Assembly (NCBI GenBank): GCA_913065025.1
Contig: CAJYAP010000002.1
Coordinates: 20,022 to 84,021, forward strand
Origin: an uncultured Gammaproteobacteria bacterium
GTDB lineage: Bacteria > Pseudomonadota > Gammaproteobacteria > Poriferisulfidales > GCA-002705445
Length of the DNA stretch: 64,000 bases
Direction of reading: 5' to 3'
The number at the start of each line of letters is the position of its first letter. Within the stretch, counting starts at the first letter, position 1. The translations under genes were made by a program, and so were the position numbers. The notes beneath the pieces were generated by a model, which searched no databases, was not told the origin of the DNA, and was given only the letters and a program-made list of their open reading frames with translations. Of this stretch, positions 1-64,000 are shown piece by piece.

Positions 1-277
1 CTTCAAATTCCCATCTTCCATCCAAATACTTAAATGGCCCGTCTATAAGCTTCATCTCTATACTCTCATATTCAATAATTTTATTCATAGTTGTGAAAGT
101 AGTTTTTATCCCTTTTAGGTTAAAATCAAGTCTAGCCTCCATTTGATTTTTTTCTTCAGATAAGATTTTAGAATCTGAACAATAAGGTACAAAATTTTTG
201 TATAGATCAACTCTATTTACAACGTTAAAAACTTTTTTTTTATCTTTTAAAATTATTGCTTCTTTTTTAATTTCCAT
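1..277 (-). CDS. ratA: RatA/YfjG-like SRPBCC (START/COQ10-type) protein; N-terminal 92 codons, gene runs off the left edge
   Basis: Own translation of the minus strand from ATG at 277: MEIKKEAIILKDKKKVFNVVNRVDLYKNFVPYCSDSKILSEEKNQMEARLDFNLKGIKTTFTTMNKIIEYESIEMKLIDGPFKYLDGRWEFE. The KTTFTT...M.L.DGPFK.L.G.W.F block matches E. coli RatA as I remember it. Absent from the ORF track because it is truncated. Confidence 0.7.
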   Translation of the reverse strand, partial: MEIKKEAIILKDKKKVFNVVNRVDLYKNFVPYCSDSKILSEEKNQMEARLDFNLKGIKTTFTTMNKIIEYESIEMKLIDGPFKYLDGRWEFE

Positions 278-285
278 TTTTTATT

Positions 286-1662
286 TTATAAAAAAATATT
301 AGTACTAAAACCTAATGCGTTTAACATAACTATTATTACCGCTATTGGTGCTAATATTCTTGTAGAGAAATACCAAGATGCCTTCAGTACTCTAGACTTA
401 ATTTTTAATTCTGAATCTATATTTTCTTTCGATATTAACCACCCTACAAATATTGTTATCAATATCCCCCCCATTGGAAGAAGTATATTGGATGTCAAAT
501 AATCCAAAAACTCAAATATTGTCATATTAAATATTTTTATTTCTGAACCAACATTGAATGATATTATTGTTCCAATTCCAAGCAACCAAGCTGTGCCTGC
601 TGCTATAATGGCTGCCTTTATTCTTGAAATATTATATTTTTCTATCAGCCAAATTATCATAGGCTCTATCAATGAAATTGATGAAGTCCATGCTGCAAAT
701 ATTAATAGTATAAAAAATAATGTTCCAAATAATTGTCCACCTGGCATCGCTCCAAAGGCTACTGTAAGAGTTTGGAATATTAAACCAGGGCCCTGAGTCA
801 TTTCTAATCCACTAGAAATAACTATAGGAAAAATTGCTAGTCCTGCGAGTAAAGCAACTATAGTATCTAAAGAAGCTACTATTACGCAAGTTTGTGGTAT
901 AGAAATTTCGCTTGATAAATAAGAGCCATAGACCATTAAAGCCCCCATTCCTAGACTTAAACTAAAAAATGCCTGGCCCAAAGCTATTAATACTGTCGTC
1001 CATGTTACTTGACTAAAGTCAGGGTATAACATAAATTTAAAGCCGTTATAAAAGTCTCCCTCTATCGCTGAAAATATAACCAAAGCTAATAATAAAACTA
1101 AAAGCGCTGGCATTAATCTTACAACTGCGCTTTCTAAACCTGACTTTACTCCTTTGGCGACAACAATTGCCGTAATGATTGAAAATATTGTATGCCAAGC
1201 CAAGAGTCTTTCGGGGTCTGACACAAGATCTGCGAACATTGATGCTGCACCTAGAGCATCAATATTGTTAAGTGTTCCGAATGCTGTTCTAACTGTATAA
1301 GCCATTGTCCAGCCAGCTATAACACCATAGTAAGACAAAATTAATATACCAGCTACTATCCCTATTAAGCCTATTAACTGCCAATTTTTTGATCTATTCT
1401 CTCTATCAGCAATATATTTTATTGATGCAATAGGGTTTAGTCTTCCTCTTTTGCCTAGATATACTTCCGCAAGCATAATTGGAATACCTATAAAAAGAAC
1501 ACATAAAATATAAATTAGTACAAATGCTCCCCCACCATTTTCTCCTGTAATATAAGGAAATTTCCATATATTACCAAGGCCCACAGCAGATCCTGTAGCA
1601 GCCAGTATAAAAGCTGTTCTTGAAGACCATTCACCATGTGAAGAAGTTCTATTTATTGCCAT
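286..1662 (-). CDS. Neurotransmitter:sodium symporter (NSS/SNF) family transporter
   Basis: 458-aa polytopic ORF with the N-terminal signature WSSRTAFILAATGSAVGLGNIWKFPY typical of the NSS family. Confidence 0.9.
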   Translation of the reverse strand: MAINRTSSHGEWSSRTAFILAATGSAVGLGNIWKFPYITGENGGGAFVLIYILCVLFIGIPIMLAEVYLGKRGRLNPIASIKYIADRENRSKNWQLIGLIGIVAGILILSYYGVIAGWTMAYTVRTAFGTLNNIDALGAASMFADLVSDPERLLAWHTIFSIITAIVVAKGVKSGLESAVVRLMPALLVLLLALVIFSAIEGDFYNGFKFMLYPDFSQVTWTTVLIALGQAFFSLSLGMGALMVYGSYLSSEISIPQTCVIVASLDTIVALLAGLAIFPIVISSGLEMTQGPGLIFQTLTVAFGAMPGGQLFGTLFFILLIFAAWTSSISLIEPMIIWLIEKYNISRIKAAIIAAGTAWLLGIGTIISFNVGSEIKIFNMTIFEFLDYLTSNILLPMGGILITIFVGWLISKENIDSELKIKSRVLKASWYFSTRILAPIAVIIVMLNALGFSTNIFL

Positions 1663-1700
1663 TAGTTACTACTTGTTATTATGTTAATATTGTTAATACT

Positions 1701-2183
1701 ATGGGACAAAGAACTAAAAATACAGAAAATATTATAGCTGTCAACAAAAAAGCTGGGCATGATTATTTTATTCTTGAAAAAATAGAAGCTGGGATTGTGC
1801 TTGAAGGCTGGGAAGTAAAAGGAATCCGTGCTTTAAAAGTTCAGTTAAAAGAAGCTTATGTAAAAATAATTAGAGGCGATGTTAATTTAATTGGTTCAAA
1901 TATTACTCCTCCCTCTTACATTAATAAAGATACCGTTAAAAATCCTTCTAGAACCAGAAAGTTACTTTTAAATCAAAAAGAAATAAATATATTAATTGGA
2001 AAGGTTCAAAAAGAAGGGTTAACTCTCATACCACTTTCACTTTATTGGAAAAATAATAAAGTGAAATTGAAATTAGGTATTGCTAAAGGTAAAAAGAAAT
2101 TTGACAAGAGACAATCAGAAAAAAATAAAGATTGGGCAATTGAAAAAAATCGAGTTGCTAAAACTAAATTAAGAAGTAGTTAA
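1701..2183 (+). CDS. smpB: SsrA-binding protein SmpB
   Basis: ORF 1620..2183. The conserved SmpB sequence begins at the internal ATG 1701 (MGQRTKNTENIIAVNKKAGHDYFILEK...GWEVKG). The upstream 27 codons overlap the divergent NSS gene and are probably not translated. Confidence 0.93.
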   Translation: MGQRTKNTENIIAVNKKAGHDYFILEKIEAGIVLEGWEVKGIRALKVQLKEAYVKIIRGDVNLIGSNITPPSYINKDTVKNPSRTRKLLLNQKEINILIGKVQKEGLTLIPLSLYWKNNKVKLKLGIAKGKKKFDKRQSEKNKDWAIEKNRVAKTKLRSS

Positions 2184-2383
2184 TCTCTATTACAAGAAAA
2201 AACTTCTACCTCAAGATTTAAACCTGTTGATTTTACTCCCTCTATACAGTCAACATAGCTACTATACTCTCCGATTACTCCAGCACTGCCAGTAGCAACC
2301 CAGTTTCCTGAATCTTCGCTATATTTTAAGTACCCCCAAAAACCTACTATTAATAGGATTATTAACATAAATATTTTATCCAT
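2180..2383 (-). CDS. Hypothetical small membrane-anchored protein (67 aa, 2 Cys)
   Basis: N-terminal hydrophobic helix IFMLIILLIVGFWGYL and a GC-rich SD-like AAAGGGCGGGA just upstream of the ATG in an otherwise AT-rich spacer. No family recognised. Confidence 0.45.
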   Translation of the reverse strand: MDKIFMLIILLIVGFWGYLKYSEDSGNWVATGSAGVIGEYSSYVDCIEGVKSTGLNLEVEVFSCNRD

Positions 2384-2429
2384 CTGAGTTTCCCGCCCTT
2401 TAATTTATTTTTTGAATCTGTACATTATA

Positions 2430-3131
2430 TCAAAACTTAGAGATATTCCAAATACATCTACCACTAGAAGCTTCGTCTATTTTATTACATATTTCTTTAT
2501 GCTTTCTTAATTCTTCTTCGTTAGCTTTGTATACCAAAGAGCTTTTAATGTGTTTTTTTATTGTAGTATTGATTTTTTTTTCACTTTTATTTTTTGCTAA
2601 ATCAAAAGATATCTGGCCTCCTGTCATTGATAAATATACATCGCCAAGAATTCTTGCATCTAATAAAGCCCCATGAAAATCTCTAGATGAGTTATCAACT
2701 CCATATCTTTTACATAGGGCATCAAGACTATTTTTCTGTCCCGGGTGAAGTTTTCTTGCATAAACAAGAGTGTCAAAGATTTTACAAATACTAGAAATTT
2801 CAACCTTTGATTTTGATTTCTTATACTCATGTTCTAAAAAACCAACATCAAAAGGAGCATTATGAATTATCAGCTCTGCTCCATCTATAAAATTTAAAAG
2901 ATCATTTTTTATATCTTGAAATAAGGGTTTCTCTTTGAGAAATTCATTTGTTATGCCGTGAACACTTATAGCTCCTTGATCTATTTCTCTCATCGGATTT
3001 AAATACTGATGGAATTTTTTACCAGTGTATTTCCTATCAAAAAGCTCAATACATCCTATTTCTATTATTTTATGATTTCTAGAAACATCTAGACCCGTTG
3101 TTTCGGTATCAAGAATAATTTGCCTACTCAT
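2430..3131 (-). CDS. dnaQ: DNA polymerase III epsilon subunit (3'-5' proofreading exonuclease)
   Basis: DEDDh motifs ILDTETTGL, HNAPFDVGFL and HGALLDARILGDVY; length 233 aa. Confidence 0.9.
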   Translation of the reverse strand: MSRQIILDTETTGLDVSRNHKIIEIGCIELFDRKYTGKKFHQYLNPMREIDQGAISVHGITNEFLKEKPLFQDIKNDLLNFIDGAELIIHNAPFDVGFLEHEYKKSKSKVEISSICKIFDTLVYARKLHPGQKNSLDALCKRYGVDNSSRDFHGALLDARILGDVYLSMTGGQISFDLAKNKSEKKINTTIKKHIKSSLVYKANEEELRKHKEICNKIDEASSGRCIWNISKF

Positions 3132-3577
3132 TCCAACTTCTCACTTTTTTTTAATATAGCTAAATTAGCTAAGTCATCTGCCATTTCATTACCTGGATTA
3201 CCACTATGACCCTTAACCCAATTCCATTTAATAGTATGTTCTGAAGATAAATCATCTATAGCTTTCCATAAATCAACATTTTTTACATCTTTTTTAGTAG
3301 AAGTTTTCCAATTATTATTTTTCCAGTTATTTATCCAATCATTAATTCCATTCATTAAGTATTTAGAATCAGTGTGTATAACTACATTTGATTTAATTTT
3401 TAAACTCTTTATAGCATTTATAGCTGCTGTAATTTCCATCCTATTGTTTGTAGTATTATTTTCATATCCATACAATTTTTTTGTACTTTCTTCAAATTCA
3501 ATAACAGCACCCCAACCACCCTCACCTGGGTTACCCTTACAAGCACCATCAGTATATATAACTACATTATTTTTCAT
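3128..3577 (-). CDS. rnhA: Ribonuclease HI
   Basis: VIYTDGACKGNPGEGGWG...HTDSKY...WVKGHSGNPGNEMADDLA; 149 aa. Its stop overlaps the dnaQ start by 4 nt. Confidence 0.95.
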   Translation of the reverse strand: MKNNVVIYTDGACKGNPGEGGWGAVIEFEESTKKLYGYENNTTNNRMEITAAINAIKSLKIKSNVVIHTDSKYLMNGINDWINNWKNNNWKTSTKKDVKNVDLWKAIDDLSSEHTIKWNWVKGHSGNPGNEMADDLANLAILKKSEKLE

Positions 3578-4292
3578 AATTATTATGAACTACAGGTTTA
3601 GAAAACTTTCCTAAAATTATATTATCTTTCTTATGCCAATTTTTAACAGATATAAATTTAAAAGTATTCTTTTTTGCAAAAATTACATAACTATTTCCGA
3701 AATAGTTTATTTTTGAGAAAATATTTCCGTTTAAAAAACTTAAAAATTCTAAAAATTTATTATTTTTAAATGGAGGTATTTTATTTATATTAAAGATGCT
3801 ATTAACATCGTAAGAAAATAAAGACATCCAGTCAATTAATCTAGATATATTTATATATACTTTATTTTTAAAAATAGAATTTATTGGTAGTAATCGATAT
3901 AGACCAAGAAAACTTGTTTTGTTAAAACCAGCTATAATAATTTCACCGTCATCAGCTAATACTCTATTTACTTCTCTAAAAGCTGCATGAGGATTTTGTT
4001 CTACCTCTAAAGAATGTATCAATACTATTCTGTCTATTGAAGACTTTTGAAATGGTAAATTCTGTAATTCTGCTTTAATATCAGCTCCTTTAGAATTTGA
4101 AACATAAAAGCTATTAAAGTTATAACTTTTATCCATTATTTCTCTTATCAATCTTTCAGTACCAATATATAAGATATTTTTATCAAAAGAAGGGCGTAAA
4201 ATTTTATTTATTGAGTTAATAATTAAATCCTGGTTAATCTCACCTGCTCTTGATAAGTACCAATTATTTATTTCTGATGTCTTAAAGTTCAT
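3567..4292 (-). CDS. YafS-like SAM-dependent methyltransferase family protein
   Basis: The block LPF..SID...L.H.LE......REVNRVLADDGEIIIAGFNKTSFLGL parallels E. coli YafS (remembered), which also sits beside rnhA. Confidence 0.6.
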   Translation of the reverse strand: MNFKTSEINNWYLSRAGEINQDLIINSINKILRPSFDKNILYIGTERLIREIMDKSYNFNSFYVSNSKGADIKAELQNLPFQKSSIDRIVLIHSLEVEQNPHAAFREVNRVLADDGEIIIAGFNKTSFLGLYRLLPINSIFKNKVYINISRLIDWMSLFSYDVNSIFNINKIPPFKNNKFLEFLSFLNGNIFSKINYFGNSYVIFAKKNTFKFISVKNWHKKDNIILGKFSKPVVHNNYEK

Positions 4293-4294
4293 TT

Positions 4295-5890
4295 TTATAT
4301 TTTTATCTGTGGAACAGATTTTAATAGTTTTTTAGTATACTCGTTTTTAGTTTTATTAATTATATCAAACGTGCTGCCACTCTCAACCATCTTGCCTTTA
4401 TACATCACAGATATTGTGTCAGATATATTAGATATTAACTTTATATCATGTGATATAAATAGATATGATATCTTTGTTCTTTCTTGAATATCAATCAAAA
4501 GATCAAGCACTTGCTTTTGGACTGTAACATCTAATGAGCTTGTTGGCTCATCACAAACTAGTAATTTAGGTTCTAGTACTAAAACTCTAGCAATAGCAAT
4601 TCTTTGTCTTTGTCCACCAGAAAACTGATGGGGGTATTTATTCAAGGAATCTTTACTTAAGCCAACGTTTTTAATAACATCATAAAGAATCTTATTTGTG
4701 TCAGTGTTACTTAATTCTGGTTTCAAAAAACACAACCCTTCTTTAATTATTGCTCCAACTCTCATCCTTGGATTTAATGAGGAAAATGGATCTTGGAATA
4801 CCATCTGGTAATGTTTTCTAAAATCTCTCTTCTCAAAGTTAGTCATTTTTAAAATATCCTTATTTAATATTTTAATATTTCCTGATGTAACTTGAGTTAA
4901 CCCCATTATTGCTTTAGCTATTGTTGTTTTACCAGATCCTGATTCTCCAACAATAGCATGAGTAGAACTAGGTTTTATTAAAAAACTTATATCATCTACC
5001 GCTTTGATATAAGATTTTTCTCTATCTAAAAATTTATTTTTTTCTTTGAAGTAAACTTTAAGATTACTTATATTCAAAACATCTTCATCATTATTATCAA
5101 TATTCGTAATTAATTTTCTATTATACTTTGAGGAGACTAATAATGATTTACTATAAAGTTCTTTTGGATTTTGAAAAAATAATTTAGATTCACAATTCTC
5201 AATAACTTTACCGTTTTTCATTACAACTATTCTGTCTGATATTTGAGATGCCACAGCGAGGTCGTGTGTTATAAATAATATTGCCATATTTAATTTTTCT
5301 TTTAATTCAATTAGTAAATCTAAAACTTGTTTTTGAATTGTTACGTCTAGAGATGTAGTTGGTTCATCTGCAATTAATAGTTTTGGTTTACAAGCAATTG
5401 CCATAGCTATCATTACTCTTTGCTTCATACCTCCCGATAACTGATGTGGATATAAATTTATTACTCTTTTTGCGTCATTAATCCCTACAGAAATTAAATT
5501 CTTAATTATCTCATGTTCTAAATTGACGTCTTTGTAGTTTATATATGCTTCTCTTAATTGTTCTCTTATACTCATTACCGGGTTAAGAGATCTCATGGGC
5601 TCCTGAAATATCATAGATATATCTTTTTTTCTAATTTCACGCATTTCTTTTTCTTTTAGATTAAAGATATTTTTATCAGCAAATATTACTTCTCCATTAC
5701 TTATTTTACATGACGCTTCTAGTAATCTTATAATTGATAATGCTGTAAGAGATTTTCCACTACCAGACTCGCCTATTAGCGAAACAACTTCAGATTCTTT
5801 AATTGTAAAACTAATATCTTTTAGTATCTCTTCCTCTGCATGAGATCTTATATTTAAACATAGATTTTTTACCTGCAGTAAATCATTCAT
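4295..5890 (-). CDS. yejF: ABC transporter ATP-binding protein with duplicated ATPase cassettes (YejF-like, peptide/microcin-type importer)
   Basis: Two Walker A motifs (GESGSGKS twice), signatures LSGGMKQR and FSGGQRQR, and Walker B DEPTTSLD/DEPTSSLD. Start moved to ATG 5890 (MNDLLQVKNL), which overlaps the yejE stop as ATGAATGA. Confidence 0.85.
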   Translation of the reverse strand: MNDLLQVKNLCLNIRSHAEEEILKDISFTIKESEVVSLIGESGSGKSLTALSIIRLLEASCKISNGEVIFADKNIFNLKEKEMREIRKKDISMIFQEPMRSLNPVMSIREQLREAYINYKDVNLEHEIIKNLISVGINDAKRVINLYPHQLSGGMKQRVMIAMAIACKPKLLIADEPTTSLDVTIQKQVLDLLIELKEKLNMAILFITHDLAVASQISDRIVVMKNGKVIENCESKLFFQNPKELYSKSLLVSSKYNRKLITNIDNNDEDVLNISNLKVYFKEKNKFLDREKSYIKAVDDISFLIKPSSTHAIVGESGSGKTTIAKAIMGLTQVTSGNIKILNKDILKMTNFEKRDFRKHYQMVFQDPFSSLNPRMRVGAIIKEGLCFLKPELSNTDTNKILYDVIKNVGLSKDSLNKYPHQFSGGQRQRIAIARVLVLEPKLLVCDEPTSSLDVTVQKQVLDLLIDIQERTKISYLFISHDIKLISNISDTISVMYKGKMVESGSTFDIINKTKNEYTKKLLKSVPQIKI

Positions 5891-7253
5891 AATTTTTGTT
5901 TGCTCTTGGATCAAATGCATCTCTTACAACATCAGAAAATAAATTTGCGAATAATACCAACATAAACATAAATAAAAATGCAGAAAATAAAGACCACCAA
6001 ACTATTGGCTCTCTTGACATTTCTAGTCTTGCCGCGTTAATCATATTCCCCCAGCTGTATGTTGTTGGGTCAACGCCAATATTTACATAAGATAATACAG
6101 CCTCTGCAAGTACCAGCGCGCTAAAATCTAGCACAACAGTAATAATAACTATATGCATTATATTTGGGATTATATGCCTCACTATAATAGAAAATTTGCT
6201 CAATCCAAATGTTTGTGAAGCTTGAACATACTCAACTTCTCTAAGCTTCATTGACTCTCCACGCAGTAAACGACATAATCCTGTCCAGCTTGTTAGGCCT
6301 AATATCATGCATAAGAAAAAAAGTCTTAAATCAGCTCTCTCATAAATATTTTCAAATTCAAGAGGGTTGTTAGTCATATAAACTTGGAGCATTAAAATAG
6401 CTGATGCAATTAACAAAACACTTGGGATTGAGTTTAAAGTTGTATAAATGTACTGAATAATATCGTCAACAAATCCACCAATATATCCTGCAAATATCCC
6501 AAGAAATATAGCAAATGGTAGCATTACTATTGTTGTTAATGTTCCAATAAGTATTCCAGTTCTAATACTTTTTATGCTTTTATATAAAACGTCTTCGCCG
6601 ACTTTATCGGTACCTAAAACATAATATTGTGATCCAAGATCATAAAATAACATAATGACAAATATCATTGAAAATAAAGATCCTAAAAAAATTTTATTAA
6701 GCTTTGCTGAATAAAAAAAATCTTTAGTTTTAAATATTTTTTTATAAAATATGAATACATAAATCAAAAAAATTATAAAAATTGTTTTTAAAAAAGAAAA
6801 TAAAGTAGTCAGAAATATATTATATGAATTTTTTTCGGAAAACTTATTATGATTTCCTTTGTGTAAAAGCTTAGGGTAAATTCTTTTATCTTTATTATTA
6901 ATTTTTATAGTTTCTTTAGAATATAAATGGGAAGAAAATGGTGCCGAGTAGCTCTTTTCAGAATTTTTATGTATTGGTAATATTATTATATCTAAAAGAC
7001 TTTTTATTTCTGAGGTATAAATATATTGATCTGTATTTTCATTATATAGCTTATCTTTAATATGTATTGAATCCAATAATGCTGTTAGCATAAAAAAAGA
7101 AAGTACTACAGACGATATAATTCCAGTTTTGTTTTTAAAAACATGCGACCATGTTTGCTTTATATCAGGAGTTTTTCTTACATAATTAATATATATACAT
7201 AATGAAAATATAATCAAATAAAAAAATATATCTGTAAGTAAAAAAGTGAACAT
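5883..7253 (-). CDS. yejE: ABC transporter permease (YejE-like) with a long N-terminal extension
   Basis: Polytopic protein. C-terminal half is typical of binding-protein-dependent permeases (oligopeptide family). Third gene of the four-gene yejABEF-order operon. Confidence 0.8.
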   Translation of the reverse strand: MFTFLLTDIFFYLIIFSLCIYINYVRKTPDIKQTWSHVFKNKTGIISSVVLSFFMLTALLDSIHIKDKLYNENTDQYIYTSEIKSLLDIIILPIHKNSEKSYSAPFSSHLYSKETIKINNKDKRIYPKLLHKGNHNKFSEKNSYNIFLTTLFSFLKTIFIIFLIYVFIFYKKIFKTKDFFYSAKLNKIFLGSLFSMIFVIMLFYDLGSQYYVLGTDKVGEDVLYKSIKSIRTGILIGTLTTIVMLPFAIFLGIFAGYIGGFVDDIIQYIYTTLNSIPSVLLIASAILMLQVYMTNNPLEFENIYERADLRLFFLCMILGLTSWTGLCRLLRGESMKLREVEYVQASQTFGLSKFSIIVRHIIPNIMHIVIITVVLDFSALVLAEAVLSYVNIGVDPTTYSWGNMINAARLEMSREPIVWWSLFSAFLFMFMLVLFANLFSDVVRDAFDPRANKNYE

Positions 7254-8230
7254 TATTTTAACCTTACTCTTGGATCAACTAATGTGTAAGATATATCTGT
7301 TAAAATTAAACCTGATATATATAGTATTGTGCCAAGAAAAACCATAGCTCTAACTATTGCAAAATCTTGGCTTTGTATTGCATCTATTGTATAACTTCCA
7401 AGGCCTGGGATTCCAAAGAATGATTCTACTATTAGACTTCCTAAAAATAATAATGGAAGTATAACTACAATACCTGTTAAAATTGGAATTAGTGCATTTT
7501 TGAAAACATGATTAAATAAAACAGCGCTTTCAGAAAGACCTTTAGATTTTGCTGTCTTAACATAATCTTTTTCAATTTCTTCTAAAAATAAAGAGCGGTA
7601 CCATCTTGTGCCAGAGCCTATACCATATAGAACGCTTATTATTACTGGTAAAACTAAAAATTTTATAGCCTCATATCCATGAGCATACCCTGATATTGGT
7701 ACAAGATGCATTAGTTTACTAATAAGGTATTGGCCTCCAATAATATAAAATAAACTTGATATTGACATTAATGCAACACAAAAAATAACTCCAATGTAAT
7801 CTACTTTTGTTGACCTAAAATAAACAAAAAATAATGCAAAAGTAATATTAATGAATAAACCAACAAGTAATGATGGAAGTGCTATAGCCAAACTTGGCCA
7901 CATTCTTTGTTTAATATCATACTTTATATCTCTTCCACTATCTGACAAACCAAACTCAAAAAGAAATAACTTAAATGATTTTTCATAAAAAATTGTTTCC
8001 TTAAAAGCATTTAGTCCTTTTTCATCAGTATTGTAAAAAAGAGGATTATTGTAACCCCTTTCTTCATTCCACGAAATAATTTGCTCTTGAGTTACCCTTT
8101 TATTTCCCAAGTGAAGTCTTGCAACCTCTTCGGGAGAATTAACAACAAAAAATAGTGTAAAAGTTAGCAAATTAACTCCGATTAAAATAGGAATCGCATA
8201 TATAAGTCTTTTTAAAATATATTTAATCAT
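7253..8230 (-). CDS. yejB: ABC transporter permease (YejB-like)
   Basis: MIKYILKRLIYAIPILIGVNLLTF start is typical of DppB/OppB/YejB permeases, and the protein ends in VDPRVR. Confidence 0.85.
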   Translation of the reverse strand: MIKYILKRLIYAIPILIGVNLLTFTLFFVVNSPEEVARLHLGNKRVTQEQIISWNEERGYNNPLFYNTDEKGLNAFKETIFYEKSFKLFLFEFGLSDSGRDIKYDIKQRMWPSLAIALPSLLVGLFINITFALFFVYFRSTKVDYIGVIFCVALMSISSLFYIIGGQYLISKLMHLVPISGYAHGYEAIKFLVLPVIISVLYGIGSGTRWYRSLFLEEIEKDYVKTAKSKGLSESAVLFNHVFKNALIPILTGIVVILPLLFLGSLIVESFFGIPGLGSYTIDAIQSQDFAIVRAMVFLGTILYISGLILTDISYTLVDPRVRLK

Positions 8231-10385
8231 AAACTTTTTCTTTGTCTTTTTTTCTAATCATCAATATAACTGAAAATATAAAAATACTAATAATAAAAAA
8301 TAAAATATACAGTAATGTAAAATTAGCTTTATTCCACAAATTAATACTCTTATATCTTATTTCATCATTTATTCTTTTATACTTTAGCGTGTTATTTGCC
8401 ATTAAATTTGACTCAACATTTTCTACCCACTTATGAGAGAGTGAGAATGATTTTGGGTGAAAACCCCATATCCAAGGACTGTCTTTTTGAATTATTTCTA
8501 ATATATTTTTTATAATTTTTCCTCTTTGTGAGGAATTTCTCATGTTTTTCATTTTTAAAAATAATTCATCGAATTCTTGGCTTTCATAGTTTGAGGCATT
8601 TTCTCCTCCATATTTAACTTTTCCATTTTTACTATACAAAAGAAACAGGAAATTTTCGGGGTCAGGGTAATCAGCGTTCCAACCCCATTGGAATATTTGC
8701 CCAGTTCCACTAATCATTTTTTCCTGAAAACGATTATAATCAGTAACTCTTGTAACTAATTGTATATTTATTTTTTTAAATTGTTTTCTTAGCCAATTTA
8801 GGAATGCATATGTATCTGCTCCTGCTCCTGTTGCCTCAAAGTATAATATTAATGGTTTTCCAGTTTGGCTATCTATACCATTATCATAACCTGCTTTAGT
8901 TAGTAACTTCTTTGCCTGATCTATATTTTTCTTAATTATTTTTCCACTTTGTAGCTCAAATATAGTTTTATTAAAATTATTTTTTCCGTCTTGATATCCA
9001 AATATGCCTGGTGGTAATGGACTCTGAGCAACAATACCTCTTCCATTTGTAAATATAGATATATATTCATCGTAATCTATAGCAATTGATATTGCTTGTC
9101 TTAAAAATCTAGATCTTTCGCTATGACCACCAATAACAGTATCGAGCATATTAAACCCAATATAATAAGTAGAAGCTGAGGTTGCTGTTGTTAAATGAAT
9201 CCCTTTATCCTCTAGCTCTTTATTTAATGATATGTCTCCAGAATTATTTAATGAGACTGCTTGATCATAATTATCTGAAGCTATTCCAGAATTGTCATAA
9301 TACCCTTGAAGAAATTTATTCCATCTTGGTATCTGTTCTTTTTCAAGAGAATAAATAGCTTTATCTAAAAAAGGTACTTCTTTTGAATTGTTAAATGAAA
9401 CCAGTTTTTTATTGATTATTTTATCTTCCAAGGAAGGGTAAATCTCTCCTCTGAAATTTTTGTTATATTCTAAAATCATCCTTAAATTTGGATTATTTTC
9501 AGTAAGTTTGAATGGTCCTGTTCCAACTGGAAACCAGTTTAAAGTAATATTCTTCTTTTGAAGACCTTGTTGACTATAAAATAAATCTGCCTCCCATGGC
9601 ATAGGAGAAAAGAAAGGCATTGCCAACCAATATATGAATTGCGGGTACTGTTTTTTTAAAATTATTGAAAATGTGTATTTATCAATTTTTCTAACACCTT
9701 TGATGTTATATGATCTTACAAAATTAATTTTTTCCTTACTATTACTGAATTGTAGATTTTGTAATTTATTTTTATATTCACCAAAACCCAAAATATAATC
9801 TTGCATTACTCCAGATATAGGCGAGTGATTTTTATAATCTGCTAAACGCTTAATTTGATAAATGTAATCATCTGATGTTAATTCTCTAGTTTCGTCATCT
9901 TTAAAGTCTTTTAAAGTATTTATATTCTCTAGATCGATTTCAGATATTTCGTGATATATATAATCTTCATTAATTTTAAAAAAAGCTGGATGATTTTGAT
10001 ACAAAATACCTTTTTTAATTTTTAAAATATATTTAGTATATACAGCTTTATTCTTATCTTTTGTATTTTTAAAATCTTTATCAAAATAATGTAATTCTGG
10101 CATTTCCCTTGCTGTCAATGGGATCAATTCATATGGTTTCTTTAAATAATGATATTGATACAGTGGTTCATATATTTGCGCTATAAATGCATATTCGTTT
10201 GAACTGTATGAGCGAGCAGGATCTAAATGCTTTGGTCTCTCTTGAAATGATGAGTAAAAAACTTTGCTGCTTTTATCGTTACTACCGTAAGGACTATTTA
10301 GTGGTTTCTCTGAGCATCCTCCTAATGTAAGTATTGATATCAAAAAGGTATATTTAATAAATCTTAGCATTTTTAAGTTACTCAA
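8223..10385 (-). CDS. yejA: Family-5 extracellular solute-binding protein (YejA-like), with a lipobox and a C-terminal TM helix
   Basis: N-terminal LTLGGCSE lipobox and an SBP_bac_5-like body (WGWNADYPDPENF). The C-terminus FTLLYILFFIISIFIFSVILMIRKKDK is a hydrophobic anchor. First gene of the operon. Confidence 0.75.
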   Translation of the reverse strand: MSNLKMLRFIKYTFLISILTLGGCSEKPLNSPYGSNDKSSKVFYSSFQERPKHLDPARSYSSNEYAFIAQIYEPLYQYHYLKKPYELIPLTAREMPELHYFDKDFKNTKDKNKAVYTKYILKIKKGILYQNHPAFFKINEDYIYHEISEIDLENINTLKDFKDDETRELTSDDYIYQIKRLADYKNHSPISGVMQDYILGFGEYKNKLQNLQFSNSKEKINFVRSYNIKGVRKIDKYTFSIILKKQYPQFIYWLAMPFFSPMPWEADLFYSQQGLQKKNITLNWFPVGTGPFKLTENNPNLRMILEYNKNFRGEIYPSLEDKIINKKLVSFNNSKEVPFLDKAIYSLEKEQIPRWNKFLQGYYDNSGIASDNYDQAVSLNNSGDISLNKELEDKGIHLTTATSASTYYIGFNMLDTVIGGHSERSRFLRQAISIAIDYDEYISIFTNGRGIVAQSPLPPGIFGYQDGKNNFNKTIFELQSGKIIKKNIDQAKKLLTKAGYDNGIDSQTGKPLILYFEATGAGADTYAFLNWLRKQFKKINIQLVTRVTDYNRFQEKMISGTGQIFQWGWNADYPDPENFLFLLYSKNGKVKYGGENASNYESQEFDELFLKMKNMRNSSQRGKIIKNILEIIQKDSPWIWGFHPKSFSLSHKWVENVESNLMANNTLKYKRINDEIRYKSINLWNKANFTLLYILFFIISIFIFSVILMIRKKDKEKVYD

Positions 10386-10451
10386 ATTATAATTTTATAA
10401 TTATAATATATTTTACTGCATAATAAATAAAATATGATATACAATACGTAA

Positions 10452-11237
10452 ATGAAATTTTTAGAAGGAAAAAAAGCTCTAGTCTTAGGTATTGCAAGCA
10501 ACAGATCCATTGCTTGGGGTATTTCTGATTCTTTAAAAAAAAATGGCGCTGAGTTAGCATTTACCTACCAAAATGATAAATTAAAAGATAGGGTCGAGAA
10601 ATTAGCAGCGGAATGCGATTCAGATATTATTATGCCATGCGATGTTTCAGAAGATGGGAGTATAAAAAATATGCTAGATCAACTTTCAAATAGATGGCAT
10701 GAATTTGACATTATAGTTCATTCATTAGCATTCGCACCAAGAGAAGAGTTAGAAGGGAATTATGTTGATAAAACTACAAAAGAAGGATTTTTATCTGCGC
10801 ACAGCATAAGTAGTTATAGTTTGCTAGAGCTTTGTAAAGAAGCGAAACCTATGTTGAAAGGCTCAAACCCTTCTGTTATATCACTTTCTTATCTTGGAGC
10901 TGTTCGTGGAATGCCAAACTATAACGTTATGGGTGTAGCAAAAGCAAGTCTTGAAGCTAACGTAAGATATTTAGCATACTCTATGGGAGAAAATAATATC
11001 AGAGTAAATTGTATATCAGCAGGCCCAATAAAAACCTTGGCTGCTGCCGGAATATCTGATTTCAGAAAAATGCTAGATCACGTAGAAAAAAATTCGCCTT
11101 TAAAGAGAAATGTAACCATTCAAGAAGTTGGTGAAACTGCATCTTTTCTTGCATCGGATGGAGCAAGCGGTATTACGGGTCAGGTACTTTATGTTGATTC
11201 TGGATTTAATATTATTGGAATGCCGGCAATAGATTAA
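10452..11237 (+). CDS. fabI: Enoyl-[acyl-carrier-protein] reductase (NADH) FabI
   Basis: GIASNRSIAWGI, YNVMGVAKASLEA (Y-x6-K) and NCISAGPIKT. Confidence 0.93.
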   Translation: MKFLEGKKALVLGIASNRSIAWGISDSLKKNGAELAFTYQNDKLKDRVEKLAAECDSDIIMPCDVSEDGSIKNMLDQLSNRWHEFDIIVHSLAFAPREELEGNYVDKTTKEGFLSAHSISSYSLLELCKEAKPMLKGSNPSVISLSYLGAVRGMPNYNVMGVAKASLEANVRYLAYSMGENNIRVNCISAGPIKTLAAAGISDFRKMLDHVEKNSPLKRNVTIQEVGETASFLASDGASGITGQVLYVDSGFNIIGMPAID

Positions 11238-11240
11238 AAC

Positions 11241-12473
11241 TTATTTTCCGACAACGCTAACACAACAAGAATCACCAAAAACATTAACACTTGTTCGAAG
11301 CATATCAAGTACTCTATCAATTCCTAGAATAATAGCTACAGCTTCAATAGGCAAGCCTACAGCACTGAGAATAACTATTATTGCAACAAAGCTAGCTGAT
11401 GGTATGCCAGCAACGCCAATAGATGTAATTAAAGCTAAAGATAATATTAAGAATTGATCTATATAAGTTAAATCAATTCCGTATAATTGAGCAATAAAAA
11501 TTACAGCAACACATTCAAATAAAGCTGTACCATCCATATTTATGGTTGCACCCAAAGGAATAATAAAATTGACGCGATCTTCTTTATAGTTAAGATCATC
11601 AATTAAACATTTTGTGGTAACTGGAATAGTTGCAACTGATGAACTCGAGGAAAAAGCGACTAATAAAGCAGAACTCATGCCTTTAAAATGCTGATATATA
11701 TTTCTTTTAAAAATATATAAAACTAATGGATAAAATATTAACATATGTATCAAAAGAGCAATTATTACAGTTATAAAGAAATTAGATAATATTATATAGC
11801 TTTCTGGATTAAAATTAATAACAGTCTTAGCCACAAGACAAAATACTCCAAATGGCATAAAGAATAATATATATCTCATGATTTTTAAGAAAACAAGATA
11901 AATGCCTTCCCAAAAAAATCTTATTGTATCCATGCTTTTAGAAGATGATGATCTTATAGCTAATCCGAAAACAATACTAAATAAAATAACAAATAACATA
12001 TTTCCATTAGCTATAGAAAGAAAAATGTTTCCCGAAAATATGTTTAATAAAAAATAACTCAAAGAATAGTTATCTTGAGAATTTACCATAAAATCTAAAT
12101 TATCACTTGATGCTAAACCAAGAATCTTGGCACCCCCTCCGCCATTAAATAAACCAGGTTGGACAATATTTACAACAAAAATACCTATTGTAATGGCAGC
12201 TAAGCTTGTAAAGACATAGAATAATATTGTTTTAAAACCTAGTCCAGACAAGTCATTTGTAGATTTAAATGAAGCTATATTAAAGATCAATGAAGACATT
12301 ATTAGGGGAACAACTATCATTTTTAAAGAGTTTATAAATATTGATCCAAATAACTCAAAAAAATTGTAATAATTAAAACCTAAAAATGAGTCATTCTTAT
12401 CTAAATATATCCCTGAAAAAAATCCTAAAAATAAAAATAAAAAGATTAATTTAGATGATGGTAATTTTTCCAT
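11241..12473 (-). CDS. Dicarboxylate/amino acid:cation symporter (DAACS family)
   Basis: 410-aa polytopic protein. Motifs SSSSVATIPVT and DGTALFE plus DRVLDMLRTSVNVFGD are typical of GltP/SstT-type carriers. Confidence 0.8.
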   Translation of the reverse strand: MEKLPSSKLIFLFLFLGFFSGIYLDKNDSFLGFNYYNFFELFGSIFINSLKMIVVPLIMSSLIFNIASFKSTNDLSGLGFKTILFYVFTSLAAITIGIFVVNIVQPGLFNGGGGAKILGLASSDNLDFMVNSQDNYSLSYFLLNIFSGNIFLSIANGNMLFVILFSIVFGLAIRSSSSKSMDTIRFFWEGIYLVFLKIMRYILFFMPFGVFCLVAKTVINFNPESYIILSNFFITVIIALLIHMLIFYPLVLYIFKRNIYQHFKGMSSALLVAFSSSSSVATIPVTTKCLIDDLNYKEDRVNFIIPLGATINMDGTALFECVAVIFIAQLYGIDLTYIDQFLILSLALITSIGVAGIPSASFVAIIVILSAVGLPIEAVAIILGIDRVLDMLRTSVNVFGDSCCVSVVGK

Positions 12474-12482
12474 TTGTCTTAG

Positions 12483-14366
12483 TTATAAATTCTTAGAATA
12501 GATTTTTATGTTAGCTTGTTCACGTAAGCTTTGAATAACTGAGTACAAAACTGCATTCACCTGTTCATTATAAAACATAGACTTTAATGATTTATTACTT
12601 AGATCAGAATCACCATTTTTGACGCTTTCTAAAACTATTAACTCATAGTTTCCAGTTCCAGACTCTATACTTGTAACATTATTATTTTTTGTGAGTGAAA
12701 ATAATTTTAATAAAATTGAAGGAGGGATATTCTTATCAGATCTTCCTACGTCTAAATAACTTGTTACTTTCTTATTTGTTAATTTCTCTATTTCAGATAT
12801 ATCTGAGCCACTGCTTAATTTTTTTTCAATATCTTTAATTGTATCTTTCATTGAAACTATAGAATTCTCAGTATTAATTAATGCTTCAATTTCCTTTTCT
12901 ACGGATTGATATTTTTTATAAACCACAGGAGATTTATCTTTTATTCTTAACATAACTAGATTTTCATTTACTTCTAAAGGCTGGCTATTTAGATTTTCTT
13001 TATACACACCATCAGAACCAATTGCACTTAAAACAATTTCATTATTCAGTATTTTATGATTTTTTTTTATTTTTGATAATGTGGATAACCCTGTTGTGAT
13101 TTTTTTAACTGAAAGAAACTCTTCAGCTTTGTCTAATGAACTTGGGTTTTCGAATAAAATATTTGAAACGTCTTCGTAAATTGTTTCGTATCTATTGGTA
13201 ATTTGTGAGTCTTCGTAATCTCTTTTTACAATATTTTTAACTTCTTTAAATTTCTTAACTTTAGCTTCTTGAATATTATCAAGTTTAAATATATAGAAAC
13301 CCTGATCTGTAGACAAAACTTCAGAGATATCGTTGATATTTTCTAAATTGAATATTATATCACTAATATTTTTTGATAAATCAAATCTTGAAACCCAACC
13401 TATGTCACCCTCTTTTTTATTTGATAACTGATCATTCGAATATTCAGTCGCTAAGGACTCAAATATATCATTACTTTTTAATTTTGTAAGAATTGTATTA
13501 ATTAATTCTGAGTTACTTTCTTTATTTCCTTTAATATTTGACAGAAATATTTGCTTTACTCTTCTTTTTTCAGCAGTAATATATTTGAATTTATTTTCAT
13601 TGTAATAATTTTCAATATTTTCTGAGCTAATGTTAATCTGTTTTTTTAATATTTTTTTATTAAAAACTAAATATTCAACATTAAACTTTTCTGGCATTGA
13701 AAATATATTTTTATACTTAACATAGAAATCTTTTTTTTCTTTTTCTGAAGATATTTTTTTATTATCTATAAAATCTTTGTAGCTAAGAGATAATAATTTA
13801 AAATCTCTTGTTTGATACTTTAGTTTTTCTAAATCCTTTAATTGTTCTGTTGCTATAAATGATGATTCTACAATATTATTGTAGAATTGAAGTGTTTTAA
13901 GCTCTGAATTTCTTATTCTTTCGTAATCAGATGTTTTTATTCCTTGGCTTTCAAGCAATTTCTGATACCTAGATGGGTTAAATTTTTTTTCAGTATGAAA
14001 TATTTTATTATCTCTTATATCAGATATTAAAGTTCTTTCTGATATTTGAAATTTGTTCTTATTTACAAATTCTCTAACTAAGATACTATCTATTAATTCA
14101 TCCAATACTGATCTTTTAATTATTTTCTTTTGAAGATCTGCTTCATTCTGATCCTTGGATATCATGTCTTGCATTTGTCGCAATCTACTTTGATATTCAT
14201 TGTTCAATCTTTCTGAAGAAATTTTTGTTTCATTAATTTCTGCAACTATTACATTACCACCAGTAAAATATTGATCTATACCCCATAATACAAATGGTAT
14301 ACTTATACCAATTACTATTACATAAGCAATCCAGCCTGTTGTTTTATCTCTAATATTTTGCAGCAA
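12483..14366 (-). CDS. ppiD: Periplasmic chaperone / peptidyl-prolyl isomerase PpiD
   Basis: TTG start giving MLQNIRDKTTGWIAYVIVIGISIPFVLWG (N-terminal anchor), preceded by AAGGAAG SD. Contains a parvulin-like segment and sits downstream of hupB. Confidence 0.85.
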   Translation of the reverse strand: MLQNIRDKTTGWIAYVIVIGISIPFVLWGIDQYFTGGNVIVAEINETKISSERLNNEYQSRLRQMQDMISKDQNEADLQKKIIKRSVLDELIDSILVREFVNKNKFQISERTLISDIRDNKIFHTEKKFNPSRYQKLLESQGIKTSDYERIRNSELKTLQFYNNIVESSFIATEQLKDLEKLKYQTRDFKLLSLSYKDFIDNKKISSEKEKKDFYVKYKNIFSMPEKFNVEYLVFNKKILKKQINISSENIENYYNENKFKYITAEKRRVKQIFLSNIKGNKESNSELINTILTKLKSNDIFESLATEYSNDQLSNKKEGDIGWVSRFDLSKNISDIIFNLENINDISEVLSTDQGFYIFKLDNIQEAKVKKFKEVKNIVKRDYEDSQITNRYETIYEDVSNILFENPSSLDKAEEFLSVKKITTGLSTLSKIKKNHKILNNEIVLSAIGSDGVYKENLNSQPLEVNENLVMLRIKDKSPVVYKKYQSVEKEIEALINTENSIVSMKDTIKDIEKKLSSGSDISEIEKLTNKKVTSYLDVGRSDKNIPPSILLKLFSLTKNNNVTSIESGTGNYELIVLESVKNGDSDLSNKSLKSMFYNEQVNAVLYSVIQSLREQANIKIYSKNL

Positions 14367-14393
14367 CTGTACTTCCTTTTTATATTTTTTACA

Positions 14394-14471
14394 TGGCGGA
14401 GTGGACGGGACTCGAACCCGCGACCCCCTGCGTGACAGGCAGGTATTCTAACCAAACTGAACTACCACTCC
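14394..14471 (-). tRNA. tRNA-Asp (GTC)
   Basis: Reverse complement GGAGTGGTAGTTCAGTTTGGTTAGAATACCTGCCTGTCACGCAGGGGGTCGCGGGTTCGAGTCCCGTCCACTCCGCCA is near-identical to E. coli tRNA-Asp. CCA is encoded. Confidence 0.95.
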
Positions 14472-14488
14472 TAATACTCTACCTTCTT

Positions 14489-14564
14489 TGGTGGGTGCTG
14501 AGGGATTCGAACCCCCGACATCCGCCTTGTAAGGGCGACGCTCTACCAACTGAGCTAAGCACCC
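14489..14564 (-). tRNA. tRNA-Val (TAC)
   Basis: Reverse complement GGGTGCTTAGCTCAGTTGGTAGAGCGTCGCCCTTACAAGGCGGATGTCGGGGGTTCGAATCCCTCAGCACCCACCA. Anticodon loop is CTTACAA. Confidence 0.95.
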
Positions 14565-14582
14565 TGAAAGATAAGGGCGGGC

Positions 14583-14855
14583 TTAGTTTAAGGCATCCTT
14601 AAGAGCTTTACCAGCTTTGAATCCAGGAGTATTTGAAGCTTTTATTTGTATTGACTCACCAGTTTGAGGATTTCTTCCCATTCTTGCATTTCTATGTCTT
14701 ACTTCAAATGTTCCAAATCCAGGTATTGTTACTTTTTCCCCTGATTGCAATGTTGATGTAATTGCACCAAGAACAGCTTCGAGTGCTCTTCCAGCTTCTG
14801 CTTTATTTGAACCTGTAGAATTTGCTATTGCGTCTATTAAGTCTGATTTATTCAT
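14583..14855 (-). CDS. hupB: DNA-binding protein HU-beta
   Basis: MNKSDLIDAIA...GFGTFEVRHRNARMGRNPQTGESIQI..PGFKAGKALKDA is the canonical HU sequence. Located downstream of lon. Confidence 0.95.
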   Translation of the reverse strand: MNKSDLIDAIANSTGSNKAEAGRALEAVLGAITSTLQSGEKVTIPGFGTFEVRHRNARMGRNPQTGESIQIKASNTPGFKAGKALKDALN

Positions 14856-14928
14856 TATTATTATCCTCTAGTATTTGTGTGTGTTTATGAACTAATTATG
14901 CTCACATTTTTTTCCTACATCCTTGTCA

Positions 14929-14958
14929 GTTATACATTAAGGGGAATTTCTCTGTCAA
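14929..14958 (-). promoter_or_regulatory. Candidate sigma70 promoter for hupB (TTGACA - 17/18 nt - gTATAAc)
   Basis: The minus strand reads TTGACAgagaaattccccttaatGTATAAC about 75 nt upstream of the hupB ATG, inside the largest intergenic gap of the window (198 bp). Confidence 0.4.
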
Positions 14959-15053
14959 CACAATAAACATAATAAATATAATTAATTACTAATTATAATA
15001 TTATGTTTAACTAATTTATAGATCTAAATATATGAATTTATTGAACTTATTCT

Positions 15054-17447
15054 TTAATGAGTTAAAACATCCTTTCCTTCAGATTTTCTAGAAATTTTTC
15101 TCTGAGCAAGCTCTAATCCTGGAACTGGTTTCTCTAAAGCAATAGATAAAACTTCCTCTACCCACTCCACGGTTTTAATCTCAAGATTATTTTTTATATT
15201 ATCTGGAATTTCCGCGAGATCTTTTTCATTTTCTAATGGAATTACAACTGTTTTTATTCCGGCCCTATGAGCCGCAAGCATCTTTTCTTTCAACCCACCA
15301 ATAGGTAAAACTTGACCATGAAGATTGACTTCTCCTGTCATAGCCACTGATGATTTTACTGGGTTCTCTGTGAGCGCAGAAACTAACGAGGTGGTTATAC
15401 CAACTCCTGCACTTGGTCCGTCTTTTGGTGTAGCGCCTTCAGGAAAGTGAACGTGTATATCTTTATTCTCATAGAAGTCTTTATCGATTCCAATATTTAA
15501 AGCTCTTTTTCTAACTATCGTCATCGCCGCTCTAATCGACTCCTGCATTACATCACCTAATTGGCCAGTTAAAATGTATTTTCCCTTACCCGGAATAACT
15601 GCCGTCTCAACACTTAGCAGCTCTCCACCAACTTCTGTCCATGCTAATCCATTTACGAGACCAACTACATTTTCTTTTTCTGCCTCTCCATGTTTAAATC
15701 TTTTAACCCCTAAAAAATCTTTGAGATTATTTTTATCTATTTTAATACTTTTTAGTTTTTTATTTAGTAAGAGTTTTTTGACTACTTTTCTACAAATTTT
15801 AGATATTTCTCTTTCTAAATTTCTTACACCAGCTTCTCGAGTATAAGATCTGATGATTTCCAAAAATGTATTTTTATTAAATTTTATATCCTTCTCAGTT
15901 AATCCATTATTTTCAAGCTGTTTTGGCATTAAATATTTTCCAGCAATACTATCTTTTTCATTCTCTGTATAACCAGGTATCCTTATAACTTCCATTCTAT
16001 CTAATAAAGGGCCCGGTATGTTCATTGAGTTTGACGTTGCGACAAACATTACATCAGACAAATCAAAATCAACCTCTAAATAATGATCAGAGAATGTATC
16101 GTTTTGTTCAGAATCAAGCACTTCCAATAGAGCAGAAGATGGATCTCCTCTGAAATCCATAGCCATTTTATCAATTTCGTCTAATAAAAATAATGGGTTC
16201 TTAACACCAACTTTTGATAAATTTTGCATTATCTTTCCAGGTAAAGATCCAATATATGTTCTTCTGTGACCTCTTATTTCTGCCTCATCTCTAACACCAC
16301 CTAAAGACATTCTTGTGAATTTCCTGCCAGTAGCTTTAGCAATTGATTTGCCTAAACTTGTTTTACCAACTCCAGGAGGACCAACTAGACACAAAATAGG
16401 TCCCTTCAGTTTTCTTACTCTTTGTTGAACGGCTAAATACTCAAGAATTCTTTCTTTTACTCTTTCTAAGCCATGATGATCATCTTCAAGAATTTTTTCC
16501 GCAATAACTAAGTCTTTTGTTACCTTAGTTCTCTTCTTCCAAGGTACATTTACTAATACATCAATATAATTTCTTAAAACTGAGGCTTCTGCTGACATTG
16601 GCGACATCATTTTTAATTTATTTACATCGCCTTTAATTTTATTCATTACTTCTTTTGGCATTCCAGATTTAACAATCTTTTTCTCGATGTCTTCAATCTC
16701 ATTTGGGACATCATCCATGTCTCCTAATTCTTTTTGGATAGCTTTCATTTGTTCATTCAAATAATATTCTCTCTGACTTTTCTCCATTTGATTTTTAACC
16801 CTTCCTCGAATTTTTTTCTCAACCTGAAGGATGTCTAGTTCATTTTCAATCAAATTAATAATACTTTCAATTCTATCCTTAACATCACTAATCTCTAAAA
16901 TAGTTTGCTTTTCTTCCATTTTTAAAACCAAATGAGCAGCAATAGTGTCTGCAAGTCTTGATGGGTCATCTATACCTGATAAAGATGTCATAACCTCAGG
17001 AGCAATTTTTTTATTTAACTTCACATACTGATCAAAAGAATCAATTACTGATCTTGATAGTATCTCTATTTCTCTATCACCAATAATTTTTTCTTCTACA
17101 ATATCGACTTTTGCTTCAAAGTATTCATCGCCATATATCTTTCCTTGGATTTCAGCTCTATTCGCCCCTTCCACTAAAACTTTTATTGTTCCATCTGGAA
17201 GTTTTAACAATTGTAGTACTGTAGCTAAAGTTCCAAATCTATAAATGTCTCCATCTTGAGGATCATCTAAGTCAGCAGTTTTCTGAGCTACCAACATAAT
17301 CTGTTTATTTGCATCCATGGCAACTTCTAAGGATTTTATAGATTTTTCCCTACCCACAAATAACGGTATCACCATATTTGGAAATACAATTACATCTCTA
17401 AGGGGAAGTACAGGGAAGACTAGGGCATCAGAATTACTTTTTTTCAT
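15054..17447 (-). CDS. lon: ATP-dependent Lon protease
   Basis: 797 aa with GPPGVGKTS Walker A, the proteolytic site DGPSAGV and the N-terminal LPLRDVIVFP LON domain. Confidence 0.97.
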   Translation of the reverse strand: MKKSNSDALVFPVLPLRDVIVFPNMVIPLFVGREKSIKSLEVAMDANKQIMLVAQKTADLDDPQDGDIYRFGTLATVLQLLKLPDGTIKVLVEGANRAEIQGKIYGDEYFEAKVDIVEEKIIGDREIEILSRSVIDSFDQYVKLNKKIAPEVMTSLSGIDDPSRLADTIAAHLVLKMEEKQTILEISDVKDRIESIINLIENELDILQVEKKIRGRVKNQMEKSQREYYLNEQMKAIQKELGDMDDVPNEIEDIEKKIVKSGMPKEVMNKIKGDVNKLKMMSPMSAEASVLRNYIDVLVNVPWKKRTKVTKDLVIAEKILEDDHHGLERVKERILEYLAVQQRVRKLKGPILCLVGPPGVGKTSLGKSIAKATGRKFTRMSLGGVRDEAEIRGHRRTYIGSLPGKIMQNLSKVGVKNPLFLLDEIDKMAMDFRGDPSSALLEVLDSEQNDTFSDHYLEVDFDLSDVMFVATSNSMNIPGPLLDRMEVIRIPGYTENEKDSIAGKYLMPKQLENNGLTEKDIKFNKNTFLEIIRSYTREAGVRNLEREISKICRKVVKKLLLNKKLKSIKIDKNNLKDFLGVKRFKHGEAEKENVVGLVNGLAWTEVGGELLSVETAVIPGKGKYILTGQLGDVMQESIRAAMTIVRKRALNIGIDKDFYENKDIHVHFPEGATPKDGPSAGVGITTSLVSALTENPVKSSVAMTGEVNLHGQVLPIGGLKEKMLAAHRAGIKTVVIPLENEKDLAEIPDNIKNNLEIKTVEWVEEVLSIALEKPVPGLELAQRKISRKSEGKDVLTH

Positions 17448-17483
17448 GATTTATCCTTAAAAATTTATTACTCACTATTATAT

Positions 17484-17510
17484 TATGTGGGTATATTTCA
17501 ATATTTCAAG
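17484..17510 (-). promoter_or_regulatory. sigma32 (heat-shock) type promoter upstream of lon
   Basis: The minus strand reads CTTGAAAtattgaaatataCCCACATAA, against the consensus CTTGAAA-N12-14-CCCCATNT. It lies 7 nt after the clpX stop and about 35 nt upstream of the lon ATG (SD AAGGA). Confidence 0.6.
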
Positions 17511-17516
17511 GTGCTT

Positions 17517-18788
17517 TTAATCTTTAATCGCTTTTTTTTCAGGGGCGTTCTGGTCATAAATTAAATAAGGTTGTGTTTCACCATTTATAACGGCCTCATC
17601 TACTACAACCTTTGATACATTGGGGATTGATGGAAGATCATACATAGTATCTAGTAAAACATTCTCTAAAATTGTTCTAAGACCTCTAGCTCCTGTCTTT
17701 CTCTCTTTAGCTTTTTTTGCTATAGCTAATAAAGCATTATCTCTAAATTCTATTTCTGCGTTTTCCATTTTAAATAACTTGCTATATTGTTTAGTAATAG
17801 CGTTTTTTGGCTCTAACAAAATTTTAATTAAAGCATTTTCATCTAACTCATCTAAAGTTGCAATCATAGGAAGTCTTCCTACAAATTCTGGTATCAAACC
17901 ATAAGATATCAAGTCTTCCGGCTCTACCTGATGAAGAACTTTTAATGAGTCTGATTTATCTTTTGCATGAACCTCAGCTGCAAAGCCGATACCACTTTTT
18001 TCTGTTCTATCCTTTATTACTTTATCTAGTCCAGCGAATGCTCCACCAACGATAAATAAAATATTTTTTGTATCAACTTGAACAAATTCTTGTTGAGGGT
18101 GCTTTCTCCCACCCTGTGGAGGAACTGATGCAGTAGTTCCCTCAATAAGTTTTAGAAGTGCTTGCTGAACACCTTCTCCAGATACATCTCTTGTTATTGA
18201 TGGATTATCAGCTTTTCGTGATATTTTATCAATTTCATCAATGTATATAATTCCATTTTGAGCTTTTTCAACATCATAGTCACATTTTTGTAAAAGTTTT
18301 TGAATAATATTTTCAACATCCTCCCCTACATATCCGGCTTCTGTTAATGTCGTTGCGTCCGCAATAGTAAAAGGAACATTAAGAAGTTTTGCTAAAGTTT
18401 CGGCGAGCAATGTTTTTCCACATCCAGTTGGCCCAACTAATAATATATTACTCTTAGATAGCTCTACACCATCGTCTTTAGAAAATTGTGATTCTAATCT
18501 TTTATAATGATTATAGACTGCTACAGATAGAACTTTTTTTGCTCTTGATTGGTCAATAACATATTCATCTAAGGATGCGTTAATCTCATGAGGTTTTGGT
18601 AATTTTTTATCTTCACTTGGTTCTTGATCAAGTAACTCTTCTCTTATTATATCGTTGCAAAGCTCTACACACTCATCACATACAAAAACTGATGGACCTG
18701 CAATTAATTTTTTAACATCTTGCTGACTTTTACCGCAAAACGAACAATATAATAATTTATCATCTACACTTTTATCATCGTCGCTCAT
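17517..18788 (-). CDS. clpX: ATP-dependent Clp protease ATP-binding subunit ClpX
   Basis: Zinc finger CSFCGK...CDEC and Walker A GPTGCGKT. Start set to ATG 18788 (MSDDDKS), preceded by GGGAAGG SD; the ORF-track start at 18803 is a TTG. Confidence 0.96.
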
Positions 18789-18816
18789 AAAAAACCTTCC
18801 CAACTATTTTTAAAAA

Positions 18817-19440
18817 TTATTTAATTTCTTTTCTAGATTCAAGAACACTGTCTATAATTCCATAATCCATTGCTTCTTTAGCATTCATAAAATTATCCCT
18901 ATCTGTATCTGCTGATATTTTATTAATATCATTTCCTGTATGCTTAGACAAGATAGAATTTAAATTTTCTCTAACTTTTTGTATTTCCTGAGCATGTATT
19001 TGTATATCGGTTGACTGTCCTTGAAAACCTCCCAACGGCTGATGTATCATTACTCTAGAATTTGGAAGCGCAAATCTCTTATTTTTTGTTCCACCTGCTA
19101 ATAATACAGCACCCATGCTTGCTGCCTGACCTATACATAATGTGCTTATGTTAGGCTTACAAAATTGCATTGTATCATATATTGCCATACCAGATGTTAC
19201 AGAACCGCCTGGTGAATTGATATAAAGGGATATATCCTTATTTGGATCTTCAGATTCTAAAAATAGAATTTGGGCTATAATTACATTGGCCATATAGTCT
19301 TCAATAGGTCCAACTATGAAAATAATTCTTTCTTTTAAGAGTCTAGAGTATATATCATAAGCTCTTTCTCCTCGGGATGATTGCTCTACAACCATCGGCA
19401 CAAGATTCAAATTATTTATGTTATTTTTATTGTTAATCAT
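18817..19440 (-). CDS. clpP: ATP-dependent Clp protease proteolytic subunit ClpP
   Basis: [11 protein letters not shown] (active-site Ser), MIHQPLGG (His) and a DRDNF-type Asp region. Confidence 0.97.
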
Positions 19441-19474
19441 TATCGTCCTATATTATCAAATATTTTTATTTAGT

Positions 19475-20764
19475 CTATCTAAGTTCTACTAAGTCATCAA
19501 ATGAATAATCTTTTTCAGTAACTTTTGCATTACTAACTACCCATTTAATTGCTAAATTTTCCAAAATAACTGACTCCATATTTCTTTTTGCCTCTTCATT
19601 ATTTAAATAATAATTTTCAATTTCTGCTCTATTTCCTTGCCCTCTTGAAATTGTATCTATCCAGCTATCTATATCCTCTTTAGATAAAGTAAATTTCTCG
19701 GTATTAATAATTTCTCTTAAAAGTAAACCAGCTCTAACTCTTTCAGACGCATCCTTTGAATATAGTTTTTTCATATCTTCATCGCTTATCTTTACGTCGC
19801 CATTTGGATTATTTTCTTTATCCATTCTTAGTATTTCTTCATCAACCATAATTCTTGGCACTTCAAATTTTTGCGATTTACTTAATTCAGAGATAACATT
19901 TTTTTTCAAAAAAGAATCTACTAAAGTCTCAGCATCTTTCTTCATTCCTTCTTCGATTTTAGAATGAAGTGTCTCAATTTTTCCATCTTCGACTCCTAAT
20001 TTTTTAACAAACTCTTCGTTTATTTCAGAAATATGTGATTCTTGCACTTCTTTTATTTTTATTATGAAATCAACTGGCTGCGAAGCTAATTTTTTATCTT
20101 GATAATCCTCTGGAAAAGTAATATTTAATGTTTTTTCCTCTCCTGCTTTAACTCCTTCAAGCCCGTCTTCAAAGCCGGGTATAAGCTGCTTACTTCCAAT
20201 TTCTATTAAAAAATCATTAGCTTTATTATTCTCAAAAGCCTCTCCATTAATTGTTCCTTCAAAATCTGCCTTGACTCTGTCGCCGGTTTTTGATTTTCTA
20301 TCTACTAAGCTCCATTCTTTATACTGTTCAGCTATTTTATCTACAGATTTTTCTAAATCTTCTTTTTTTACTTTTAAAATTGGTTTTTCTAATATAATTT
20401 TATCGATATTTTTTAGCTCAATTTCTGGTATGACTTCTATCAATGCCTTAAATGTGTAAGTATTCTTATCTTTAGTTTCTTGCATAGATATTTCAGGTGC
20501 CGCCACTGGATTCAGCTTCTCATCTAATACTACTTTTATGTAGTTTTTCTCAATATGTTCACTTAATGACTCATTGAAACATTGATCATAATATTTACTT
20601 TTTACTACATTCATTGGAACCTTTCCCTTCCTAAAACCTTTTAAATCTAGTGTTTTACTAAGTTTTGTTAACTTTGAATCTATTGTTGGCTCAATTTCTT
20701 TTGAATTAAAACTTATAGTTAATTCTTTCTCTAAACCTTTTAAATTTTTTACTTTTGACGCCAT
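19475..20764 (-). CDS. tig: Trigger factor
   Basis: 429 aa. N-terminal GFRKGKVP ribosome-binding signature and an FKBP-like middle domain. Lies upstream of clpP-clpX-lon. Confidence 0.95.
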   Translation of the reverse strand: MASKVKNLKGLEKELTISFNSKEIEPTIDSKLTKLSKTLDLKGFRKGKVPMNVVKSKYYDQCFNESLSEHIEKNYIKVVLDEKLNPVAAPEISMQETKDKNTYTFKALIEVIPEIELKNIDKIILEKPILKVKKEDLEKSVDKIAEQYKEWSLVDRKSKTGDRVKADFEGTINGEAFENNKANDFLIEIGSKQLIPGFEDGLEGVKAGEEKTLNITFPEDYQDKKLASQPVDFIIKIKEVQESHISEINEEFVKKLGVEDGKIETLHSKIEEGMKKDAETLVDSFLKKNVISELSKSQKFEVPRIMVDEEILRMDKENNPNGDVKISDEDMKKLYSKDASERVRAGLLLREIINTEKFTLSKEDIDSWIDTISRGQGNRAEIENYYLNNEEAKRNMESVILENLAIKWVVSNAKVTEKDYSFDDLVELR

Positions 20765-20787
20765 TTAATCTCCTGCTATTTAAAATG

Positions 20788-20872
20788 TGGTGGGCTAGGA
20801 GAGACTCGAACTCTCACGGGTTGCCCCACTGGTACCTAAAACCAGCGCGTATACCAATTCCGCCACTAGCCC
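20788..20872 (-). tRNA. tRNA-Leu (TAG), long variable arm
   Basis: Reverse complement GGGCTAGTGGCGGAATTGGTATACGCGCTGGTTTTAGGTACCAGTGGGGCAACCCGTGAGAGTTCGAGTCTCTCCTAGCCCACCA. Confidence 0.92.
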
Positions 20873-20944
20873 AATAAAAAAATGCATAATCTTTATGCAG
20901 TAAAAAATAACAATACCTTCGCCTTAATGTAATATAATAAAAAC

Positions 20945-21817
20945 ATGAAAAATATATTGTATTTTACATCTTATGTATTATTTTTTGCGGTATTGTCATC
21001 ATTGATTTTTTCTCTATTGTACATGCAATTTGATGAACAACCAATGCTAGCACTTAATAAATCAATTAAATACGGAGCTATGTTGTTATGCGGGTTATTT
21101 ATAGTACCCGCATTAAAAATACGAAATCTCTATGACAGGAAGATTTTAGGCTATTTAGAGCACAAAACACTATTTATATTTAATATTTGCAAGGGATTTT
21201 TAATTAGCCTAGTAATTATGGCGCCCTTGATATATCTCTTTAAATATTTCGATATACGAACCATTGATTACGAATTATTGGTATTTGATAAATATTTTAT
21301 TTATACAATTATATTTACATTATTTATAAGTTTTTTAATATCAATTATAGAAGAGTCATTTTTTAGAGGAATCATGATTCAAAAAAGTAATAATTTTATT
21401 ACAACTTTTTTCATAGTATTATCAGGAAGTCTAGCTTATTCATTATTTCATTTTATAAAAATTCCATTAATAATCAGCGAGACTATATATTGGAATACTG
21501 GATTAATAGAGTTGTTAGATGTATTTACAAATTTTTTTGAAACTATATCCTACGATTCAGCTTTAACTCTTTTGATGTTTGGTGTTTTGTTAGCTTTAGT
21601 TAGATTAAACTTAAATACAATATCATATTGTATAGGTTTGCATGCTGGTTTTGTATTTACAATTAAAATTTTCAAGCAAAGCTCTTCTGTTAATTTTGAT
21701 TCAAGCTTTTATCCATTATTGAGCTCTCATGATCATTTCTTAGGAAATCTTGCAACAACTTGGATTACTATCGTTCTATTAATATATTTAATATATTTAT
21801 ATAAAGAAAGACAGTAA
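20945..21817 (+). CDS. CPBP family (CAAX/Abi-type) intramembrane glutamic metalloprotease
   Basis: Polytopic 290-aa protein with IIEESFFRG (EExxxR), YSLFH ((F/Y)xxxH) and a later GLHAGF His motif. Confidence 0.75.
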   Translation: MKNILYFTSYVLFFAVLSSLIFSLLYMQFDEQPMLALNKSIKYGAMLLCGLFIVPALKIRNLYDRKILGYLEHKTLFIFNICKGFLISLVIMAPLIYLFKYFDIRTIDYELLVFDKYFIYTIIFTLFISFLISIIEESFFRGIMIQKSNNFITTFFIVLSGSLAYSLFHFIKIPLIISETIYWNTGLIELLDVFTNFFETISYDSALTLLMFGVLLALVRLNLNTISYCIGLHAGFVFTIKIFKQSSSVNFDSSFYPLLSSHDHFLGNLATTWITIVLLIYLIYLYKERQ

Positions 21818-21831
21818 CCCAAAATATTACT

Positions 21832-23226
21832 TTACATCATATATGATAATCCAAGATTACACTTGAAATCGGGATCCATTTGTGGTCCATCTACGTCTTC
21901 ATATATTGGAACACCGCATTGAATGCCGATTCTTGATTTTGAATTAGGTAGTTTGAAATTTAAACCAATATTTGATGATACTCTTAAATGCGAATGAAAA
22001 TATTCATTCCATGTTGGTGTCATATTATTTCTATTTGATGATTTTCCATTAATATTATCTTGATGTTCAACGTCTAAACCAAATGACAAACTTACTGTCT
22101 GTGAAACTGGTTTTGCTACCCAAGCTGACAATTCTCTTCTATCGCCATATCTCCAATCTTCACTGTTGTAGTCAAATCTTTTTGTTGCATTTAATTGAAA
22201 ACCATATGACCAATCGTCATGTATTTCCTGAAAACTATAACCTAATGTAAGATCATATGTTCCTGAGCCAAGCTGCATTGGATAAGGCAAAACTTTTCTC
22301 ATTCCCATCATATTATGATCTTTTTCATCATATTCACCTGTGGGAATTGATAAGGAAGCTTTTAAATTAGATTTTCCTGATAGTTTATATAGTCCTGCAA
22401 TGCTCAAATCACCCATTCCCCTGCTACTTGTTTTGTGTGTGTTTCCCACATTCATTCCTGACAATTTAACCATTTCCATTTCTTTTTCAATATAAGAAAT
22501 CATAGCCATCAAAGAAATCTTATTATTAACTGCGTACATTGCACTAAACATATGCATATCCATGGTCATATCAGTAGGAGCCATGCTAAACCCTAAATTT
22601 TTTATGAAATCATTACTAACTGAGCTTGTGCTATCTTTGCAACAGTCCATTTCCATGGTTCCATATTTATAACCAAACATGAGCTTTTTAGACATCATAT
22701 TTTTTCCGCCTTTTACCCCTGCTGGAAAAACATAATCTGGGCGCATCATATTTTTCATCATATGACCCATATCACCCATATCCATTTTCATTTTCATTTT
22801 CATTACAGTCATTTTCTTTACCGTAAAGACCGAAGAGAATACATCTCCACTTTTAGTAATAAAAGTAACATCAATTTCTTGATTTTCTTTGAAATCTTCA
22901 TCAGGCATCATAAACATTAAATGATAACTCATTGGCTTAAACTCAAATCTTGCATTTGCGCTAATTGTAACTGAATCTTGCTTTACCATTTTCATTACAT
23001 CACCATCTTTAACGGTATCGTGTATTTCCATAGAATCATATTTACTACTAGAAACTCCTACTATAGTAATATCCTTATCAGAATTATTTATAATAGTAAA
23101 ATAACCCGCTGCCATATTTACACCAGGTGGCATTAATCTAATTTTAGGACTTTCTATTGTCACGTCAATTGCATTTGCTGCATTTGCTGTAAAAATAAAA
23201 GCGATTATTAAAAGTAATTTTTTCAT
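21832..23226 (-). CDS. Secreted fusion protein: PCu(A)C copper chaperone domain + Met-rich linker + outer-membrane beta-barrel (MetA/phenol-degradation-type transporter family)
   Basis: Signal peptide MKKLLLIIAFIFTANAANA. Exact PCu(A)C motif: H69-X10-M80-X21-H102-X-M104. Linker MTVMKMKMKMDMGDMGHMMKNMM. C-terminal 300 aa show amphipathic strand periodicity and LSIPTGEYD...LGSGTYDLTLGYSF. Confidence 0.7.
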   Translation of the reverse strand: MKKLLLIIAFIFTANAANAIDVTIESPKIRLMPPGVNMAAGYFTIINNSDKDITIVGVSSSKYDSMEIHDTVKDGDVMKMVKQDSVTISANARFEFKPMSYHLMFMMPDEDFKENQEIDVTFITKSGDVFSSVFTVKKMTVMKMKMKMDMGDMGHMMKNMMRPDYVFPAGVKGGKNMMSKKLMFGYKYGTMEMDCCKDSTSSVSNDFIKNLGFSMAPTDMTMDMHMFSAMYAVNNKISLMAMISYIEKEMEMVKLSGMNVGNTHKTSSRGMGDLSIAGLYKLSGKSNLKASLSIPTGEYDEKDHNMMGMRKVLPYPMQLGSGTYDLTLGYSFQEIHDDWSYGFQLNATKRFDYNSEDWRYGDRRELSAWVAKPVSQTVSLSFGLDVEHQDNINGKSSNRNNMTPTWNEYFHSHLRVSSNIGLNFKLPNSKSRIGIQCGVPIYEDVDGPQMDPDFKCNLGLSYMM

Positions 23227-23250
23227 TTTTTTTGTACCCCTGTTTTATAT

Positions 23251-23269
23251 ATCACTGTTAAGCAGTGAT
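23251..23269. promoter_or_regulatory. Perfect 7-5-7 palindrome (ATCACTG ttaag CAGTGAT), candidate operator upstream of the PCu(A)C-barrel gene
   Basis: Located 25-43 nt upstream of the ATG at 23226. Not followed by a T-tract on either strand, so unlikely to be a terminator. Confidence 0.35.
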
Positions 23270-23361
23270 TGCTTTATATTAAGTTTGTGATTTATATAGC
23301 TAAATTTTCAATGATTAATATCATATTTTGATAGTAATCATTTTATAAATTAAATAAGAAT

Positions 23362-23727
23362 TTAGATTTTGACCAAACTAGGTGGTGCTCTTATCAAGAA
23401 GTGATTATTAAGATTATTCCCATGTATCGTATTTCTATTTATATCTGAAAAAGCAAAAAGGGTTTTTCTTTCAAATATGAAATTTTGTTTATTAAAAATG
23501 AAATTTGATTGAACATCCAGACAACAATGCATTATCTGAGAAACATCCTGAGTTTCATTATTAACACCTTGGTCGCTTACTGGAATTTTCTTTATGCCAT
23601 AAGACGTACACAAATTAATAAAACTATCTTCACTTCCTAAAATTGATTGAGCGAAAACGCTACTCAATTGTCCAAAAAGGATAGATGCTATTAAAAGCTT
23701 ATTCATTTTTTTGATTTTAAAATTCAT
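23362..23727 (-). CDS. Small secreted protein, DUF2946-like (HC-C motif, C-terminal RAPP)
   Basis: Signal peptide MNKLLIASILFGQLSSVFA-QS. The internal IMHCCLD and the C-terminal FLIRAPPSL resemble the DUF2946 family found in copper-uptake loci (recollection). Confidence 0.45.
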   Translation of the reverse strand: MNFKIKKMNKLLIASILFGQLSSVFAQSILGSEDSFINLCTSYGIKKIPVSDQGVNNETQDVSQIMHCCLDVQSNFIFNKQNFIFERKTLFAFSDINRNTIHGNNLNNHFLIRAPPSLVKI

Positions 23728-23758
23728 AAAGAAATTATATATAAAACTATACTTTTCA

Positions 23759-24154
23759 TCAATGTATTAGAAGCAAAAGTATTATTGAAAATATAATAAT
23801 AAGGAAATTAATAATTACTGACATCAAATGAAGAATTTTAAATCTTCTTTGATTATTCACGTCTCTTGATTTATTAATCAAAGGCATCAATAAATAATTA
23901 CTAAATATGAATAAGAATAATATTAGAATTGAAATATATAAAATATTTCCAGATTTTTCAGTATACAGCATTAAAATAGTTAAAATTAAGTACTGCAAGC
24001 CATTATATTTATAGTAAGTTGGAAATATAGATCTTACGAACTTTCCTGCTTCCTCATTTGAAAGAACAGTAAATATTTTTGGCGCTATTGCAATAGAAAA
24101 GAAAAGCATTGATCCTAATACTAAAGCAGGGATAATTTTTATTAGAAGTTCCAT
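23759..24154 (-). CDS. DUF4149 (TMEM205-like) 4-TM membrane protein
   Basis: 131 aa with four hydrophobic segments. The N-terminal IAIAPKIFTVLSNEEAGKFVRSIFPTYY resembles the DUF4149 signature. Confidence 0.5.
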   Translation of the reverse strand: MELLIKIIPALVLGSMLFFSIAIAPKIFTVLSNEEAGKFVRSIFPTYYKYNGLQYLILTILMLYTEKSGNILYISILILFLFIFSNYLLMPLINKSRDVNNQRRFKILHLMSVIINFLIIIFSIILLLLIH

Positions 24155-24240
24155 TTTATATACCTAGAATTATTATTTAAATTGAGCATAGTTTAATTTT
24201 ATTACTTATTTAACCTATTCAAAATCAAAATTATATTAAA

Positions 24241-24317
24241 TGGGGCGAGAGACGGGGATCGAACCCGCGACAACCGGTACCACAAACCAGCGCTCTACCA
24301 ACTGAGCTACTCCCGCC
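24241..24317 (-). tRNA. tRNA-His (GTG) with encoded G-1
   Basis: Reverse complement GGCGGGAGTAGCTCAGTTGGTAGAGCGCTGGTTTGTGGTACCGGTTGTCGCGGGTTCGATCCCCGTCTCTCGCCCCA. The extra 5' G pairs with C73. Confidence 0.93.
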
Positions 24318-24325
24318 ATAAAAGC

Positions 24326-24402
24326 TGGTGCGCCTGATAGGACTCGAACCTATTACCCTCGGATTAGAAATCCGATGCTCTATCCAGATGAGCTACAGGC
24401 GC
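24326..24402 (-). tRNA. tRNA-Arg (TCT)
   Basis: Reverse complement GCGCCTGTAGCTCATCTGGATAGAGCATCGGATTTCTAATCCGAGGGTAATAGGTTCGAGTCCTATCAGGCGCACCA. Confidence 0.93.
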
Positions 24403-24408
24403 ATCATA

Positions 24409-24485
24409 TGGTCGGGGTAGAGGGATTTGAACCCCCGACATCCTGCTCCCAAAGCAGGCGCGCTACCAGACTGCGCTATACCCCG
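24409..24485 (-). tRNA. tRNA-Pro (TGG)
   Basis: Reverse complement CGGGGTATAGCGCAGTCTGGTAGCGCGCCTGCTTTGGGAGCAGGATGTCGGGGGTTCAAATCCCTCTACCCCGACCA. Confidence 0.93.
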
Positions 24486-24616
24486 AAATATCTATATATT
24501 ATACGAGAAAAAAAAGAATAACTTCACTAATATATTAGTTAATCAACATGATATTTTTCTAGATGGATGGTATTCTAATCAAAAAAAACAGACATACAAG
24601 GACAATAGCGTTAAAT

Positions 24617-25192
24617 ATGAAAAATATTATCAAATACCTCTTTTTAACAACAATAATCTTTATAAATAATGGAGTGAATGCAGAAATGGCTAAAAACACA
24701 ATAATTACCATCAAAACAACATCAGGTAATATTAAACTAGAATTATTTGATGATAAGGCTCCAATAACATCTGAAAATTTTAAGCAATATATTAAGTCTG
24801 GTTATTTCACAAATAGTATATTTCATAGGGTCATCAAAGATTTTATGATTCAAGGTGGTGGTTTTACGCCTGAAATGCAAGAGAAAGAAACATTACCACC
24901 TATAACAAATGAGGCAAATAATATGATTAGTAATGAAAGAGGAACTATTGCTATGGCTAGAACAAATGATCCTCACTCTGCAAGCGCACAATTTTTTATA
25001 AACCTAAAAGACAATTTATTTTTAGATTTTAAAAGCGAAACAATACAAGGCTGGGGTTATTGTGTCTTTGGAAAAGTAATAGAAGGTATAGAAACTATAG
25101 ATAAGATTGCATTAGTAGATACAGGCAGCTATGGCCCACATCAAGATGTTCCTAATGACCCAATAATTATAAATGAGATAATTATTGAATAA
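24617..25192 (+). CDS. ppiA: Periplasmic cyclophilin-type peptidyl-prolyl cis-trans isomerase
   Basis: Start placed at ATG 24617 (MKNIIKYLFLTTIIFINNGVNA signal peptide). Cyclophilin core FHRVIKDFMIQGGGF...IAMARTNDPHSASAQFFIN. Confidence 0.9.
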   Translation: MKNIIKYLFLTTIIFINNGVNAEMAKNTIITIKTTSGNIKLELFDDKAPITSENFKQYIKSGYFTNSIFHRVIKDFMIQGGGFTPEMQEKETLPPITNEANNMISNERGTIAMARTNDPHSASAQFFINLKDNLFLDFKSETIQGWGYCVFGKVIEGIETIDKIALVDTGSYGPHQDVPNDPIIINEIIIE

Positions 25193-25198
25193 AAAAAA

Positions 25199-25918
25199 AT
25201 GAAAAATATTTATTTTATTTCAGATATTCATTTAGATTCTAACAGTTCAAAAATAACAGATAAGTTTATAAATTTTATAACTAATAAAAGTTCAGATATG
25301 AAAGAGCTTTATATTCTTGGAGATTTATTTGAATCGTGGATAGATGATAAATATGATATTTTTGAAAATGATTTAATAATATCAACATTACAAAATATTG
25401 CTAAAAATGGCACAAAAATATTCTTAATACACGGCAACAGAGATTTTCTAATTGGGAAAAAGTTTAGTAAAATAACAAATATCGAGATTCTTCCAGAAAA
25501 TTATATTCTAAGATTAAGTAATATTAAGATTTTAATTACTCATGGAGATCTTTTATGCACAGACGATATTGATTACCAGAGGTTTAGAAAGTTTATACGA
25601 AATAAAATTACTTTGACAATTTTCAATTTATTTGGAAATAATATTAAAGCGAAAATTGCTGATTTTTTAAGAGGTAAGAGTAAAAAAATCACATCTCAAA
25701 AACCAGAAAATATCATGGATGTAAACGAAGAAACTGTTTTAAATTTTTATAATAAGTTTAAAACTAATATTATAATACATGGGCATACACATAGAAAAAA
25801 TATTCATGAAACGGAAAATAATGGAAATAATTATACTAGATATGTTTTAGGCGACTGGCATAACGCACCTAGCTATATTATATATAAGAATAATAAATTA
25901 GAATTACTAGATATCTAG
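25199..25918 (+). CDS. lpxH: UDP-2,3-diacylglucosamine diphosphatase LpxH
   Basis: Metallophosphatase motifs ISDIHLD, GDLFE, GNRDF and HGHTH. Lies downstream of ppi, as in enterics. Confidence 0.9.
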   Translation: MKNIYFISDIHLDSNSSKITDKFINFITNKSSDMKELYILGDLFESWIDDKYDIFENDLIISTLQNIAKNGTKIFLIHGNRDFLIGKKFSKITNIEILPENYILRLSNIKILITHGDLLCTDDIDYQRFRKFIRNKITLTIFNLFGNNIKAKIADFLRGKSKKITSQKPENIMDVNEETVLNFYNKFKTNIIIHGHTHRKNIHETENNGNNYTRYVLGDWHNAPSYIIYKNNKLELLDI

Positions 25919-25931
25919 TTAAACTGATATA

Positions 25932-27152
25932 TTATTTTTTTATAGCAAGTATTAGATCCATAACATTTGTTCCAGTTGGGCCTGTCGTAACTAGTGACTC
26001 AGTTTTTTCCAAATAATTACCTGAGTCTGCATTTTCAATGTATGCTTTTAAATCTAAGTTATTATTAATACCTAAACTTATGGTGTTTCCGTCAACTAAC
26101 CCGCCTGCATCATCAGTAGGACCATCAGTACCATCAGTACCCGCTGAAAGAAAAACTATATCTTTATTTTTAATCTTTTCGGCCATCAATAATGCTAGTT
26201 GTTGATTTCTTCCGCCTCTACCAGGTGACTTAGGAAGCTTAACGGAACTTTCTCCTCCCCAAATATGAAGACCTTTTTTACAATTACTTAGATAGCTGAA
26301 AAAGTACTCGGCCAACTCATTAACATCTCCTTCTACGAATTTTTCGTGCAAGTATGTTTCATAATTTAGTTTCTCGCCGTAAGCCTTACATGCTAATTTT
26401 GCATCATCTAATTTTGCTACAATATAAGTGTCAATATTGGCAAACGTACTGATATCTGGACAACTGATTGGATTAACTGAATTTAACTTATCTATTATAT
26501 CATTCTCGTAACTGTTTAAATTAATTTTTATATCGTCATAAGATAGAGGTCCAGATGCAATTATTTTAGGATCATCAAAAGGTACATCTGATATCGTTAA
26601 TACAGTAGCCTTACCACTTTTTAAAAAACTAGCTAATTTTCCACCCTTTATTTGTGAAAAATGTTTTCTGATAGCATTTATATCATTTATATTATAACCC
26701 CTAGATAAAAGAGCATTAGTAAGATCCATTAATTCATCTAAACTAAAACCATCAACCATAAGTTCTACTAAACTGGAACCGCCACCCGAGATTAAAAACA
26801 AAAATGATTCATCATCTTTTTTTGAACTCATAAAATTTACTAACTCTGTTCCGCACTCTAAACTAGTTAATGATGGAGTTGGGTGATCTGATTCTAAACA
26901 TTTCACATGTCTATAGTTTTTTAAATCTGATTCTAAATGATCTCTTTTAGTGATTACCAAACCTGATTTAATTTTTATATCGTTATGTTTAAGAGCCGCT
27001 AGAGCCATTGAGCTTCCGGCTTTACCAATTGAAACCAAATTAAGATTCCCTTTGATTTTATTTTCGTCAAGGTATTTTTTCACAGCATTGTAACCTAAAA
27101 CTCTATCAACACCGGCTAAAAATATTTCTTCTATATTTTTTTTATCATTCAT
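25932..27152 (-). CDS. Glycerate 2-kinase / hydroxypyruvate reductase-like protein (DUF4147 + MOFRL)
   Basis: GKAGSSMA, GGESSV, GRGGRNQQLAL, SAGTDGTDGPTDDAGG and TGPTGTNVMDL. Confidence 0.8.
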   Translation of the reverse strand: MNDKKNIEEIFLAGVDRVLGYNAVKKYLDENKIKGNLNLVSIGKAGSSMALAALKHNDIKIKSGLVITKRDHLESDLKNYRHVKCLESDHPTPSLTSLECGTELVNFMSSKKDDESFLFLISGGGSSLVELMVDGFSLDELMDLTNALLSRGYNINDINAIRKHFSQIKGGKLASFLKSGKATVLTISDVPFDDPKIIASGPLSYDDIKINLNSYENDIIDKLNSVNPISCPDISTFANIDTYIVAKLDDAKLACKAYGEKLNYETYLHEKFVEGDVNELAEYFFSYLSNCKKGLHIWGGESSVKLPKSPGRGGRNQQLALLMAEKIKNKDIVFLSAGTDGTDGPTDDAGGLVDGNTISLGINNNLDLKAYIENADSGNYLEKTESLVTTGPTGTNVMDLILAIKK

Positions 27153-27164
27153 AATTTTTTTTAT

Positions 27165-27698
27165 TTAACTCGAAATATAAACCAATGCACTGCATATATC
27201 TCTATTACAAAGATTTATAATATCACTATTACTCATTCTAACACATCCATGCGATGCTTTTTTCCCCAGCATTCCTTCTTCATTTGTACCATGAATATAT
27301 ATAAATCTAGAATAACTATCTATATTTAAACCTTTATTTTTTCCTTCTTCTAATCCAGAAAGCCAAAGAATTCTAGTAGAGATAATATCTTCTTCTGTAG
27401 TCACCTGGTCTTTGATAACTTTTGTGATTTCTCTTGTTGGCATTCTATTTTTAAATATAGTAAATATATCGGCATTACTACCTATTTGTTCTTTTATATA
27501 ATGGGATCCAAGCGGTGTCTTATTGCTGTCTTTTTTTGAACCCTCGCCATACTTAGATGTAGAAATTTTGTAGTTTTGAATTTCTTCGTAATTTTTAAAT
27601 AGACTAAGCTTTTGATCTTTAATACTTATAGTTATTATATAATCTTTATTCAAAGAATAGTCTGTATATTTAGAGAATATTGATTTTATATCTACCAT
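27165..27698 (-). CDS. YkuD (L,D-transpeptidase catalytic) domain protein without export signal
   Basis: IHGT...SHGCVRM active-site motif near the C-terminus. The N-terminus MVDIKSIFSKYTDYSLNKD is hydrophilic. Only 35 nt separate it from the purF stop, so there is no room for a missed signal peptide. Confidence 0.75.
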   Translation of the reverse strand: MVDIKSIFSKYTDYSLNKDYIITISIKDQKLSLFKNYEEIQNYKISTSKYGEGSKKDSNKTPLGSHYIKEQIGSNADIFTIFKNRMPTREITKVIKDQVTTEEDIISTRILWLSGLEEGKNKGLNIDSYSRFIYIHGTNEEGMLGKKASHGCVRMSNSDIINLCNRDICSALVYISS

Positions 27699-27733
27699 AT
27701 ATTATGTTCAATTTTTTTTGAGATTTAAATAAA

Positions 27734-29185
27734 TCAAGTTGAGTGTCTTTTTTTCTCTAGATCCTGAAAATACTTATCGCTAACTTCTGTCAAATACTTA
27801 CCAGTAAAAACTGACGTTTCAAAACTTTTTATTTCTTGATTACCTGCCTGCACCGCATAGACTAAGTCGTCAAGATCCTGATAAATTAATTTATCTGCAC
27901 CAATCTCCTCACAAACTTCTTGAGTATTTCTTCCATTGGCAATAAGATCATTTTTACTTGGCATATCTATTCCATAAATATTTGGAAATCTTATTGGTGG
28001 AGACGCTGAAGCAAAATATACTTTTTTTGCCCCCGAATCTCTTGCCATTTGAACTATTTCTTTAGAAGTAGTTCCTCTTACTATTGAATCATCAACTAAT
28101 AAAACATTTTTATCCTTAAATTCAGAAACTAATGGATTGAGTTTATGTCTCACAGATTTTTTTCTTACTGCCTGACCTTGCATTATAAATGTTCTTCCAA
28201 TATATCTATTTTTTATCAAACCTTCTCTATAGTTTTTGTTTAATCTTATAGACATCTCTAAAGCCGCGGTTCTACTTGTATCAGGAATTGGTATAATTAC
28301 ATCAATATCATTATCTGCCCATTCTCTTAAAATTTTATTCGCTAATTGCTTGCCCATTCTCATTCTTGCTTCTTGAACATTAATACCATCTATTATTGAA
28401 TCAGGCCTAGAAAAATAAACATACTCAAATATACAAGGCGTTAAATTTAAATTTTCAGAATATAAAGATTTATGGACGTTTCCTTCCATATCGATAAAAA
28501 TTGATTCACCAGGCTCTAAATCTCTAACAGTTTCATAACCTAGTAAATCTAGTGCCACACTTTCAGAAGAGACTATATAACTATAACCAGTTGAACTCTT
28601 TTTTTTGCCTAAAATTAATGGTCTAATCCCATGAATATCTCTAAATGCCACCAAACCATATCCTGCTATCAAAGCAACTACAGCATATGCTCCAGAACAT
28701 CTTTTATGAACGCCGTTAATGGCCTTGAATAAATCTGAAACTTTAAAAGAAGAAGAATCTACATTAAGTAATTCATGAGCAAAAATATTTAAAAGAACTT
28801 CTGTGTCGGACTGAGTGTGTATATGTCTTCTGTCGTTTATCAACAGTTCTTCTCTTAAAGGCTCTGAATTATCTAAATTTCCATTATGCGCAAGCGCGAT
28901 TCCATATGGTGAATTAACATAAAAAGGTTGAGCTTCGTCTGTACCATGACTTCCTGCAGTTGGATAACGAACATGCCCAATACCGGAATTCCCTTTAAGC
29001 TCAAGCATATCATTAATATCAAAAATATCGTTAACTAAACCTTTTCCCTTTTTTTGATATAAATTATTATTAAAGCATGTGGCTATTCCGGCAGAATCCT
29101 GCCCACGGTGCTGAAGGACCGTAAGTCCGTCAAATAAACTCTGGTTAACAGAGACATCATCAACTATACCAATGATTCCACACAT
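27734..29185 (-). CDS. purF: Amidophosphoribosyltransferase PurF
   Basis: Start set to ATG 29185 so that the mature N-terminus is the catalytic Cys (MCGIIGI). PRPP motif VLLVDDSIVRGTT. Confidence 0.95.
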   Translation of the reverse strand: MCGIIGIVDDVSVNQSLFDGLTVLQHRGQDSAGIATCFNNNLYQKKGKGLVNDIFDINDMLELKGNSGIGHVRYPTAGSHGTDEAQPFYVNSPYGIALAHNGNLDNSEPLREELLINDRRHIHTQSDTEVLLNIFAHELLNVDSSSFKVSDLFKAINGVHKRCSGAYAVVALIAGYGLVAFRDIHGIRPLILGKKKSSTGYSYIVSSESVALDLLGYETVRDLEPGESIFIDMEGNVHKSLYSENLNLTPCIFEYVYFSRPDSIIDGINVQEARMRMGKQLANKILREWADNDIDVIIPIPDTSRTAALEMSIRLNKNYREGLIKNRYIGRTFIMQGQAVRKKSVRHKLNPLVSEFKDKNVLLVDDSIVRGTTSKEIVQMARDSGAKKVYFASASPPIRFPNIYGIDMPSKNDLIANGRNTQEVCEEIGADKLIYQDLDDLVYAVQAGNQEIKSFETSVFTGKYLTEVSDKYFQDLEKKRHST

Positions 29186-29651
29186 TGGGCAATTGTACAC
29201 CAAATTTCAAAAAATAATCTATAAACAATGAATTTTTATCAAAATTAATAATATAATCTAAATTGTTATGATGGTCCGCTATCAAAAGAATAAGTACAAT
29301 GATGGCAACACTTTTAATTAATCCAGCGAAAAAACCAAGTGATTTATTTAGTAAAATATTTTGAGATAATATTGAAATCTTAAAAAAAATTTTGCTAGCA
29401 ATAAAAACTAATACAGAAGTAAAAATATAGATTATAAAGACACTAAAAACAAAATATAAGTAATCGGGGAAATTATAATTAGTAATATTTAAAATACCCG
29501 GTAAATAACTTTCAAAATAATCTATTAAAGGGGAATATAATATTATAAATAATATAATGACAAATATAGATTTTAATTCCTTATTAAAACCTCTAAAAAA
29601 ACCCAAAATGGAAAATATTAAAACTATGATAAATATAAAAAAGTCTAACAT
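29160..29651 (-). CDS. cvpA: Colicin V production protein CvpA
   Basis: 163-aa 4-TM protein immediately upstream of purF, the conserved dedD-cvpA-purF order. Confidence 0.8.
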   Translation of the reverse strand: MLDFFIFIIVLIFSILGFFRGFNKELKSIFVIILFIILYSPLIDYFESYLPGILNITNYNFPDYLYFVFSVFIIYIFTSVLVFIASKIFFKISILSQNILLNKSLGFFAGLIKSVAIIVLILLIADHHNNLDYIINFDKNSLFIDYFLKFGVQLPNVWNHWYS

Positions 29652-29674
29652 TAAGAAATTCCTTTATAAAATAT

Positions 29675-30199
29675 TTATTTTTTAAAAATTGACTCTATTA
29701 TATACGAATTCCCGTACTGGTTATTCTTAATTAATTTTAAATAATTTTTTTTCACGTCATCGGAGGAAAAGTACGGACCAACATTAACAGAATAAAAGGT
29801 TTTATTATTTCTATTAGATTTAACTATAAAAGACTGATATTTAATGTCTTCAAGTTTTTTTATTTGTTTTTCAGCATTTGTTTTATCTAAATAAGAACCG
29901 ATTCTAATAACCCAACTATTTTTTTTTAATTTATTATTTTCAGTGATAACATTCACGTCAAGATCTTTAATAATTTTCTCATCCACTGAACTACTAATTT
30001 TTTTTACTTTAGATATATTCTTATTCTCTAAAACTTTTACTTCATCAATATAATTAAATTTAATATCTTTTTGATTATCTATTTTTTGAAACTTAAGTTC
30101 TTTTTGTCCAGAACCTTTAAAAAGCATAGGTGCAATTATTATTGATAAGATTATTACTAGAGACGCTCCGATAATCCTATTTTTTAAATTTTCATTCAT
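29675..30199 (-). CDS. dedD: SPOR domain cell-division protein (DedD-like)
   Basis: N-terminal TM IIGASLVIILSIIIAPMLF and a C-terminal SPOR-like WVIRIGSY...YSVNVGPY. Lies between folC and cvpA. Confidence 0.7.
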   Translation of the reverse strand: MNENLKNRIIGASLVIILSIIIAPMLFKGSGQKELKFQKIDNQKDIKFNYIDEVKVLENKNISKVKKISSSVDEKIIKDLDVNVITENNKLKKNSWVIRIGSYLDKTNAEKQIKKLEDIKYQSFIVKSNRNNKTFYSVNVGPYFSSDDVKKNYLKLIKNNQYGNSYIIESIFKK

Positions 30200-31463
30200 T
30201 TTTTTTATATTCTCTTTGTAGTATAGGCGCTATTGTATAACTTGATCCAAAAACTACTATTATGTCCTGCTTATTATCAATAAACTCTATTGCTCTATCA
30301 TATGCTTTTCCTATACTATCATATGCAAATAGATTCTCTGTAATGAAAAAATCATTTTTTTTGAGTTCATTTACATTTAATGCTCTTTCATTTTTACTGT
30401 TCGAGATATGCCAACTTGTAAAAAAACCTTTTAATAAATTCAATATTTTATCTACATCTTTATCTTTTAAAACACTAAAAACTGCATGAAAATTGCTATT
30501 TGGATAGTATTTTTTTAAGTTTACAATTAATTTTTCTACACTCGGCTCATTATGCGCAATATCTAATACTGCTACTGGAATAGTTTTTAAAATTTGAAAT
30601 CTACCTATGATCTCTGCTTTTTCTAAACCTATATCTAACCTATTTTTATCCAAAATAATATCTTCGCAACAGTGTATTGCTTGTATTGCTGTTGCAGCGT
30701 TATTAATTTGTATATCACCCTTCATACTAGGATTTTTACATTCAATTTTTAAACCATCACGGTTAGAAAAGATCCATTTTTTTTTAGAATTTTCCTCATA
30801 AAAAAAATCTTTATCAATTATATTTAAATGCGACTTGATATCTTTTGAATACTTTAATATTGAATTATGTATATTTCTATAACCAATAATTGCAGGTCTA
30901 CCTTTTCTCATTATGCCAGATTTTTCATACGCAATTGTTTCAAGATCATTCCCTAAAATTGCAGTATGGTCTAAACCAATACTTGTAATTATAGAAATAT
31001 CAGGATCTATAATATTAACAGCATCTAATCTTCCACCAAGACCAACTTCTAATATTATTACGTCTAATTTTTTCCTACTAAATACTATAAGCGCAGCAAG
31101 AGTACTGAACTCAAAAAATGTTAATGTTATATCTTCTCTAGATTTTTCGATAACCTCAAACGCTTCACAAATTTCTTCTGTGCTAGCAGGAGTTTTATTA
31201 ATCTTTATTCTTTCGTTAAATTCTAACAAATGAGGTGATGTGTACGAACCAACATTGTAGCCAGACTCAATAAGAATAGACTCAAGAATTGCTACAGTTG
31301 AACCTTTTCCATTGGTTCCAGCAACTGTAAAAATCTTTGATTTTGTTTTATGGATATTTAATTTTTTAGCGACTTCATTGATTCTGCTAAGATTAAAATC
31401 CATATTTGTGGAGTGTAATTTACACTGCCATTTGATCCACTCGTCTAAAGTAAAATTTTTCAA
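30192..31463 (-). CDS. folC: Bifunctional folylpolyglutamate synthase / dihydrofolate synthase
   Basis: Mur-ligase P-loop AGTNGKGST and the SIGLDH motif. Lies downstream of accD. Confidence 0.9.
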   Translation of the reverse strand: MKNFTLDEWIKWQCKLHSTNMDFNLSRINEVAKKLNIHKTKSKIFTVAGTNGKGSTVAILESILIESGYNVGSYTSPHLLEFNERIKINKTPASTEEICEAFEVIEKSREDITLTFFEFSTLAALIVFSRKKLDVIILEVGLGGRLDAVNIIDPDISIITSIGLDHTAILGNDLETIAYEKSGIMRKGRPAIIGYRNIHNSILKYSKDIKSHLNIIDKDFFYEENSKKKWIFSNRDGLKIECKNPSMKGDIQINNAATAIQAIHCCEDIILDKNRLDIGLEKAEIIGRFQILKTIPVAVLDIAHNEPSVEKLIVNLKKYYPNSNFHAVFSVLKDKDVDKILNLLKGFFTSWHISNSKNERALNVNELKKNDFFITENLFAYDSIGKAYDRAIEFIDNKQDIIVVFGSSYTIAPILQREYKKNE

Positions 31464-31477
31464 TGATAATTCTAAAA

Positions 31478-32362
31478 TTAATTTGTAGCTAAATCTGCTT
31501 TTTTTACAGGATTATTTATTAATGTCTTAATCAAATTTGTTATCTCAACCTTCATGTGACGTCTATCTATTATCATATCAATTGCGCCATGGTCTAACAA
31601 AAACTCACTCCTCTGGAAACCTTCTGGAAGTGTTTCACGAACAGTTTGTTCTATTACTCTTGGTCCTGCAAAACCAATTAAAGCTTTTGGTTCAGCAATA
31701 TTTATATCTCCAAGCATTGCTAAACTTGCCGACACGCCACCCATTGTTGGATCTGTTAATACAGAGATAAAAGGAACTGATTTTCTTCTCATATCTGCTA
31801 TTACGCTTGAAGTTTTTGACATTTGAAATAATGAAACCAAGGATTCTTGCATCCTAGCTCCTCCACTAGCAGAAAAACAAATTAAAGGAATGTTTTTCGC
31901 TATAGATTCTTTTGCTGCTCTAGTAAATTTCTCTCCCACAACAGAACCCATGGAGCCTCCCATAAAAGAAAATTCAAATGCAGCTGCAATAACTTGAATT
32001 CCATTAATTTTTCCTTTTATGACTATTAGTGCATCTTTTTCCTCTGTTTTACTTTGTGCTGAAGAAATTCTATCTTTATATTTTTTACTATCTTTAAATT
32101 TTAAAAAATCTTTTGAAGATAATTTTGTAAATAATTCTTGCTTATCATCTGAATCAAGAAATATATCAAGTCTATTTCTAGCACTAATTCTCATGTGATG
32201 ACCGCAGTTGGTGCATACATATTGATTTTGTATAATATCTTCTCTATATAAAACTGTTTGACAGCTTGGGCATTTTTCCCAAACACCTTCTGGAATAACT
32301 TTTTTATCTTTACTGCTATCAACTCTTATTCTTGAGGGTAATAATTTTTCAAACCAACTCAT
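31478..32362 (-). CDS. accD: Acetyl-CoA carboxylase carboxyltransferase beta subunit
   Basis: Zinc ribbon CPSC...CTNCGHH and the carboxyltransferase body [11 protein letters not shown]...SGGARMQE. Confidence 0.95.
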
Positions 32363-33186
32363 GGTTTTTCTCCGGAAATTAAGTTTTCATCAAGTTTTAG
32401 TCTTATTGGGCTCATTAAATTCACTATATCACTATTTGTTTTACTCTTATTATCTTGCTCTTTCTCAATTATATTAACAATAGCGCTACCAATAACAACT
32501 GCGTCAGCATTTTTTGATAATATTTTTGCTGTATTGGCATCTTTAATTCCAAATCCGACTGCTAAGGGTAAGTTTATGGATTTTTTTATAACCTTTAACT
32601 GCTCTTCTGTTTTTTTGATATCTAATGTTGTTGCGCCAGTAACTCCTTTTAGGGAAACATAATAAAGAAAACCTGATGCATATTTTGATATTTCTTGAAT
32701 TCTATCAATTTTAGTATTTGGGGCAATTAAAAATATACTCTCTAGATTATATTTTTTGAAAATACTTATAACTTCTTTTGCCTCCTCATGAGGAAGATCC
32801 ACTACTAGTATGGCGTCAACTCCAGATTGGCTTGCAGATTTTGCGAATGCTTCATACCCCATTCTTTCTATAGGGTTTAAATAGCCCATTAGAACAATAG
32901 GCGTTGATATATCATGCTTCCTAAAATCTCTAACTAACTCAAAAATATCTAAACAAGATGTATTTTTACTTAATGCTCTTTCGCAAGCTCTTTGTATTGT
33001 TGGGCCATCTGCCATTGGGTCTGAAAAAGGGACTCCTAACTCAATAATATCGGTTCCTGAGTTTACCAATGTTTGCATAATATCTAAGCTATTTTCTATA
33101 GATGGATCACCAGCAGTAATATATGAAATCAAACATGTTTTACTATCATTTCTTAATGCTTCAAATTTTTTACTAATTCTACTCAA
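32359..33186 (-). CDS. trpA: Tryptophan synthase alpha chain
   Basis: [17 protein letters not shown] and [10 protein letters not shown]. 4-nt overlap with trpB. Confidence 0.95.
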
Positions 33187-34415
33187 ATCTCAATACCTTC
33201 TATTCTAGCTACTGTATTTAAATCTTTATCTCCTCTTCCTGATAAATTAATAACAATATTTTCACCCTTTTTCATTTTTGCGGCTAATTTCATTGAATAT
33301 GCTACTGCGTGACTTGTTTCCAGTGCTGGAATTATTCCTTCTACTCTAGATAATTCATGGAATGCCTTTAAGGCTTCTTGATCTGTAGCGGATGCATAAT
33401 GCACTCTACCTAGGTCTTTCAATAATGCATGTTCGGGGCCAACGCCAGGGTAATCTAATCCTGCTGATATACTATGAGTTTCTATAATTTGACCATTTTC
33501 ATCTTCTAATAAATAAGTTCTGTTACCATGCAATACTCCGATCTTGCCTTTATTTAATGGAGCAGAATGTTTTTCGGTTTCTAACCCATCTCCTGCAGCT
33601 TCAACACCATACATTTTAGAGTCACAATCTATAAAAGGGTAAAAAAGACCAATGGCATTTGAACCTCCTCCGACACAAGCAACCAAAGCATCAACTTTTT
33701 TATCTATATTTTCCATCTGTTCAATTACTTCTCTTCCAATAATTGCCTGGAAATCTCTCACCAGCTCAGGATATGGTGAAGGGCCGGCAACGGTACCTAT
33801 TATATAAAAAGTATTATCAACATTTGTTACCCAATCTCTAAGTGCTTCGTTAAGTGCATCTTTAAGTGTTTTAGAGCCAGATGTTACTGGAACAACTTCA
33901 GCTCCTAATAATTTCATTCTATAAACATTTTGCGATTGGCGATAAATATCTTGTTCCCCCATAAATACAACGCACTCCATACCAAGTCTAGCTGCAACTG
34001 TTGCTGAAGCAACTCCATGTTGTCCTGCTCCAGTCTCAGCAATAATTCTTGTTTTACCCATTTTTTTAGCAAGGATTGCTTGACCGATTGTATTATTAAT
34101 TTTGTGAGCACCTGTATGACACAAATCTTCTCTTTTTAAAAATATATTAGCACCATTGATTTTTTCTGTTAACCTTTCTGCAAAGTATAAAGGTGTAGGT
34201 CTACCAACATAATTTTTATATTCTGAATAAAGTTCGTGTAAAAAATCTGTATCTTTTTTTAAATCATAATACATATTTCTTAAATCTGTGAGAGGTTCTA
34301 TAAGTGTTTCAGCTACAAAAGTACCTCCAAAAATACCATAATGACCATTTTCATCGGGATATCCATATTTCATTAAATTGAAATCATTTAAATTTTTATT
34401 TTGATTTGTTTTCAT
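33183..34415 (-). CDS. trpB: Tryptophan synthase beta chain
   Basis: [16 protein letters not shown] (PLP lysine), ETGAGQHG and GGGSNAIG. Confidence 0.97.
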
Positions 34416-35025
34416 TTTTAGCTTTCTTTATAAATTTCCTTATTAAGTTTAAATCTTTATTACCATCATTAGATTCTACCCCACTACTAACATCTACACC
34501 ATATGGCAAAAACAATTTAATTGCATCCTCTACATTATCACAATTTAAGCCACCAGCAATTATAATAGGTTTTTTAGTATCAAACATATTATTTGTCCAA
34601 TCAAAGGTTTTTCCTGTTCCACCAATACCATCATCTTGATGGCTATCAATGATAAATGCTAATGCATTTGGATATTTTTTATCAAGATTTTTAAAACCAT
34701 CGTTATCTTCCGAAACTCCTTTTATATATGGCAAACCATGTTTTATACAATCAGATTCTACTTCATTCCCATGAAACTGAATAATATCTGCCTTAATTTC
34801 ACTCATAACAGATTCTATATATTTTTCTTCATCATTAGAGAACAAAGCCACTTTCTGAGTAGAGGGTTTTAATACTGAAATAATTTGTTTAGCTGTATTA
34901 ATAGAAATACATCTTTTGCTTTTTTTGCAAAAAACTAGGCCAATGTAGTCTGCTCCACTTTCCTCTGAAGCTAAAGCTGCTCTTATATCCTTCACTCCAC
35001 ATATTTTTACTTTAATTTCTTTCAT
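34396..35025 (-). CDS. trpF: N-(5'-phosphoribosyl)anthranilate isomerase
   Basis: VKICGV start and C-terminal GVDVSSGVE. Lies upstream of trpB-trpA. Confidence 0.88.
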
Positions 35026-35034
35026 AACATAAAT

Positions 35035-35817
35035 TTAATTGTACTTTGGATAGTAAATATCATTCCTCAATCCATATTTTGACTCATATTCTATATTTAC
35101 TAAATATAATCCACTGGCAGGAAACTGTTTTCCACCCTGATTCCTATCCTTTGAAATAAGTAAATCTTCAATCCAATGTATATCTTTTTCTCCTGATCCA
35201 ATTAATACCAATGAACCAACTAAATTTCTAACCATATTATATAAAAAAGAATTGGCATTTATATCTATATATATATAATTATTTTCTCGAGTAATAACTA
35301 TATCATTTATCTTTCTTATTGGTGTATTAGATTGGCAGTGCGCAGACCTAAAGCATGAAAAATCATTAATACCTATAAGTTTTTTTGCCGCATCTTGCAT
35401 TTTTCCCTCATCCAATATTTTTAAAAAATACCAACTTACTTTATTTCTATTTATACATGGTTTCACTTTATTATTATAAATTATATATCTGTACGTTCTG
35501 CTAAGAGCTGAAAATCTTGCATGAAAATCATTTCCTATAAATTTCACATAATTTATTCTTATATCTTCAGGTAAAAATGAGTTGAGGCCAAGTAACCATT
35601 TTTCTTCTGTTCTTTTAACATTTGTTTCAAAATGTGCAACTTGCCCAGTAGCATGAACTCCGGCATCTGTTCTTCCAGCTACAGAAAGTTTTATTTTTTC
35701 TTGAGAAAATTTAAATATTGATTCTTGAATTTGACCTTGAATAGTATTCGGATTTTTTTGTTCCTGCCATCCGTGATAATTTTTTCCATCATACTCGATA
35801 GATAATAAAATTCTCAT
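35035..35817 (-). CDS. truA: tRNA pseudouridine(38-40) synthase TruA
   Basis: YDGKNYHGWQ.Q, the catalytic AGRTDAGVHA and RTYRY. Confidence 0.93.
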   Translation of the reverse strand: MRILLSIEYDGKNYHGWQEQKNPNTIQGQIQESIFKFSQEKIKLSVAGRTDAGVHATGQVAHFETNVKRTEEKWLLGLNSFLPEDIRINYVKFIGNDFHARFSALSRTYRYIIYNNKVKPCINRNKVSWYFLKILDEGKMQDAAKKLIGINDFSCFRSAHCQSNTPIRKINDIVITRENNYIYIDINANSFLYNMVRNLVGSLVLIGSGEKDIHWIEDLLISKDRNQGGKQFPASGLYLVNIEYESKYGLRNDIYYPKYN

Positions 35818-35826
35818 CTACATTTC

Positions 35827-36849
35827 TTATAAATAATCTTTAATTAATAATTCTGCAATTTGAACGCTATTATATGCAGCACCTTTTCTAATATTATTAC
35901 TAACTATCCACATATTTATTCCATTTTTTATTGAAATATCCTCTCTAACTCTACCTACAAAAACTTCATTACTGTCCTCACATTCATTTGCAGCACAAGG
36001 GTAACCACCATCTTTATGATCATCAACTAGAACAACACCGCTATTATTCTTCCCTAAAATATCTTTTACTTGTTTTGCGGTAATTTTATTTTCTAACTCT
36101 ATATGAACAGCTTCTGAATGCCCAAAAAATACTGGGACTCTTACTGTTGTGGGATTAACTTCAATAGAGCTATCTAATATTTTTTTAGTTTCCCATACCA
36201 TTTTCATTTCTTCTTTCGTATACCCATTATCCATAAATTTATCAATTTGAGGAATAACATTAAATGCTATTTGTTTCGGATATACATTATTAACAAGGCT
36301 TTCATTTCTTGTGTAGGCATAAACCTGATTCTTTAATTCATCTATAGCCTCGTTTCCTGATCCAGAAACAGCTTGATAAGTACATACATTTATCCTTTTT
36401 ATTTTACAAATATCATGAATTGGTTTTAATGCTACTAACATTTGTATCGTAGAGCAATTAGGATTTGCAATAATACCTGTCTCTTTATATAAAGAAATTT
36501 TTTCACTATTAACTTCAGGAACTACTAATGGGATATTATCTTCATATCTAAAAAAAGAAGTATTATCAATTACAACAGCATTGTTCTTAGTTGCAACTTT
36601 CGCATATTTTTCTGAAATATCGCTTCCCGCAGAAAACATAGCAATGTCAACTCCTTGAAAATTAAATTCATTTAATGAGCTTACTTGATAATCACTATTA
36701 TTTATTGTGATCGTTTTTCCTTTAGATTTTTTACTTGCTAACAGGTGTAAATTATTTATTGGAAACTTTCTTTCCATTAATATCTTTAACATCATTTGAC
36801 CAACTGCACCAGTTGCTCCAACTATAGCGACATTATATTTTTTACTCAC
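35827..36849 (-). CDS. asd: Aspartate-semialdehyde dehydrogenase
   Basis: VAIVGATGAVGQ Rossmann motif and the active site NPNCSTIQ. I place the start at GTG 36849 (MSKKYNVAIVG), which has AGGTGG SD 5 nt upstream inside the leuB 3' end. The ORF-track start at 36876 is a TTG. Confidence 0.9.
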   Translation of the reverse strand: MSKKYNVAIVGATGAVGQMMLKILMERKFPINNLHLLASKKSKGKTITINNSDYQVSSLNEFNFQGVDIAMFSAGSDISEKYAKVATKNNAVVIDNTSFFRYEDNIPLVVPEVNSEKISLYKETGIIANPNCSTIQMLVALKPIHDICKIKRINVCTYQAVSGSGNEAIDELKNQVYAYTRNESLVNNVYPKQIAFNVIPQIDKFMDNGYTKEEMKMVWETKKILDSSIEVNPTTVRVPVFFGHSEAVHIELENKITAKQVKDILGKNNSGVVLVDDHKDGGYPCAANECEDSNEVFVGRVREDISIKNGINMWIVSNNIRKGAAYNSVQIAELLIKDYL

Positions 36850-37927
36850 TAGTACCACCTTTAAGTTTTTCAACAATATAATTACCCATCTCTTCTGTTG
36901 AAATATAATCCTTATTTACTGATATATCTTTTGTGTATTTTCCTTCTTTTAAAACTAATTTTACAGATCTCAATATATGATTATAAATATCTAATCTGTC
37001 AAAAGTATGTTGAAACATCATTGCCACAGATAATATAGTTGCTATAGGATTAACAATATTCTGATCGACTATATCTGGCGCAGATCCGTGTATCGGCTCA
37101 TATACGCCGAAATTATTCTCATTCAAAGAAGCCGAAGGGAGCATTCCTATAGATCCAGTTAAAACGGACGCAATATCAGATAAGATGTCTCCGAATAAAT
37201 TTTCAGTCACAACGACGTCGAATTGCTTTGGATTTTGAACTAACTGCATCGCAGCGTTATCTACATACATATGTGATAATTCCACATCTTTGTATTTCTC
37301 TGACAATTTATTTACGGTTGCTCTCCACAATTGAGACACCTCAAGAACATTAGCTTTATCAACAGAACATAATTTTTTACCTCTATTATTTGCTAGTTTA
37401 AAGGCGTAATCTGATATTCTACTTATCTCTGAAACGTTATATCTCATAGTATTAAAAGCTTCGGTATTATCGTCTTTAAAACCTCTAGGCTCACCAAAAT
37501 ATAATCCACTCACTAATTCCCGAATAATTACAATATCTAAATTATCTATATATTCACTTTTAATAGATGATGAATTAGATAATTCAGAAAATGAAATAAT
37601 TGGACGGATATTAATAAATAGGTTTAATTGTTTCCTTAGCGCCAATAATCCAGACTCAGGTTTTTTTTCTTTAGATAAGTTATCATATTTTTTTCCACCA
37701 ACAGCGCCTAATAAAACAGCATCTGATTCTATTATTTTATTTTTAGTTTCATCGGGAAAAGGATTATCAAATTTATCTACTGCAACACCTCCAAATAAAC
37801 CATAATCTGTTTCTATATTTAATTTATAGATATCAGATATTGTATTTATTACTTTTTTTGCTTCCGAGGTTACTTCTGGTCCGACACCATCGCCAGGTAA
37901 AATTAATATTTTTATTTTTTTATCCAT
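36842..37927 (-). CDS. leuB: 3-isopropylmalate dehydrogenase
   Basis: ILILPGDGVGPEV, NLFGDILSD and GSAPDI. Confidence 0.95.
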   Translation of the reverse strand: MDKKIKILILPGDGVGPEVTSEAKKVINTISDIYKLNIETDYGLFGGVAVDKFDNPFPDETKNKIIESDAVLLGAVGGKKYDNLSKEKKPESGLLALRKQLNLFINIRPIISFSELSNSSSIKSEYIDNLDIVIIRELVSGLYFGEPRGFKDDNTEAFNTMRYNVSEISRISDYAFKLANNRGKKLCSVDKANVLEVSQLWRATVNKLSEKYKDVELSHMYVDNAAMQLVQNPKQFDVVVTENLFGDILSDIASVLTGSIGMLPSASLNENNFGVYEPIHGSAPDIVDQNIVNPIATILSVAMMFQHTFDRLDIYNHILRSVKLVLKEGKYTKDISVNKDYISTEEMGNYIVEKLKGGTSE

Positions 37928-38555
37928 TGAACATCCATGGTGTTTTCACAGCTTTAATATTCTCGTATTCTTTTATTTTATCACTTAGTTTTAAGGTTTC
38001 TGAAATATCATCTATTCCTTTAATCAAAACTTCTTTTCTTCGATTATCTATTTTAAATTTAATTTCTAAATCATCGCATTTTATTAATTGGTTTTCTAAA
38101 CTAATCATATAAATATTATTTTTTTTATTAACATTACTTATTAGTTTATCCATATTGCTGTCGTTAAGAACAATTGGTAATAAACCGTTTTTAAAACAGT
38201 TATTATAAAATATATCTGCGAAGCTACTTGATATCACAACATTAAAACCATAATCCATTAATGCCCAAACTGCATGCTCTCTAGATGACCCGCAACCAAA
38301 ATTATCGCCTGCTATTAAGATTTGTGCCCCTTCATTTTTAGGATCATGTAAAAAGAATTCTGGATTTTTTTTTCTTAAAGCATGATTGTCACCTAAGTTG
38401 CCAGGCTCTAAATATCTCCAGTCATCAAACAAAGCTTCCCCGAAACCCTCTCTTGTTACTGCCTTAAGGTATTGCTTTGGTATTATAGCGTCTGTATCAA
38501 TATTTTTTCTATCGATATATGCAGCTATTGACTTTATTTCTTTAAATTTTTTCAT
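37920..38555 (-). CDS. leuD: 3-isopropylmalate dehydratase small subunit
   Basis: NFGCGSSREHAVWAL motif. Lies between leuC and leuB. Confidence 0.95.
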   Translation of the reverse strand: MKKFKEIKSIAAYIDRKNIDTDAIIPKQYLKAVTREGFGEALFDDWRYLEPGNLGDNHALRKKNPEFFLHDPKNEGAQILIAGDNFGCGSSREHAVWALMDYGFNVVISSSFADIFYNNCFKNGLLPIVLNDSNMDKLISNVNKKNNIYMISLENQLIKCDDLEIKFKIDNRRKEVLIKGIDDISETLKLSDKIKEYENIKAVKTPWMFNG

Positions 38556-38558
38556 ATC

Positions 38559-39959
38559 CTACATATCTCTTACGTCTACAAAATGTCCGTGAATAGCAGC
38601 TGCAGCTGCAGTTGCTGGGCTAACTAAATGAGTTCTACCTAACCTTCCTTGTCTTCCTTCGAAGTTTCTATTTGAAGTAGAAGCACATCGTTCGTATTCA
38701 TTTAATTTATCGTCGTTCATTCCTAAGCACATTGAACATCCTGGGCTTCTCCATTCAAATCCTGACTTGGTAAAGATTTTATCTAAACCTTCATTTTCTG
38801 CTTTTTCCTTAACTAGCCCAGAGCCAGGCACAATGATTGCACTCTTTATATTGTTAGCAATTTTTTTATTTTTAACAATGTCTGCAACAATTCTTAAGTC
38901 CTCTATCCTCGAATTAGTGCACGAACCTATAAAAATTTTATCTAACTCTATTGAGTTGACGCTTTGTTTTTCTTTAAGACCCATATATGAAAAAGCGTTT
39001 AATAAGTCTTGTCTTTTTGAAGAAAACCTTTCATCGTCTAAACTTGGTAGTTTTCCATCAATGCCAACTGCCATTTCTGGAGATGTTCCCCAGGTTATCA
39101 TTGGGCTTGATTCACTAATATCAATATCTATTATTTTATCGTATAACGCATCATTATCAGAAGTTAAATTTTCCCAATATTTTTTTGCTGATGAGAAATT
39201 TTCCCCTTTAGGGGAATAAGGTTTATTTTCTACATAACTAATTGTCTTTTCATCAACTGCTACTAAGCCAGTCGTAGCACCTGCTTCTATTGTCATGTTG
39301 CACAAAGTCATTCTTGCTTCCATAGAAAGATCTCTAATTGCATTTCCTGTATATTCTATAGCATACCCAGTTCCACCAGCTGTTCCAATCTGACTAATAA
39401 TCAATAAAGCTAAATCTTTAGAATAGAAGTACTCTGGCATTTTTCCATTAACTTTAATATTCATATTTAAAGATTTTTTTTGCAATAAACATTGTGTGGC
39501 TAAAACATGCTCTACTTCTGAAGTTCCAATACCAAATGCAAGAGCTGCTAGTGCACCATGAGTAGATGTGTGAGAATCACCACAGACAACTGTCATGCCT
39601 GGTAAAATAATTCCTTGCTCAGGACCTACAACATGAACAATACCCTGCCTAATATCTTCTAGGTCAAATTTCAGCAAGTCATTAGTTTTACAGTTTTTAT
39701 TTAAAGCATCGACTTGTATCTTTGATATAGGGTCTTTAATTCCTGCTTCTCTCAAAGTTGTTGGGACATTATGATCCGGAACTGCCATAACGCTTTTTTT
39801 TCTCCATATACTCCTCCCCGCCTGCTTGAGACCTTCAAATGCTTGCGGTGACGTAACTTCATGAATAAGATGTTTATTAATATAAATCAAGCTATAACCA
39901 TTATCATATGAATAAATATGATGTTCGTCCCAAAGCTTGTCATATAATGTTTTTTTCAT
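38559..39959 (-). CDS. leuC: 3-isopropylmalate dehydratase large subunit
   Basis: Aconitase-family motifs [19 protein letters not shown] and NRNFEGRQG. Confidence 0.96.
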
Positions 39960-39975
39960 AATTTTTAATTTTTTC

Positions 39976-41172
39976 TTAAATATTTCTATATTTAGATTTT
40001 ACTAAGATAAGAGACACAATTAAACCTAAAAAAGCAAATAATGAGGCATATAAATATACTGTAGAACCGCCAAGTGACTCCCAAAAATATCCACTGTATA
40101 TGCTTCCGATAGAACCCCCAAGTCCAAAACTTATACTTGAGTAAAGTGCTTGTCCTCTTCCTTGAAGTTCCTCTGTGAAATATTCATGTATCAATGAAAT
40201 CGACACCGCATGATACATACCATATGTAATAGCATGAAATAATGTAGCTAATGTCACAATAATAACACTCTCAGGGAAGAATGAAATCAATAGCCATCTT
40301 GAGCTCGCAAATAAAAAACTAACTATAAATAAGTTTTGAAGTCCATACTTAGGGATCCAAGAAGATATTTTAATAAAAATTAATATTTCAGCAATAACTC
40401 CAAGCGACCAAATAAATCCTATTGAGTTTGTACTGTAACTATTCTCTGTCAAATAAATAGCGAAGAAAGCATAAAATGGACCATGGCTAACCTGCATAAG
40501 AAAACAAGATAGCAATATTCCTATTACGGCAGGTTTGAGAGCTATACTCAACAAAGAATTATTGTGTTTTTTTTGATTTGCATTTGTATTCTTAACAAAT
40601 AACGTTGTAATAAAAGTCAAAAATAAAAAAGATAAAATACATGTTGGAACAACTTCAATTCCATAATTTTGTGTTAAAAAAGATAAAGAAAAAACTGATA
40701 ATATAAAACCTAATGACCCCCATAATCTAATCTGACTATAGTTATTATACGAAGATCCTAATGAAGTCATAGTAACAGCTTCAAATTGAGGTAATGAAGC
40801 ATTCCAAAAAAAACTAAAGAGAAAAATTAATGCAACCATGCCAGAAAAGCTTTCCATTGAAGAAGCAAAAGTAAAAATAATAAAACAGCTTAATGCTCCT
40901 AGTTGAATAACTCTGTGTCTTAATCCTGTTTTGTCTGCTATCCAACCCCATACATTAGGAGCAATAATTTTAGTGCCAATCATTGTTCCTGTAATTACTC
41001 CAATTTCGTAAGGTGTAAAACTTTTATAGTTTAAATATAGAGGCCAGAAAGGAAGAAAAGCTCCAAGAGCTGAAAAATAAAAAAAATAAAATGATGAAAG
41101 ATTTATATAAGACTTATTAAACATGATTGGGGAGCTTAGAATATTCCCCTTATAAACTTTATTTTTTTTCAA
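39976..41172 (-). CDS. MFS transporter (MFS_1_like / HcaT-type), substrate unknown
   Basis: 398 aa with about 12 hydrophobic segments. Shows the G..AD..GLRHRV loop between TM2 and TM3 that is typical of MFS. Confidence 0.65.
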
Positions 41173-41268
41173 TTTAATTTATTTCCTTTATAGATATTTA
41201 AATCTTATAAAAAAATTTTGTATTTTATATTTATACATAATAGGTAAAAAATTAGGTCAATTTTTTAA

Positions 41269-42330
41269 TTATAAATTTTGCGCCTTGTGTCTTAAAGCAT
41301 GATCCATTAATACTAATGCTAGCATTGCTTCAGCTATTGGTACTGCTCTAATTCCAACACAAGGGTCATGACGACCTTTTGTTATAACTTCTGAATCCTT
41401 TCCCTTATTATCAATTGTTTTTCCAGGCAATCTAATGCTTGAGGTTGGCTTGATTGCGATACTAACCTCTATATCTTGCCCAGACGTTATACCACCTAAA
41501 GTTCCGCCAGAGTTATTACTTAAAAAACCTTTTTTTGAATCAATTTCATCTCTGTGGTCTGTACCTTTTTGTGTTACCGATAGAAAACCAGCTCCAATTT
41601 CTATAGCTTTAACTGCATTTATACTCATCATAGCTTTCGCAATATCAGCATCTATCCTGTCAAAGACAGGTTCTCCTAAACCTGTTGGAACATTTTTCGC
41701 CACAACATTAATTCTAGCTCCAATAGAATTTCCTTCTTTTCTTAAAGCATCCATATAATCCTCAAGTTCTTGAACTTTATTTTTATTTGGAAAGAAAAAA
41801 GGATTATTTTCTATATCTTTATAATTAATTTTATCAGCTTTTATTGGGCCAAGTTGAGCGACAAATCCTTGAATATCTAAATTGAAATTTTCTTTTAAAT
41901 ATAATTTAGCTATGGCTCCTGCAGCTACCCTGGTAGCTGTTTCTCTAGCAGATGATCTGCCTCCACCTTTGTAATCTCTGGTTCCATATTTCTTATCATA
42001 TGTAATATCTGCGTGACCAGGTCTGTATAAATCTTTTATATCAGAATAATCTTTACTTCTAGCATCCTCGTTGTAGATGATTAAACTTATTGGCGTGCCA
42101 GTTGATTTGCCTTCAAAAACGCCTGATAGTATTTTTATGGTATCTGATTCTCTTCTTTGAGAAGTATGTCTTGTTTTTCCAGGCTTTCTTCTATCAAGAT
42201 CTTTCTGAATATCCTCAACATCGATCTTGAGATTTGGTGGGCAACCATCTATTATACAACCAATAGCTTCACCATGACTTTCGCCATATGTGGTTACTTT
42301 AAATAATTTTCCGTGACTGTTTCCTGGCAT
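41269..42330 (-). CDS. aroC: Chorismate synthase
   Basis: [17 protein letters not shown] and [11 protein letters not shown]. Confidence 0.96.
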
Positions 42331-42371
42331 GTCTTATATTGTACCAAAAATAAGAGTTATAATAATAAAAA

Positions 42372-43238
42372 ATGAAAAAAAATTTAAAAAAACTTGTTAA
42401 TCAATTCAAAATTATACTATTTCATATAACCCCACTTCATTTTATATCTAATATAACCTATAAAGCTTCAAGAATAGAAGATAAAGCAATTAAAAATTTA
42501 TTAATTAAAATCTATATATCAATTTTTAACATTGAATTAGATGAATATAAGATTAAAAATGTTGAAGGATATAAGTCCTTAAATGATTTTTTTACTAGGG
42601 AACTTGATTTATCTTTTAGAAAAAATATTGATCAGTCAAAAAACATAATTTCACCATGTGATGGAACTATAGCTGGATATGGCGATATTAATAACAATAC
42701 ATTTATTCATGCAAAGAAACATAAGTATTCTGTAAATGAGTTAATTCATGAAAAAGGAAATGATTACAATAATGGGAAATTTATTAACATTTATTTGGAG
42801 CCTAAGGATTGCCATAGAATTTACATGCCATGTGACGCATCTTTAGTAAAAGTTACTCATATTCCTGGGTCTTTATATAGTGTTGCAACTTATGCGACGG
42901 AAGGAATTAAAAAACTGTACTCAAGAAATGAACGAGTAGTATTATCTTTTCAAAATGATCAATATAAAATGACTCTAGTTATGGTTGGAGCAGTTAATGT
43001 TGGGTGTGTTACTTTATCAGATTATGGGATTATTGCTCCTGCAAAATATAGAAATAGTATAACTGAATTTCATAATAAAGAAGATATGAAACATTATTCT
43101 AAAGGCCAAGAAATAGGCATGTTTAATTTGGGATCAACAGTTATAATATTATTAAGTAAGATAAATAATGATTGGACAGAAAATATTAATACTAAAGAAA
43201 AAATACTAATAAGAGATAATATATTTAAAGTTTATTAA
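42372..43238 (+). CDS. psd: Phosphatidylserine decarboxylase proenzyme
   Basis: The LGST self-cleavage site (FNLGSTVIILL) and FFTREL. Confidence 0.92.
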   Translation: MKKNLKKLVNQFKIILFHITPLHFISNITYKASRIEDKAIKNLLIKIYISIFNIELDEYKIKNVEGYKSLNDFFTRELDLSFRKNIDQSKNIISPCDGTIAGYGDINNNTFIHAKKHKYSVNELIHEKGNDYNNGKFINIYLEPKDCHRIYMPCDASLVKVTHIPGSLYSVATYATEGIKKLYSRNERVVLSFQNDQYKMTLVMVGAVNVGCVTLSDYGIIAPAKYRNSITEFHNKEDMKHYSKGQEIGMFNLGSTVIILLSKINNDWTENINTKEKILIRDNIFKVY

Positions 43239-43804
43239 GTTTTAACTCTAGCAGTATATTCTTTTGTCCTAGTATCTATTTTTATTATGTCATTTTGATT
43301 AATAAACAAAGGGACCTGAATTATAGCATCTGTCTCCAGTGTGGCAGGTTTAGTAGCCTTTGATGTTGTATCTCCTTTTAATCCCGGCTCTGTATGCTTA
43401 ACAACCAATTCAACAAATATTGGTAATTCAATGCCTATAGGATTACCGTTAAAAAAAGTAACTGAACATAGCTCTTCTCCTTTCAACCAAGCATCATTAT
43501 CTCCCAATATATCTTTATTTATAGAAACTTGATCAAAACTTTCCATATCCATAAAATAATAATTAACATCGTCTTTATATAGATATTGCATATCCAAAGT
43601 TTGAACATCTGCTGAATCTAAACTATCTCCAATTTTTAAAGTTTTTTCAACAACTCTGCCATTACTTAAATTCTTTAGCTTTACTTTGCTAAATGCTTGT
43701 CCCTTTCCAGGCTTATGAAAAGAGTTATCTATAATTTCAAATGGATCATCATTAATTAAAACCTTCAATCCATTTTTTATATTACTCGTATTATAACTTG
43801 CCAT
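43235..43804 (-). CDS. efp: Translation elongation factor P
   Basis: HKPGKGQAFSKVKLKNL (modified-Lys loop); 189 aa. Confidence 0.95.
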   Translation of the reverse strand: MASYNTSNIKNGLKVLINDDPFEIIDNSFHKPGKGQAFSKVKLKNLSNGRVVEKTLKIGDSLDSADVQTLDMQYLYKDDVNYYFMDMESFDQVSINKDILGDNDAWLKGEELCSVTFFNGNPIGIELPIFVELVVKHTEPGLKGDTTSKATKPATLETDAIIQVPLFINQNDIIKIDTRTKEYTARVKT

Positions 43805-43814
43805 AAGTTTAGTC

Positions 43815-44696
43815 TTAACTATTTTTTAATAATGATTCGATTCTTGATTCTATAGAAGGATGACTGCTAAATAAACTTTTGTATGCACTCTGTTTCTTTC
43901 CAGCTATCCCAAATGCAGCCATTTGATCTGGCAATGAATCTGGCGATTTTGTAGATAAAGTTTTTAAAGCAGATATCATTTTATTTGAGCCAACTAATTT
44001 TGCTGCAGAATGATCTGCTTGATATTCCCTTTTTCTTGAAAACCACATCACAATAATATTTGCTAAAATTGAAAGTAGTATTTGAACAATGATGCTAGTT
44101 ATATAATACGCAGGTCCATGGCCTCTTTGAACTTTAAAAATTACCCTGTCAACAATATGGCCTATTATTCTAGAGAAAAATATCACAAATGTATTTATAA
44201 TTCCTTGAATTAGAGTCATTGTTATCATATCTCCATTACTTATATGTGATACTTCATGAGCTATTACTGCTTCAATCTCATCTTGATTCATGTGATTAAT
44301 TAGACCAGAGCTTAGAGCTACTAAAGAGTTATTCTTTGATGCCCCAGTAGCGAAAGCATTTAGTTGTTGAGAATCAAATATCCCAAATTCTGGTGTTTTT
44401 ATTTTTGCCTTAACTGAAATATCCTCCAAAGTTGTTAGAAGCCATTTTTCTGATTCATTTTCAGGCTTTAAAATCAATTTCACACCCATACTTTTTTTTG
44501 CTATCCACTTTGATATAAATAAAGATATAAAGGATCCAGTGAAGCCTATAATTGAAGATATAAATAAAAGTGAAGTTAAATCAAGATCAATTCCATTATC
44601 ATCAAGAACACCATCAATACCAAAAATGGACATTGTTATACTCAATACAACAAGTATTGCGAGATTTGTTCCTAAAAATAGTGCTATTCTTAACAT
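43815..44696 (-). CDS. htpX: Membrane zinc metalloprotease HtpX
   Basis: HEVSHISNGD (HExxH), 4 TM segments, and MLRIALFLGTNLAILVV start. Confidence 0.93.
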   Translation of the reverse strand: MLRIALFLGTNLAILVVLSITMSIFGIDGVLDDNGIDLDLTSLLFISSIIGFTGSFISLFISKWIAKKSMGVKLILKPENESEKWLLTTLEDISVKAKIKTPEFGIFDSQQLNAFATGASKNNSLVALSSGLINHMNQDEIEAVIAHEVSHISNGDMITMTLIQGIINTFVIFFSRIIGHIVDRVIFKVQRGHGPAYYITSIIVQILLSILANIIVMWFSRKREYQADHSAAKLVGSNKMISALKTLSTKSPDSLPDQMAAFGIAGKKQSAYKSLFSSHPSIESRIESLLKNS

Positions 44697-44745
44697 AATT
44701 AAAAAAATTAAAATTTGTATAACGTATATTTTATTATATTAATCA

Positions 44746-47166
44746 ATGAATATAAATGATTATTTAAATCCAGGTAAAAGTGTAAATGTTGTAGCCGCAG
44801 CTGGAACAGGTAAAACATGGTTCATAATCTCAAAAATATTAAGACTACTATTAGATGAAGTTGAGCCAGAAAAAATAACGGCAATAACATTCACAAAAAA
44901 AACTACAGCAGAAATGCGCAATAGATTAAATGAAAAAATAGAATATTGGTCTAATTGTGAAGATAAGGATATTGTAAAAGATTTAAAACAAATAGGAATA
45001 AAGAATAATTTTACAAAATACGTAAAAAAAGCAAAAAGAATTTTTCTGACAATTCAACTAAGTACAAGAGATATAAGAATATCGACTTTTGATTCTTTTT
45101 TTTTAGAGATACTAAATCAAATGCATTTTGATAAAGATATACCAAAAAGTATCGATACAAATTTGCATCCAAAGCTAATAGCAAAAGACATAGAAGAAGA
45201 AATTTTTAGCAATAACTACTTAGAAAAAAATCCTTATATTCAAGATAATATTAATTTTTTAATGGGTTATATTGGAAGTTTTCATACCATTAAAGAATCA
45301 ATTATAGATATAACTAGCAAAAAATCCTACTTTTTAGAAATCCATAAAAATCTTGATTATGAGAAAGATGACTATGAAAATAAAGTTTCTAGAGTAATGT
45401 CATATAAGAAAAATTTAATTGAAAATATAATTAGAAATTTTAATAATAATTATATTTTAAAGAATAAATACAAAAATACTTACAACAAATTACTTTCGAG
45501 CGAAACAAGCCTGGATAATAAAGTAATTTTCATAACAGATTTCTTTTTGACAAAATCCCAAAGATCACCAAGACTTAAAGTTAAAAAAGATTTTGAAAAA
45601 TTAAATTCAAACATTGAATATTTTACATCTGATATATACAAATTTGAAGAGAATATTTATTATGAAATACAAAAATCTTGGAAGCTGTTAGCAATAACTT
45701 TTTTTAATAAATATCAAAAATCTTTGAAGAGTAAAGATTGGCATGACTATTCTGACAATACGTGGCTTTGCTTTAATAAGCTATCTGATTTAGATTCTGA
45801 TAATTGGATATACTATAAAATAGCCAACTCTATTAATCATCTGTTAATAGACGAATTTCAAGACACTAATTATTTACAATGGCAAATTATCCTAAAAATT
45901 CTTAACGCAATAAATAATTTATCTTCTTCTAATAGCGTTACAATAGTTGGAGACTCAAACCAATCTATATATGGCTTTCGTGGTTCAGAGCCTAGGTTGT
46001 TTGACTTGTGTAGAAAATATACAAAAGAAAATTTTGGTTCTGAAGATATATATCTAAATGAATCTAGAAGATCGTCGAAAGAAATAATTAATTTCGTTAA
46101 TGGTATATTTTCGGAACACAAAGACTTTTTTACAAAAATAGATGTACCTGGTTCCGTAGAGATAGAAGATATAAAAGAAACAGCTGATACACATTTGATT
46201 GCAGAAGCAAATACTATTGCTCTTCAGATTGAAAATCTTATTAATAATAAAAATATTAAATATAAAGATATAATTATACTTTCCAGAAATAGAACTCATA
46301 TAGATGAGTTAGAGAAAAAACTAATTGAAAAAAAGATTCCTGTTATTACAGATAAAAAGAGATCAATACTGGAATACAAAGAAATTATAGATATATATAA
46401 TTTGTTGAAGTATTTAATATTAGACGAACACAATGTTTTTGAACTGTTCTCATTACTAAAAAGTCCTATCTTTAATTATACAATTAATGAAATTAATCAA
46501 TATAATATTAATGATTTTTTCGAAATTGAAAAACTTATTATAGAAAGTAGCCATAACAAAAATTTTATAAAATGGAAAAGTCTCCTTGGTAGTATTCCTA
46601 TGCATGATATACTCGATATTATTTATCATGATTTAGATATTATAAATCTATATTGTGGAGATAATTATTTAAAAAATAAAGAAATAAAAAATAACTTTCT
46701 AAATTTTTTAAATTTGAGTCTAAATTTTAATAATGGAAGATATATATCACCATTTCAATTTTTACATCAACTAGAAAATATTAGAGATATTCCAGACTCT
46801 TATAATTATCCTATTGAAAATGCAGTGAGAATTTTAACTATTCATTCGGCAAAAGGTTTGGAGGCAGAAGTTATAATTCTTGCTCAAACATACCTAAAAA
46901 ATAATAATAATAAATCCAAATTGATTCCTATATTTAATCAGGATCTTTCTTGCAACGATGTTCACCTATATATACCAAAAATTTTTAAAAATAGTAAGAA
47001 TATTGAGGAAAAATTTTTATTACCTTTGCGAGAAAAAGAAACCTGCGAGGAAAAAAATCTTCTTTACGTAGCGTGCACCAGAGCAAAAAGAGTCTTAATT
47101 GCTAATGGTTTTGATAATAAAAAGTATGATGGTAGTTGGTTTTCTAATTCCTTATTTTCTCAATAA
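44746..47166 (+). CDS. UvrD/AddA/RecB-family SF1 helicase lacking a nuclease domain
   Basis: AAAGTGKTW (I), ITFTKKTTAEMRNRL (Ia), LIDEFQDTN (II), VGDSNQSIYGFRGS (III, RecB/AddA-like), ESRRSSKEI (IV), TIHSAKGLEAEVIIL (V) and LLYVACTRAKRVLI (VI). The protein ends about 30 aa after motif VI. Confidence 0.8.
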   Translation: MNINDYLNPGKSVNVVAAAGTGKTWFIISKILRLLLDEVEPEKITAITFTKKTTAEMRNRLNEKIEYWSNCEDKDIVKDLKQIGIKNNFTKYVKKAKRIFLTIQLSTRDIRISTFDSFFLEILNQMHFDKDIPKSIDTNLHPKLIAKDIEEEIFSNNYLEKNPYIQDNINFLMGYIGSFHTIKESIIDITSKKSYFLEIHKNLDYEKDDYENKVSRVMSYKKNLIENIIRNFNNNYILKNKYKNTYNKLLSSETSLDNKVIFITDFFLTKSQRSPRLKVKKDFEKLNSNIEYFTSDIYKFEENIYYEIQKSWKLLAITFFNKYQKSLKSKDWHDYSDNTWLCFNKLSDLDSDNWIYYKIANSINHLLIDEFQDTNYLQWQIILKILNAINNLSSSNSVTIVGDSNQSIYGFRGSEPRLFDLCRKYTKENFGSEDIYLNESRRSSKEIINFVNGIFSEHKDFFTKIDVPGSVEIEDIKETADTHLIAEANTIALQIENLINNKNIKYKDIIILSRNRTHIDELEKKLIEKKIPVITDKKRSILEYKEIIDIYNLLKYLILDEHNVFELFSLLKSPIFNYTINEINQYNINDFFEIEKLIIESSHNKNFIKWKSLLGSIPMHDILDIIYHDLDIINLYCGDNYLKNKEIKNNFLNFLNLSLNFNNGRYISPFQFLHQLENIRDIPDSYNYPIENAVRILTIHSAKGLEAEVIILAQTYLKNNNNKSKLIPIFNQDLSCNDVHLYIPKIFKNSKNIEEKFLLPLREKETCEEKNLLYVACTRAKRVLIANGFDNKKYDGSWFSNSLFSQ

Positions 47167-47890
47167 CTTCTTTAGGATTCATATAGCCTTGTATTAATGT
47201 GCCATCTGATAAGAATATTGATGGTGTTGAGTTTACTCCAATAGAACTAATGATGCTTTGGTGCTCTTCAATTGGATTTACACAATTACTTTTTTTAATG
47301 GTTTTTTCTTCCTTTAAAAGAGTAAATGCAGCATTTTTGTCTTTAGAACACCACGCTGAAATCACCTTTTTTTTAGAGCTTGTTTTTATAGCAAAGACTA
47401 AATATCTTATTTTTATACCATTCTCTAAGTAAATTGGAATATCTTCATGAAACTTTCTGCAATATGGGCAATCAATGTCAGTAACCACATTTATATATTC
47501 GCTATTTTTTATAGTATCTCCATATACAAAAAATTTTGAATCCGAAAGATTCTCTAACAAATTTTTTCTTCCTTCTGCTGCTGAAGCTTCAGTAAGATTA
47601 ATAAAAGAGTAAGAATTTTTTTCTTTCACGATCTTTTGTAAGTTACCACTTTCAAAAATAAATTTGGCGTCACCTGTTATATAAACAATCTCTCCTCCAT
47701 AAACTATTTCATAAATATTTTCTAATGGAGTTTTTTTAATTTTATCAAATGTATAATTTGGTATTATTTCTTTTAATTTTTTCTGTAAAAAATCAATATT
47801 ATTATCTTTTACCTCTTCCCCAAAAGAATTGTGTTGAAATAAAATAAATATAATAAAAAATTTAATTATGCTCTTGGATGATTTTTGCAA
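47144..47890 (-). CDS. dsbC: Thiol:disulfide interchange protein DsbC/DsbG family
   Basis: Signal peptide and thioredoxin-fold CPYC active site. Immediately downstream of xerD, as in E. coli. Confidence 0.85.
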   Translation of the reverse strand: MQKSSKSIIKFFIIFILFQHNSFGEEVKDNNIDFLQKKLKEIIPNYTFDKIKKTPLENIYEIVYGGEIVYITGDAKFIFESGNLQKIVKEKNSYSFINLTEASAAEGRKNLLENLSDSKFFVYGDTIKNSEYINVVTDIDCPYCRKFHEDIPIYLENGIKIRYLVFAIKTSSKKKVISAWCSKDKNAAFTLLKEEKTIKKSNCVNPIEEHQSIISSIGVNSTPSIFLSDGTLIQGYMNPKEVIEKIRN

Positions 47891-48765
47891 TGCAACTCCT
47901 TTAATTCATTTTTAGCAATATGTGTATATAACTGTGTTGTTGATAGATCACTATGTCCTAATAATAATTGAACAACTCTTAGATCAGCCCCATTATTAAT
48001 CATATGAGTTGCAAATGCATGTCTCAAAGTATGTGGAGATAAATGCTCTTGTATTCCTACTTGTGTGGCGTACTTTTTAAGTATATGCCAAAATGAATGT
48101 CTAGTCATCTCCTTGCCGCGATTACTTAAAAATAAAGAATCAGTTTTGCTGTTGCTTATAAATGACGATCTATAATCTTTTAAATACGCACTAAGAAATG
48201 ATAACGCATAGTCATTAATTGGTATTATTCGCTCTTTCTTACCTTTTCCCATAACTCTCAAGAAATTACTCTCCATTGCCACTTGAGATAATTTTAAAGT
48301 TACAAGTTCTGAAACACGTAAACCACATGCGTATAATATTTCTAGCATTGCTTTATCTCTAGATCCAAATCTAGTTTTTATATTGGGTGCATTTAAAAGC
48401 TTATCAACACTATCAATATCTATTGTGTGAGGAAGTGACTTAATATTCCTGGGGCTTTCAATATTTTCAGTAGGGTTTTTCTTTATAAAATTGTGATTTA
48501 AAAGATATAAAAAAAATTTTTTAAGAGAAGATATTAGCCTCATGTTACTTCTTGAAGATATTCCTTTTGAAAATCTCATTGAAATAAAGGAGCTAATATC
48601 CGAATACTGAGTGGAAAGCAAATCAATCTTGTTATGATCAAGGAATACTAAAAAAGACTTTATATCGTGCTCATATGACACCAGTGTATTTTTTGATAAA
48701 CCCTGTTCAGCCCATATGCTATCAAGAAAGTTATCAAGATAATCATTGTTTAATGTATTTTTCAT
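47866..48765 (-). CDS. xerD: Site-specific tyrosine recombinase XerD
   Basis: RHAFATHMINNGADLRVVQLLLGHSDLSTTQLYTH and the C-terminal HPRA. xerD-dsbC synteny. Confidence 0.92.
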   Translation of the reverse strand: MKNTLNNDYLDNFLDSIWAEQGLSKNTLVSYEHDIKSFLVFLDHNKIDLLSTQYSDISSFISMRFSKGISSRSNMRLISSLKKFFLYLLNHNFIKKNPTENIESPRNIKSLPHTIDIDSVDKLLNAPNIKTRFGSRDKAMLEILYACGLRVSELVTLKLSQVAMESNFLRVMGKGKKERIIPINDYALSFLSAYLKDYRSSFISNSKTDSLFLSNRGKEMTRHSFWHILKKYATQVGIQEHLSPHTLRHAFATHMINNGADLRVVQLLLGHSDLSTTQLYTHIAKNELKELHCKNHPRA

Positions 48766-48805
48766 GATACTAATAATATACTAATGTAATTTTATAATCA
48801 TTACA

Positions 48806-49222
48806 ATGAGCAGAAATAATATGAAAAGTATATCAATATTAAGAAGACTAGCATCAATAATATATGACTCATTATTAGTGTTTGCAATTCTAATAATAAT
48901 GTCTATACCATTCTATAGTTTCAATGTAGAAGGAAATAATATTCTCAAGTTAACAATGCAAGTTTACTTCTATTTAGTAACTCAATACTTTTTTGTTTGG
49001 TTTTGGGTCAACAGTCAAGGAACACTTGGAATGAAAACATGGAAAATTAAAATTATATGCGAAGATGGTAATAAAATTTCTTATAAAAAAGCAGTAATTA
49101 GGTTTAATAGCGCGATTTTTTCTATTTTAATTTTTGGCTTAGGGTTTTTAATTTCTATATTTAGAAAAGATAAAAAATGTTTGCATGATATTATCTCAAA
49201 AACAATTTTAGTAAAACTTTAG
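48806..49222 (+). CDS. RDD family membrane protein
   Basis: RRLASIIYDSLLVF (RDD-type) start, 3 TM segments, 138 aa. Confidence 0.75.
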   Translation: MSRNNMKSISILRRLASIIYDSLLVFAILIIMSIPFYSFNVEGNNILKLTMQVYFYLVTQYFFVWFWVNSQGTLGMKTWKIKIICEDGNKISYKKAVIRFNSAIFSILIFGLGFLISIFRKDKKCLHDIISKTILVKL

Positions 49223-50285
49223 ATCCATAAAATTTATTAATAATATAAAAACTTATCAATAATAAAATAAATACTGGGAGAAATGAACCTAAAAAAGGAG
49301 GTATATCTATTATTATAGATAATTTATTTACTGTTTGGTTAAATAAAAATAGACTAACACCAGTAAGTATTCCTAAAAATATTCTTTGACCAAAACTTGC
49401 TGAACGAATACTTGAATGTACAAAAGGAGTTGTTAGTAAAAACATAATCAAACATGATAGTGGTATTGAAAATTTAGACCAGAAAGCTAATTCATAGTTT
49501 TTTGATTCCATCGAATTATTTTTTAGATACTCAATGTAAGTCCTAAGTTGCATAAGAGTCATCTGGTTTGGCTTAATAATCATAATATCAAATAAATCTA
49601 AATCAATAAATTCTTCAAAGGCAGATAATTCACTATTTGTTATCTCAACTTCCTTATTTTTAAAGCTCGTTGAAGTAATATTTTTCATAATCCATTCACC
49701 CTCAACATAATGACCTTCTTCTGAATATATAGATTCCATAAGTTGTTGTTTCTCATTAAAACGATAAAGTGAAACTTCTTGAACAATCTTGTTCGGAAAT
49801 ACTTTAGCTATGTGAATAAAACTATTTTGACTTTTTATCCATATTCCATCTGTATTTTTCATGCTTAGTCTTGTAGACTCAGTTAAATTCTTTACATTGT
49901 TTGCTAGCTGCTGACCTTTCGGTGCTAAAAATTCTCCTATCAAAAAGGTTAATATAACTATAATAACTCCAGTTTTTAAAGTAATTAAAATAATTTTAGA
50001 AAAAGATAATCCAGAGGATTTTGCGGCATTTAATTCGCTAGTACTTGATAGCTTGCTTAGCCCAATCAAACTTCCCATTAATGTTGCTATTGGTAAGACT
50101 TCGTATATGTTTTGAGGTATATTCAATATTACATACAAAAAAGCTAATGATATAGGATATTCATTATTTACTTTTTTTATTTCATCTACTAAATCTAACA
50201 GGCCAACAACTATTATAAGTATTCCTAATACCGAAAAGATAGCTGATAGTATTTGTTTAGCAATGTATTTATCTAAAATTTTCAT
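49191..50285 (-). CDS. lptG: LPS export ABC transporter permease LptG
   Basis: MKILDKYIAKQIL start and the YjgP/YjgQ architecture (TM bundle plus periplasmic beta-jellyroll). Lies downstream of lptF. Confidence 0.88.
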   Translation of the reverse strand: MKILDKYIAKQILSAIFSVLGILIIVVGLLDLVDEIKKVNNEYPISLAFLYVILNIPQNIYEVLPIATLMGSLIGLSKLSSTSELNAAKSSGLSFSKIILITLKTGVIIVILTFLIGEFLAPKGQQLANNVKNLTESTRLSMKNTDGIWIKSQNSFIHIAKVFPNKIVQEVSLYRFNEKQQLMESIYSEEGHYVEGEWIMKNITSTSFKNKEVEITNSELSAFEEFIDLDLFDIMIIKPNQMTLMQLRTYIEYLKNNSMESKNYELAFWSKFSIPLSCLIMFLLTTPFVHSSIRSASFGQRIFLGILTGVSLFLFNQTVNKLSIIIDIPPFLGSFLPVFILLLISFYIINKFYGSKVLLKLFLR

Positions 50286-50288
50286 ATA

Positions 50289-51626
50289 TTATTTTTTAAA
50301 ATATTTATAAGTTTTTATTAAGTATCTATACCCATCTATTTGATTTTTTTTCATTATATAAATTAAATAGCAGGTTATTGCTGCTAATAGATGGACCCAC
50401 CAAGTTCCAATCAGAGAAAATAAATATGATTCTTTTTGAATTTGATTGACTGATATAATTACTAAATTAGAATATAAAAAATAAATTATTATTGCAGATA
50501 ATAAGTTAGAGTATTTATTTTGTCTTGGAGCTACATCACCAAATATAAAAGCAAACAGTATTAGAATCACTGCTGATATAGGCGCAAATAATCTCCACTG
50601 TATTTCTGCTGAAGACAATGCTTTATTTTGATCTGAGAAAAGGTCAAATATACTTTTCATTCTATAATTTAGTGAAAAATCTGGTGTGGTATTTAGAAGT
50701 TTTATCTCATGCACATCATATTTCATAACCTGGAAATTTCCATTTCCAGGTGAGCCTGTATATCTTTGGCCATTTTTTAAAATTAATCTTCGAACGCCAT
50801 TCTCAAGATACTCATTTCCTTCTTCTGCGGTCTCTATAGATATTTTGTTGTTTTCAGAACTTTTAATAAATATTTTTTTTGAAATTTCATTTTCGTAATC
50901 TTCGACAAAAATTATCCAATTTTTATCCTTCATTTGAATAAATTTTCCTGGGGTTTGTAATCCAATTTCAGAAGTTGTTGCTGCCTCAATTTTCTTTTTT
51001 TGTATTTCTGCTATCAGATAAGGCGATACAAAAATATTTAGTATAAAAATAAGTAAAAAAGAAGGTATTGCGATAAAATAAAAAACTTTCGTAAAAATGC
51101 TTTTATAATTGCCTGAAGATTTTAGAGCAAATATTTCGCTATCTCTATAAAATCTTGATAGCGATATTATTAAGCTTATCATTAAAGCAAACGGAAGAAG
51201 TAAAATAACAGATTTAGATGTACTTAAAAATAGAATAGAAAATACCATTTCTACCTCAAATCTTCCTTCCACAACATATTCTAAAAGCTTTACAAATAAT
51301 CTTCCAACTATTACCAACACTAAAACAGAAATTACTGAAAAGAACGAAAATATAAAGCTCTTTAGTATATACTTATCCAAAATAGTTATTCTCTGATAAT
51401 TTTTAAAACCAAAGGTCTTTTTAGTTCTAAGATTTCTAAATAATCTTTGTAATAGATTAGATTTACTATTTTGATTTTTACCAATTAAAGATATAATTGC
51501 TCTAATGAGTTGATGAAGTTTTAATTTGCATATTTTGTAAATATCCAACCATTTATCTTTATTTTTGGTATATTTAGAGTTATTTTTCATAATCAATTTT
51601 ACGACGAGGCTATATAAATTATGCAA
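50289..51626 (-). CDS. lptF: LPS export ABC transporter permease LptF (5' end uncertain; conserved part begins near 51380)
   Basis: The conserved LptF N-terminus (ITILDKYILKSFIFSFF) begins at codon 80 of the maximal ORF. The maximal ORF starts with TTG and would overlap the divergent pepA ATG. Alternative starts are ATG 51590 or TTG 51380. Confidence 0.85.
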   Translation of the reverse strand: MHNLYSLVVKLIMKNNSKYTKNKDKWLDIYKICKLKLHQLIRAIISLIGKNQNSKSNLLQRLFRNLRTKKTFGFKNYQRITILDKYILKSFIFSFFSVISVLVLVIVGRLFVKLLEYVVEGRFEVEMVFSILFLSTSKSVILLLPFALMISLIISLSRFYRDSEIFALKSSGNYKSIFTKVFYFIAIPSFLLIFILNIFVSPYLIAEIQKKKIEAATTSEIGLQTPGKFIQMKDKNWIIFVEDYENEISKKIFIKSSENNKISIETAEEGNEYLENGVRRLILKNGQRYTGSPGNGNFQVMKYDVHEIKLLNTTPDFSLNYRMKSIFDLFSDQNKALSSAEIQWRLFAPISAVILILFAFIFGDVAPRQNKYSNLLSAIIIYFLYSNLVIISVNQIQKESYLFSLIGTWWVHLLAAITCYLIYIMKKNQIDGYRYLIKTYKYFKK

Positions 51627-53126
51627 TACGATTTAACTGATAATATAACATCAATTGATGTTAATGGGGCAGCAATATTTGGAGTATTTACTGACAAGAA
51701 CATTAAGATTTTAGCAAAATACTTGAAAACTACAGATATTGCAAAAATTAAAGAAATAATTAAAAAATCTTCTTTTGAAGGAAAAATTAATCAGTCGCTA
51801 TGTATATATGATACTTCTAACAAGAAGTTAGAAAAAATTTACCTTGTTGGTTTGGGTGAAAAAAATAAATATAGCGAGAAGTCTTTTTTAAAAGCAGTAA
51901 GTGCTTTAAGTAAGATATGCAAAAATAACAACCTCAAAAATATTTTTTTAAGTATTGATTCATTATTAACTGATAAAATAAAACAAGATTGGGCAATTAG
52001 AAATATTTCTATTCATATTAATGGTATAGATTACGTTTATAACGAGACAAAAAACAAAACAAAAATAAAAATTAATTATAAAATTAGTAAAATTATATTC
52101 ATTTCTTCCCTTTTAAAGAAATCTTACTTATCAAGTCTAAAAAAATATTTTCAACAAGGTGTTGCTATATCTAGTGGTATTAAACTTGCAAAAAAACTTG
52201 GTGATCTTCCAAGTAATATTTGTACACCGACTTACTTAGCTAAAACTGCAACCGATTTAGGGAAAACAAATAAAAAATTAAATATAAAAATTCATAATGA
52301 AAAAGAAATGAAATCAATGGGTATGAATTGTCTACTTTCTGTGGGTAATGGAAGTGAAGAACCTTCTAAGCTTATAACTATGAAATATAATGGTGGTGCT
52401 AAAAATGAAAAACCTATTGCATTAGTTGGTAAAGGAATAACTTTTGACACTGGTGGTATCTCAATAAAGCCTAGTAACGGTATGGATGAAATGAAATACG
52501 ACATGTGTGGAGCTGCTAGTGTTCTAGGTACAATGAAAACTATCAGTGAACTTAATTTAAAAATAAACGTTGTTGGTGTGATAGCTTCTGCAGAAAACAT
52601 GCCTAGTGGCTCAGCTACAAATCCTGGAGATGTTGTTACTACTATGTCTGGTCAAACTGTTGAAATACTTAACACCGATGCAGAAGGAAGATTAGTTTTA
52701 TGTGACGCTCTTACTTATGTTTCAAGATTTAAACCAAAGCATGTAATTGATGTTGCAACTTTAACAGGTGCAGTTTTGGTTGCTTTAGGAAAAGTTGCAA
52801 GCGGTGTTTTATCAAATGACGAAAAGCTAACAGAAATGCTAATGAAAAGTTCAAATGTAAGCCATGACTATATTTGGGAATTACCAATGTGGGAAGAATT
52901 TCAATCTGAGTTGGATAGTAATTTTGCTGACATAGCAAATATTGGTAAAAGATATGCCGGCACAATTACGGCAGCATGCTTTCTATCAAGATTTACAGAA
53001 GACTATAGCTGGGCTCATCTTGATATAGCTGGAACAGCATGGAATGAGGGTGCTAATAAAGGTGGTACAGGAAGACCTGTTTCTTTACTTACACATTTTT
53101 TATTAGAAAATGCAAAATCTTTGTAG
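51621..53126 (+). CDS. pepA: Leucyl aminopeptidase PepA (M17)
   Basis: VGKGITFDTGGISIKP and NTDAEGRLVLCDAL. Divergent from lptF, as in E. coli. Confidence 0.95.
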   Translation: MQYDLTDNITSIDVNGAAIFGVFTDKNIKILAKYLKTTDIAKIKEIIKKSSFEGKINQSLCIYDTSNKKLEKIYLVGLGEKNKYSEKSFLKAVSALSKICKNNNLKNIFLSIDSLLTDKIKQDWAIRNISIHINGIDYVYNETKNKTKIKINYKISKIIFISSLLKKSYLSSLKKYFQQGVAISSGIKLAKKLGDLPSNICTPTYLAKTATDLGKTNKKLNIKIHNEKEMKSMGMNCLLSVGNGSEEPSKLITMKYNGGAKNEKPIALVGKGITFDTGGISIKPSNGMDEMKYDMCGAASVLGTMKTISELNLKINVVGVIASAENMPSGSATNPGDVVTTMSGQTVEILNTDAEGRLVLCDALTYVSRFKPKHVIDVATLTGAVLVALGKVASGVLSNDEKLTEMLMKSSNVSHDYIWELPMWEEFQSELDSNFADIANIGKRYAGTITAACFLSRFTEDYSWAHLDIAGTAWNEGANKGGTGRPVSLLTHFLLENAKSL

Positions 53127-53162
53127 TTTTAATATTGATATTTATTATTTAAGTATAATTAT

Positions 53163-55904
53163 ATGATTGATAATAAATACAATCCGTCAGAAATTGAAGA
53201 GAAGTGGTATAAGGAATGGGAAAAAAATAAAGTATTTTCACCGTCTAATAATGGTAATGCCTACTGTATAATGATTCCTCCGCCAAATGTTACTGGAACC
53301 CTTCATATGGGTCATGCATTTCAAGTAACTTTAATGGATATTTTATGCAGGTATCACCGAATGCTTGGTGACAATACACTTTGGCAAGCTGGGACAGATC
53401 ATGCAGGTATAGCTACTCAAATGGTTGTTGAAAGAAAACTCACTGCTCAAGGCATTTCTAGAACCGATCTTGGAAGAGAAAAATTTATAGATCAAGTGTG
53501 GGATTGGAAAAGTCAATCTGGAGACATTATAACAAAACAATTAAGAAGAATGGGTGCATCCCTTGACTGGGAAAGCGAAAGATTTACGTTGGATGAAGGT
53601 TTATCTGTAGCAGTAAATAAAGTTTTTATAGATCTTTACGAAGAAGGTTTGATTTACAAAGGTAAAAGGCTTGTAAATTGGGATCCAGTTCTTCAAACAG
53701 CGTTATCTGACTTAGAGGTAATTTCTTCTGAAGAAAATGGTAAAATTTGGGAGATTAAGTATTATCTAGATGACGACTCAGGAAACTTTTTAAAAATTGC
53801 GACTACAAGACCTGAGACAATTCTTGGAGACACAGCTGTAGCCGTTAACCCAGAAGACAAGAAATATTCCGATTACATTGGTAGAAATGTAATAGTGCCA
53901 ATAACAGGCAAAACAGTGCCAGTAATAGCTGATGATTATGTAGATATGGAGTTTGGTACAGGATGTTTAAAAATTACACCGGCACATGATTTTAATGATT
54001 ACGAGTTAGCAAAAAAACACAATTTAGAGATTATAAATATTTTTGATACATCGGCAAGAGTTAAATGTGATACGAAAGAATATAATAACTTAGATAGATT
54101 TTCAGCAAGAAAAAAAATTCTTTCGGAACTTAAAAATTCTGATCAGCTCTTAAAAGTTTCAGATCATAAAATGATAATACCTAGAGGAGATAGAAGTCAC
54201 TCAATAATTGAACCTTTAATGACAGATCAGTGGTATGTAAAAATCAAACCACTTGCAGATGAGGCTATAAAATGTGTAAAAGATAAAGAAATAAAATTTG
54301 TTCCTGAAAATTGGGAAAAAACTTATTTTGAGTGGATGAATAATATTCAAGACTGGTGTATCAGTAGGCAATTATGGTGGGGTCATAGAATTCCAGCTTG
54401 GTATGATGAAGAAAAAAATATATATGTCGGTAAAGATGAGAAAAATATAAGAGTAAAATACGATATCAAAGATGATGTAATTTTAACTCAAGACGAAGAT
54501 GTCCTCGACACATGGTTTTCATCCTCTTTATGGCCATTTTCAACACTTGGTTGGCCCAACGAAACAGAAAGAGTGAAAACTTTTTACCCTACTAGTGTTC
54601 TTATCACTGGATTCGATATTATTTTCTTCTGGGTTGCGAGAATGATTATGATGGGGAAAAAATTTGTTGGTGAAGTTCCTTTCAAAGAAATATATGTTCA
54701 CGGTTTAGTTAAAGACTCATCTGGAAATAAGATGTCTAAGTCCAAAGGTAATATAATAGACCCAATAGATTTAATAGACGGTATAAAATTAGAAAATCTT
54801 ATTAGTAAAAGAGCATCTGATTTAATGCAACCAGATATGGCAGAAAAAATTAAGAAAAATACAAAAAAAGAATATCCAGGCGGCATAGATGCATATGGAA
54901 CAGACGCATTAAGATTTACATTTGCTTCGCTAGCAAGTAATGGAAGAGATATAAATTTTAATCTCAAAAGAGTAGAAGGTTATAGGAATTTTTGTAATAA
55001 ATTATGGAATGCAGCTAGATTTGTGAAAATGCAAGATCAAATATTCATAGAACAGATAGATAATAATAATTTTCAAGATGAAGAACTATGGATTAGAAAT
55101 AAATTAGCAGAATTAATAGACAATACAAAAAATAATTATAAAAATTATAGATTTGATTATGCCTCAAAAAGTTTATACAGCTTTATATGGCAAGATTACT
55201 GTAGTTGGTATATAGAAATAACAAAATCTAAACTTAATAAAAAAAATATTACTGATGTAGATAAAAGCTTAATAATTTTTAACCTAAGACATGTGTTGAA
55301 AAATATATTATTACTTTTACATCCAATCATGCCGTTTATAACAGAAGAGATTTATAATGATGTTTTTAATGAAAAAAAATTCTTGCAGGACAACAGTTAC
55401 CCAGATTCAAGTAATTTTTTAACTACTTCCAATGTTGAAAATATAAATTGGATGATTGAAATAGTTTCAGCAATAAGGAAAACAAGATCAGAAATTGGGG
55501 TCCAACCTAATAAAGACATTGAAATAATAGTCACTGGTGAAAACGATAAAGATAAGTTTTTCTTTGATACCCTATCCTCTCTTATAATGAGTTTAGCAAA
55601 AGTAAAATCTATTAGTTTTGGCAAGGAAGATAAAAATAATAACTATTACACATGCGTATCAAATAATTTAAAATTACTAATACCGTCATCAGGTTTGATA
55701 GATGTTGAGTCTGAAATTGAAAGACTATCTAAAGAAAAATTAAAGTATATTAACCAAACTGTTGGCATAGAATCAAGATTATCAAATCCTGACTTTATTA
55801 ATAATGCTCCAGGACATATTGTTGTTTCAGATGAGCAGAAGTTAAAAGAACTTAAAGTTCAAATTTCTAAGATTGAGGAGCAAATAAAGAATTTTACTAA
55901 CTAA
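53163..55904 (+). CDS. valS: Valine--tRNA ligase
   Basis: PPPNVTGTLHMGHA (HIGH), KMSKSKGN (KMSKS) and a C-terminal coiled coil; 913 aa. Confidence 0.97.
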   Translation: MIDNKYNPSEIEEKWYKEWEKNKVFSPSNNGNAYCIMIPPPNVTGTLHMGHAFQVTLMDILCRYHRMLGDNTLWQAGTDHAGIATQMVVERKLTAQGISRTDLGREKFIDQVWDWKSQSGDIITKQLRRMGASLDWESERFTLDEGLSVAVNKVFIDLYEEGLIYKGKRLVNWDPVLQTALSDLEVISSEENGKIWEIKYYLDDDSGNFLKIATTRPETILGDTAVAVNPEDKKYSDYIGRNVIVPITGKTVPVIADDYVDMEFGTGCLKITPAHDFNDYELAKKHNLEIINIFDTSARVKCDTKEYNNLDRFSARKKILSELKNSDQLLKVSDHKMIIPRGDRSHSIIEPLMTDQWYVKIKPLADEAIKCVKDKEIKFVPENWEKTYFEWMNNIQDWCISRQLWWGHRIPAWYDEEKNIYVGKDEKNIRVKYDIKDDVILTQDEDVLDTWFSSSLWPFSTLGWPNETERVKTFYPTSVLITGFDIIFFWVARMIMMGKKFVGEVPFKEIYVHGLVKDSSGNKMSKSKGNIIDPIDLIDGIKLENLISKRASDLMQPDMAEKIKKNTKKEYPGGIDAYGTDALRFTFASLASNGRDINFNLKRVEGYRNFCNKLWNAARFVKMQDQIFIEQIDNNNFQDEELWIRNKLAELIDNTKNNYKNYRFDYASKSLYSFIWQDYCSWYIEITKSKLNKKNITDVDKSLIIFNLRHVLKNILLLLHPIMPFITEEIYNDVFNEKKFLQDNSYPDSSNFLTTSNVENINWMIEIVSAIRKTRSEIGVQPNKDIEIIVTGENDKDKFFFDTLSSLIMSLAKVKSISFGKEDKNNNYYTCVSNNLKLLIPSSGLIDVESEIERLSKEKLKYINQTVGIESRLSNPDFINNAPGHIVVSDEQKLKELKVQISKIEEQIKNFTN

Positions 55905-55912
55905 ATAAATAG

Positions 55913-57826
55913 TTAAGCAATATTCATATTAAGAATTCCTTCCATTTTTTCAGCAGTTTCGGATTTGCCAGTTCTACTATCACCTATCATAGCTACTGTT
56001 ACATCAACTTCATGTAAATCTTTTCCTAGTTTCTCTCTTTTTTTAATAGCAAATTCTTTAACAGAAACTATTAGAGATTCTGCAAGTCTTATTGGACCCT
56101 CTTGCTCAATTTCTTCCCTATTTTTAAACCCAGACTCTAAAACTTTCTCGTCAGTATTTCCTTCATACACCCCTGCCATTAACATGCTGTATGCGACACC
56201 AACTTCCATATCACCCGTTTTAACTAATTTTTCAATAGTTGAAATTAATTCTTCTTCTGTATCGGTATACTTTTCATATAAATCTTTATGAATAATTGTA
56301 CCGTCATTATCTTTCAACAAAGGAAATGGGTTAGCCCAATAACTAATCTCTGTGCCACCTCTTCCGGTCTGAGTACTTCCAGCGGCACATCTTCTTCCAT
56401 CATGAAAATGAACAATTGCATCTTTAACTGGCATTCCTGTATCAACCATTGTTTCCCCAGGTTTTTTTAAATCATAATTATTTATATAAAGTAATAAATC
56501 TAAATTACTTCCGGTCGAAACCTCGTTTTCTTCTGCCACAGGAACAATTTGTCTAGCATTTGTACCAGCCGAGGCATTGTAACCGATCTCTCTTCCAATA
56601 AGCTGAAGCTTTGCTTGTTCGCTAAATCCGTCGAGGCATGCAAAAGCTCCAATTTCAGTGCCGTAGAATTTCAATTTTTTTAATTTATCATTATCGCTTT
56701 TATAAAACTCTGCCTTACCCATATCATCAGCTTTTATATATATATCCGAAATAAATGGCTCATTTGTATCCTTGTCAAAACCAACAACGTATCTATTACA
56801 TCCACAATGTAAGGGAAAGTCTCCTTTAAGAATAGCAAGAACATTGTGTAATGTTAAAATTGGTTTTTTACAGTAACCAAAATAACCATATTCAGGTAAG
56901 TCAGGAACAAGCCCAATTAATATATCGTTTTCCTTGTCATTATAAAAACCTAAATCTTTTTCTGTTGCCCCAGGATAGCCAAAGAAAAATATTCCGTCTG
57001 GTTTTTTATTTACAAAGTCTTTATCGATCTTATATAGTGGAAACAAGTTTAATAATCCTGGCTCCATTTCAATACATCCTCGAGATTTATGAATGTAAGC
57101 TGTTATTAACCACTTCCCAACACTTAAAGGTACAGCAACCCAATCGTTGGGTTCAAAATTATCTAAATTCAAAGGATTGTGATTTAATTCATAGAACGGA
57201 AAAGCTCTTTTGTTTACTGATGTCTCGTAATGTACTCCGGTTTTAATATCTGCAGTAACTGTTAAGTTTGTATGCGCGAGCTTCGAATAAGCTGAGGGGA
57301 TACTTCCAAAATGCCCAGATATTTCTCCAGCAGTAACATTGGGGGATGCATCTAAACCATGAGATCTTGAAACACCGTGGCCAAGACCAACTCTATCAAG
57401 TAATTTTCTTCTTGTGGTAATAATTAATTCAGAGAGATCTTCTGCTTTGTCAGATATTTTTGCTTTAAATGATTTTTGCGATTCTGAGCCAGAAGTTATT
57501 ATATCATTATTCATTCTAACCAATCTAGAAAAGCTTTTATTTCTATAATGATGATAGCAGCCATCTAGGAATCTAACTATTGCCCTATCTCTTTCTAATT
57601 CAACACCCGTGGCTTCTCTTTCAAAGATTTGAAGGATATCTTTTAAGGTTAAATTAGCAATAAGCTCCGTTTTCTGTTTAGCTTCTTGAGAATGTTTTTC
57701 CCCTTTCTTTTCAAGATCTTCAAGATATTCCTTCTTATATATTTTCAAATATCTTGCGAAAGCGTAACTTCTTAAAAGCTGCTCTGATGTTACACAACTA
57801 TCTTTTATCTCTAGTATCGATTCCAC
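55913..57826 (-). CDS. Hypothetical 637-aa soluble protein, family not recognised
   Basis: Uninterrupted ORF with a GTG start and GGGGA SD 6 nt upstream. No signal peptide or TM segment. I found no P-loop, HExxH, GxGxxG or CxxxCxxC. Notable strings are GLGHGVSRSHGLD, PLHCGCNRY and FHDGRRCAAGSTQTGRGGTE. Confidence 0.8.
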   Translation of the reverse strand: MESILEIKDSCVTSEQLLRSYAFARYLKIYKKEYLEDLEKKGEKHSQEAKQKTELIANLTLKDILQIFEREATGVELERDRAIVRFLDGCYHHYRNKSFSRLVRMNNDIITSGSESQKSFKAKISDKAEDLSELIITTRRKLLDRVGLGHGVSRSHGLDASPNVTAGEISGHFGSIPSAYSKLAHTNLTVTADIKTGVHYETSVNKRAFPFYELNHNPLNLDNFEPNDWVAVPLSVGKWLITAYIHKSRGCIEMEPGLLNLFPLYKIDKDFVNKKPDGIFFFGYPGATEKDLGFYNDKENDILIGLVPDLPEYGYFGYCKKPILTLHNVLAILKGDFPLHCGCNRYVVGFDKDTNEPFISDIYIKADDMGKAEFYKSDNDKLKKLKFYGTEIGAFACLDGFSEQAKLQLIGREIGYNASAGTNARQIVPVAEENEVSTGSNLDLLLYINNYDLKKPGETMVDTGMPVKDAIVHFHDGRRCAAGSTQTGRGGTEISYWANPFPLLKDNDGTIIHKDLYEKYTDTEEELISTIEKLVKTGDMEVGVAYSMLMAGVYEGNTDEKVLESGFKNREEIEQEGPIRLAESLIVSVKEFAIKKREKLGKDLHEVDVTVAMIGDSRTGKSETAEKMEGILNMNIA

Positions 57827-57919
57827 TCTTAATCCCCACTATTAAAAAAAATAATAAAAACTAATCATCCCTGAAATATATTACTTTTATCTTTATAATT
57901 TATAGTAATAACGCTATAC

Positions 57920-58783
57920 ATGAATTATATTACCAAATATATACTAAATTATATTATTGAATTTATGAATCAAATGATAAATAAAATTTATCCCCCTAGT
58001 AAAAAAAAACTATATAAAGCCAGTACTTTATACTTAAATCCCTTATTATCAAAGGTATATAAGCAATATAGACCACTATATTATGCAAATTTTCTTACCA
58101 GTTTTGATGGAAGAATTGCGACATATGATAAAAAAAACTCTTGTTTATTAACTCCTCAAAGTATCAAAAGTAGCGTAGATTTCTCTCTATTTTGTCAACT
58201 TCATGCTCAATCAGATTGCTTGGTAACGAACACACAATATATAAAAGGTTTAAATAAAGGTTATTATGGAAATATTCTAACTGTAAATAATGATACCTTG
58301 AAAAGATGGCGCAATAAAAATGGTATAAAAAAACAGGAGATCATAATTTTAAGTAACAGCTTAGATTTCCCAATAAATAATAAGATTTTAGACTTAAAAG
58401 ATAGAATAACTATTCTTACAACATCAAAAAATAATAAAAAAATAAACAATTTTAAAAAAAATGGTTTTAAACTTACTAAGTTTAGAGGAAAAAATATTTC
58501 TGCTAATCAATTAAATAAGTATATTTTAAAAAATAATTTTAAAGCTGTATATTTTATAGCTGGCCCAACAATTGTAGAACAAATGATTAACTCTAATTTA
58601 TTAGATAAGCTCTACAGTAGTACAAGTATAAGCATGATGGGAACGCAAAAATATGATACGATCATTAGAGGGAACTTTCTAAAAAATCCTATTGATATAG
58701 AGCTAATAGAAATGTATATATATACTGAACATGTAAAAAGGAGACAAACATTGTTCCAAGTATTTAACACAAAAAGGAAATAA
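57920..58783 (+). CDS. RibD C-terminal domain (DHFR-like pyrimidine reductase fold) family protein
   Basis: YYANFLTSFDGRIAT (compare ISLDGKIA), a mid-region ...IILS.SLDFP... and C-terminal YFIAGPTIVEQMINSNLLDKLY. The true start may be the internal MNQMINK. Confidence 0.6.
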   Translation: MNYITKYILNYIIEFMNQMINKIYPPSKKKLYKASTLYLNPLLSKVYKQYRPLYYANFLTSFDGRIATYDKKNSCLLTPQSIKSSVDFSLFCQLHAQSDCLVTNTQYIKGLNKGYYGNILTVNNDTLKRWRNKNGIKKQEIIILSNSLDFPINNKILDLKDRITILTTSKNNKKINNFKKNGFKLTKFRGKNISANQLNKYILKNNFKAVYFIAGPTIVEQMINSNLLDKLYSSTSISMMGTQKYDTIIRGNFLKNPIDIELIEMYIYTEHVKRRQTLFQVFNTKRK

Positions 58784-58784
58784 A

Positions 58785-59789
58785 ATGTTTATAGAATTAA
58801 TATCAAACTATGGCTTGTTCTTATTAAAAACTCTAACAGTAGTTATTAGTATTTTAGTAATTTTAAGCTTTGCAATAAATTCTAAAAAAAGTAAATCTGA
58901 GGGAGATTTAGAGGTAACAAATGTTAATGAAGAGTTAGCAGGTCTGGAAGAAAATATTAAAAAAAATATTTTAGCTAATTCAGATTTCAAAAAATTTATA
59001 AAATCTAGAAAAAAAAATAAAAAAGTTTTAGATAAAAGGCTTTTTATTTTAGATTTTAAGGGAAACATAAAAGCTAGCGAAATTGTATCTTTAAGAAGAG
59101 AAATATCTGGAGTTCTATTATCTTTTAAAAAAGGTGACGAGGTTTTATTAAGATTAGAAAACTCTGGTGGTACAGTTCATGAGCATGGGTTAGCAGCTTC
59201 TCAACTAAAAAGAATAAAAGATAAAAAAATTCCTTTAACAATCTGCGTTGATAAAGTTGCGGCAAGCGGAGGTTATATGATGGCGTGCGTAGCAAACAAA
59301 ATCATTTCATCTCCTTTTGCTATTGTTGGATCAATTGGTGTTTTAGCTCAAGTACCAAATTTTAATAAACTTCTTAAAAGCAAAGGGATTGATTTTGAGC
59401 AGCATACTGCAGGAAATTATAAAAGAACCGTTACTATGTTTGGTGAAAATACTGACAAAGATAGAGAAAAACTTGGTGAGCAGCTTGAAGATATTCATGT
59501 TTTGTTTAAAGACTTTATAGTTAGCCAAAGAAAAGATATTGACATTGAAAAAGTTGCTACAGGTGAATACTGGTATGGCAAAAGTGCTCTTGCATTAAAT
59601 TTAGTTGATCAGATTATGACTAGCGATGAATATATATTATCAATGAGAGATAAATTTAGTATTGTTCGCGTAAAGTATAAACCTTCAACTACTTTTGCTG
59701 ATAAAATATCAAAAGTTTCTTCAAAATTATCAAAAAAAGTTTTTAATGATTTGTCGCAAAAAAATCATGATGACAGCATATTTAAATAA
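58785..59789 (+). CDS. sohB: Inner-membrane peptidase SohB (S49 family)
   Basis: N-terminal TM, S49 body VDKVAASGGYMMAC (active Ser) and GEYWYG. Confidence 0.88.
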   Translation: MFIELISNYGLFLLKTLTVVISILVILSFAINSKKSKSEGDLEVTNVNEELAGLEENIKKNILANSDFKKFIKSRKKNKKVLDKRLFILDFKGNIKASEIVSLRREISGVLLSFKKGDEVLLRLENSGGTVHEHGLAASQLKRIKDKKIPLTICVDKVAASGGYMMACVANKIISSPFAIVGSIGVLAQVPNFNKLLKSKGIDFEQHTAGNYKRTVTMFGENTDKDREKLGEQLEDIHVLFKDFIVSQRKDIDIEKVATGEYWYGKSALALNLVDQIMTSDEYILSMRDKFSIVRVKYKPSTTFADKISKVSSKLSKKVFNDLSQKNHDDSIFK

Positions 59790-60942
59790 TTCCTTTTTTA
59801 ATTATTTCAACGATGCCATCTCTTAGTGCTTTAGCAACATTATTTTGAAACTTTTTTGTCCTTAATTTTTTTTCCTCTTTTCTATTAGAAAGAAAAGCTG
59901 TTTCAACTAAAATAGAGGGTATATCTGGCGATTTCAAGACGACAAATCCTGCTTGTTCAATATTCTTTGAATGCAATTTAGAAATTTTTCCTAACTTAGA
60001 TAATAAAATACTTGAGGCTTTAATACTTGTTTCGATAGTGGCGCTCTGCGAAAGATCTAAAATAACTTGAGCCAAATCATTTTCTTTATCGTCTATACTA
60101 ACTCCCCCTACTAAATCAGAAGAATTTTCTTTATTAGCAAGCCACTTTGCAGCCTCACTAGTAGCACCATGTTGAGATAAAACGTAAACGGATGACCCTT
60201 GAGCTTTTCTATTATGTGCGGCATCAGCATGTATAGAAATAAATAAATCTGCTTTATACCTCCTAGCTTTTTTTATTCTTTGCCTTAAAGGTATGTAATA
60301 ATCTTTATTTCTAATTAATACAGGTTTAATATTTTTTTCTTTTTTTAAAAGATTATATAATTTTTTCGAAATTGACAAGACTATGTCTTTTTCCAGTGTC
60401 CCTGACCTTCCAACAGCACCAGGATCTTTGCCACCGTGACCAGCGTCTATAGCTATTACGATTTTTCCTTTTTTAATTTTTTTGACTTTTTTTGTGAATT
60501 CTTTAACTGTATCAGTTTCAATGAAAATATCTAAAACTAGTCGATAACCATAATTATTTTTTGGCTCTAATGAAAAATATTTATATTGAAATTCACCGTT
60601 AGGTTTTATAAAAAATTTTAGATTATTTTTATTTTTTGTTAATTTTAAAAACTCTATATATTTTTTTTCAATTTTCGGTCGGCTAAATTTTTTTCCTGTA
60701 ACTATATTTTTTAGGTCAATTTTTATGGTATTTTTTTTATTATCACTACTTAAAACATAATTGATTTTTTTATTAGCATCAAAAACTACTCTCAACTTAC
60801 TAGTATTGTCATCATAAGAAATTCTTATTTTATTCAAATCATTGTTAGAGTTTGCTTCTGAAGAAACAAATACTAAAAAAAAGCTTATTAATGCTATTTT
60901 TAGAAAATTTATATTTGTGAAAAAATTACTAAATAGAATCAT
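59782..60942 (-). CDS. amiB: N-acetylmuramoyl-L-alanine amidase (AMIN + Amidase_3)
   Basis: Signal peptide and an AMIN-like N-domain (RISYDDNTSKLRVVFD). Catalytic IAIDAGHGGKDPGA...SIHAD...E. Downstream of tsaE, as in E. coli yjeE-amiB. Confidence 0.88.
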   Translation of the reverse strand: MILFSNFFTNINFLKIALISFFLVFVSSEANSNNDLNKIRISYDDNTSKLRVVFDANKKINYVLSSDNKKNTIKIDLKNIVTGKKFSRPKIEKKYIEFLKLTKNKNNLKFFIKPNGEFQYKYFSLEPKNNYGYRLVLDIFIETDTVKEFTKKVKKIKKGKIVIAIDAGHGGKDPGAVGRSGTLEKDIVLSISKKLYNLLKKEKNIKPVLIRNKDYYIPLRQRIKKARRYKADLFISIHADAAHNRKAQGSSVYVLSQHGATSEAAKWLANKENSSDLVGGVSIDDKENDLAQVILDLSQSATIETSIKASSILLSKLGKISKLHSKNIEQAGFVVLKSPDIPSILVETAFLSNRKEEKKLRTKKFQNNVAKALRDGIVEIIKKGII

Positions 60943-61393
60943 TTTTCATATTTTCTATTACCCGCTTTCCCCTGCTTGAATTGCCCATTAGATTAAATTC
61001 CCTTGATCCATTTTCATCTAATATTTCTATATTAATTATTATATCTGAATTTTGCATTAATTTTTGGTCATTATCAATCCACTCTATCAAGAATAAGCTT
61101 TTCTCAGTATGATAATTATAAAAATCTATATAATTTTTTTCATATTTTTTTATTCTATATAAATCTACGTGTATTATATTTATTTCCGCATAATTATACT
61201 CTTCCAATAATCCAAATGTTGGACTCTTGACTTTTTCACTCTCTCTATATTTTTTTATAAAGTGTCTTACGAATGAAGTTTTACCAGCTCCAAGTGGTCC
61301 AGTAATCCCCACTATTAATGGTAAATAAATTGATTTTGAAAATTTGCTTGCTAATTCAGATGTTTCTTTTTCTTTTGCTACCACATATTTCAT
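60929..61393 (-). CDS. tsaE: tRNA t6A37 biosynthesis ATPase TsaE
   Basis: GPLGAGKTSFVR P-loop, SPTF motif and HVDLYR. Confidence 0.9.
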   Translation of the reverse strand: MKYVVAKEKETSELASKFSKSIYLPLIVGITGPLGAGKTSFVRHFIKKYRESEKVKSPTFGLLEEYNYAEINIIHVDLYRIKKYEKNYIDFYNYHTEKSLFLIEWIDNDQKLMQNSDIIINIEILDENGSREFNLMGNSSRGKRVIENMKNDSI

Positions 61394-61486
61394 TATTATT
61401 TAATCAATTTTGTAATCATAGTTTGCATCATTGTATATCAAAGAATAGAATAGTCTTAATTATATATAAACGTGGAGGTTAGAATA

Positions 61487-62077
61487 ATGAATCCTTTAAA
61501 ATCAATACCTATGACCGTTGGTCTAGGTTTTATATTAGCAATTGTAATTAGCGTGTCCCTTGATCATGTTGGTCCAGGCATGCCACTATGGTCACTAGTT
61601 ACTTGGCTACATGTTTTTTTTGGTATTATTTGGATAGGCTTACTATATTATTTTAATTTTGTTCAAGTGCCCGGCGTTGCGGCAGCGTTAGCTGATAAGG
61701 ACGGACCTGGTCCATCTGCAATTAATAAGTATGTTGCACCAACTGCATTATTTTATTTTAGATGGGGAGCTTTGTTAACTTGGATTACTGGAGCTGCAGC
61801 ACTTCACTACAGTGGTATCGGAATTCACAGTGCATTTGTTCTTCAAGCCGGAGCTGAAGTTATTGGTATCGGGGCTTGGTTAGGTACCATAATGTTATTT
61901 AATGTTTGGGGTCTTATATGGCCTAATCAGAAAAGGATACTTGGAATGGTTGAAGCAACAGATGCGCAAATAGCAAAAGGTAAGGTTGTAGCTTTAATGG
62001 CTTCAAGAACAAATACACTACTTTCTATACCAATGCTAATGTGTATGAGTAGCCATATGCATGGACTTCCTCTATAG
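61487..62077 (+). CDS. PuuD/HemJ-superfamily-like 5-TM membrane protein (short form, no cytochrome c domain)
   Basis: WLHVFFGIIWIGLLYYFNFV resembles the H-x3-G-x2-W-x-G helix of HemJ and of the urate hydroxylase PuuD N-domain (recollection). Start moved to ATG 61487, which has GGAGG SD 8 nt upstream; the ORF-track start is a GTG inside the SD. Confidence 0.5.
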   Translation: MNPLKSIPMTVGLGFILAIVISVSLDHVGPGMPLWSLVTWLHVFFGIIWIGLLYYFNFVQVPGVAAALADKDGPGPSAINKYVAPTALFYFRWGALLTWITGAAALHYSGIGIHSAFVLQAGAEVIGIGAWLGTIMLFNVWGLIWPNQKRILGMVEATDAQIAKGKVVALMASRTNTLLSIPMLMCMSSHMHGLPL

Positions 62078-62120
62078 CATTGAATTTACTTAAATTTAAC
62101 AGTAAAATATAAATATCAAT

Positions 62121-62148
62121 CGGCAGCATTAGCTGCCGTTTTTATTTT
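62121..62148 (+). terminator. Rho-independent terminator
   Basis: CGGCAGC atta GCTGCCG followed by TTTTTATTTT, 44 nt after the stop at 62077. It is the only GC-rich hairpin plus T-tract I found in the window. Confidence 0.8.
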
Positions 62149-62159
62149 AAGGTTACGTT

Positions 62160-63332
62160 ATGAATTATTTAATGAAAAACTACAAGCCAATAGATATTTC
62201 TTTTGATTATGGCAAAGGCTGCTATTTATATACGCACAAAAAAGAGAAGTACCTTGATGCATTATCTGGTATAGGCGTATGTTGTATTGGACATGCTCAT
62301 AATGAAGTCACTAAAGTTATAAATGATCAAGCTAAAAAACTAATTCATGTATCAAATTTATTTAATATAAAAAATCAGCAAGTTTTAGCAAATAAACTTT
62401 GTAAAATATCTGGGATGAATTCTGCATTTTTTTGTAATTCTGGCTCTGAAGCAAATGAAACTGCTTTAAAACTAGCAAGACTGCATGCGAACAATAAAAA
62501 TCTAAAAAACCCAAAAGTAATAATTTTTGATAAATCATGGCATGGAAGAACTATTGCTACTTTAAGCGCAACAGGAAACAAGTCGGTTCAAGCTGGATTT
62601 AAACCACTGCTGGGTGGTTTTATTAAGTGCCAATTAAATGATACAAAAGCTGTAAAAAAAGTTATTAATAATAATAATGTTTCAGCCATTATACTTGAAA
62701 CCATACAAGGTGAAGGTGGTATAAGAATAGCAGAAGATAAATTTCTTAAAGAAATTAGAAAAATTACCTCACAAAAAGATATTTTATTAATTGTGGATGA
62801 AGTTCAAACCGGAATGGGCAGAACTGGAAAGTGGTTCTCTTATCAGCATGCAAATATTAAACCTGACATTGTGACATGCGCTAAGGGATTAGGTAACGGG
62901 GTCCCAATTGGAGCATGTTTGGGGAATAAGAAAGCCAGTAACTTATTTACACCAGGATCACATGGAAGTACTTTTGGAGGAAATCCTCTTGTTTGTTCGG
63001 TTTCCTCAAAAGTTATTGATGTGATTGAAAAAAATAAATTATGTAAACAATCTGAAAATATTGGAAACTACCTAATTAATGAGATTAAAAATAAAGTACA
63101 AGACCTTAGTGTTGTTAAAGAAGTTAGGGGTAAAGGTTTAATGATAGGAATTGAAATAAATATAAAAAATTCTAATATTGTAAAAGATTGTCTTAATAAA
63201 AAATTAATACTTAATCTTACATCAGAAAATGTTATTAGATTACTACCCCCACTTATTTTAAAAAAGAATGAGGCTAATTTTATTGCCAAAACTCTCCATC
63301 AAATATTGAAAGGATATTCAAATGAAAAGTAA
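62160..63332 (+). CDS. argD: Acetylornithine (succinylornithine) aminotransferase
   Basis: Class III aminotransferase: SGSEANE, DEVQTGMGRTGK and the PLP lysine in TCAKGLGNG. Followed by argF. Confidence 0.9.
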   Translation: MNYLMKNYKPIDISFDYGKGCYLYTHKKEKYLDALSGIGVCCIGHAHNEVTKVINDQAKKLIHVSNLFNIKNQQVLANKLCKISGMNSAFFCNSGSEANETALKLARLHANNKNLKNPKVIIFDKSWHGRTIATLSATGNKSVQAGFKPLLGGFIKCQLNDTKAVKKVINNNNVSAIILETIQGEGGIRIAEDKFLKEIRKITSQKDILLIVDEVQTGMGRTGKWFSYQHANIKPDIVTCAKGLGNGVPIGACLGNKKASNLFTPGSHGSTFGGNPLVCSVSSKVIDVIEKNKLCKQSENIGNYLINEIKNKVQDLSVVKEVRGKGLMIGIEINIKNSNIVKDCLNKKLILNLTSENVIRLLPPLILKKNEANFIAKTLHQILKGYSNEK

Positions 63333-64000
63333 ACACTTCTTAACATTACTTGATATTCCTAAGGAAGATATAAAAAAGCTTATCCATAGAGCAATTGAGC
63401 TTAAAAAAATGACAAAAGAAAATATTGTTTATACACCTCTACAAAATAAAACAATTGCACTTTTATTTGATAAATCATCAACAAGAACAAGAGTTTCTTT
63501 TGAGGTGGGTATGACTCATTTTGGTGGAAACACTTTATTTTTATCCCCAAGAGATACGCAACTTGGAAGAGGAGAACCAATTGAGGATACTGCTAAAGTT
63601 ATATCAAGTATGGTTGATTGCGTTGTAATAAGAACTCATGATCATGAGGATGTTGTAAAATTTAGCTCAAAGTCGTCAGTGCCTGTAATAAATGGATTAA
63701 CTGATCTTGTTCACCCCTGTCAACTTCTTGCTGACGTCATGACATATGTTGAAATTAATGGAGATATAAAAGGAAAGAAAGTTGCCTGGATTGGCGATGC
63801 AAACAATATGTGTAATTCATACATTAATGCTTCTAAACAATTTGACTTTGAGTTATCAATAGCCACTCCAGAAAAATATATTCCCTCTCTATATAAAGAT
63901 GATAAGAATATTGTTCTAACTCATGATCCATTAGAAGCTGCAAAGGATGCTGACTTAATCGTAACAGATGTATGGGCAAGTATGGGGCAAGAGGATGAAG
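63322..64000 (+). CDS. argF: Ornithine carbamoyltransferase, N-terminal 226 codons; runs off the right edge
   Basis: Own translation from ATG 63322 (overlaps the argD stop): MKSKHFLTLLD...FDKSSTRTRVSFEVGM...HPCQLLAD...DVWASMGQEDE. Has the STRTR and HPxQ motifs. Confidence 0.92.
   Translation, partial: MKSKHFLTLLDIPKEDIKKLIHRAIELKKMTKENIVYTPLQNKTIALLFDKSSTRTRVSFEVGMTHFGGNTLFLSPRDTQLGRGEPIEDTAKVISSMVDCVVIRTHDHEDVVKFSSKSSVPVINGLTDLVHPCQLLADVMTYVEINGDIKGKKVAWIGDANNMCNSYINASKQFDFELSIATPEKYIPSLYKDDKNIVLTHDPLEAAKDADLIVTDVWASMGQEDE

What the first reader, a model, noticed from the sequence alone, without database searches (positions are those of the whole stretch)
21832..23226. PCu(A)C copper chaperone fused through a Met-rich linker to an outer-membrane beta-barrel: candidate TonB-independent copper channel
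Directly visible features: (1) A cleavable signal peptide. (2) A domain that fits the published PCu(A)C Cu(I) motif exactly, H69-X10-M80-X21-H102-X-M104. (3) A 23-residue linker with 11 Met plus His/Asp (MTVMKMKMKMDMGDMGHMMKNMM, nt 22744-22812, seen as a run of CAT triplets on the plus strand), and further Met clusters (TDMTMDMHMFSAM). (4) About 300 C-terminal residues with alternating-hydrophobic strands and an LPTG.YD / LG.G.YD pattern that I associate with the MetA/phenol-degradation family of small OM barrels. PCu(A)C is normally a free periplasmic chaperone, and copper import across the OM is normally attributed to TonB-dependent OprC/NosA-type receptors. I do not recall a characterised protein with a chaperone covalently tethered to a small barrel. 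The architecture suggests Cu(I) capture by the Met-rich segment and hand-off at the periplasmic mouth of the pore.
Basis: partly seen in the sequence, partly recalled or inferred. Interest (0 to 1): 0.7.

Follow-up and report, generated by a model that had tools for sequence, protein, structure and literature searches.

The report
Copper chaperone fused to outer-membrane channel
This gene joins a periplasmic copper chaperone to a small methionine-lined outer-membrane barrel, and relatives show the barrel belongs to a large unstudied family that repeatedly teams up with copper chaperones and copper-sensing leader peptides, so it is probably a TonB-independent copper gate.

Summary
ORF 21832-23226 (-) encodes a signal peptide, a PCuAC domain with the exact H-X10-M-X21-H-X-M motif, a disordered linker with 11 Met, and a 12-stranded COG4313/FapF-like barrel (AF2 pLDDT 88.7). 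The fusion is intact in more than 40 protein clusters. The two "split" relatives are frameshifts in error-prone long-read assemblies.

1. The barrel belongs to a widespread, unnamed subfamily (at least 598 species). About 13 Met/His residues, 88-100% conserved, lie on the inferred lumen face of strands 1-3.
2. Different lineages fuse this barrel to four different copper-chaperone domains: PCuAC (at least two separate lineages), CusF, NosL and YtkA/CtaK. No non-copper domain was found.
3. The NosL fusion sits inside a Tenacibaculum nos operon. The CusF fusion follows a CusF-SCO1 gene.
4. CruR/CutF-type (DUF2946) copper-sensing leader ORFs precede 11 of 69 barrel genes, against 3 of 2812 control ORFs. 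One precedes the window's gene (23362-23727): RAPP occurs once in the whole window, 5 codons before this ORF's stop.

Import is favoured over efflux but not shown. No paper found links this family to copper.

The parts
21832..23226 (-). Whole gene: signal peptide, PCuAC domain, Met-rich linker, 12-stranded barrel (464 aa)
   Evidence: ORF. Pfam. AF2 pLDDT 88.7. Foldseek. More than 40 full-length homologous clusters.
23170..23226 (-). Signal peptide, aa 1-19 (MKKLLLIIAFIFTANAANA)
   Evidence: Read from the sequence: positive n-region, hydrophobic core, A-N-A before the predicted cut. AF2 gives a helix at 2-17. No signal-peptide predictor was run.
22843..23154 (-). PCuAC Cu(I)-chaperone domain, aa 25-128, with ligands H69, M80, H102, M104
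   Evidence: PF04314, 98.3 bits. Motif exact. The four ligands are 100% conserved in the 28 fused sequences aligned. PDB sequence hits to AccA, DR1885 and TtPCuAC. Fold TM 0.84-0.89.
22744..22812 (-). Met-rich disordered linker, aa 139-161 (11 Met)
   Evidence: pLDDT below 50 at 142-154. Within the clade its composition is kept (Met, with variable His and Asp) but its sequence and length (12-44 aa) are not.
22684..22743 (-). Pre-barrel segment, aa 162-181 (RPDYVFPAGVKGGKNMMSKK). It lies where COG4313 channels have a lumen-inserted N-terminal segment
   Evidence: P168 is invariant and G170, V171 and G173 are about 90-100% conserved family-wide. Stand-alone barrels carry H166, M172, D174, H175 and H177 here; the window's clade has V, K, G, K and M. 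Placement in the lumen is inferred from Pput2725 (PMC4493636) and was not seen in coordinates.
22465..22683 (-). Barrel strands 1-3, aa 182-254, carrying the conserved methionine ladder (M183, M191, M193; M220, M222, M224, M226, M230; M240, M242, M250, M252) and invariant H225
   Evidence: AF2 strands at 182-199, 215-232 and 237-254. These residues share one strand face, opposite the aromatic face, and are 88-100% conserved in stand-alone relatives from many phyla.
21835..22683 (-). 12-stranded outer-membrane beta-barrel, aa 182-464 (COG4313/FapF-like fold)
   Evidence: PF13557, 23.8 bits against a cutoff of 22. Foldseek to 5o67 and 4rl8 with TM about 0.7. Clade-specific C195-C196 (92%) and C437, C456 (100%).
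23362..23727 (-). Upstream leader ORF (121 aa), CruR/CutF-like: export signal, LCTSYG, HCC (C68, C69), 43 residues, RAPP (aa 113-116), then a 5-residue tail
   Evidence: RAPP (nt 23380-23391) is the only occurrence in all six frames of the window (0.11 expected). Conserved in relatives L085, L086, L087, L088, L006 and L008, with the motifs as the best-conserved parts. Top hit among 179 window ORFs for a profile built from other barrel-associated leader ORFs, E = 0.0013. No Pfam DUF2946 hit.
23227..23361 (-). 135-nt intergenic region between leader ORF and fusion gene, with two hairpins (about 23311-23341 and 23251-23269) and an AGGGG Shine-Dalgarno sequence
   Evidence: RNA fold -27 kcal/mol, z = -2.77. 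Palindrome at 23251-23269. Relatives have hairpins of different sequence in the same place. No Rfam family matches. Function not established.
23759..24154 (-). DUF4149 membrane protein gene, same strand, ending 31 nt before the leader ORF. Conserved neighbour within the fused clade; whether it belongs to the system is uncertain
   Evidence: PF13664, 32.6 bits. Syntenic in L003-L005 and L085-L088 and in L007 and L009. Not found next to stand-alone barrels.

Best explanation
The gene encodes a passive, TonB-independent outer-membrane copper channel with its own periplasmic acceptor attached.

After Sec export the C-terminal 283 residues form a 12-stranded COG4313-type barrel. One inner wall of that barrel (strands 1-3) is lined by a ladder of about a dozen conserved methionines, a soft-ligand path suited to Cu(I).

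The N-terminal PCuAC domain stays in the periplasm on a flexible Met-rich tether. It sits near the periplasmic mouth, takes Cu(I) into its very high-affinity H/M/H/M site, and passes it on to cuproenzyme assembly (Sco/cytochrome oxidase type clients). This high-affinity sink gives net inward flux without an energy source.

Expression is probably tuned to copper by the upstream CruR/CutF-like leader peptide. That peptide would sense copper through its Cys residues while being made and, by stalling or not stalling on RAPP, control transcription or translation of the channel gene.

Shown here: the domain architecture, the fold, conservation of the fusion, the conserved Met ladder, the recurrent fusion of this barrel family to four copper-chaperone families, the nos-operon and SCO1 contexts, and the enrichment of RAPP leader ORFs.

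Inferred, not shown: that copper passes through the barrel, the direction of flux, that the Met ladder faces the lumen, hand-off to PCuAC, and the sign of the regulation.
For: Fold and domains.

Conserved fusion: more than 40 clusters at 59-98% identity plus L008 at 45%.

The barrel subfamily is large: at least 598 species in the genome collection and 268 50%-identity representatives at E <= 1e-30. Sources call its members only 'transporter', 'alpha-amylase' or 'hypothetical'.

Met ladder: M183, M191, M193, M220, M222, M224, M226, M230, M240, M242 and M250 are 93-100% conserved. They lie on the strand face opposite F184, Y186, Y188, F227, Y231, L239 and Y245.

Independent fusions of this barrel to copper chaperones:
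- PCuAC in Alphaproteobacteria (L059/P0121 and 6 further clusters; PF04314 119 bits). Its barrel is 60% identical to the stand-alone barrel L069 but 33% to the window's.
- A further PCuAC fusion, P0275 (124 bits).
- CusF_Ec (L077/P0264).
- NosL (P0247, 100.6 bits; P0259).
- YtkA/CtaK-like (P0266, P0347).
None of the 20 long representatives scanned had a non-copper domain.

Contexts:
- The NosL-barrel fusion lies inside a nos operon in cultured Tenacibaculum, in the order cytochrome c, NosZ, NosL, NosL-barrel, CopD-like, NosD, NosF, then a 260-aa gene without a Pfam hit that I take to be NosY from its position.
- The CusF-barrel fusion follows a CusF-SCO1/SenC gene and precedes NnrS.
- P0275 follows a Pfam-recognised DUF2946 gene with CPMC, 45 residues, RAPP, and a 160-nt spacer.

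Leader ORFs: 13 of 69 loci by the RAPP criterion. With a stricter Cys-plus-Pro criterion, 11 of 69 against 3 of 2812 control ORFs. Window leader ORF.

CruR is an experimentally shown copper-responsive leader ORF that heads copper-import operons (PMC9426467).

Three of the four partner families (PCuAC, NosL, CtaK) are cuproenzyme-assembly chaperones (PMC7558416, PMC13344008), which favours supply over detoxification.

YcnJ (CopC-CopD-YtkA) is a precedent for an importer fused to a delivery chaperone (PMC13344008).
Against: There are no transport, binding or expression data.

Direction is not settled. DUF2946 leaders also switch on detoxification and efflux genes (CutF; PMC9973294). CusF is an efflux chaperone in E. 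coli. The direction of the analogous PcoB is itself disputed (PMC9210255 against PMC12509749).

The window's leader ORF has HCC rather than CXXC and gets no Pfam DUF2946 hit. It is absent from one fused subclade (L003-5, L007, L009).

The window's clade has lost the His cluster of the pre-barrel segment that stand-alone barrels conserve.

Pfam support for the barrel family is marginal (23.8 against 22 bits), and a family profile finds no PDB sequence at E <= 10.

No other copper gene lies near the gene in the window.

Characterised COG4313 members are linked to hydrophobic substrates (PMC4493636).
Confidence: 0.62

Rival explanations
1. The architecture is the same but the flux runs the other way, or both ways. 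The barrel would be a PcoB-like release valve: the tethered PCuAC (or CusF and so on) collects excess periplasmic Cu(I) and feeds it to the Met-lined pore for release, and the leader ORF switches the gene on when copper rises, as CutF does.
For: DUF2946 leaders most often head efflux and detoxification operons in the CutF survey (PMC9973294). There is a CusF fusion. Caulobacter PcoB with a His/Met-rich N-terminal region acts in efflux (PMC12509749). Many family members are cyanobacterial, and from general knowledge cyanobacteria are copper-sensitive.
Against: A passive barrel cannot export against the external concentration under copper stress; the same argument is made for PcoB in PMC9210255. 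Three of the four partner families are assembly chaperones. The contexts found are a nos operon and SCO1, not multicopper oxidase, Cus or CopA genes. The leader ORFs here carry the CruR-type RAPP with 43-45-residue spacing and long spacers, as in the import-controlling CruR. The host appears to be a streamlined marine bacterium with low-GC DNA; copper scarcity in its habitat is an assumption from general knowledge.
Confidence: 0.17
2. The barrel does not conduct copper. It would anchor the chaperone to the inner face of the outer membrane, or act as a copper-binding buffer or sensor, with the Met ladder as a binding surface rather than a path.
For: Pput2725 has a narrow, N-terminally occluded lumen and conducts poorly. 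AF2 gives no information on pore openness. Some PCuAC and NosL proteins are membrane-tethered lipoproteins (general knowledge).
Against: Most family members are stand-alone barrels with nothing to anchor, yet they keep the Met ladder and the His motif at 88-100%. A lipid anchor would be a far cheaper tether. The position in the nos operon is the role that the outer-membrane copper channel NosA fills in other bacteria (PMC7558416).
Confidence: 0.1
3. The barrel carries a hydrophobic or amphipathic substrate like other COG4313 members, possibly a copper-binding small molecule (a chalkophore-like complex) rather than the ion. The chaperone would then strip copper from it in the periplasm.
For: The family name and the bound detergent in Pput2725. 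Seawater copper is mostly bound to organic ligands (general knowledge).
Against: A conserved Met/His ladder is typical of direct soft-metal coordination, as in OprC's CxxxM-HxM site. No biosynthetic or metallophore genes recur nearby. No sequence similarity to characterised COG4313 members is detectable.
Confidence: 0.07
4. The fusion is an artefact: two adjacent genes (PCuAC and barrel) merged by an assembly or gene-calling error.
For: Two relatives are called as two genes (P0042/L087 and P0043/L088).
Against: More than 40 independent clusters from ENA, JGI, Tara, NCBI and Logan have one uninterrupted frame, as do genome MAGs and a single-cell genome. The split cases are on long-read assemblies where neighbouring housekeeping genes are also fragmented, and L087 is a 1-nt frameshift next to a G-run.
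Confidence: 0.01

Closest known systems
PcoB/CopB outer-membrane copper barrel (PF05275; PDB structure described in PMC9210255)
   Same: A small TonB-independent outer-membrane barrel dedicated to copper, preceded by a disordered periplasmic Met/His-rich N-terminal region whose composition, not sequence, is conserved (PMC12509749).
   Different: There is no sequence relationship: no CopB Pfam hit and no PDB sequence hit. PcoB's pore is lined with acidic residues suited to Cu(II), whereas here it is a Met ladder suited to Cu(I). PcoB pairs with the multicopper oxidase PcoA and has no folded chaperone domain fused to it. PcoB was not among the top 50 Foldseek matches.
OprC/NosA TonB-dependent copper receptors
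   Same: Outer-membrane copper uptake for cuproenzymes. They are repressed by copper and preceded by CruR-type leader ORFs (PMC9426467). They bind Cu(I) through Met/His/Cys ligands (CxxxM-HxM). NosA serves N2O reductase, matching the nos-operon position of the NosL-barrel fusion.
   Different: They have a 22-stranded barrel with a plug domain and need TonB energy. None of this is present here.
COG4313 / Phenol_MetA_deg channels (Pput2725, PDB 4RL8; SphA, TcpY) and FapF
   Same: The same 12-stranded fold (TM about 0.7). A marginal Pfam PF13557 hit. A conserved segment directly before strand 1, which in Pput2725 folds into the lumen (PMC4493636).
   Different: Characterised members are linked to hydrophobic substrates or, for FapF, amyloid secretion. 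No copper link was found in the literature searched. The Met ladder, the His motif and the chaperone fusions define a separate subfamily with no detectable sequence similarity to the solved members.
Free periplasmic PCuAC chaperones (TtPCuAC, PcuC, PccA, AccA)
   Same: The same domain, the same four Cu(I) ligands and the same fold. The Met-rich linker sits where many PCuACs carry a disordered His/Met tail (PMC13006917).
   Different: Those are soluble or lipid-anchored single-domain proteins. Here the tail continues into an outer-membrane barrel.
YcnJ of Bacillus subtilis (CopC-CopD-YtkA)
   Same: A copper importer covalently fused to a CuA-assembly chaperone domain (PMC13344008). The same YtkA domain is one of the partners fused to this barrel family.
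   Different: YcnJ is a cytoplasmic-membrane helical transporter of a Gram-positive bacterium, not an outer-membrane barrel.
CruR (Bordetella) and CutF (Rhodobacter) DUF2946 leader ORFs
   Same: The window's upstream ORF shares the exported N-terminus, the [IL]CTxxG motif, a Cys pair, a 43-44-residue spacing, a C-terminal RAPP, and a long structured spacer before a copper gene.
   Different: It has HCC instead of CXXC or CxxxC. It scores below Pfam detection. Its regulatory effect and sign are untested.

Membership tests
PCuAC (PF04314) copper chaperone | Pfam model score above the gathering threshold | tested here: met
   98.3 bits against 29.4, aa 25-128.
PCuAC (PF04314) copper chaperone | H(M)X10MX21HXM Cu(I) ligand motif (PMC7558416) | tested here: met
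   H69, M80, H102 and M104 with exact spacing. 100% conserved in the 28 fused relatives aligned.
PCuAC (PF04314) copper chaperone | Cupredoxin-like beta fold | tested here: met
   AF2 pLDDT of 89-96 over the domain. Foldseek TM 0.84-0.89 to 9yah, 2k6w and 3zk0.
PCuAC (PF04314) copper chaperone | Binds Cu(I) and delivers it to cuproenzymes | not testable with these tools
   Needs purified protein and genetics.
COG4313 / Phenol_MetA_deg (PF13557) outer-membrane channels | Pfam model score above the gathering threshold | tested here: met
   23.8 bits against 22, which is marginal. Relatives in the subfamily score from 19 to 63.7 bits.
COG4313 / Phenol_MetA_deg (PF13557) outer-membrane channels | Monomeric 12-stranded beta-barrel | tested here: met
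   AF2 strand pattern. The best structural matches are the 12-stranded 5o67 and 4rl8, TM about 0.7. Barrel closure was not inspected in coordinates.
COG4313 / Phenol_MetA_deg (PF13557) outer-membrane channels | N-terminal segment folded into the barrel lumen | tested here: inconclusive
   A conserved 20-residue segment precedes strand 1, but its position in the model could not be read because no coordinates were available.
COG4313 / Phenol_MetA_deg (PF13557) outer-membrane channels | Uptake of hydrophobic molecules | not testable with these tools
   The contexts found here point to copper instead.
CruR/CutF (DUF2946, PF11162) copper-sensing leader ORF (applies to 23362-23727) | Pfam model score above the gathering threshold | tested here: not met
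   No hit at E <= 10. Counterparts upstream of L059 and L030 reach 23.7 and 24.0 bits against a cutoff of 23.7, and the L091 counterpart carries an unmarked precomputed PF11162 hit (E at most 1e-5).
CruR/CutF (DUF2946, PF11162) copper-sensing leader ORF (applies to 23362-23727) | C-terminal RAPP arrest motif a few residues before the stop | tested here: met
   RAPP at aa 113-116 of 121. It is the only RAPP in six frames of 64 kb (0.11 expected). Conserved in six relatives.
CruR/CutF (DUF2946, PF11162) copper-sensing leader ORF (applies to 23362-23727) | CXXC (or CxxxC) copper-binding motif | tested here: not met
   The window has adjacent Cys residues (M-H-C-C-L-D). This NCC/HCC form is conserved in the clade.
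CruR/CutF (DUF2946, PF11162) copper-sensing leader ORF (applies to 23362-23727) | About 45 residues between the Cys motif and RAPP | tested here: met
   43 residues from C69 and 44 from C68. CruR has 45, and its regulation tolerates plus or minus 2 (PMC9426467).
CruR/CutF (DUF2946, PF11162) copper-sensing leader ORF (applies to 23362-23727) | Export signal; first gene before a copper gene, with a long spacer | tested here: met
   Hydrophobic N-terminus ending AQS (by inspection). 135-nt structured spacer.
CruR/CutF (DUF2946, PF11162) copper-sensing leader ORF (applies to 23362-23727) | Copper-dependent control of the downstream gene | not testable with these tools
   Needs reporter fusions.
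PcoB/CopB (PF05275) | Sequence membership (Pfam CopB model) | tested here: not met
   No hit at E <= 1. No PDB sequence hit for the single protein or the family profile.
TonB-dependent copper receptors (OprC/NosA) | Plug domain plus 22-stranded barrel | tested here: not met
   No Plug or TonB_dep_Rec Pfam hit. The barrel is a 283-residue 12-stranded fold.

The most novel reading that the evidence does not exclude
The window's gene would be one member of a large, phylum-spanning and so far unrecognised class of passive methionine-lined outer-membrane copper channels. The class plugs directly into interchangeable periplasmic copper chaperones (PCuAC, NosL, CtaK/YtkA, CusF) and is gated by copper-sensing arrest peptides. 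That would supply the missing TonB-independent route by which many Gram-negative bacteria, including streamlined marine plankton, cyanobacteria and N2O reducers, obtain copper for respiration and denitrification.
Probability: 0.5. Interest if true: 0.85.

Novelty: new variant of a known kind. Interest (0 to 1): 0.76.

Why it matters
How copper crosses the Gram-negative outer membrane is a recognised gap. A 2020 review lists only general porins, the TonB-dependent NosA/OprC, and chalkophore receptors, and says import has been analysed in only a few cases (PMC7558416).

If this barrel family is a copper channel, four things follow:
- It gives a function to hundreds of proteins now labelled 'transporter', 'alpha-amylase', 'NosL' or 'PCu(A)C'.
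- It offers a copper-supply route for organisms that have no OprC/NosA-type receptor. I did not check which family carriers lack one.
- It identifies a likely copper-supply step for N2O reductase in Tenacibaculum-type nos clusters, which bears on N2O emissions.
- It adds a new class of target gene for CruR/CutF arrest-peptide regulation.

The hypothesis can be tested directly in cultured carriers (Tenacibaculum, Ruegeria, Rubritalea, filamentous cyanobacteria).

Tried and rejected
1. Conserved operon partners of stand-alone barrels. All-against-all clustering of 2938 flanking ORFs from 79 loci found no recurrent neighbour except small RAPP-ending ORFs.

2. Separate PCuAC genes near stand-alone barrels. 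A clade HMM hit only the fusions within +-6 kb. The link to chaperones is therefore by fusion, not adjacency.

3. Split-gene refutation. P0042/L087 and P0043/L088 were examined and attributed to long-read indel errors.

4. A specific regulatory structure. In the minimum-free-energy fold the RAPP Pro-Pro codons (CCACCU) pair with the fusion gene's Shine-Dalgarno region. The pairing is predicted in 4 of 6 AT-rich relatives. It is absent in L088, L008 and L059, and in most cases is within about 2 sd of shuffled-spacer controls. I kept it only as an idea.

5. Intrinsic terminator in the spacer. The only terminator-like hit is on the wrong strand. No Rfam riboswitch matches.

6. Sequence link of the barrel to solved structures or to PcoB. 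None was found, even with a family profile at E <= 10.

7. DUF4149 as a system component. It is syntenic only within the fused clade, and nothing relevant is published apart from a DUF4149 gene in a fungal copper-responsive cluster.

9. The first literature query was too loose and uninformative. The targeted queries found no prior link between this family and copper, within an open-access library only.
Full report
OBSERVATION

- The N-terminus (MKKLLLIIAFIFTANAANA|IDV) looks like a Sec signal peptide. This is by inspection only.
- The motif H69-X10-M80-X21-H102-X-M104 is exact.
- The linker is aa 139-161, nt 22744-22812, with 11 Met.
- The protein is 9.9% Met. The window's 46 long ORFs average 2.35%.
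- Pfam gives PCuAC at 98.3 bits (cutoff 29.4) over aa 25-128 and Phenol_MetA_deg at 23.8 bits (cutoff 22) over aa 255-395.
- AlphaFold2 on an 87-sequence alignment gives pLDDT 88.7. Only residues 142-154 are disordered.
- Foldseek matches the C-terminal domain to the 12-stranded barrels FapF and COG4313 Pput2725 (TM about 0.7). It matches the N-terminal domain to PCuAC structures (AccA: TM 0.89, rmsd 1.7 A).

IS THE FUSION REAL?

The full-length architecture recurs in more than 40 protein clusters at 59-98% identity from ENA, JGI, Tara, NCBI and Logan. It also appears in marine gammaproteobacterial MAGs and one single-cell genome, including a lineage at 45% identity (L008) that keeps a Met-rich linker.

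The locus is syntenic core genome: DUF4149, (leader ORF), fusion, Rce1-like gene (convergent), tig, clpP, clpX, lon.

Two relatives are called as two genes. Both sit on long-read assemblies where tig, clpP and the Rce1-like gene are also fragmented, and L087 is a single-base frameshift next to a G-run in the linker.

Within the clade the PCuAC ligands are 100% conserved. The linker keeps fixed ends (VKKM...MxNMxR) but varies from 12 to 44 residues and from 3 to 14 Met, with variable His and Asp. That is compositional rather than sequence conservation, as seen for PCuAC tails and the PcoB N-terminal region (PMC13006917, PMC12509749).

THE BARREL IS THE REAL STORY

Below about 45% identity the homologues are stand-alone barrels of roughly 285-390 aa. 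They are very widespread.
- At least 598 species in the genome collection carry one, including cyanobacteria, Ruegeria, Verrucomicrobia, Planctomycetota, Thermodesulfobacteriota, and many Alpha- and Gammaproteobacteria. Bacteroidota (Tenacibaculum) turned up later.
- There are 268 representatives at 50% identity with E <= 1e-30, and 1886 with E <= 1e-10.
- Sources call them only 'transporter', 'alpha-amylase' or 'hypothetical'.

They share a pre-barrel motif, RPDSHAPIGVMGDHxHxxGE, and the motifs WMxSYRYMxMxMDG and PTxMTMDMHM.

I combined AF2 strand boundaries with conservation. In strands 1-3 one face carries aromatic or aliphatic residues (F184, Y186, Y188; F227, A229, Y231; L237, L239, A241, Y245). 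The opposite face carries M183, M189, M191, M193 / M220, M222, M224, M226, M230 / M240, M242, M250, H252. Each of these is 88-100% conserved across phyla, and H225 is invariant.

I read this as a methionine ladder lining one wall of the lumen.

The conserved pre-barrel segment lies where Pput2725's N-terminal 14 residues fold into the lumen (PMC4493636).

The window's clade differs from the family consensus. It has lost the His cluster of that segment (H166V, M172K, D174G, H175K, H177M) and H252 (now M). It has gained C195-C196 at the outer end of strand 1, and C437 and C456. The result is a ligand set with far fewer conserved His residues and more Met and Cys.

INDEPENDENT EVIDENCE FOR COPPER

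(a) Fusion partners.
I Pfam-scanned 20 long family representatives and selected genome loci. The identifiable N-terminal partners were:
- PCuAC: the window clade; P0275 at 124 bits; and L059/P0121 at 119 bits, which recurs in 7 clusters at 46-100% identity.
- CusF_Ec: L077/P0264.
- NosL: P0247 at 100.6 bits, and P0259.
- YtkA-like: P0266 and P0347.

The other long representatives have low-complexity or Met-rich extensions. No non-copper domain was found.

All four partner families handle copper in the periplasm or on the outer face of the membrane. YtkA/CtaK works in CuA assembly and is also fused to the B. subtilis importer YcnJ (PMC13344008). NosL serves N2O reductase, and PCuAC serves the oxidases (PMC7558416).

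A barrel-only neighbour-joining tree, without support values, places L059's barrel among stand-alone barrels: 60% identity to L069 against 33% to the window. It places L077 with another verrucomicrobial barrel. The fusions therefore arose several times.

(b) Contexts.
- In cultured Tenacibaculum (RefSeq proteins annotated merely 'NosL') the NosL-barrel gene lies inside the nos operon: cytochrome c, NosZ, NosL, NosL-barrel, CopD-like, NosD, NosF, then a 260-aa gene with no Pfam hit that I take to be NosY from its position.
- The CusF-barrel gene follows a CusF-SCO1/SenC gene (73 and 60 bits) and precedes NnrS.

(c) Leader ORFs.
The DUF2946 proteins CruR and CutF are experimentally characterised copper-sensing leader peptides. 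Their layout is an export signal, CXXC or CxxxC, about 45 residues, then a C-terminal RAPP or proline-rich arrest motif. They head copper operons (PMC9426467, PMC9973294).

Such ORFs sit directly upstream of barrel genes in 13 of 69 loci by the RAPP criterion. With a stricter Cys-plus-proline criterion the count is 11 of 69, against 3 of 2812 other small ORFs from the same loci. Some reach the Pfam DUF2946 threshold (L059 and L030; L091). L091 shows the canonical form: CPMC, 45 residues, RAPP, a 160-nt spacer, then a PCuAC-barrel gene.

The window has its own leader ORF at 23362-23727 (121 aa).
- Layout: signal-like N-terminus, LCTSYG, M-H-C-C, 43 residues, RAPP, 5 residues, stop, then a 135-nt spacer.
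- RAPP occurs once in all six frames of the 64-kb, 29.5% GC window (0.11 expected).
- The ORF is conserved in six relatives down to the deepest fused lineage, and exactly these motifs are the conserved parts. It has been lost in one subclade (L003-5, L007, L009).
- A profile built only from other barrel-associated leader ORFs ranks it first of 179 window ORFs, at E = 0.0013.
- It does not reach Pfam detection, and it has CC rather than CXXC. I therefore call it CruR-like, not a proven family member.

The spacer folds better than shuffles (z = -2.77), with two hairpins. Relatives have different hairpins in the same place. A tempting pairing between the RAPP codons and the Shine-Dalgarno sequence did not hold up consistently.

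MECHANISM AND DIRECTION

The architecture excludes TonB dependence: there is no plug, and the barrel has 12 strands.

I favour import with hand-off to the tethered PCuAC, for these reasons:
- Three of the four partner families are cuproenzyme-assembly chaperones.
- The contexts are a nos operon and SCO1.
- The leader ORFs are of the CruR type that governs importers.
- The host looks like a streamlined marine bacterium (housekeeping genes only in the window).
- A passive pore needs a high-affinity periplasmic sink to give net uptake, and cannot export against a gradient.

Efflux or two-way flow remains possible, because CutF-type leaders induce detoxification genes, CusF is an efflux chaperone, and the direction of PcoB is disputed.

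COMPARISON AND NOVELTY

- Functionally the closest known system is PcoB/CopB (an outer-membrane copper barrel plus a Met/His-rich disordered region). There is no sequence relationship, and the pore chemistry differs.
- Structurally the closest are COG4313 and FapF barrels, known for hydrophobic substrates or amyloid secretion.
- The design principle of a transporter fused to a delivery chaperone has a precedent in YcnJ.

Full-text searches found no paper linking Phenol_MetA_deg or COG4313 to copper, or describing a PCuAC-barrel fusion. The CruR and CutF neighbour surveys do not list this family in their text or in the supplements held. The searchable library covers open-access papers only.

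I rate this a new variant of a known kind: outer-membrane copper channels and COG4313 barrels.

LIMITS

- All functional claims are comparative inferences.
- The orientation of the Met ladder and the position of the pre-barrel segment were not read from coordinates.
- The tree has no support values.
- Only 20 long representatives were domain-scanned.
- The window itself holds no other copper gene.

Noticed in passing
window 23759-24154 (-): A DUF4149 (TMEM205-like, four predicted TM helices) gene ends 31 nt before the leader ORF on the same strand and is syntenic throughout the fused clade, but it is not found beside stand-alone barrels. The only copper-related mention in the literature is a DUF4149 gene (xanD) in the copper-responsive xan cluster of Aspergillus fumigatus.
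   Followed up: partly
window 24244-24485 (-), 20791-20872 (-), 14397-14564 (-): Six tRNA genes. A cluster of three lies immediately upstream of the DUF4149, leader ORF and fusion genes on the same strand, so read-through transcription from the tRNA cluster is conceivable.
   Followed up: no
window 55913-57826 (-): A 637-aa ORF (GTG start) has no Pfam hit at E <= 1e-5, among otherwise ordinary housekeeping genes (SNF symporter, peptide ABC transporter, PpiD, PurF, aconitase-family protein, UvrD, ValRS).
   Followed up: no
window 21835-21846 (C-terminus of the fusion protein): The fused clade ends in ...SYMM, ...SSMM or ...STMH, whereas the stand-alone barrels whose sequences were inspected mostly end in an aromatic residue (F or W). 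This is a small departure from the usual outer-membrane beta-signal.
   Followed up: no
L090 9001-10857 (Tenacibaculum, GCA_022347705.1): The nos cluster carries two NosL genes, one free and one fused to the barrel, followed by a short CopD-like membrane protein. This could be a complete outer-membrane-to-inner-membrane copper route dedicated to N2O reductase.
   Followed up: partly
L077 5067-8442 (Puniceicoccaceae MAG): The operon reads CusF-SCO1/SenC fusion, CusF-barrel fusion, NnrS. Both copper proteins carry their own CusF-like domain.
   Followed up: partly
P0241 (511 aa representative): It contains an internal tandem duplication of about 150 barrel residues (VLPTDMRMEMHM...SKVRLGR occurs twice). 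This is either an assembly artefact or a real duplication.
   Followed up: no
P0195: A stand-alone barrel homologue (368 aa, 48 member sequences) comes from a eukaryotic protein set (eukprot). It may be contamination, an endosymbiont, or a transferred gene.
   Followed up: no
L022, L064, L041; P0246, P0249, P0256, P0268, P0293: The cyanobacterial loci L022, L041 and L064, and several representatives of unchecked origin with similar sequences, carry N-terminal low-complexity extensions of about 120-160 residues, some of them Pro/Ser-rich. The extensions have no Pfam domain and few Met or His. Their role is unknown.
   Followed up: no
P0149, P0161, P0173: Some family members are annotated 'alpha-amylase' in NCBI or UniRef. 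This looks like a propagated misannotation.
   Followed up: no

Follow-up and report, generated by a model that had tools for sequence, protein, structure and literature searches.

The window, by which we mean the whole stretch of 64,000 nucleotides that was analysed from an uncultured Gammaproteobacteria bacterium, contains a gene whose product is very probably a very distant relative of PEP carboxykinase (PEPCK), an enzyme of central metabolism; it would be a member of the PEPCK/HprK-type P-loop kinase superfamily with a relocated P-loop. The family of this protein has two mutually exclusive architectures that correspond to two clades, which we call the short form and the long form. The long form, to which the protein studied here (the query) belongs, has lost the central strand-Walker A-helix unit and has an almost identical one at its C-terminus. 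Both the fold and the catalytic core resemble those of PEPCK, and there is good support for the fold as well as for the relocation of the P-loop. The features discussed below are listed in Table 1.

Table 1. Features of the gene and its product (window coordinates)
Feature	Residues	Position	Strand	Details
Long-form PEPCK-like protein, complete ORF		55913..57826	minus	637 aa + stop, GTG start
Shine-Dalgarno-like GGGGA		57833..57837	minus	6 nt upstream of GTG, read from sequence
N-terminal all-helical region	1-145	57392..57826	minus	AlphaFold H14-145; conserved in both forms
PEPCK-like catalytic core	~160-510	56297..57349	minus	hhalign to PckA 148-347 and Foldseek
YFGYCKKP	315-322	56861..56884	minus	hhalign to PckA Y207-G-G-E-M-K212-K213-G
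PLHCGCN	338-344	56795..56815	minus	His340 aligns to PckA His232; P338, H340 invariant
Hairpin turn FDKDTNEP	350-357	56756..56779	minus	Empty site of the canonical central strand-P-loop-helix unit
ADDMG	366-370	56717..56731	minus	D367, D368, M369, G370 invariant in both forms
GTEIGAF	389-395	56642..56662	minus	G389, T390, E391, G393, A394, F395 invariant; downstream of ADDMG
NARQIVPV	423-430	56537..56560	minus	Aligned to PckA N331-T-R333-V-S-Y-P337-I
HFHDGRRCAAGSTQTGRGGTE	473-493	56348..56410	minus	Loop aligned to PckA HFLSGFTAKLAGTERGITE; candidate mobile active-site lid
Acidic helical C-terminal region	514-600	56027..56287	minus	H514-536, H570-600, pLDDT ~87-95; leads to relocated P-loop unit
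C-terminal strand-P-loop-helix unit	605-637	55916..56014	minus	E606-614, H617-632 (AlphaFold)
Walker A GDSRTGKS	615-622	55961..55984	minus	Codons GGT GAT AGT AGA ACT GGC AAA TCC

The gene and its setting

An earlier note made from the DNA letters had described an uninterrupted 1.9-kb ORF with a GTG start and a GGGGA Shine-Dalgarno sequence 6 nt 5' of it, and both are present (Table 1). Its account of the locus was likewise accurate. The gene lies 8 nt from the stop of the convergent valS gene (55904), a 93-bp spacer separates it from a divergent RibD_C-like gene at 57920, and long antisense ORFs occur at 55965-56291 and 56851-57246. The composition is less AT-skewed than that of the surroundings, as had been noted; the GC content of the ORF is 34.3 %, the highest in its neighbourhood, where the other genes have 24-31 %; the window as a whole has 29.5 %. 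A scan of 55500-58300 for promoters and terminators gave counts equal to those in shuffled sequence.

The protein has no transmembrane segment (the maximum over a Kyte-Doolittle window of 19 residues is 1.02) and its C-terminal helical region is acidic (pI 4.66). The secondary structure predicted by AlphaFold reproduces the three-part layout that had been proposed, with residues 1-145 helical, residues ~160-510 beta-rich, and residues 514-600 helical. Strong purifying selection, also proposed earlier, is evident from dN/dS values of 0.027-0.05 against close orthologues. We looked for frameshifts and stops in orthologues as a sign of decay and found none; among the best 80 of 193 orthologous loci the frame is intact in all 80, and these orthologues are 631-684 aa long. 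A dN/dS of ~0.03 together with 80/80 intact frames rules out a pseudogene or decaying gene. The ORF is real, and its product, very probably a soluble enzyme, is in use and under strong selection.

The earlier note had also pointed to the divergent pairing with the RibD_C-like reductase gene. This pairing is present here, but synteny with it was seen in only ~12 of the 80 loci, all from the lineage of the window, and the same limit applies to valS, pepA, and sohB. No partner gene is conserved in long-form neighbourhoods (best 80 of 193 loci). In other sub-clades of the long form the recurrent neighbours are unrelated housekeeping genes: GltB, DnaG, AcrB, GshA, DbpA, His_Phos_1, and an HD-domain protein. 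Since the synteny is confined to one lineage and no partner is conserved, we rejected a functional link to the reductase. Short-form neighbourhoods are variable in the three genomes compared; a YdjC-family gene lies near in 2/3, which is too weak to use. Gene neighbourhoods in these long-form loci and three short-form genomes provide no metabolic support.

Kinship with PEP carboxykinases

Single-sequence searches of Pfam, NCBIfam, and PDB gave no significant match, in agreement with the earlier statement that no family could be recognised. The 637-aa query did not match the PF01293 or NCBIfam PRK09344 models, and a profile built from the long form only had no match in PDB. The protein is unannotated, as had been supposed, and long-form relatives are named 'hypothetical' or 'uncharacterized' in databases. 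One long-form protein (P0115) is labelled 'NAD-specific glutamate dehydrogenase, large form'; no domain match supports this label, and we did not adopt it. The kinship with PEPCK surfaced only once an exhaustive profile search had recovered the short form. Family members matched the profile with E from 1e-287 to 1e-30 and are homologous over their full length. The description of the protein as an orphan has to be abandoned, since its close homologues number more than 450 and the short form adds more than 5,700 further relatives.

Profile comparisons place the family with the PEP carboxykinases. When the family HMM was run against the PDB, E. coli PckA came out as the best match (E 0.003), and hhalign aligned a 25-sequence family profile to PckA 148-347 with Prob 95.6 and E 1.3e-8. 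Short-form members repeatedly matched PF01293 and the NCBIfam PEPCK subfamily NF006821 below threshold, with E to 8e-8; their best scores fall short of the cut-offs, with 24.1 bits for PF01293 (gathering score 26.5) and 31.3 bits for NF006821 (cut-off 369). The comparison of structures proposed in the earlier note was carried out with two AlphaFold models of the query (model 1, pLDDT 72; model 2, pLDDT 87, pTM 0.87). For each model, the top 50 PDB matches in Foldseek were all PEP carboxykinases, both ATP- and GTP-dependent, from bacteria, trypanosomes, and vertebrates. The best E was 1.7e-7 for model 1 and 3.7e-10 for model 2, with a probability of 1.00. Alignments extended to 527-537 columns against the 527-residue PckA and covered both domains of the two-domain PEPCK fold; global TM-scores against PEPCK structures are only 0.33-0.44. 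We place the protein in the PEPCK superfamily because profile-sequence and structure comparisons agree. These results contradict a function without precedent or a new fold. A match to a characterised family exists at the level of the superfamily and catalytic core, but does not extend to membership of the characterised ATP- or GTP-PEPCK families.

The His/Cys/Gly/Lys clusters that had been pointed out as a likely metal or active site align with active-site elements of PckA at YFGYCKKP, PLHCGCN, and FHDGRRCAAGSTQTGRGGTE. By hhalign, PckA residues Y207, K212, K213, H232, N331/R333, and P337 correspond to Y315, K320, K321, H340, N423/R425, and P429. The Y-x-G-x-x-K-K motif, which is specific to PEPCKs, is retained as Y315-F-G-Y-C-K320-K321, in which Y315, F316, G317, Y318, and K320 are invariant and K321 is nearly invariant in both forms. 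Arg425 aligns with Arg333 of the N-T-R motif, which binds substrate/phosphate in PckA, and N423, R425, and P429 are invariant. His232 of PckA is a Mn2+ ligand, and together Tyr207, Lys212/213, His232, and Arg333 bind Mn2+ and PEP/oxaloacetate. Alignment of FHDGRRCAAGSTQTGRGGTE with the PckA loop HFLSGFTAKLAGTERGITE came from permissive hhalign and is individually non-significant; G477, R479, G483, and T485 in this lid-like loop are invariant, and residues 483-487 are the sole segment of model 2 with pLDDT <50.

The ADDMG segment is a probable kinase-2/Walker-B-like Asp pair. It is a candidate equivalent of PckA Asp268/Asp269, of which Asp269 is a metal ligand in the active site; hhalign and HMMER put the segment on PckA D274-G277 and its Asp pair on D274-D276, leaving the register ambiguous. 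By position, GTEIGAF may be the counterpart of the FEGGCYAK block of PckA, in a register that is not fixed. With permissive hhalign, the N-terminal helical region had no significant alignment to E. coli PckA, and neither the region around Arg65 (GRSPKDK motif), which binds oxaloacetate in the N-terminal domain of PckA, nor the adenine-binding region in the C-terminal part of PckA could be significantly mapped. The invariant R154 and R207 are candidates for the role of Arg65.

Compared with ATP-PEPCK (E. coli PckA; PF01293; EC 4.1.1.49), the query shares the two-domain fold, a homologous catalytic core, the residue counterparts given above, and the lid-like loop; in the family Walker A, Ser, Lys, and Ser/Thr occupy the places of Ser250, Lys254, and Thr255 of PckA. 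It differs in its ~12-14 % identity in structural alignments, in failing the Pfam and NCBIfam thresholds, in its extra 145-residue helical N-terminus and acidic helical C-terminal region, in having no recognisable Arg65 or adenine-binding regions, and in carrying its Walker A unit at the C-terminus with none at the canonical place. The GTP-PEPCKs (rat/human cytosolic and mitochondrial, Mycobacterium, Corynebacterium; EC 4.1.1.32) belong to the same superfamily (Foldseek E 1e-8 to 1e-7 over 500-630 columns) and have the same catalytic mechanism as ATP-PEPCK (reviewed in PMC8100219). Unlike the query they have a canonical central P-loop, and they are farther from it than ATP-PEPCK by both sequence and structure scores.

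Two mutually exclusive positions of the P-loop

The earlier note had found no P-loop in the protein. GDSRTGKS at residues 615-622 is a perfect GxxxxGK[ST] Walker A, the only one in the protein and invariant in the long-form alignment; the protein is not free of signatures because this motif is present. In PckA the Walker A (G248-x4-G-K254-T255) lies centrally, with the His232 strand before it and the kinase-2 strand after it. The short form has a Walker A at this place and the long form does not. All long-form rows of the alignment have a 22-column gap opposite short-form xVIIIGDSGAGKSETLEAxxxxA and PckA G248-T255, and AlphaFold predicts a continuous hairpin (E337-350/E357-375) at the empty site. 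When an HMM of the central unit of the short form was compared with all 157 reading frames of the window, the C-terminus of the query was the best match at 18.4 bits (E 7.7e-6), followed by another frame at 9.1 bits. No other Walker A of the window scored as high with this HMM.

A census of P-loops in 313 family members found 180 with only the central P-loop, 125 with only the C-terminal P-loop, none with both, and none with genuinely neither. Exactly one P-loop appears to be required because no member among the 313 has both or genuinely neither. On 514 core columns the family forms two clean clades, one per architecture. The short form (~575 aa; more than 5,700 proteins) occurs in anaerobic Firmicutes and Fusobacteria, including Anaerococcus, Clostridium, Fusobacterium, and Ilyobacter, and the long form (~450 proteins) in MAGs of Gammaproteobacteria and Burkholderiales and in symbionts, with uncultured marine bacteria among its hosts. 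The query and the short form are homologous over residues ~10-600 with 24-30 % identity, and both have the helical N-terminal region; the core motifs NLF, YFGYxKK, PxH, DDMG, GTExGAF, NAR, G-x-R...G-T, and ANPF are all present and invariant in both. The short form differs in its hosts, in the central location of its Walker A unit, (V/I)IIGDSGAGKSE, and in the absence of the C-terminal strand-P-loop-helix extension. The name 'phosphoenolpyruvate carboxykinase' given to short-form proteins in NCBI/UniRef is a computational label.

For a catalytic element such as the Walker A to have moved from mid-chain to the extreme C-terminus is unusual. In classical P-loop NTPases and kinases the Walker A precedes the Walker B/kinase-2 strand, whereas in the long form the DD strand (366-368) lies ~250 residues ahead of the Walker A. 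The circularly permuted GTPases (YlqF/RbgA, YqeH, YjeQ/RsgA) are functional P-loop NTPases with a permuted order of nucleotide-binding motifs (PMC2848588, PMC3597669). They differ in that the whole domain of the GTPase fold is permuted (G4-G5-G1-G2-G3), whereas in the long form one strand-loop-helix unit has moved within a multi-domain enzyme and the remaining chain order is kept.

Possible reaction, rival readings and implications

The best explanation, which we give about an even chance of being correct in full, is that the P-loop has been transposed in a nucleotide-dependent enzyme of the PEP/oxaloacetate carboxykinase type. The C-terminal unit, carried by a long helix, would dock at the site of the old central unit. 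Lys621 and Ser622 would there bind the nucleotide beta/gamma-phosphates and Mg2+, and Lys321, His340, and Asp368 would make up an adjoining metal site. The predicted reaction is oxaloacetate + NTP <-> PEP + CO2 + NDP, with a role in gluconeogenesis or anaplerotic CO2 fixation. That PEP and oxaloacetate are the physiological substrates is, in our estimate, a claim whose chances fall at even or just short of it. The rearrangement would have had a single origin; on the simplest route, the nucleotide-binding segment would first have been duplicated and the original copy then lost.

A PEPCK-fold kinase acting on another substrate, such as a 2-oxo/hydroxy acid, a sugar derivative, or a protein serine as in HPr kinase/phosphorylase (HprK/P), is a tentative reading that carries real weight. 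The family is at least as far from ATP-PEPCK as ATP-PEPCK is from GTP-PEPCK, it fails every curated PEPCK model, and several positions of the PEPCK-specific motif hold a different residue invariantly (Phe316 for PckA G208 and Tyr318 for PckA E210). The unrecognisable Arg65 region, the additional 145 N-terminal helical residues, and the YdjC-family gene (carbohydrate deacetylase-type) near the short form in 2/3 genomes point the same way. The C-terminal PEPCK-like domain of HprK/P belongs to the same superfamily, and the GDS(G/R)xGKSE Walker A of the family resembles the HprK/P type. So does the order of elements, in which a GDSGxGKSE-type Walker A is succeeded by a helix and then by a hydrophobic strand with Asp-Asp at its end. 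One short-form member also faintly matches Hpr_kinase_C (PF07475; E 0.098, 12.6 bits versus 33.3) and TIGR00679 (E 0.058, 12.6 bits versus 240). HprK/P, however, is a protein kinase of ~310 residues, and none was found among the top 50 structural matches, all of which are PEPCKs aligned over both domains, or among the PDB matches of the family profile with E up to 10. The invariance or near-invariance of the lid-like loop and of the counterparts of PckA Tyr207, Lys212/213, His232, and Arg333 also argues against another substrate.

The empty canonical P-loop site could also mean that the protein is a dead PEPCK-like pseudoenzyme with a structural or regulatory role and that GDSRTGKS is an unrelated nucleotide-binding or regulatory tail. 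Consistent with this, the counterpart of PckA Lys288 (in the preferred register) is Arg in the short form and Cys397, without variation, in the long form, and where the C-terminal unit lies in space is a prediction. We consider this reading improbable. The long form has kept its putative metal and substrate residues invariant or nearly invariant, selection is strong (dN/dS ~0.03), the P-loop census suggests that exactly one P-loop is needed, and the C-terminal unit is both near-identical to the short-form unit, including the preceding strand and following helix, and the best match to it in the window. That the protein is truly an orphan, with a new fold and a function, possibly metal-dependent, that has not been described before, is very improbable; the empty single-sequence searches and the 'hypothetical' names of essentially all database entries fit it, but the high-confidence profile-sequence and structure comparisons, the Walker A, and thousands of relatives, some already labelled PEPCK, do not.

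The carboxykinase-type reading could be taken further. The long form might be a fourth working type of PEP carboxykinase beside the ATP, GTP, and PPi types, with its P-loop supplied from the C-terminus, possibly in trans between subunits, and might serve uncultured chemolithoautotrophic or symbiotic Gammaproteobacteria as an anaplerotic CO2-fixing oxaloacetate/PEP enzyme; we regard this extended version as speculative and rather doubtful.

We searched the literature on the family, on PEPCK in SUP05 and Anaerococcus, and on relocated Walker A motifs, and found no description of the family and no experimental characterisation of the long or short form. As far as this search could find, the family is distinct and biochemically uncharacterised. 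Two sister clades with no intermediates offer a natural experiment on the transposition of essential active-site elements. More than 5,700 short-form proteins bear a 'PEPCK' label of computational origin, and the ~450 'hypothetical' long-form proteins represent a probable enzyme of the PEP-pyruvate-oxaloacetate node that has been missed in metabolic reconstructions of uncultured Gammaproteobacteria, Burkholderiales, sponge and tubeworm symbionts, and vent communities. In related or SUP05-type thiotrophic symbionts, 'all known' oxaloacetate-replenishing enzymes were reported to be missing and dependence on the host was inferred (PMC5270565). None of the best 80 of 193 genome loci bears the name Thioglobus, Ruthia, or Vesicomyosocius, and we do not claim that the gene fills this gap in those organisms. 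The existence of cryptic PEPCK-like enzymes does mean that reported anaplerotic absences need re-checking.

The reading frame and its homologues

The feature that the earlier note singled out as an orphan is a 637-aa ORF that we call the query. Its limits, its GTG start, the GGGGA upstream and its spacing from valS and from a divergent RibD_C-like gene were all as had been read from the sequence (see table), and the two long antisense ORFs are present. At 34.3 % its G+C content tops the neighborhood (window, 29.5 %; five nearby genes computed, 24-31 %), in agreement with the claim that it is less AT-skewed than the nearby "helicase inserts". These belong to a UvrD/Rep-type helicase in which a 254-position N-terminal helicase profile is stretched across 413 residues, indicating large low-GC inserts. 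The query was also rightly described as having no membrane helix (highest 19-residue Kyte-Doolittle score 1.02) and an acidic helical region (residues 514-600, pI 4.66). Searched as a single sequence, it gave no significant match in Pfam, NCBIfam or PDB. The statement that it contains no P-loop was mistaken: GDSRTGKS near its C-terminus is a perfect GxxxxGK[ST] Walker A motif and is invariant among its homologues. We refer to proteins with this C-terminal Walker A as the long form.

Positions of features in the window and in loci of the comparison set (L047, L082, L084)
Feature	Sequence	Position	Strand	Remarks
Query ORF	window	55913-57826	-	GTG start, 637 codons + stop
GGGGA	window	57833-57837		6 nt 5' of query GTG
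GDSRTGKS	window	55961-55984		query residues 615-622
valS	window	53163-55904		convergent; 8 nt between its stop and query stop
RibD_C-like gene	window	57920-58783	+	93-bp spacer to query start; only 31 bits on PF01872, far under NCBIfam RibD / pyrimidine-reductase cut-offs; divergent, reductase-like; GC 24.4 %
UvrD/Rep-type helicase	window	44746-47166	+	806 aa; GC 24.5 %
464-aa protein	window	21832-23226	-	PCuAC copper-chaperone match at residues 25-128 only; other ~330 residues without Pfam assignment at E <= 1e-5
tRNA genes, pair	window	14397-14564	-	the six tRNA genes are the sole Rfam matches in the window at gathering threshold
tRNA gene, single	window	20791-20872	-	
tRNA genes, cluster of three	window	24244-24485	-	
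Histidine-phosphatase-superfamily gene (cluster c19)	L047	4016-4618		
YdjC-family gene	L082	8833-9567		
YdjC-family gene	L084	11571-12320		

The query is no orphan: over 450 homologues turned up in a large protein database, which excludes that reading. Full-length homologues measure ~631-684 aa and share 55-91 % identity with the query; all of the >450 lack Pfam domains and nearly all bear the name "hypothetical", so that the long form is unannotated in databases. A search of GTDB contigs, with one genome per species, found 193 loci with a relative, and we examined the best 80. The frame is intact or runs off the contig end in every one of these. Between close orthologues dN/dS is 0.027 at dS 0.69, and it is 0.03-0.05 in comparisons closer to saturation. 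These values bear out the strong selection proposed earlier and, with the intact frames, exclude a decaying gene. The sources of the best 80 loci are almost all uncultured bacteria. Long-form hosts among them are the low-GC marine lineage of the window itself, "Candidatus Porisulfidus" sponge symbionts, MAGs labelled Thiohalomonas, Thiohalophilus, Piscirickettsiaceae or Thiotrichales, a Galathealinum tubeworm endosymbiont, hydrothermal-vent bins and some Burkholderiales.

Two long-form homologues have unusual records. NCBI and UniRef call VAW54234.1 (P0115, hydrothermal vent metagenome) "NAD-specific glutamate dehydrogenase, large form"; we found no domain evidence behind this name, which has the look of a mis-annotation passed on between records. 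A distinct enzyme, glutamate synthase, is encoded near the long-form gene in some loci (L016). The 637-aa P0122, taken from a representative library and without window coordinates, has Trp at nearly every conserved-Gly position (WDSRTWKSE, YFWYLKKP, EIWAFACLDD). Its source is probably a UGA=Gly organism (genetic code 25, Gracilibacteria/Absconditabacteria-type), with UGA read as Trp when the gene was translated; in that case the long form extends to candidate-phyla-radiation bacteria.

Relationship to PEP carboxykinase

Searching 1.84 billion cluster representatives exhaustively with a profile returned only 306 clusters. These include a second protein group (~550-595 aa) matching query residues ~10-530, which we call the short form and in which the Walker A is central. 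Short-form proteins repeatedly matched a shared region of the PEP carboxykinase (PEPCK) models, below threshold, with a best E of 1.8e-5 for PF01293 (profile positions 173-253) and of 8e-8 for NCBIfam NF006821; their residues ~350-400 also match generic P-loop families. The earlier note could name no family. A profile of both forms aligned with authentic ATP-dependent PEPCK from E. coli (PckA) at an hhalign probability of 95.6 % (E 1.3e-8; PckA 148-347, query 258-439), and PckA was the top PDB match of the family HMM. PEPCKs made up 50/50 top PDB matches of AlphaFold model 1 (36 sequences, pLDDT 72) and again of model 2 (64 sequences of both forms; pLDDT 87.0, pTM 0.87). Matches of model 2 reached E 3.7e-10 and probability 1.00, with alignments of up to the entire PckA chain. 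Global TM-scores were only 0.33-0.44, which fits a PEPCK core to which 145 helical residues at the N-terminus and a helical region towards the C-terminus have been added.

In PckA the ligands of the catalytic Mn2+ are Lys213, His232 and Asp269, contacts to PEP/oxaloacetate and to the phosphate that is transferred come from Tyr207, Lys212 and Arg333, and two P-loop residues, Lys254 and Thr255, bind Mg2+ and the phosphates of the nucleotide. Mutant PEPCK structures among the PDB matches target exactly these residues. The residue clusters that had been suspected of forming a metal or active site were picked correctly as active-site clusters. In the hhalign alignment Y315-F-G-Y-C-K320-K321 lies on PckA Y207-G-G-E-M-K212-K213, H340 on H232, N423-A-R425...P429 on N331-T-R333...P337 and, further upstream, N260-L-F262 on N150-M-F152. 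Y315, K320, H340, N423, R425 and P429 are invariant in both forms and K321 is nearly so. The invariant A-D367-D368-M-G is the probable counterpart of the kinase-2 pair Asp268/Asp269; hhalign and HMMER instead set it six positions beyond, on PckA D274-G277. A permissive alignment put the fourth cluster, HFHDGRRCAAGSTQTGRGGTE (473-493), on PckA HFLSGFTAKLAGTERGITE and mapped no query counterpart of the N-terminal Arg65 region or the adenine-binding region. Residues 483-487, within HFHDGRRCAAGSTQTGRGGTE, are the sole segment of model 2 with pLDDT <50, consistent with a mobile lid loop.

We consider it very probable that the query is an enzyme of the PEPCK superfamily whose P-loop has been relocated. 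Its family is a separate deep branch within the ATP/GTP-type PEPCK superfamily. The earlier view of a constrained, unannotated enzyme stands, but the note overlooked the Walker A and the remote PEPCK relationship; the function is not a categorically new one.

Position of the P-loop

Between its PxH and DDMG strands the short form carries xVIIIGDSGAGKSETLEAxxxxA, a strand, Walker A and helix in the exact place of PckA G248-T255. The 22 columns of this unit are a gap in all long-form proteins, and the query PLHCGCNRYVVGFDKDTNEPFISDIYIKADDMG is a single continuous hairpin (E337-350/E357-375, model 2). The extra C-terminal end of the long form, EVDVTVAMIGDSRTGKSETAEKMEGIL, has a predicted strand (606-614), loop and helix (617-632) in model 2 and follows a 30-residue helix corresponding to the short form's C-terminal end. 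An HMM of the central unit, run over all 157 stop-to-stop frames in the window, ranked the query C-terminus top (18.4 bits, E 7.7e-6), with an ABC ATPase Walker A second (9.1 bits).

Among 313 full-length family members, Walker A was central only in 180, C-terminal only in 125 and at both places in none; the census was anchored on DDMG, so six divergent members without it could not be placed, and two apparent "neither" cases were one truncated and one mistranslated sequence. On 514 shared core columns, from which the moved unit was left out, the proteins split cleanly into two clades by architecture (minimum long-long identity 33.7 %, maximum long-short 30.5 %). The central arrangement, common to PEPCK and the short form, is ancestral, and the long form appears to be derived through a single event. 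Formally, the nucleotide-binding segment has been permuted. By the simplest route, this segment would have been duplicated, with the original unit and everything 3' of the new one then lost. The closest parallel to this change in P-loop order comes from the circularly permuted GTPases, which differ in that a whole domain is permuted, in another fold.

Gene context and possible function

The divergent pairing with the RibD_C-like gene, highlighted earlier, is kept in the window's lineage and is not a general feature: the order amidase - sohB - RibD_C-like - target - valS - pepA occurs only there (~12-20/80 loci). Because of this restricted synteny we drew no functional clue from the neighbor. 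Outside this lineage the long-form gene is mostly solitary, with intergenic gaps on both sides. Within sub-clades some neighbors do recur, encoding glutamate synthase, DnaG, an AcrB-type pump, GshA, DbpA, a His-phosphatase-family and an HD-domain protein. Genomic context is uninformative. In 5/80 loci a histidine-phosphatase-superfamily (phosphoglycerate-mutase-like) gene is convergent to the long-form gene, at its end or <=~50 nt away, with a 4-nt overlap in one locus. In an Ilyobacter genome a YdjC-family (carbohydrate deacetylase-type) gene directly follows the short-form gene, and in Clostridium amazonitimonense one lies ~3 kb 3' of it; none is near the short-form gene of Anaerococcus (L083). 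This neighbor could hint at another substrate or be due to chance.

We propose that the C-terminal unit would dock in the former place of the central unit, where Lys621/Ser622 would serve the nucleotide, either in cis or, conceivably, in trans between the chains of an oligomer. In what would be the PEPCK reaction, phosphate would pass between NTP and the enolate derived from oxaloacetate, and might do so either way, as PEPCK itself runs in both directions (PMC8100219). That PEP and oxaloacetate are the physiological substrates has close to an even chance. The main rival, a PEPCK-fold kinase acting on another substrate, is a real if lesser possibility: the family falls short of every curated PEPCK model, two PEPCK-motif positions are invariantly changed (PckA G208 to Phe, E210 to Tyr), the Arg65 region is unrecognizable and the Walker A has the flavor of HPr kinase/phosphorylase. 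A dead PEPCK-like pseudoenzyme is unlikely, since the active-site residues are invariant and each protein has exactly one Walker A.

Recognized PEPCKs fall into classes that use ATP, GTP or PPi, and the PPi-dependent class is unrelated to the other two (PMC8100219). NCBI/UniRef label the short form "phosphoenolpyruvate carboxykinase" in Anaerococcus, Clostridium, Fusobacterium and Ilyobacter, mostly without a Pfam hit, and we found no experimental work on it in the literature. A reconstruction of SUP05-type thiotroph symbionts reported that every known enzyme for replenishing oxaloacetate was missing and proposed the host as supplier of oxaloacetate (PMC5270565). Long-form hosts in the best 80 of 193 loci, none with a SUP05-clade name, include chemosynthetic symbionts and vent Gammaproteobacteria, which makes an unrecognized PEPCK-type enzyme relevant to such reconstructions. 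It is possible, if somewhat doubtful, that the long form is such an enzyme and bears on oxaloacetate supply in chemosynthetic Gammaproteobacteria and symbionts.
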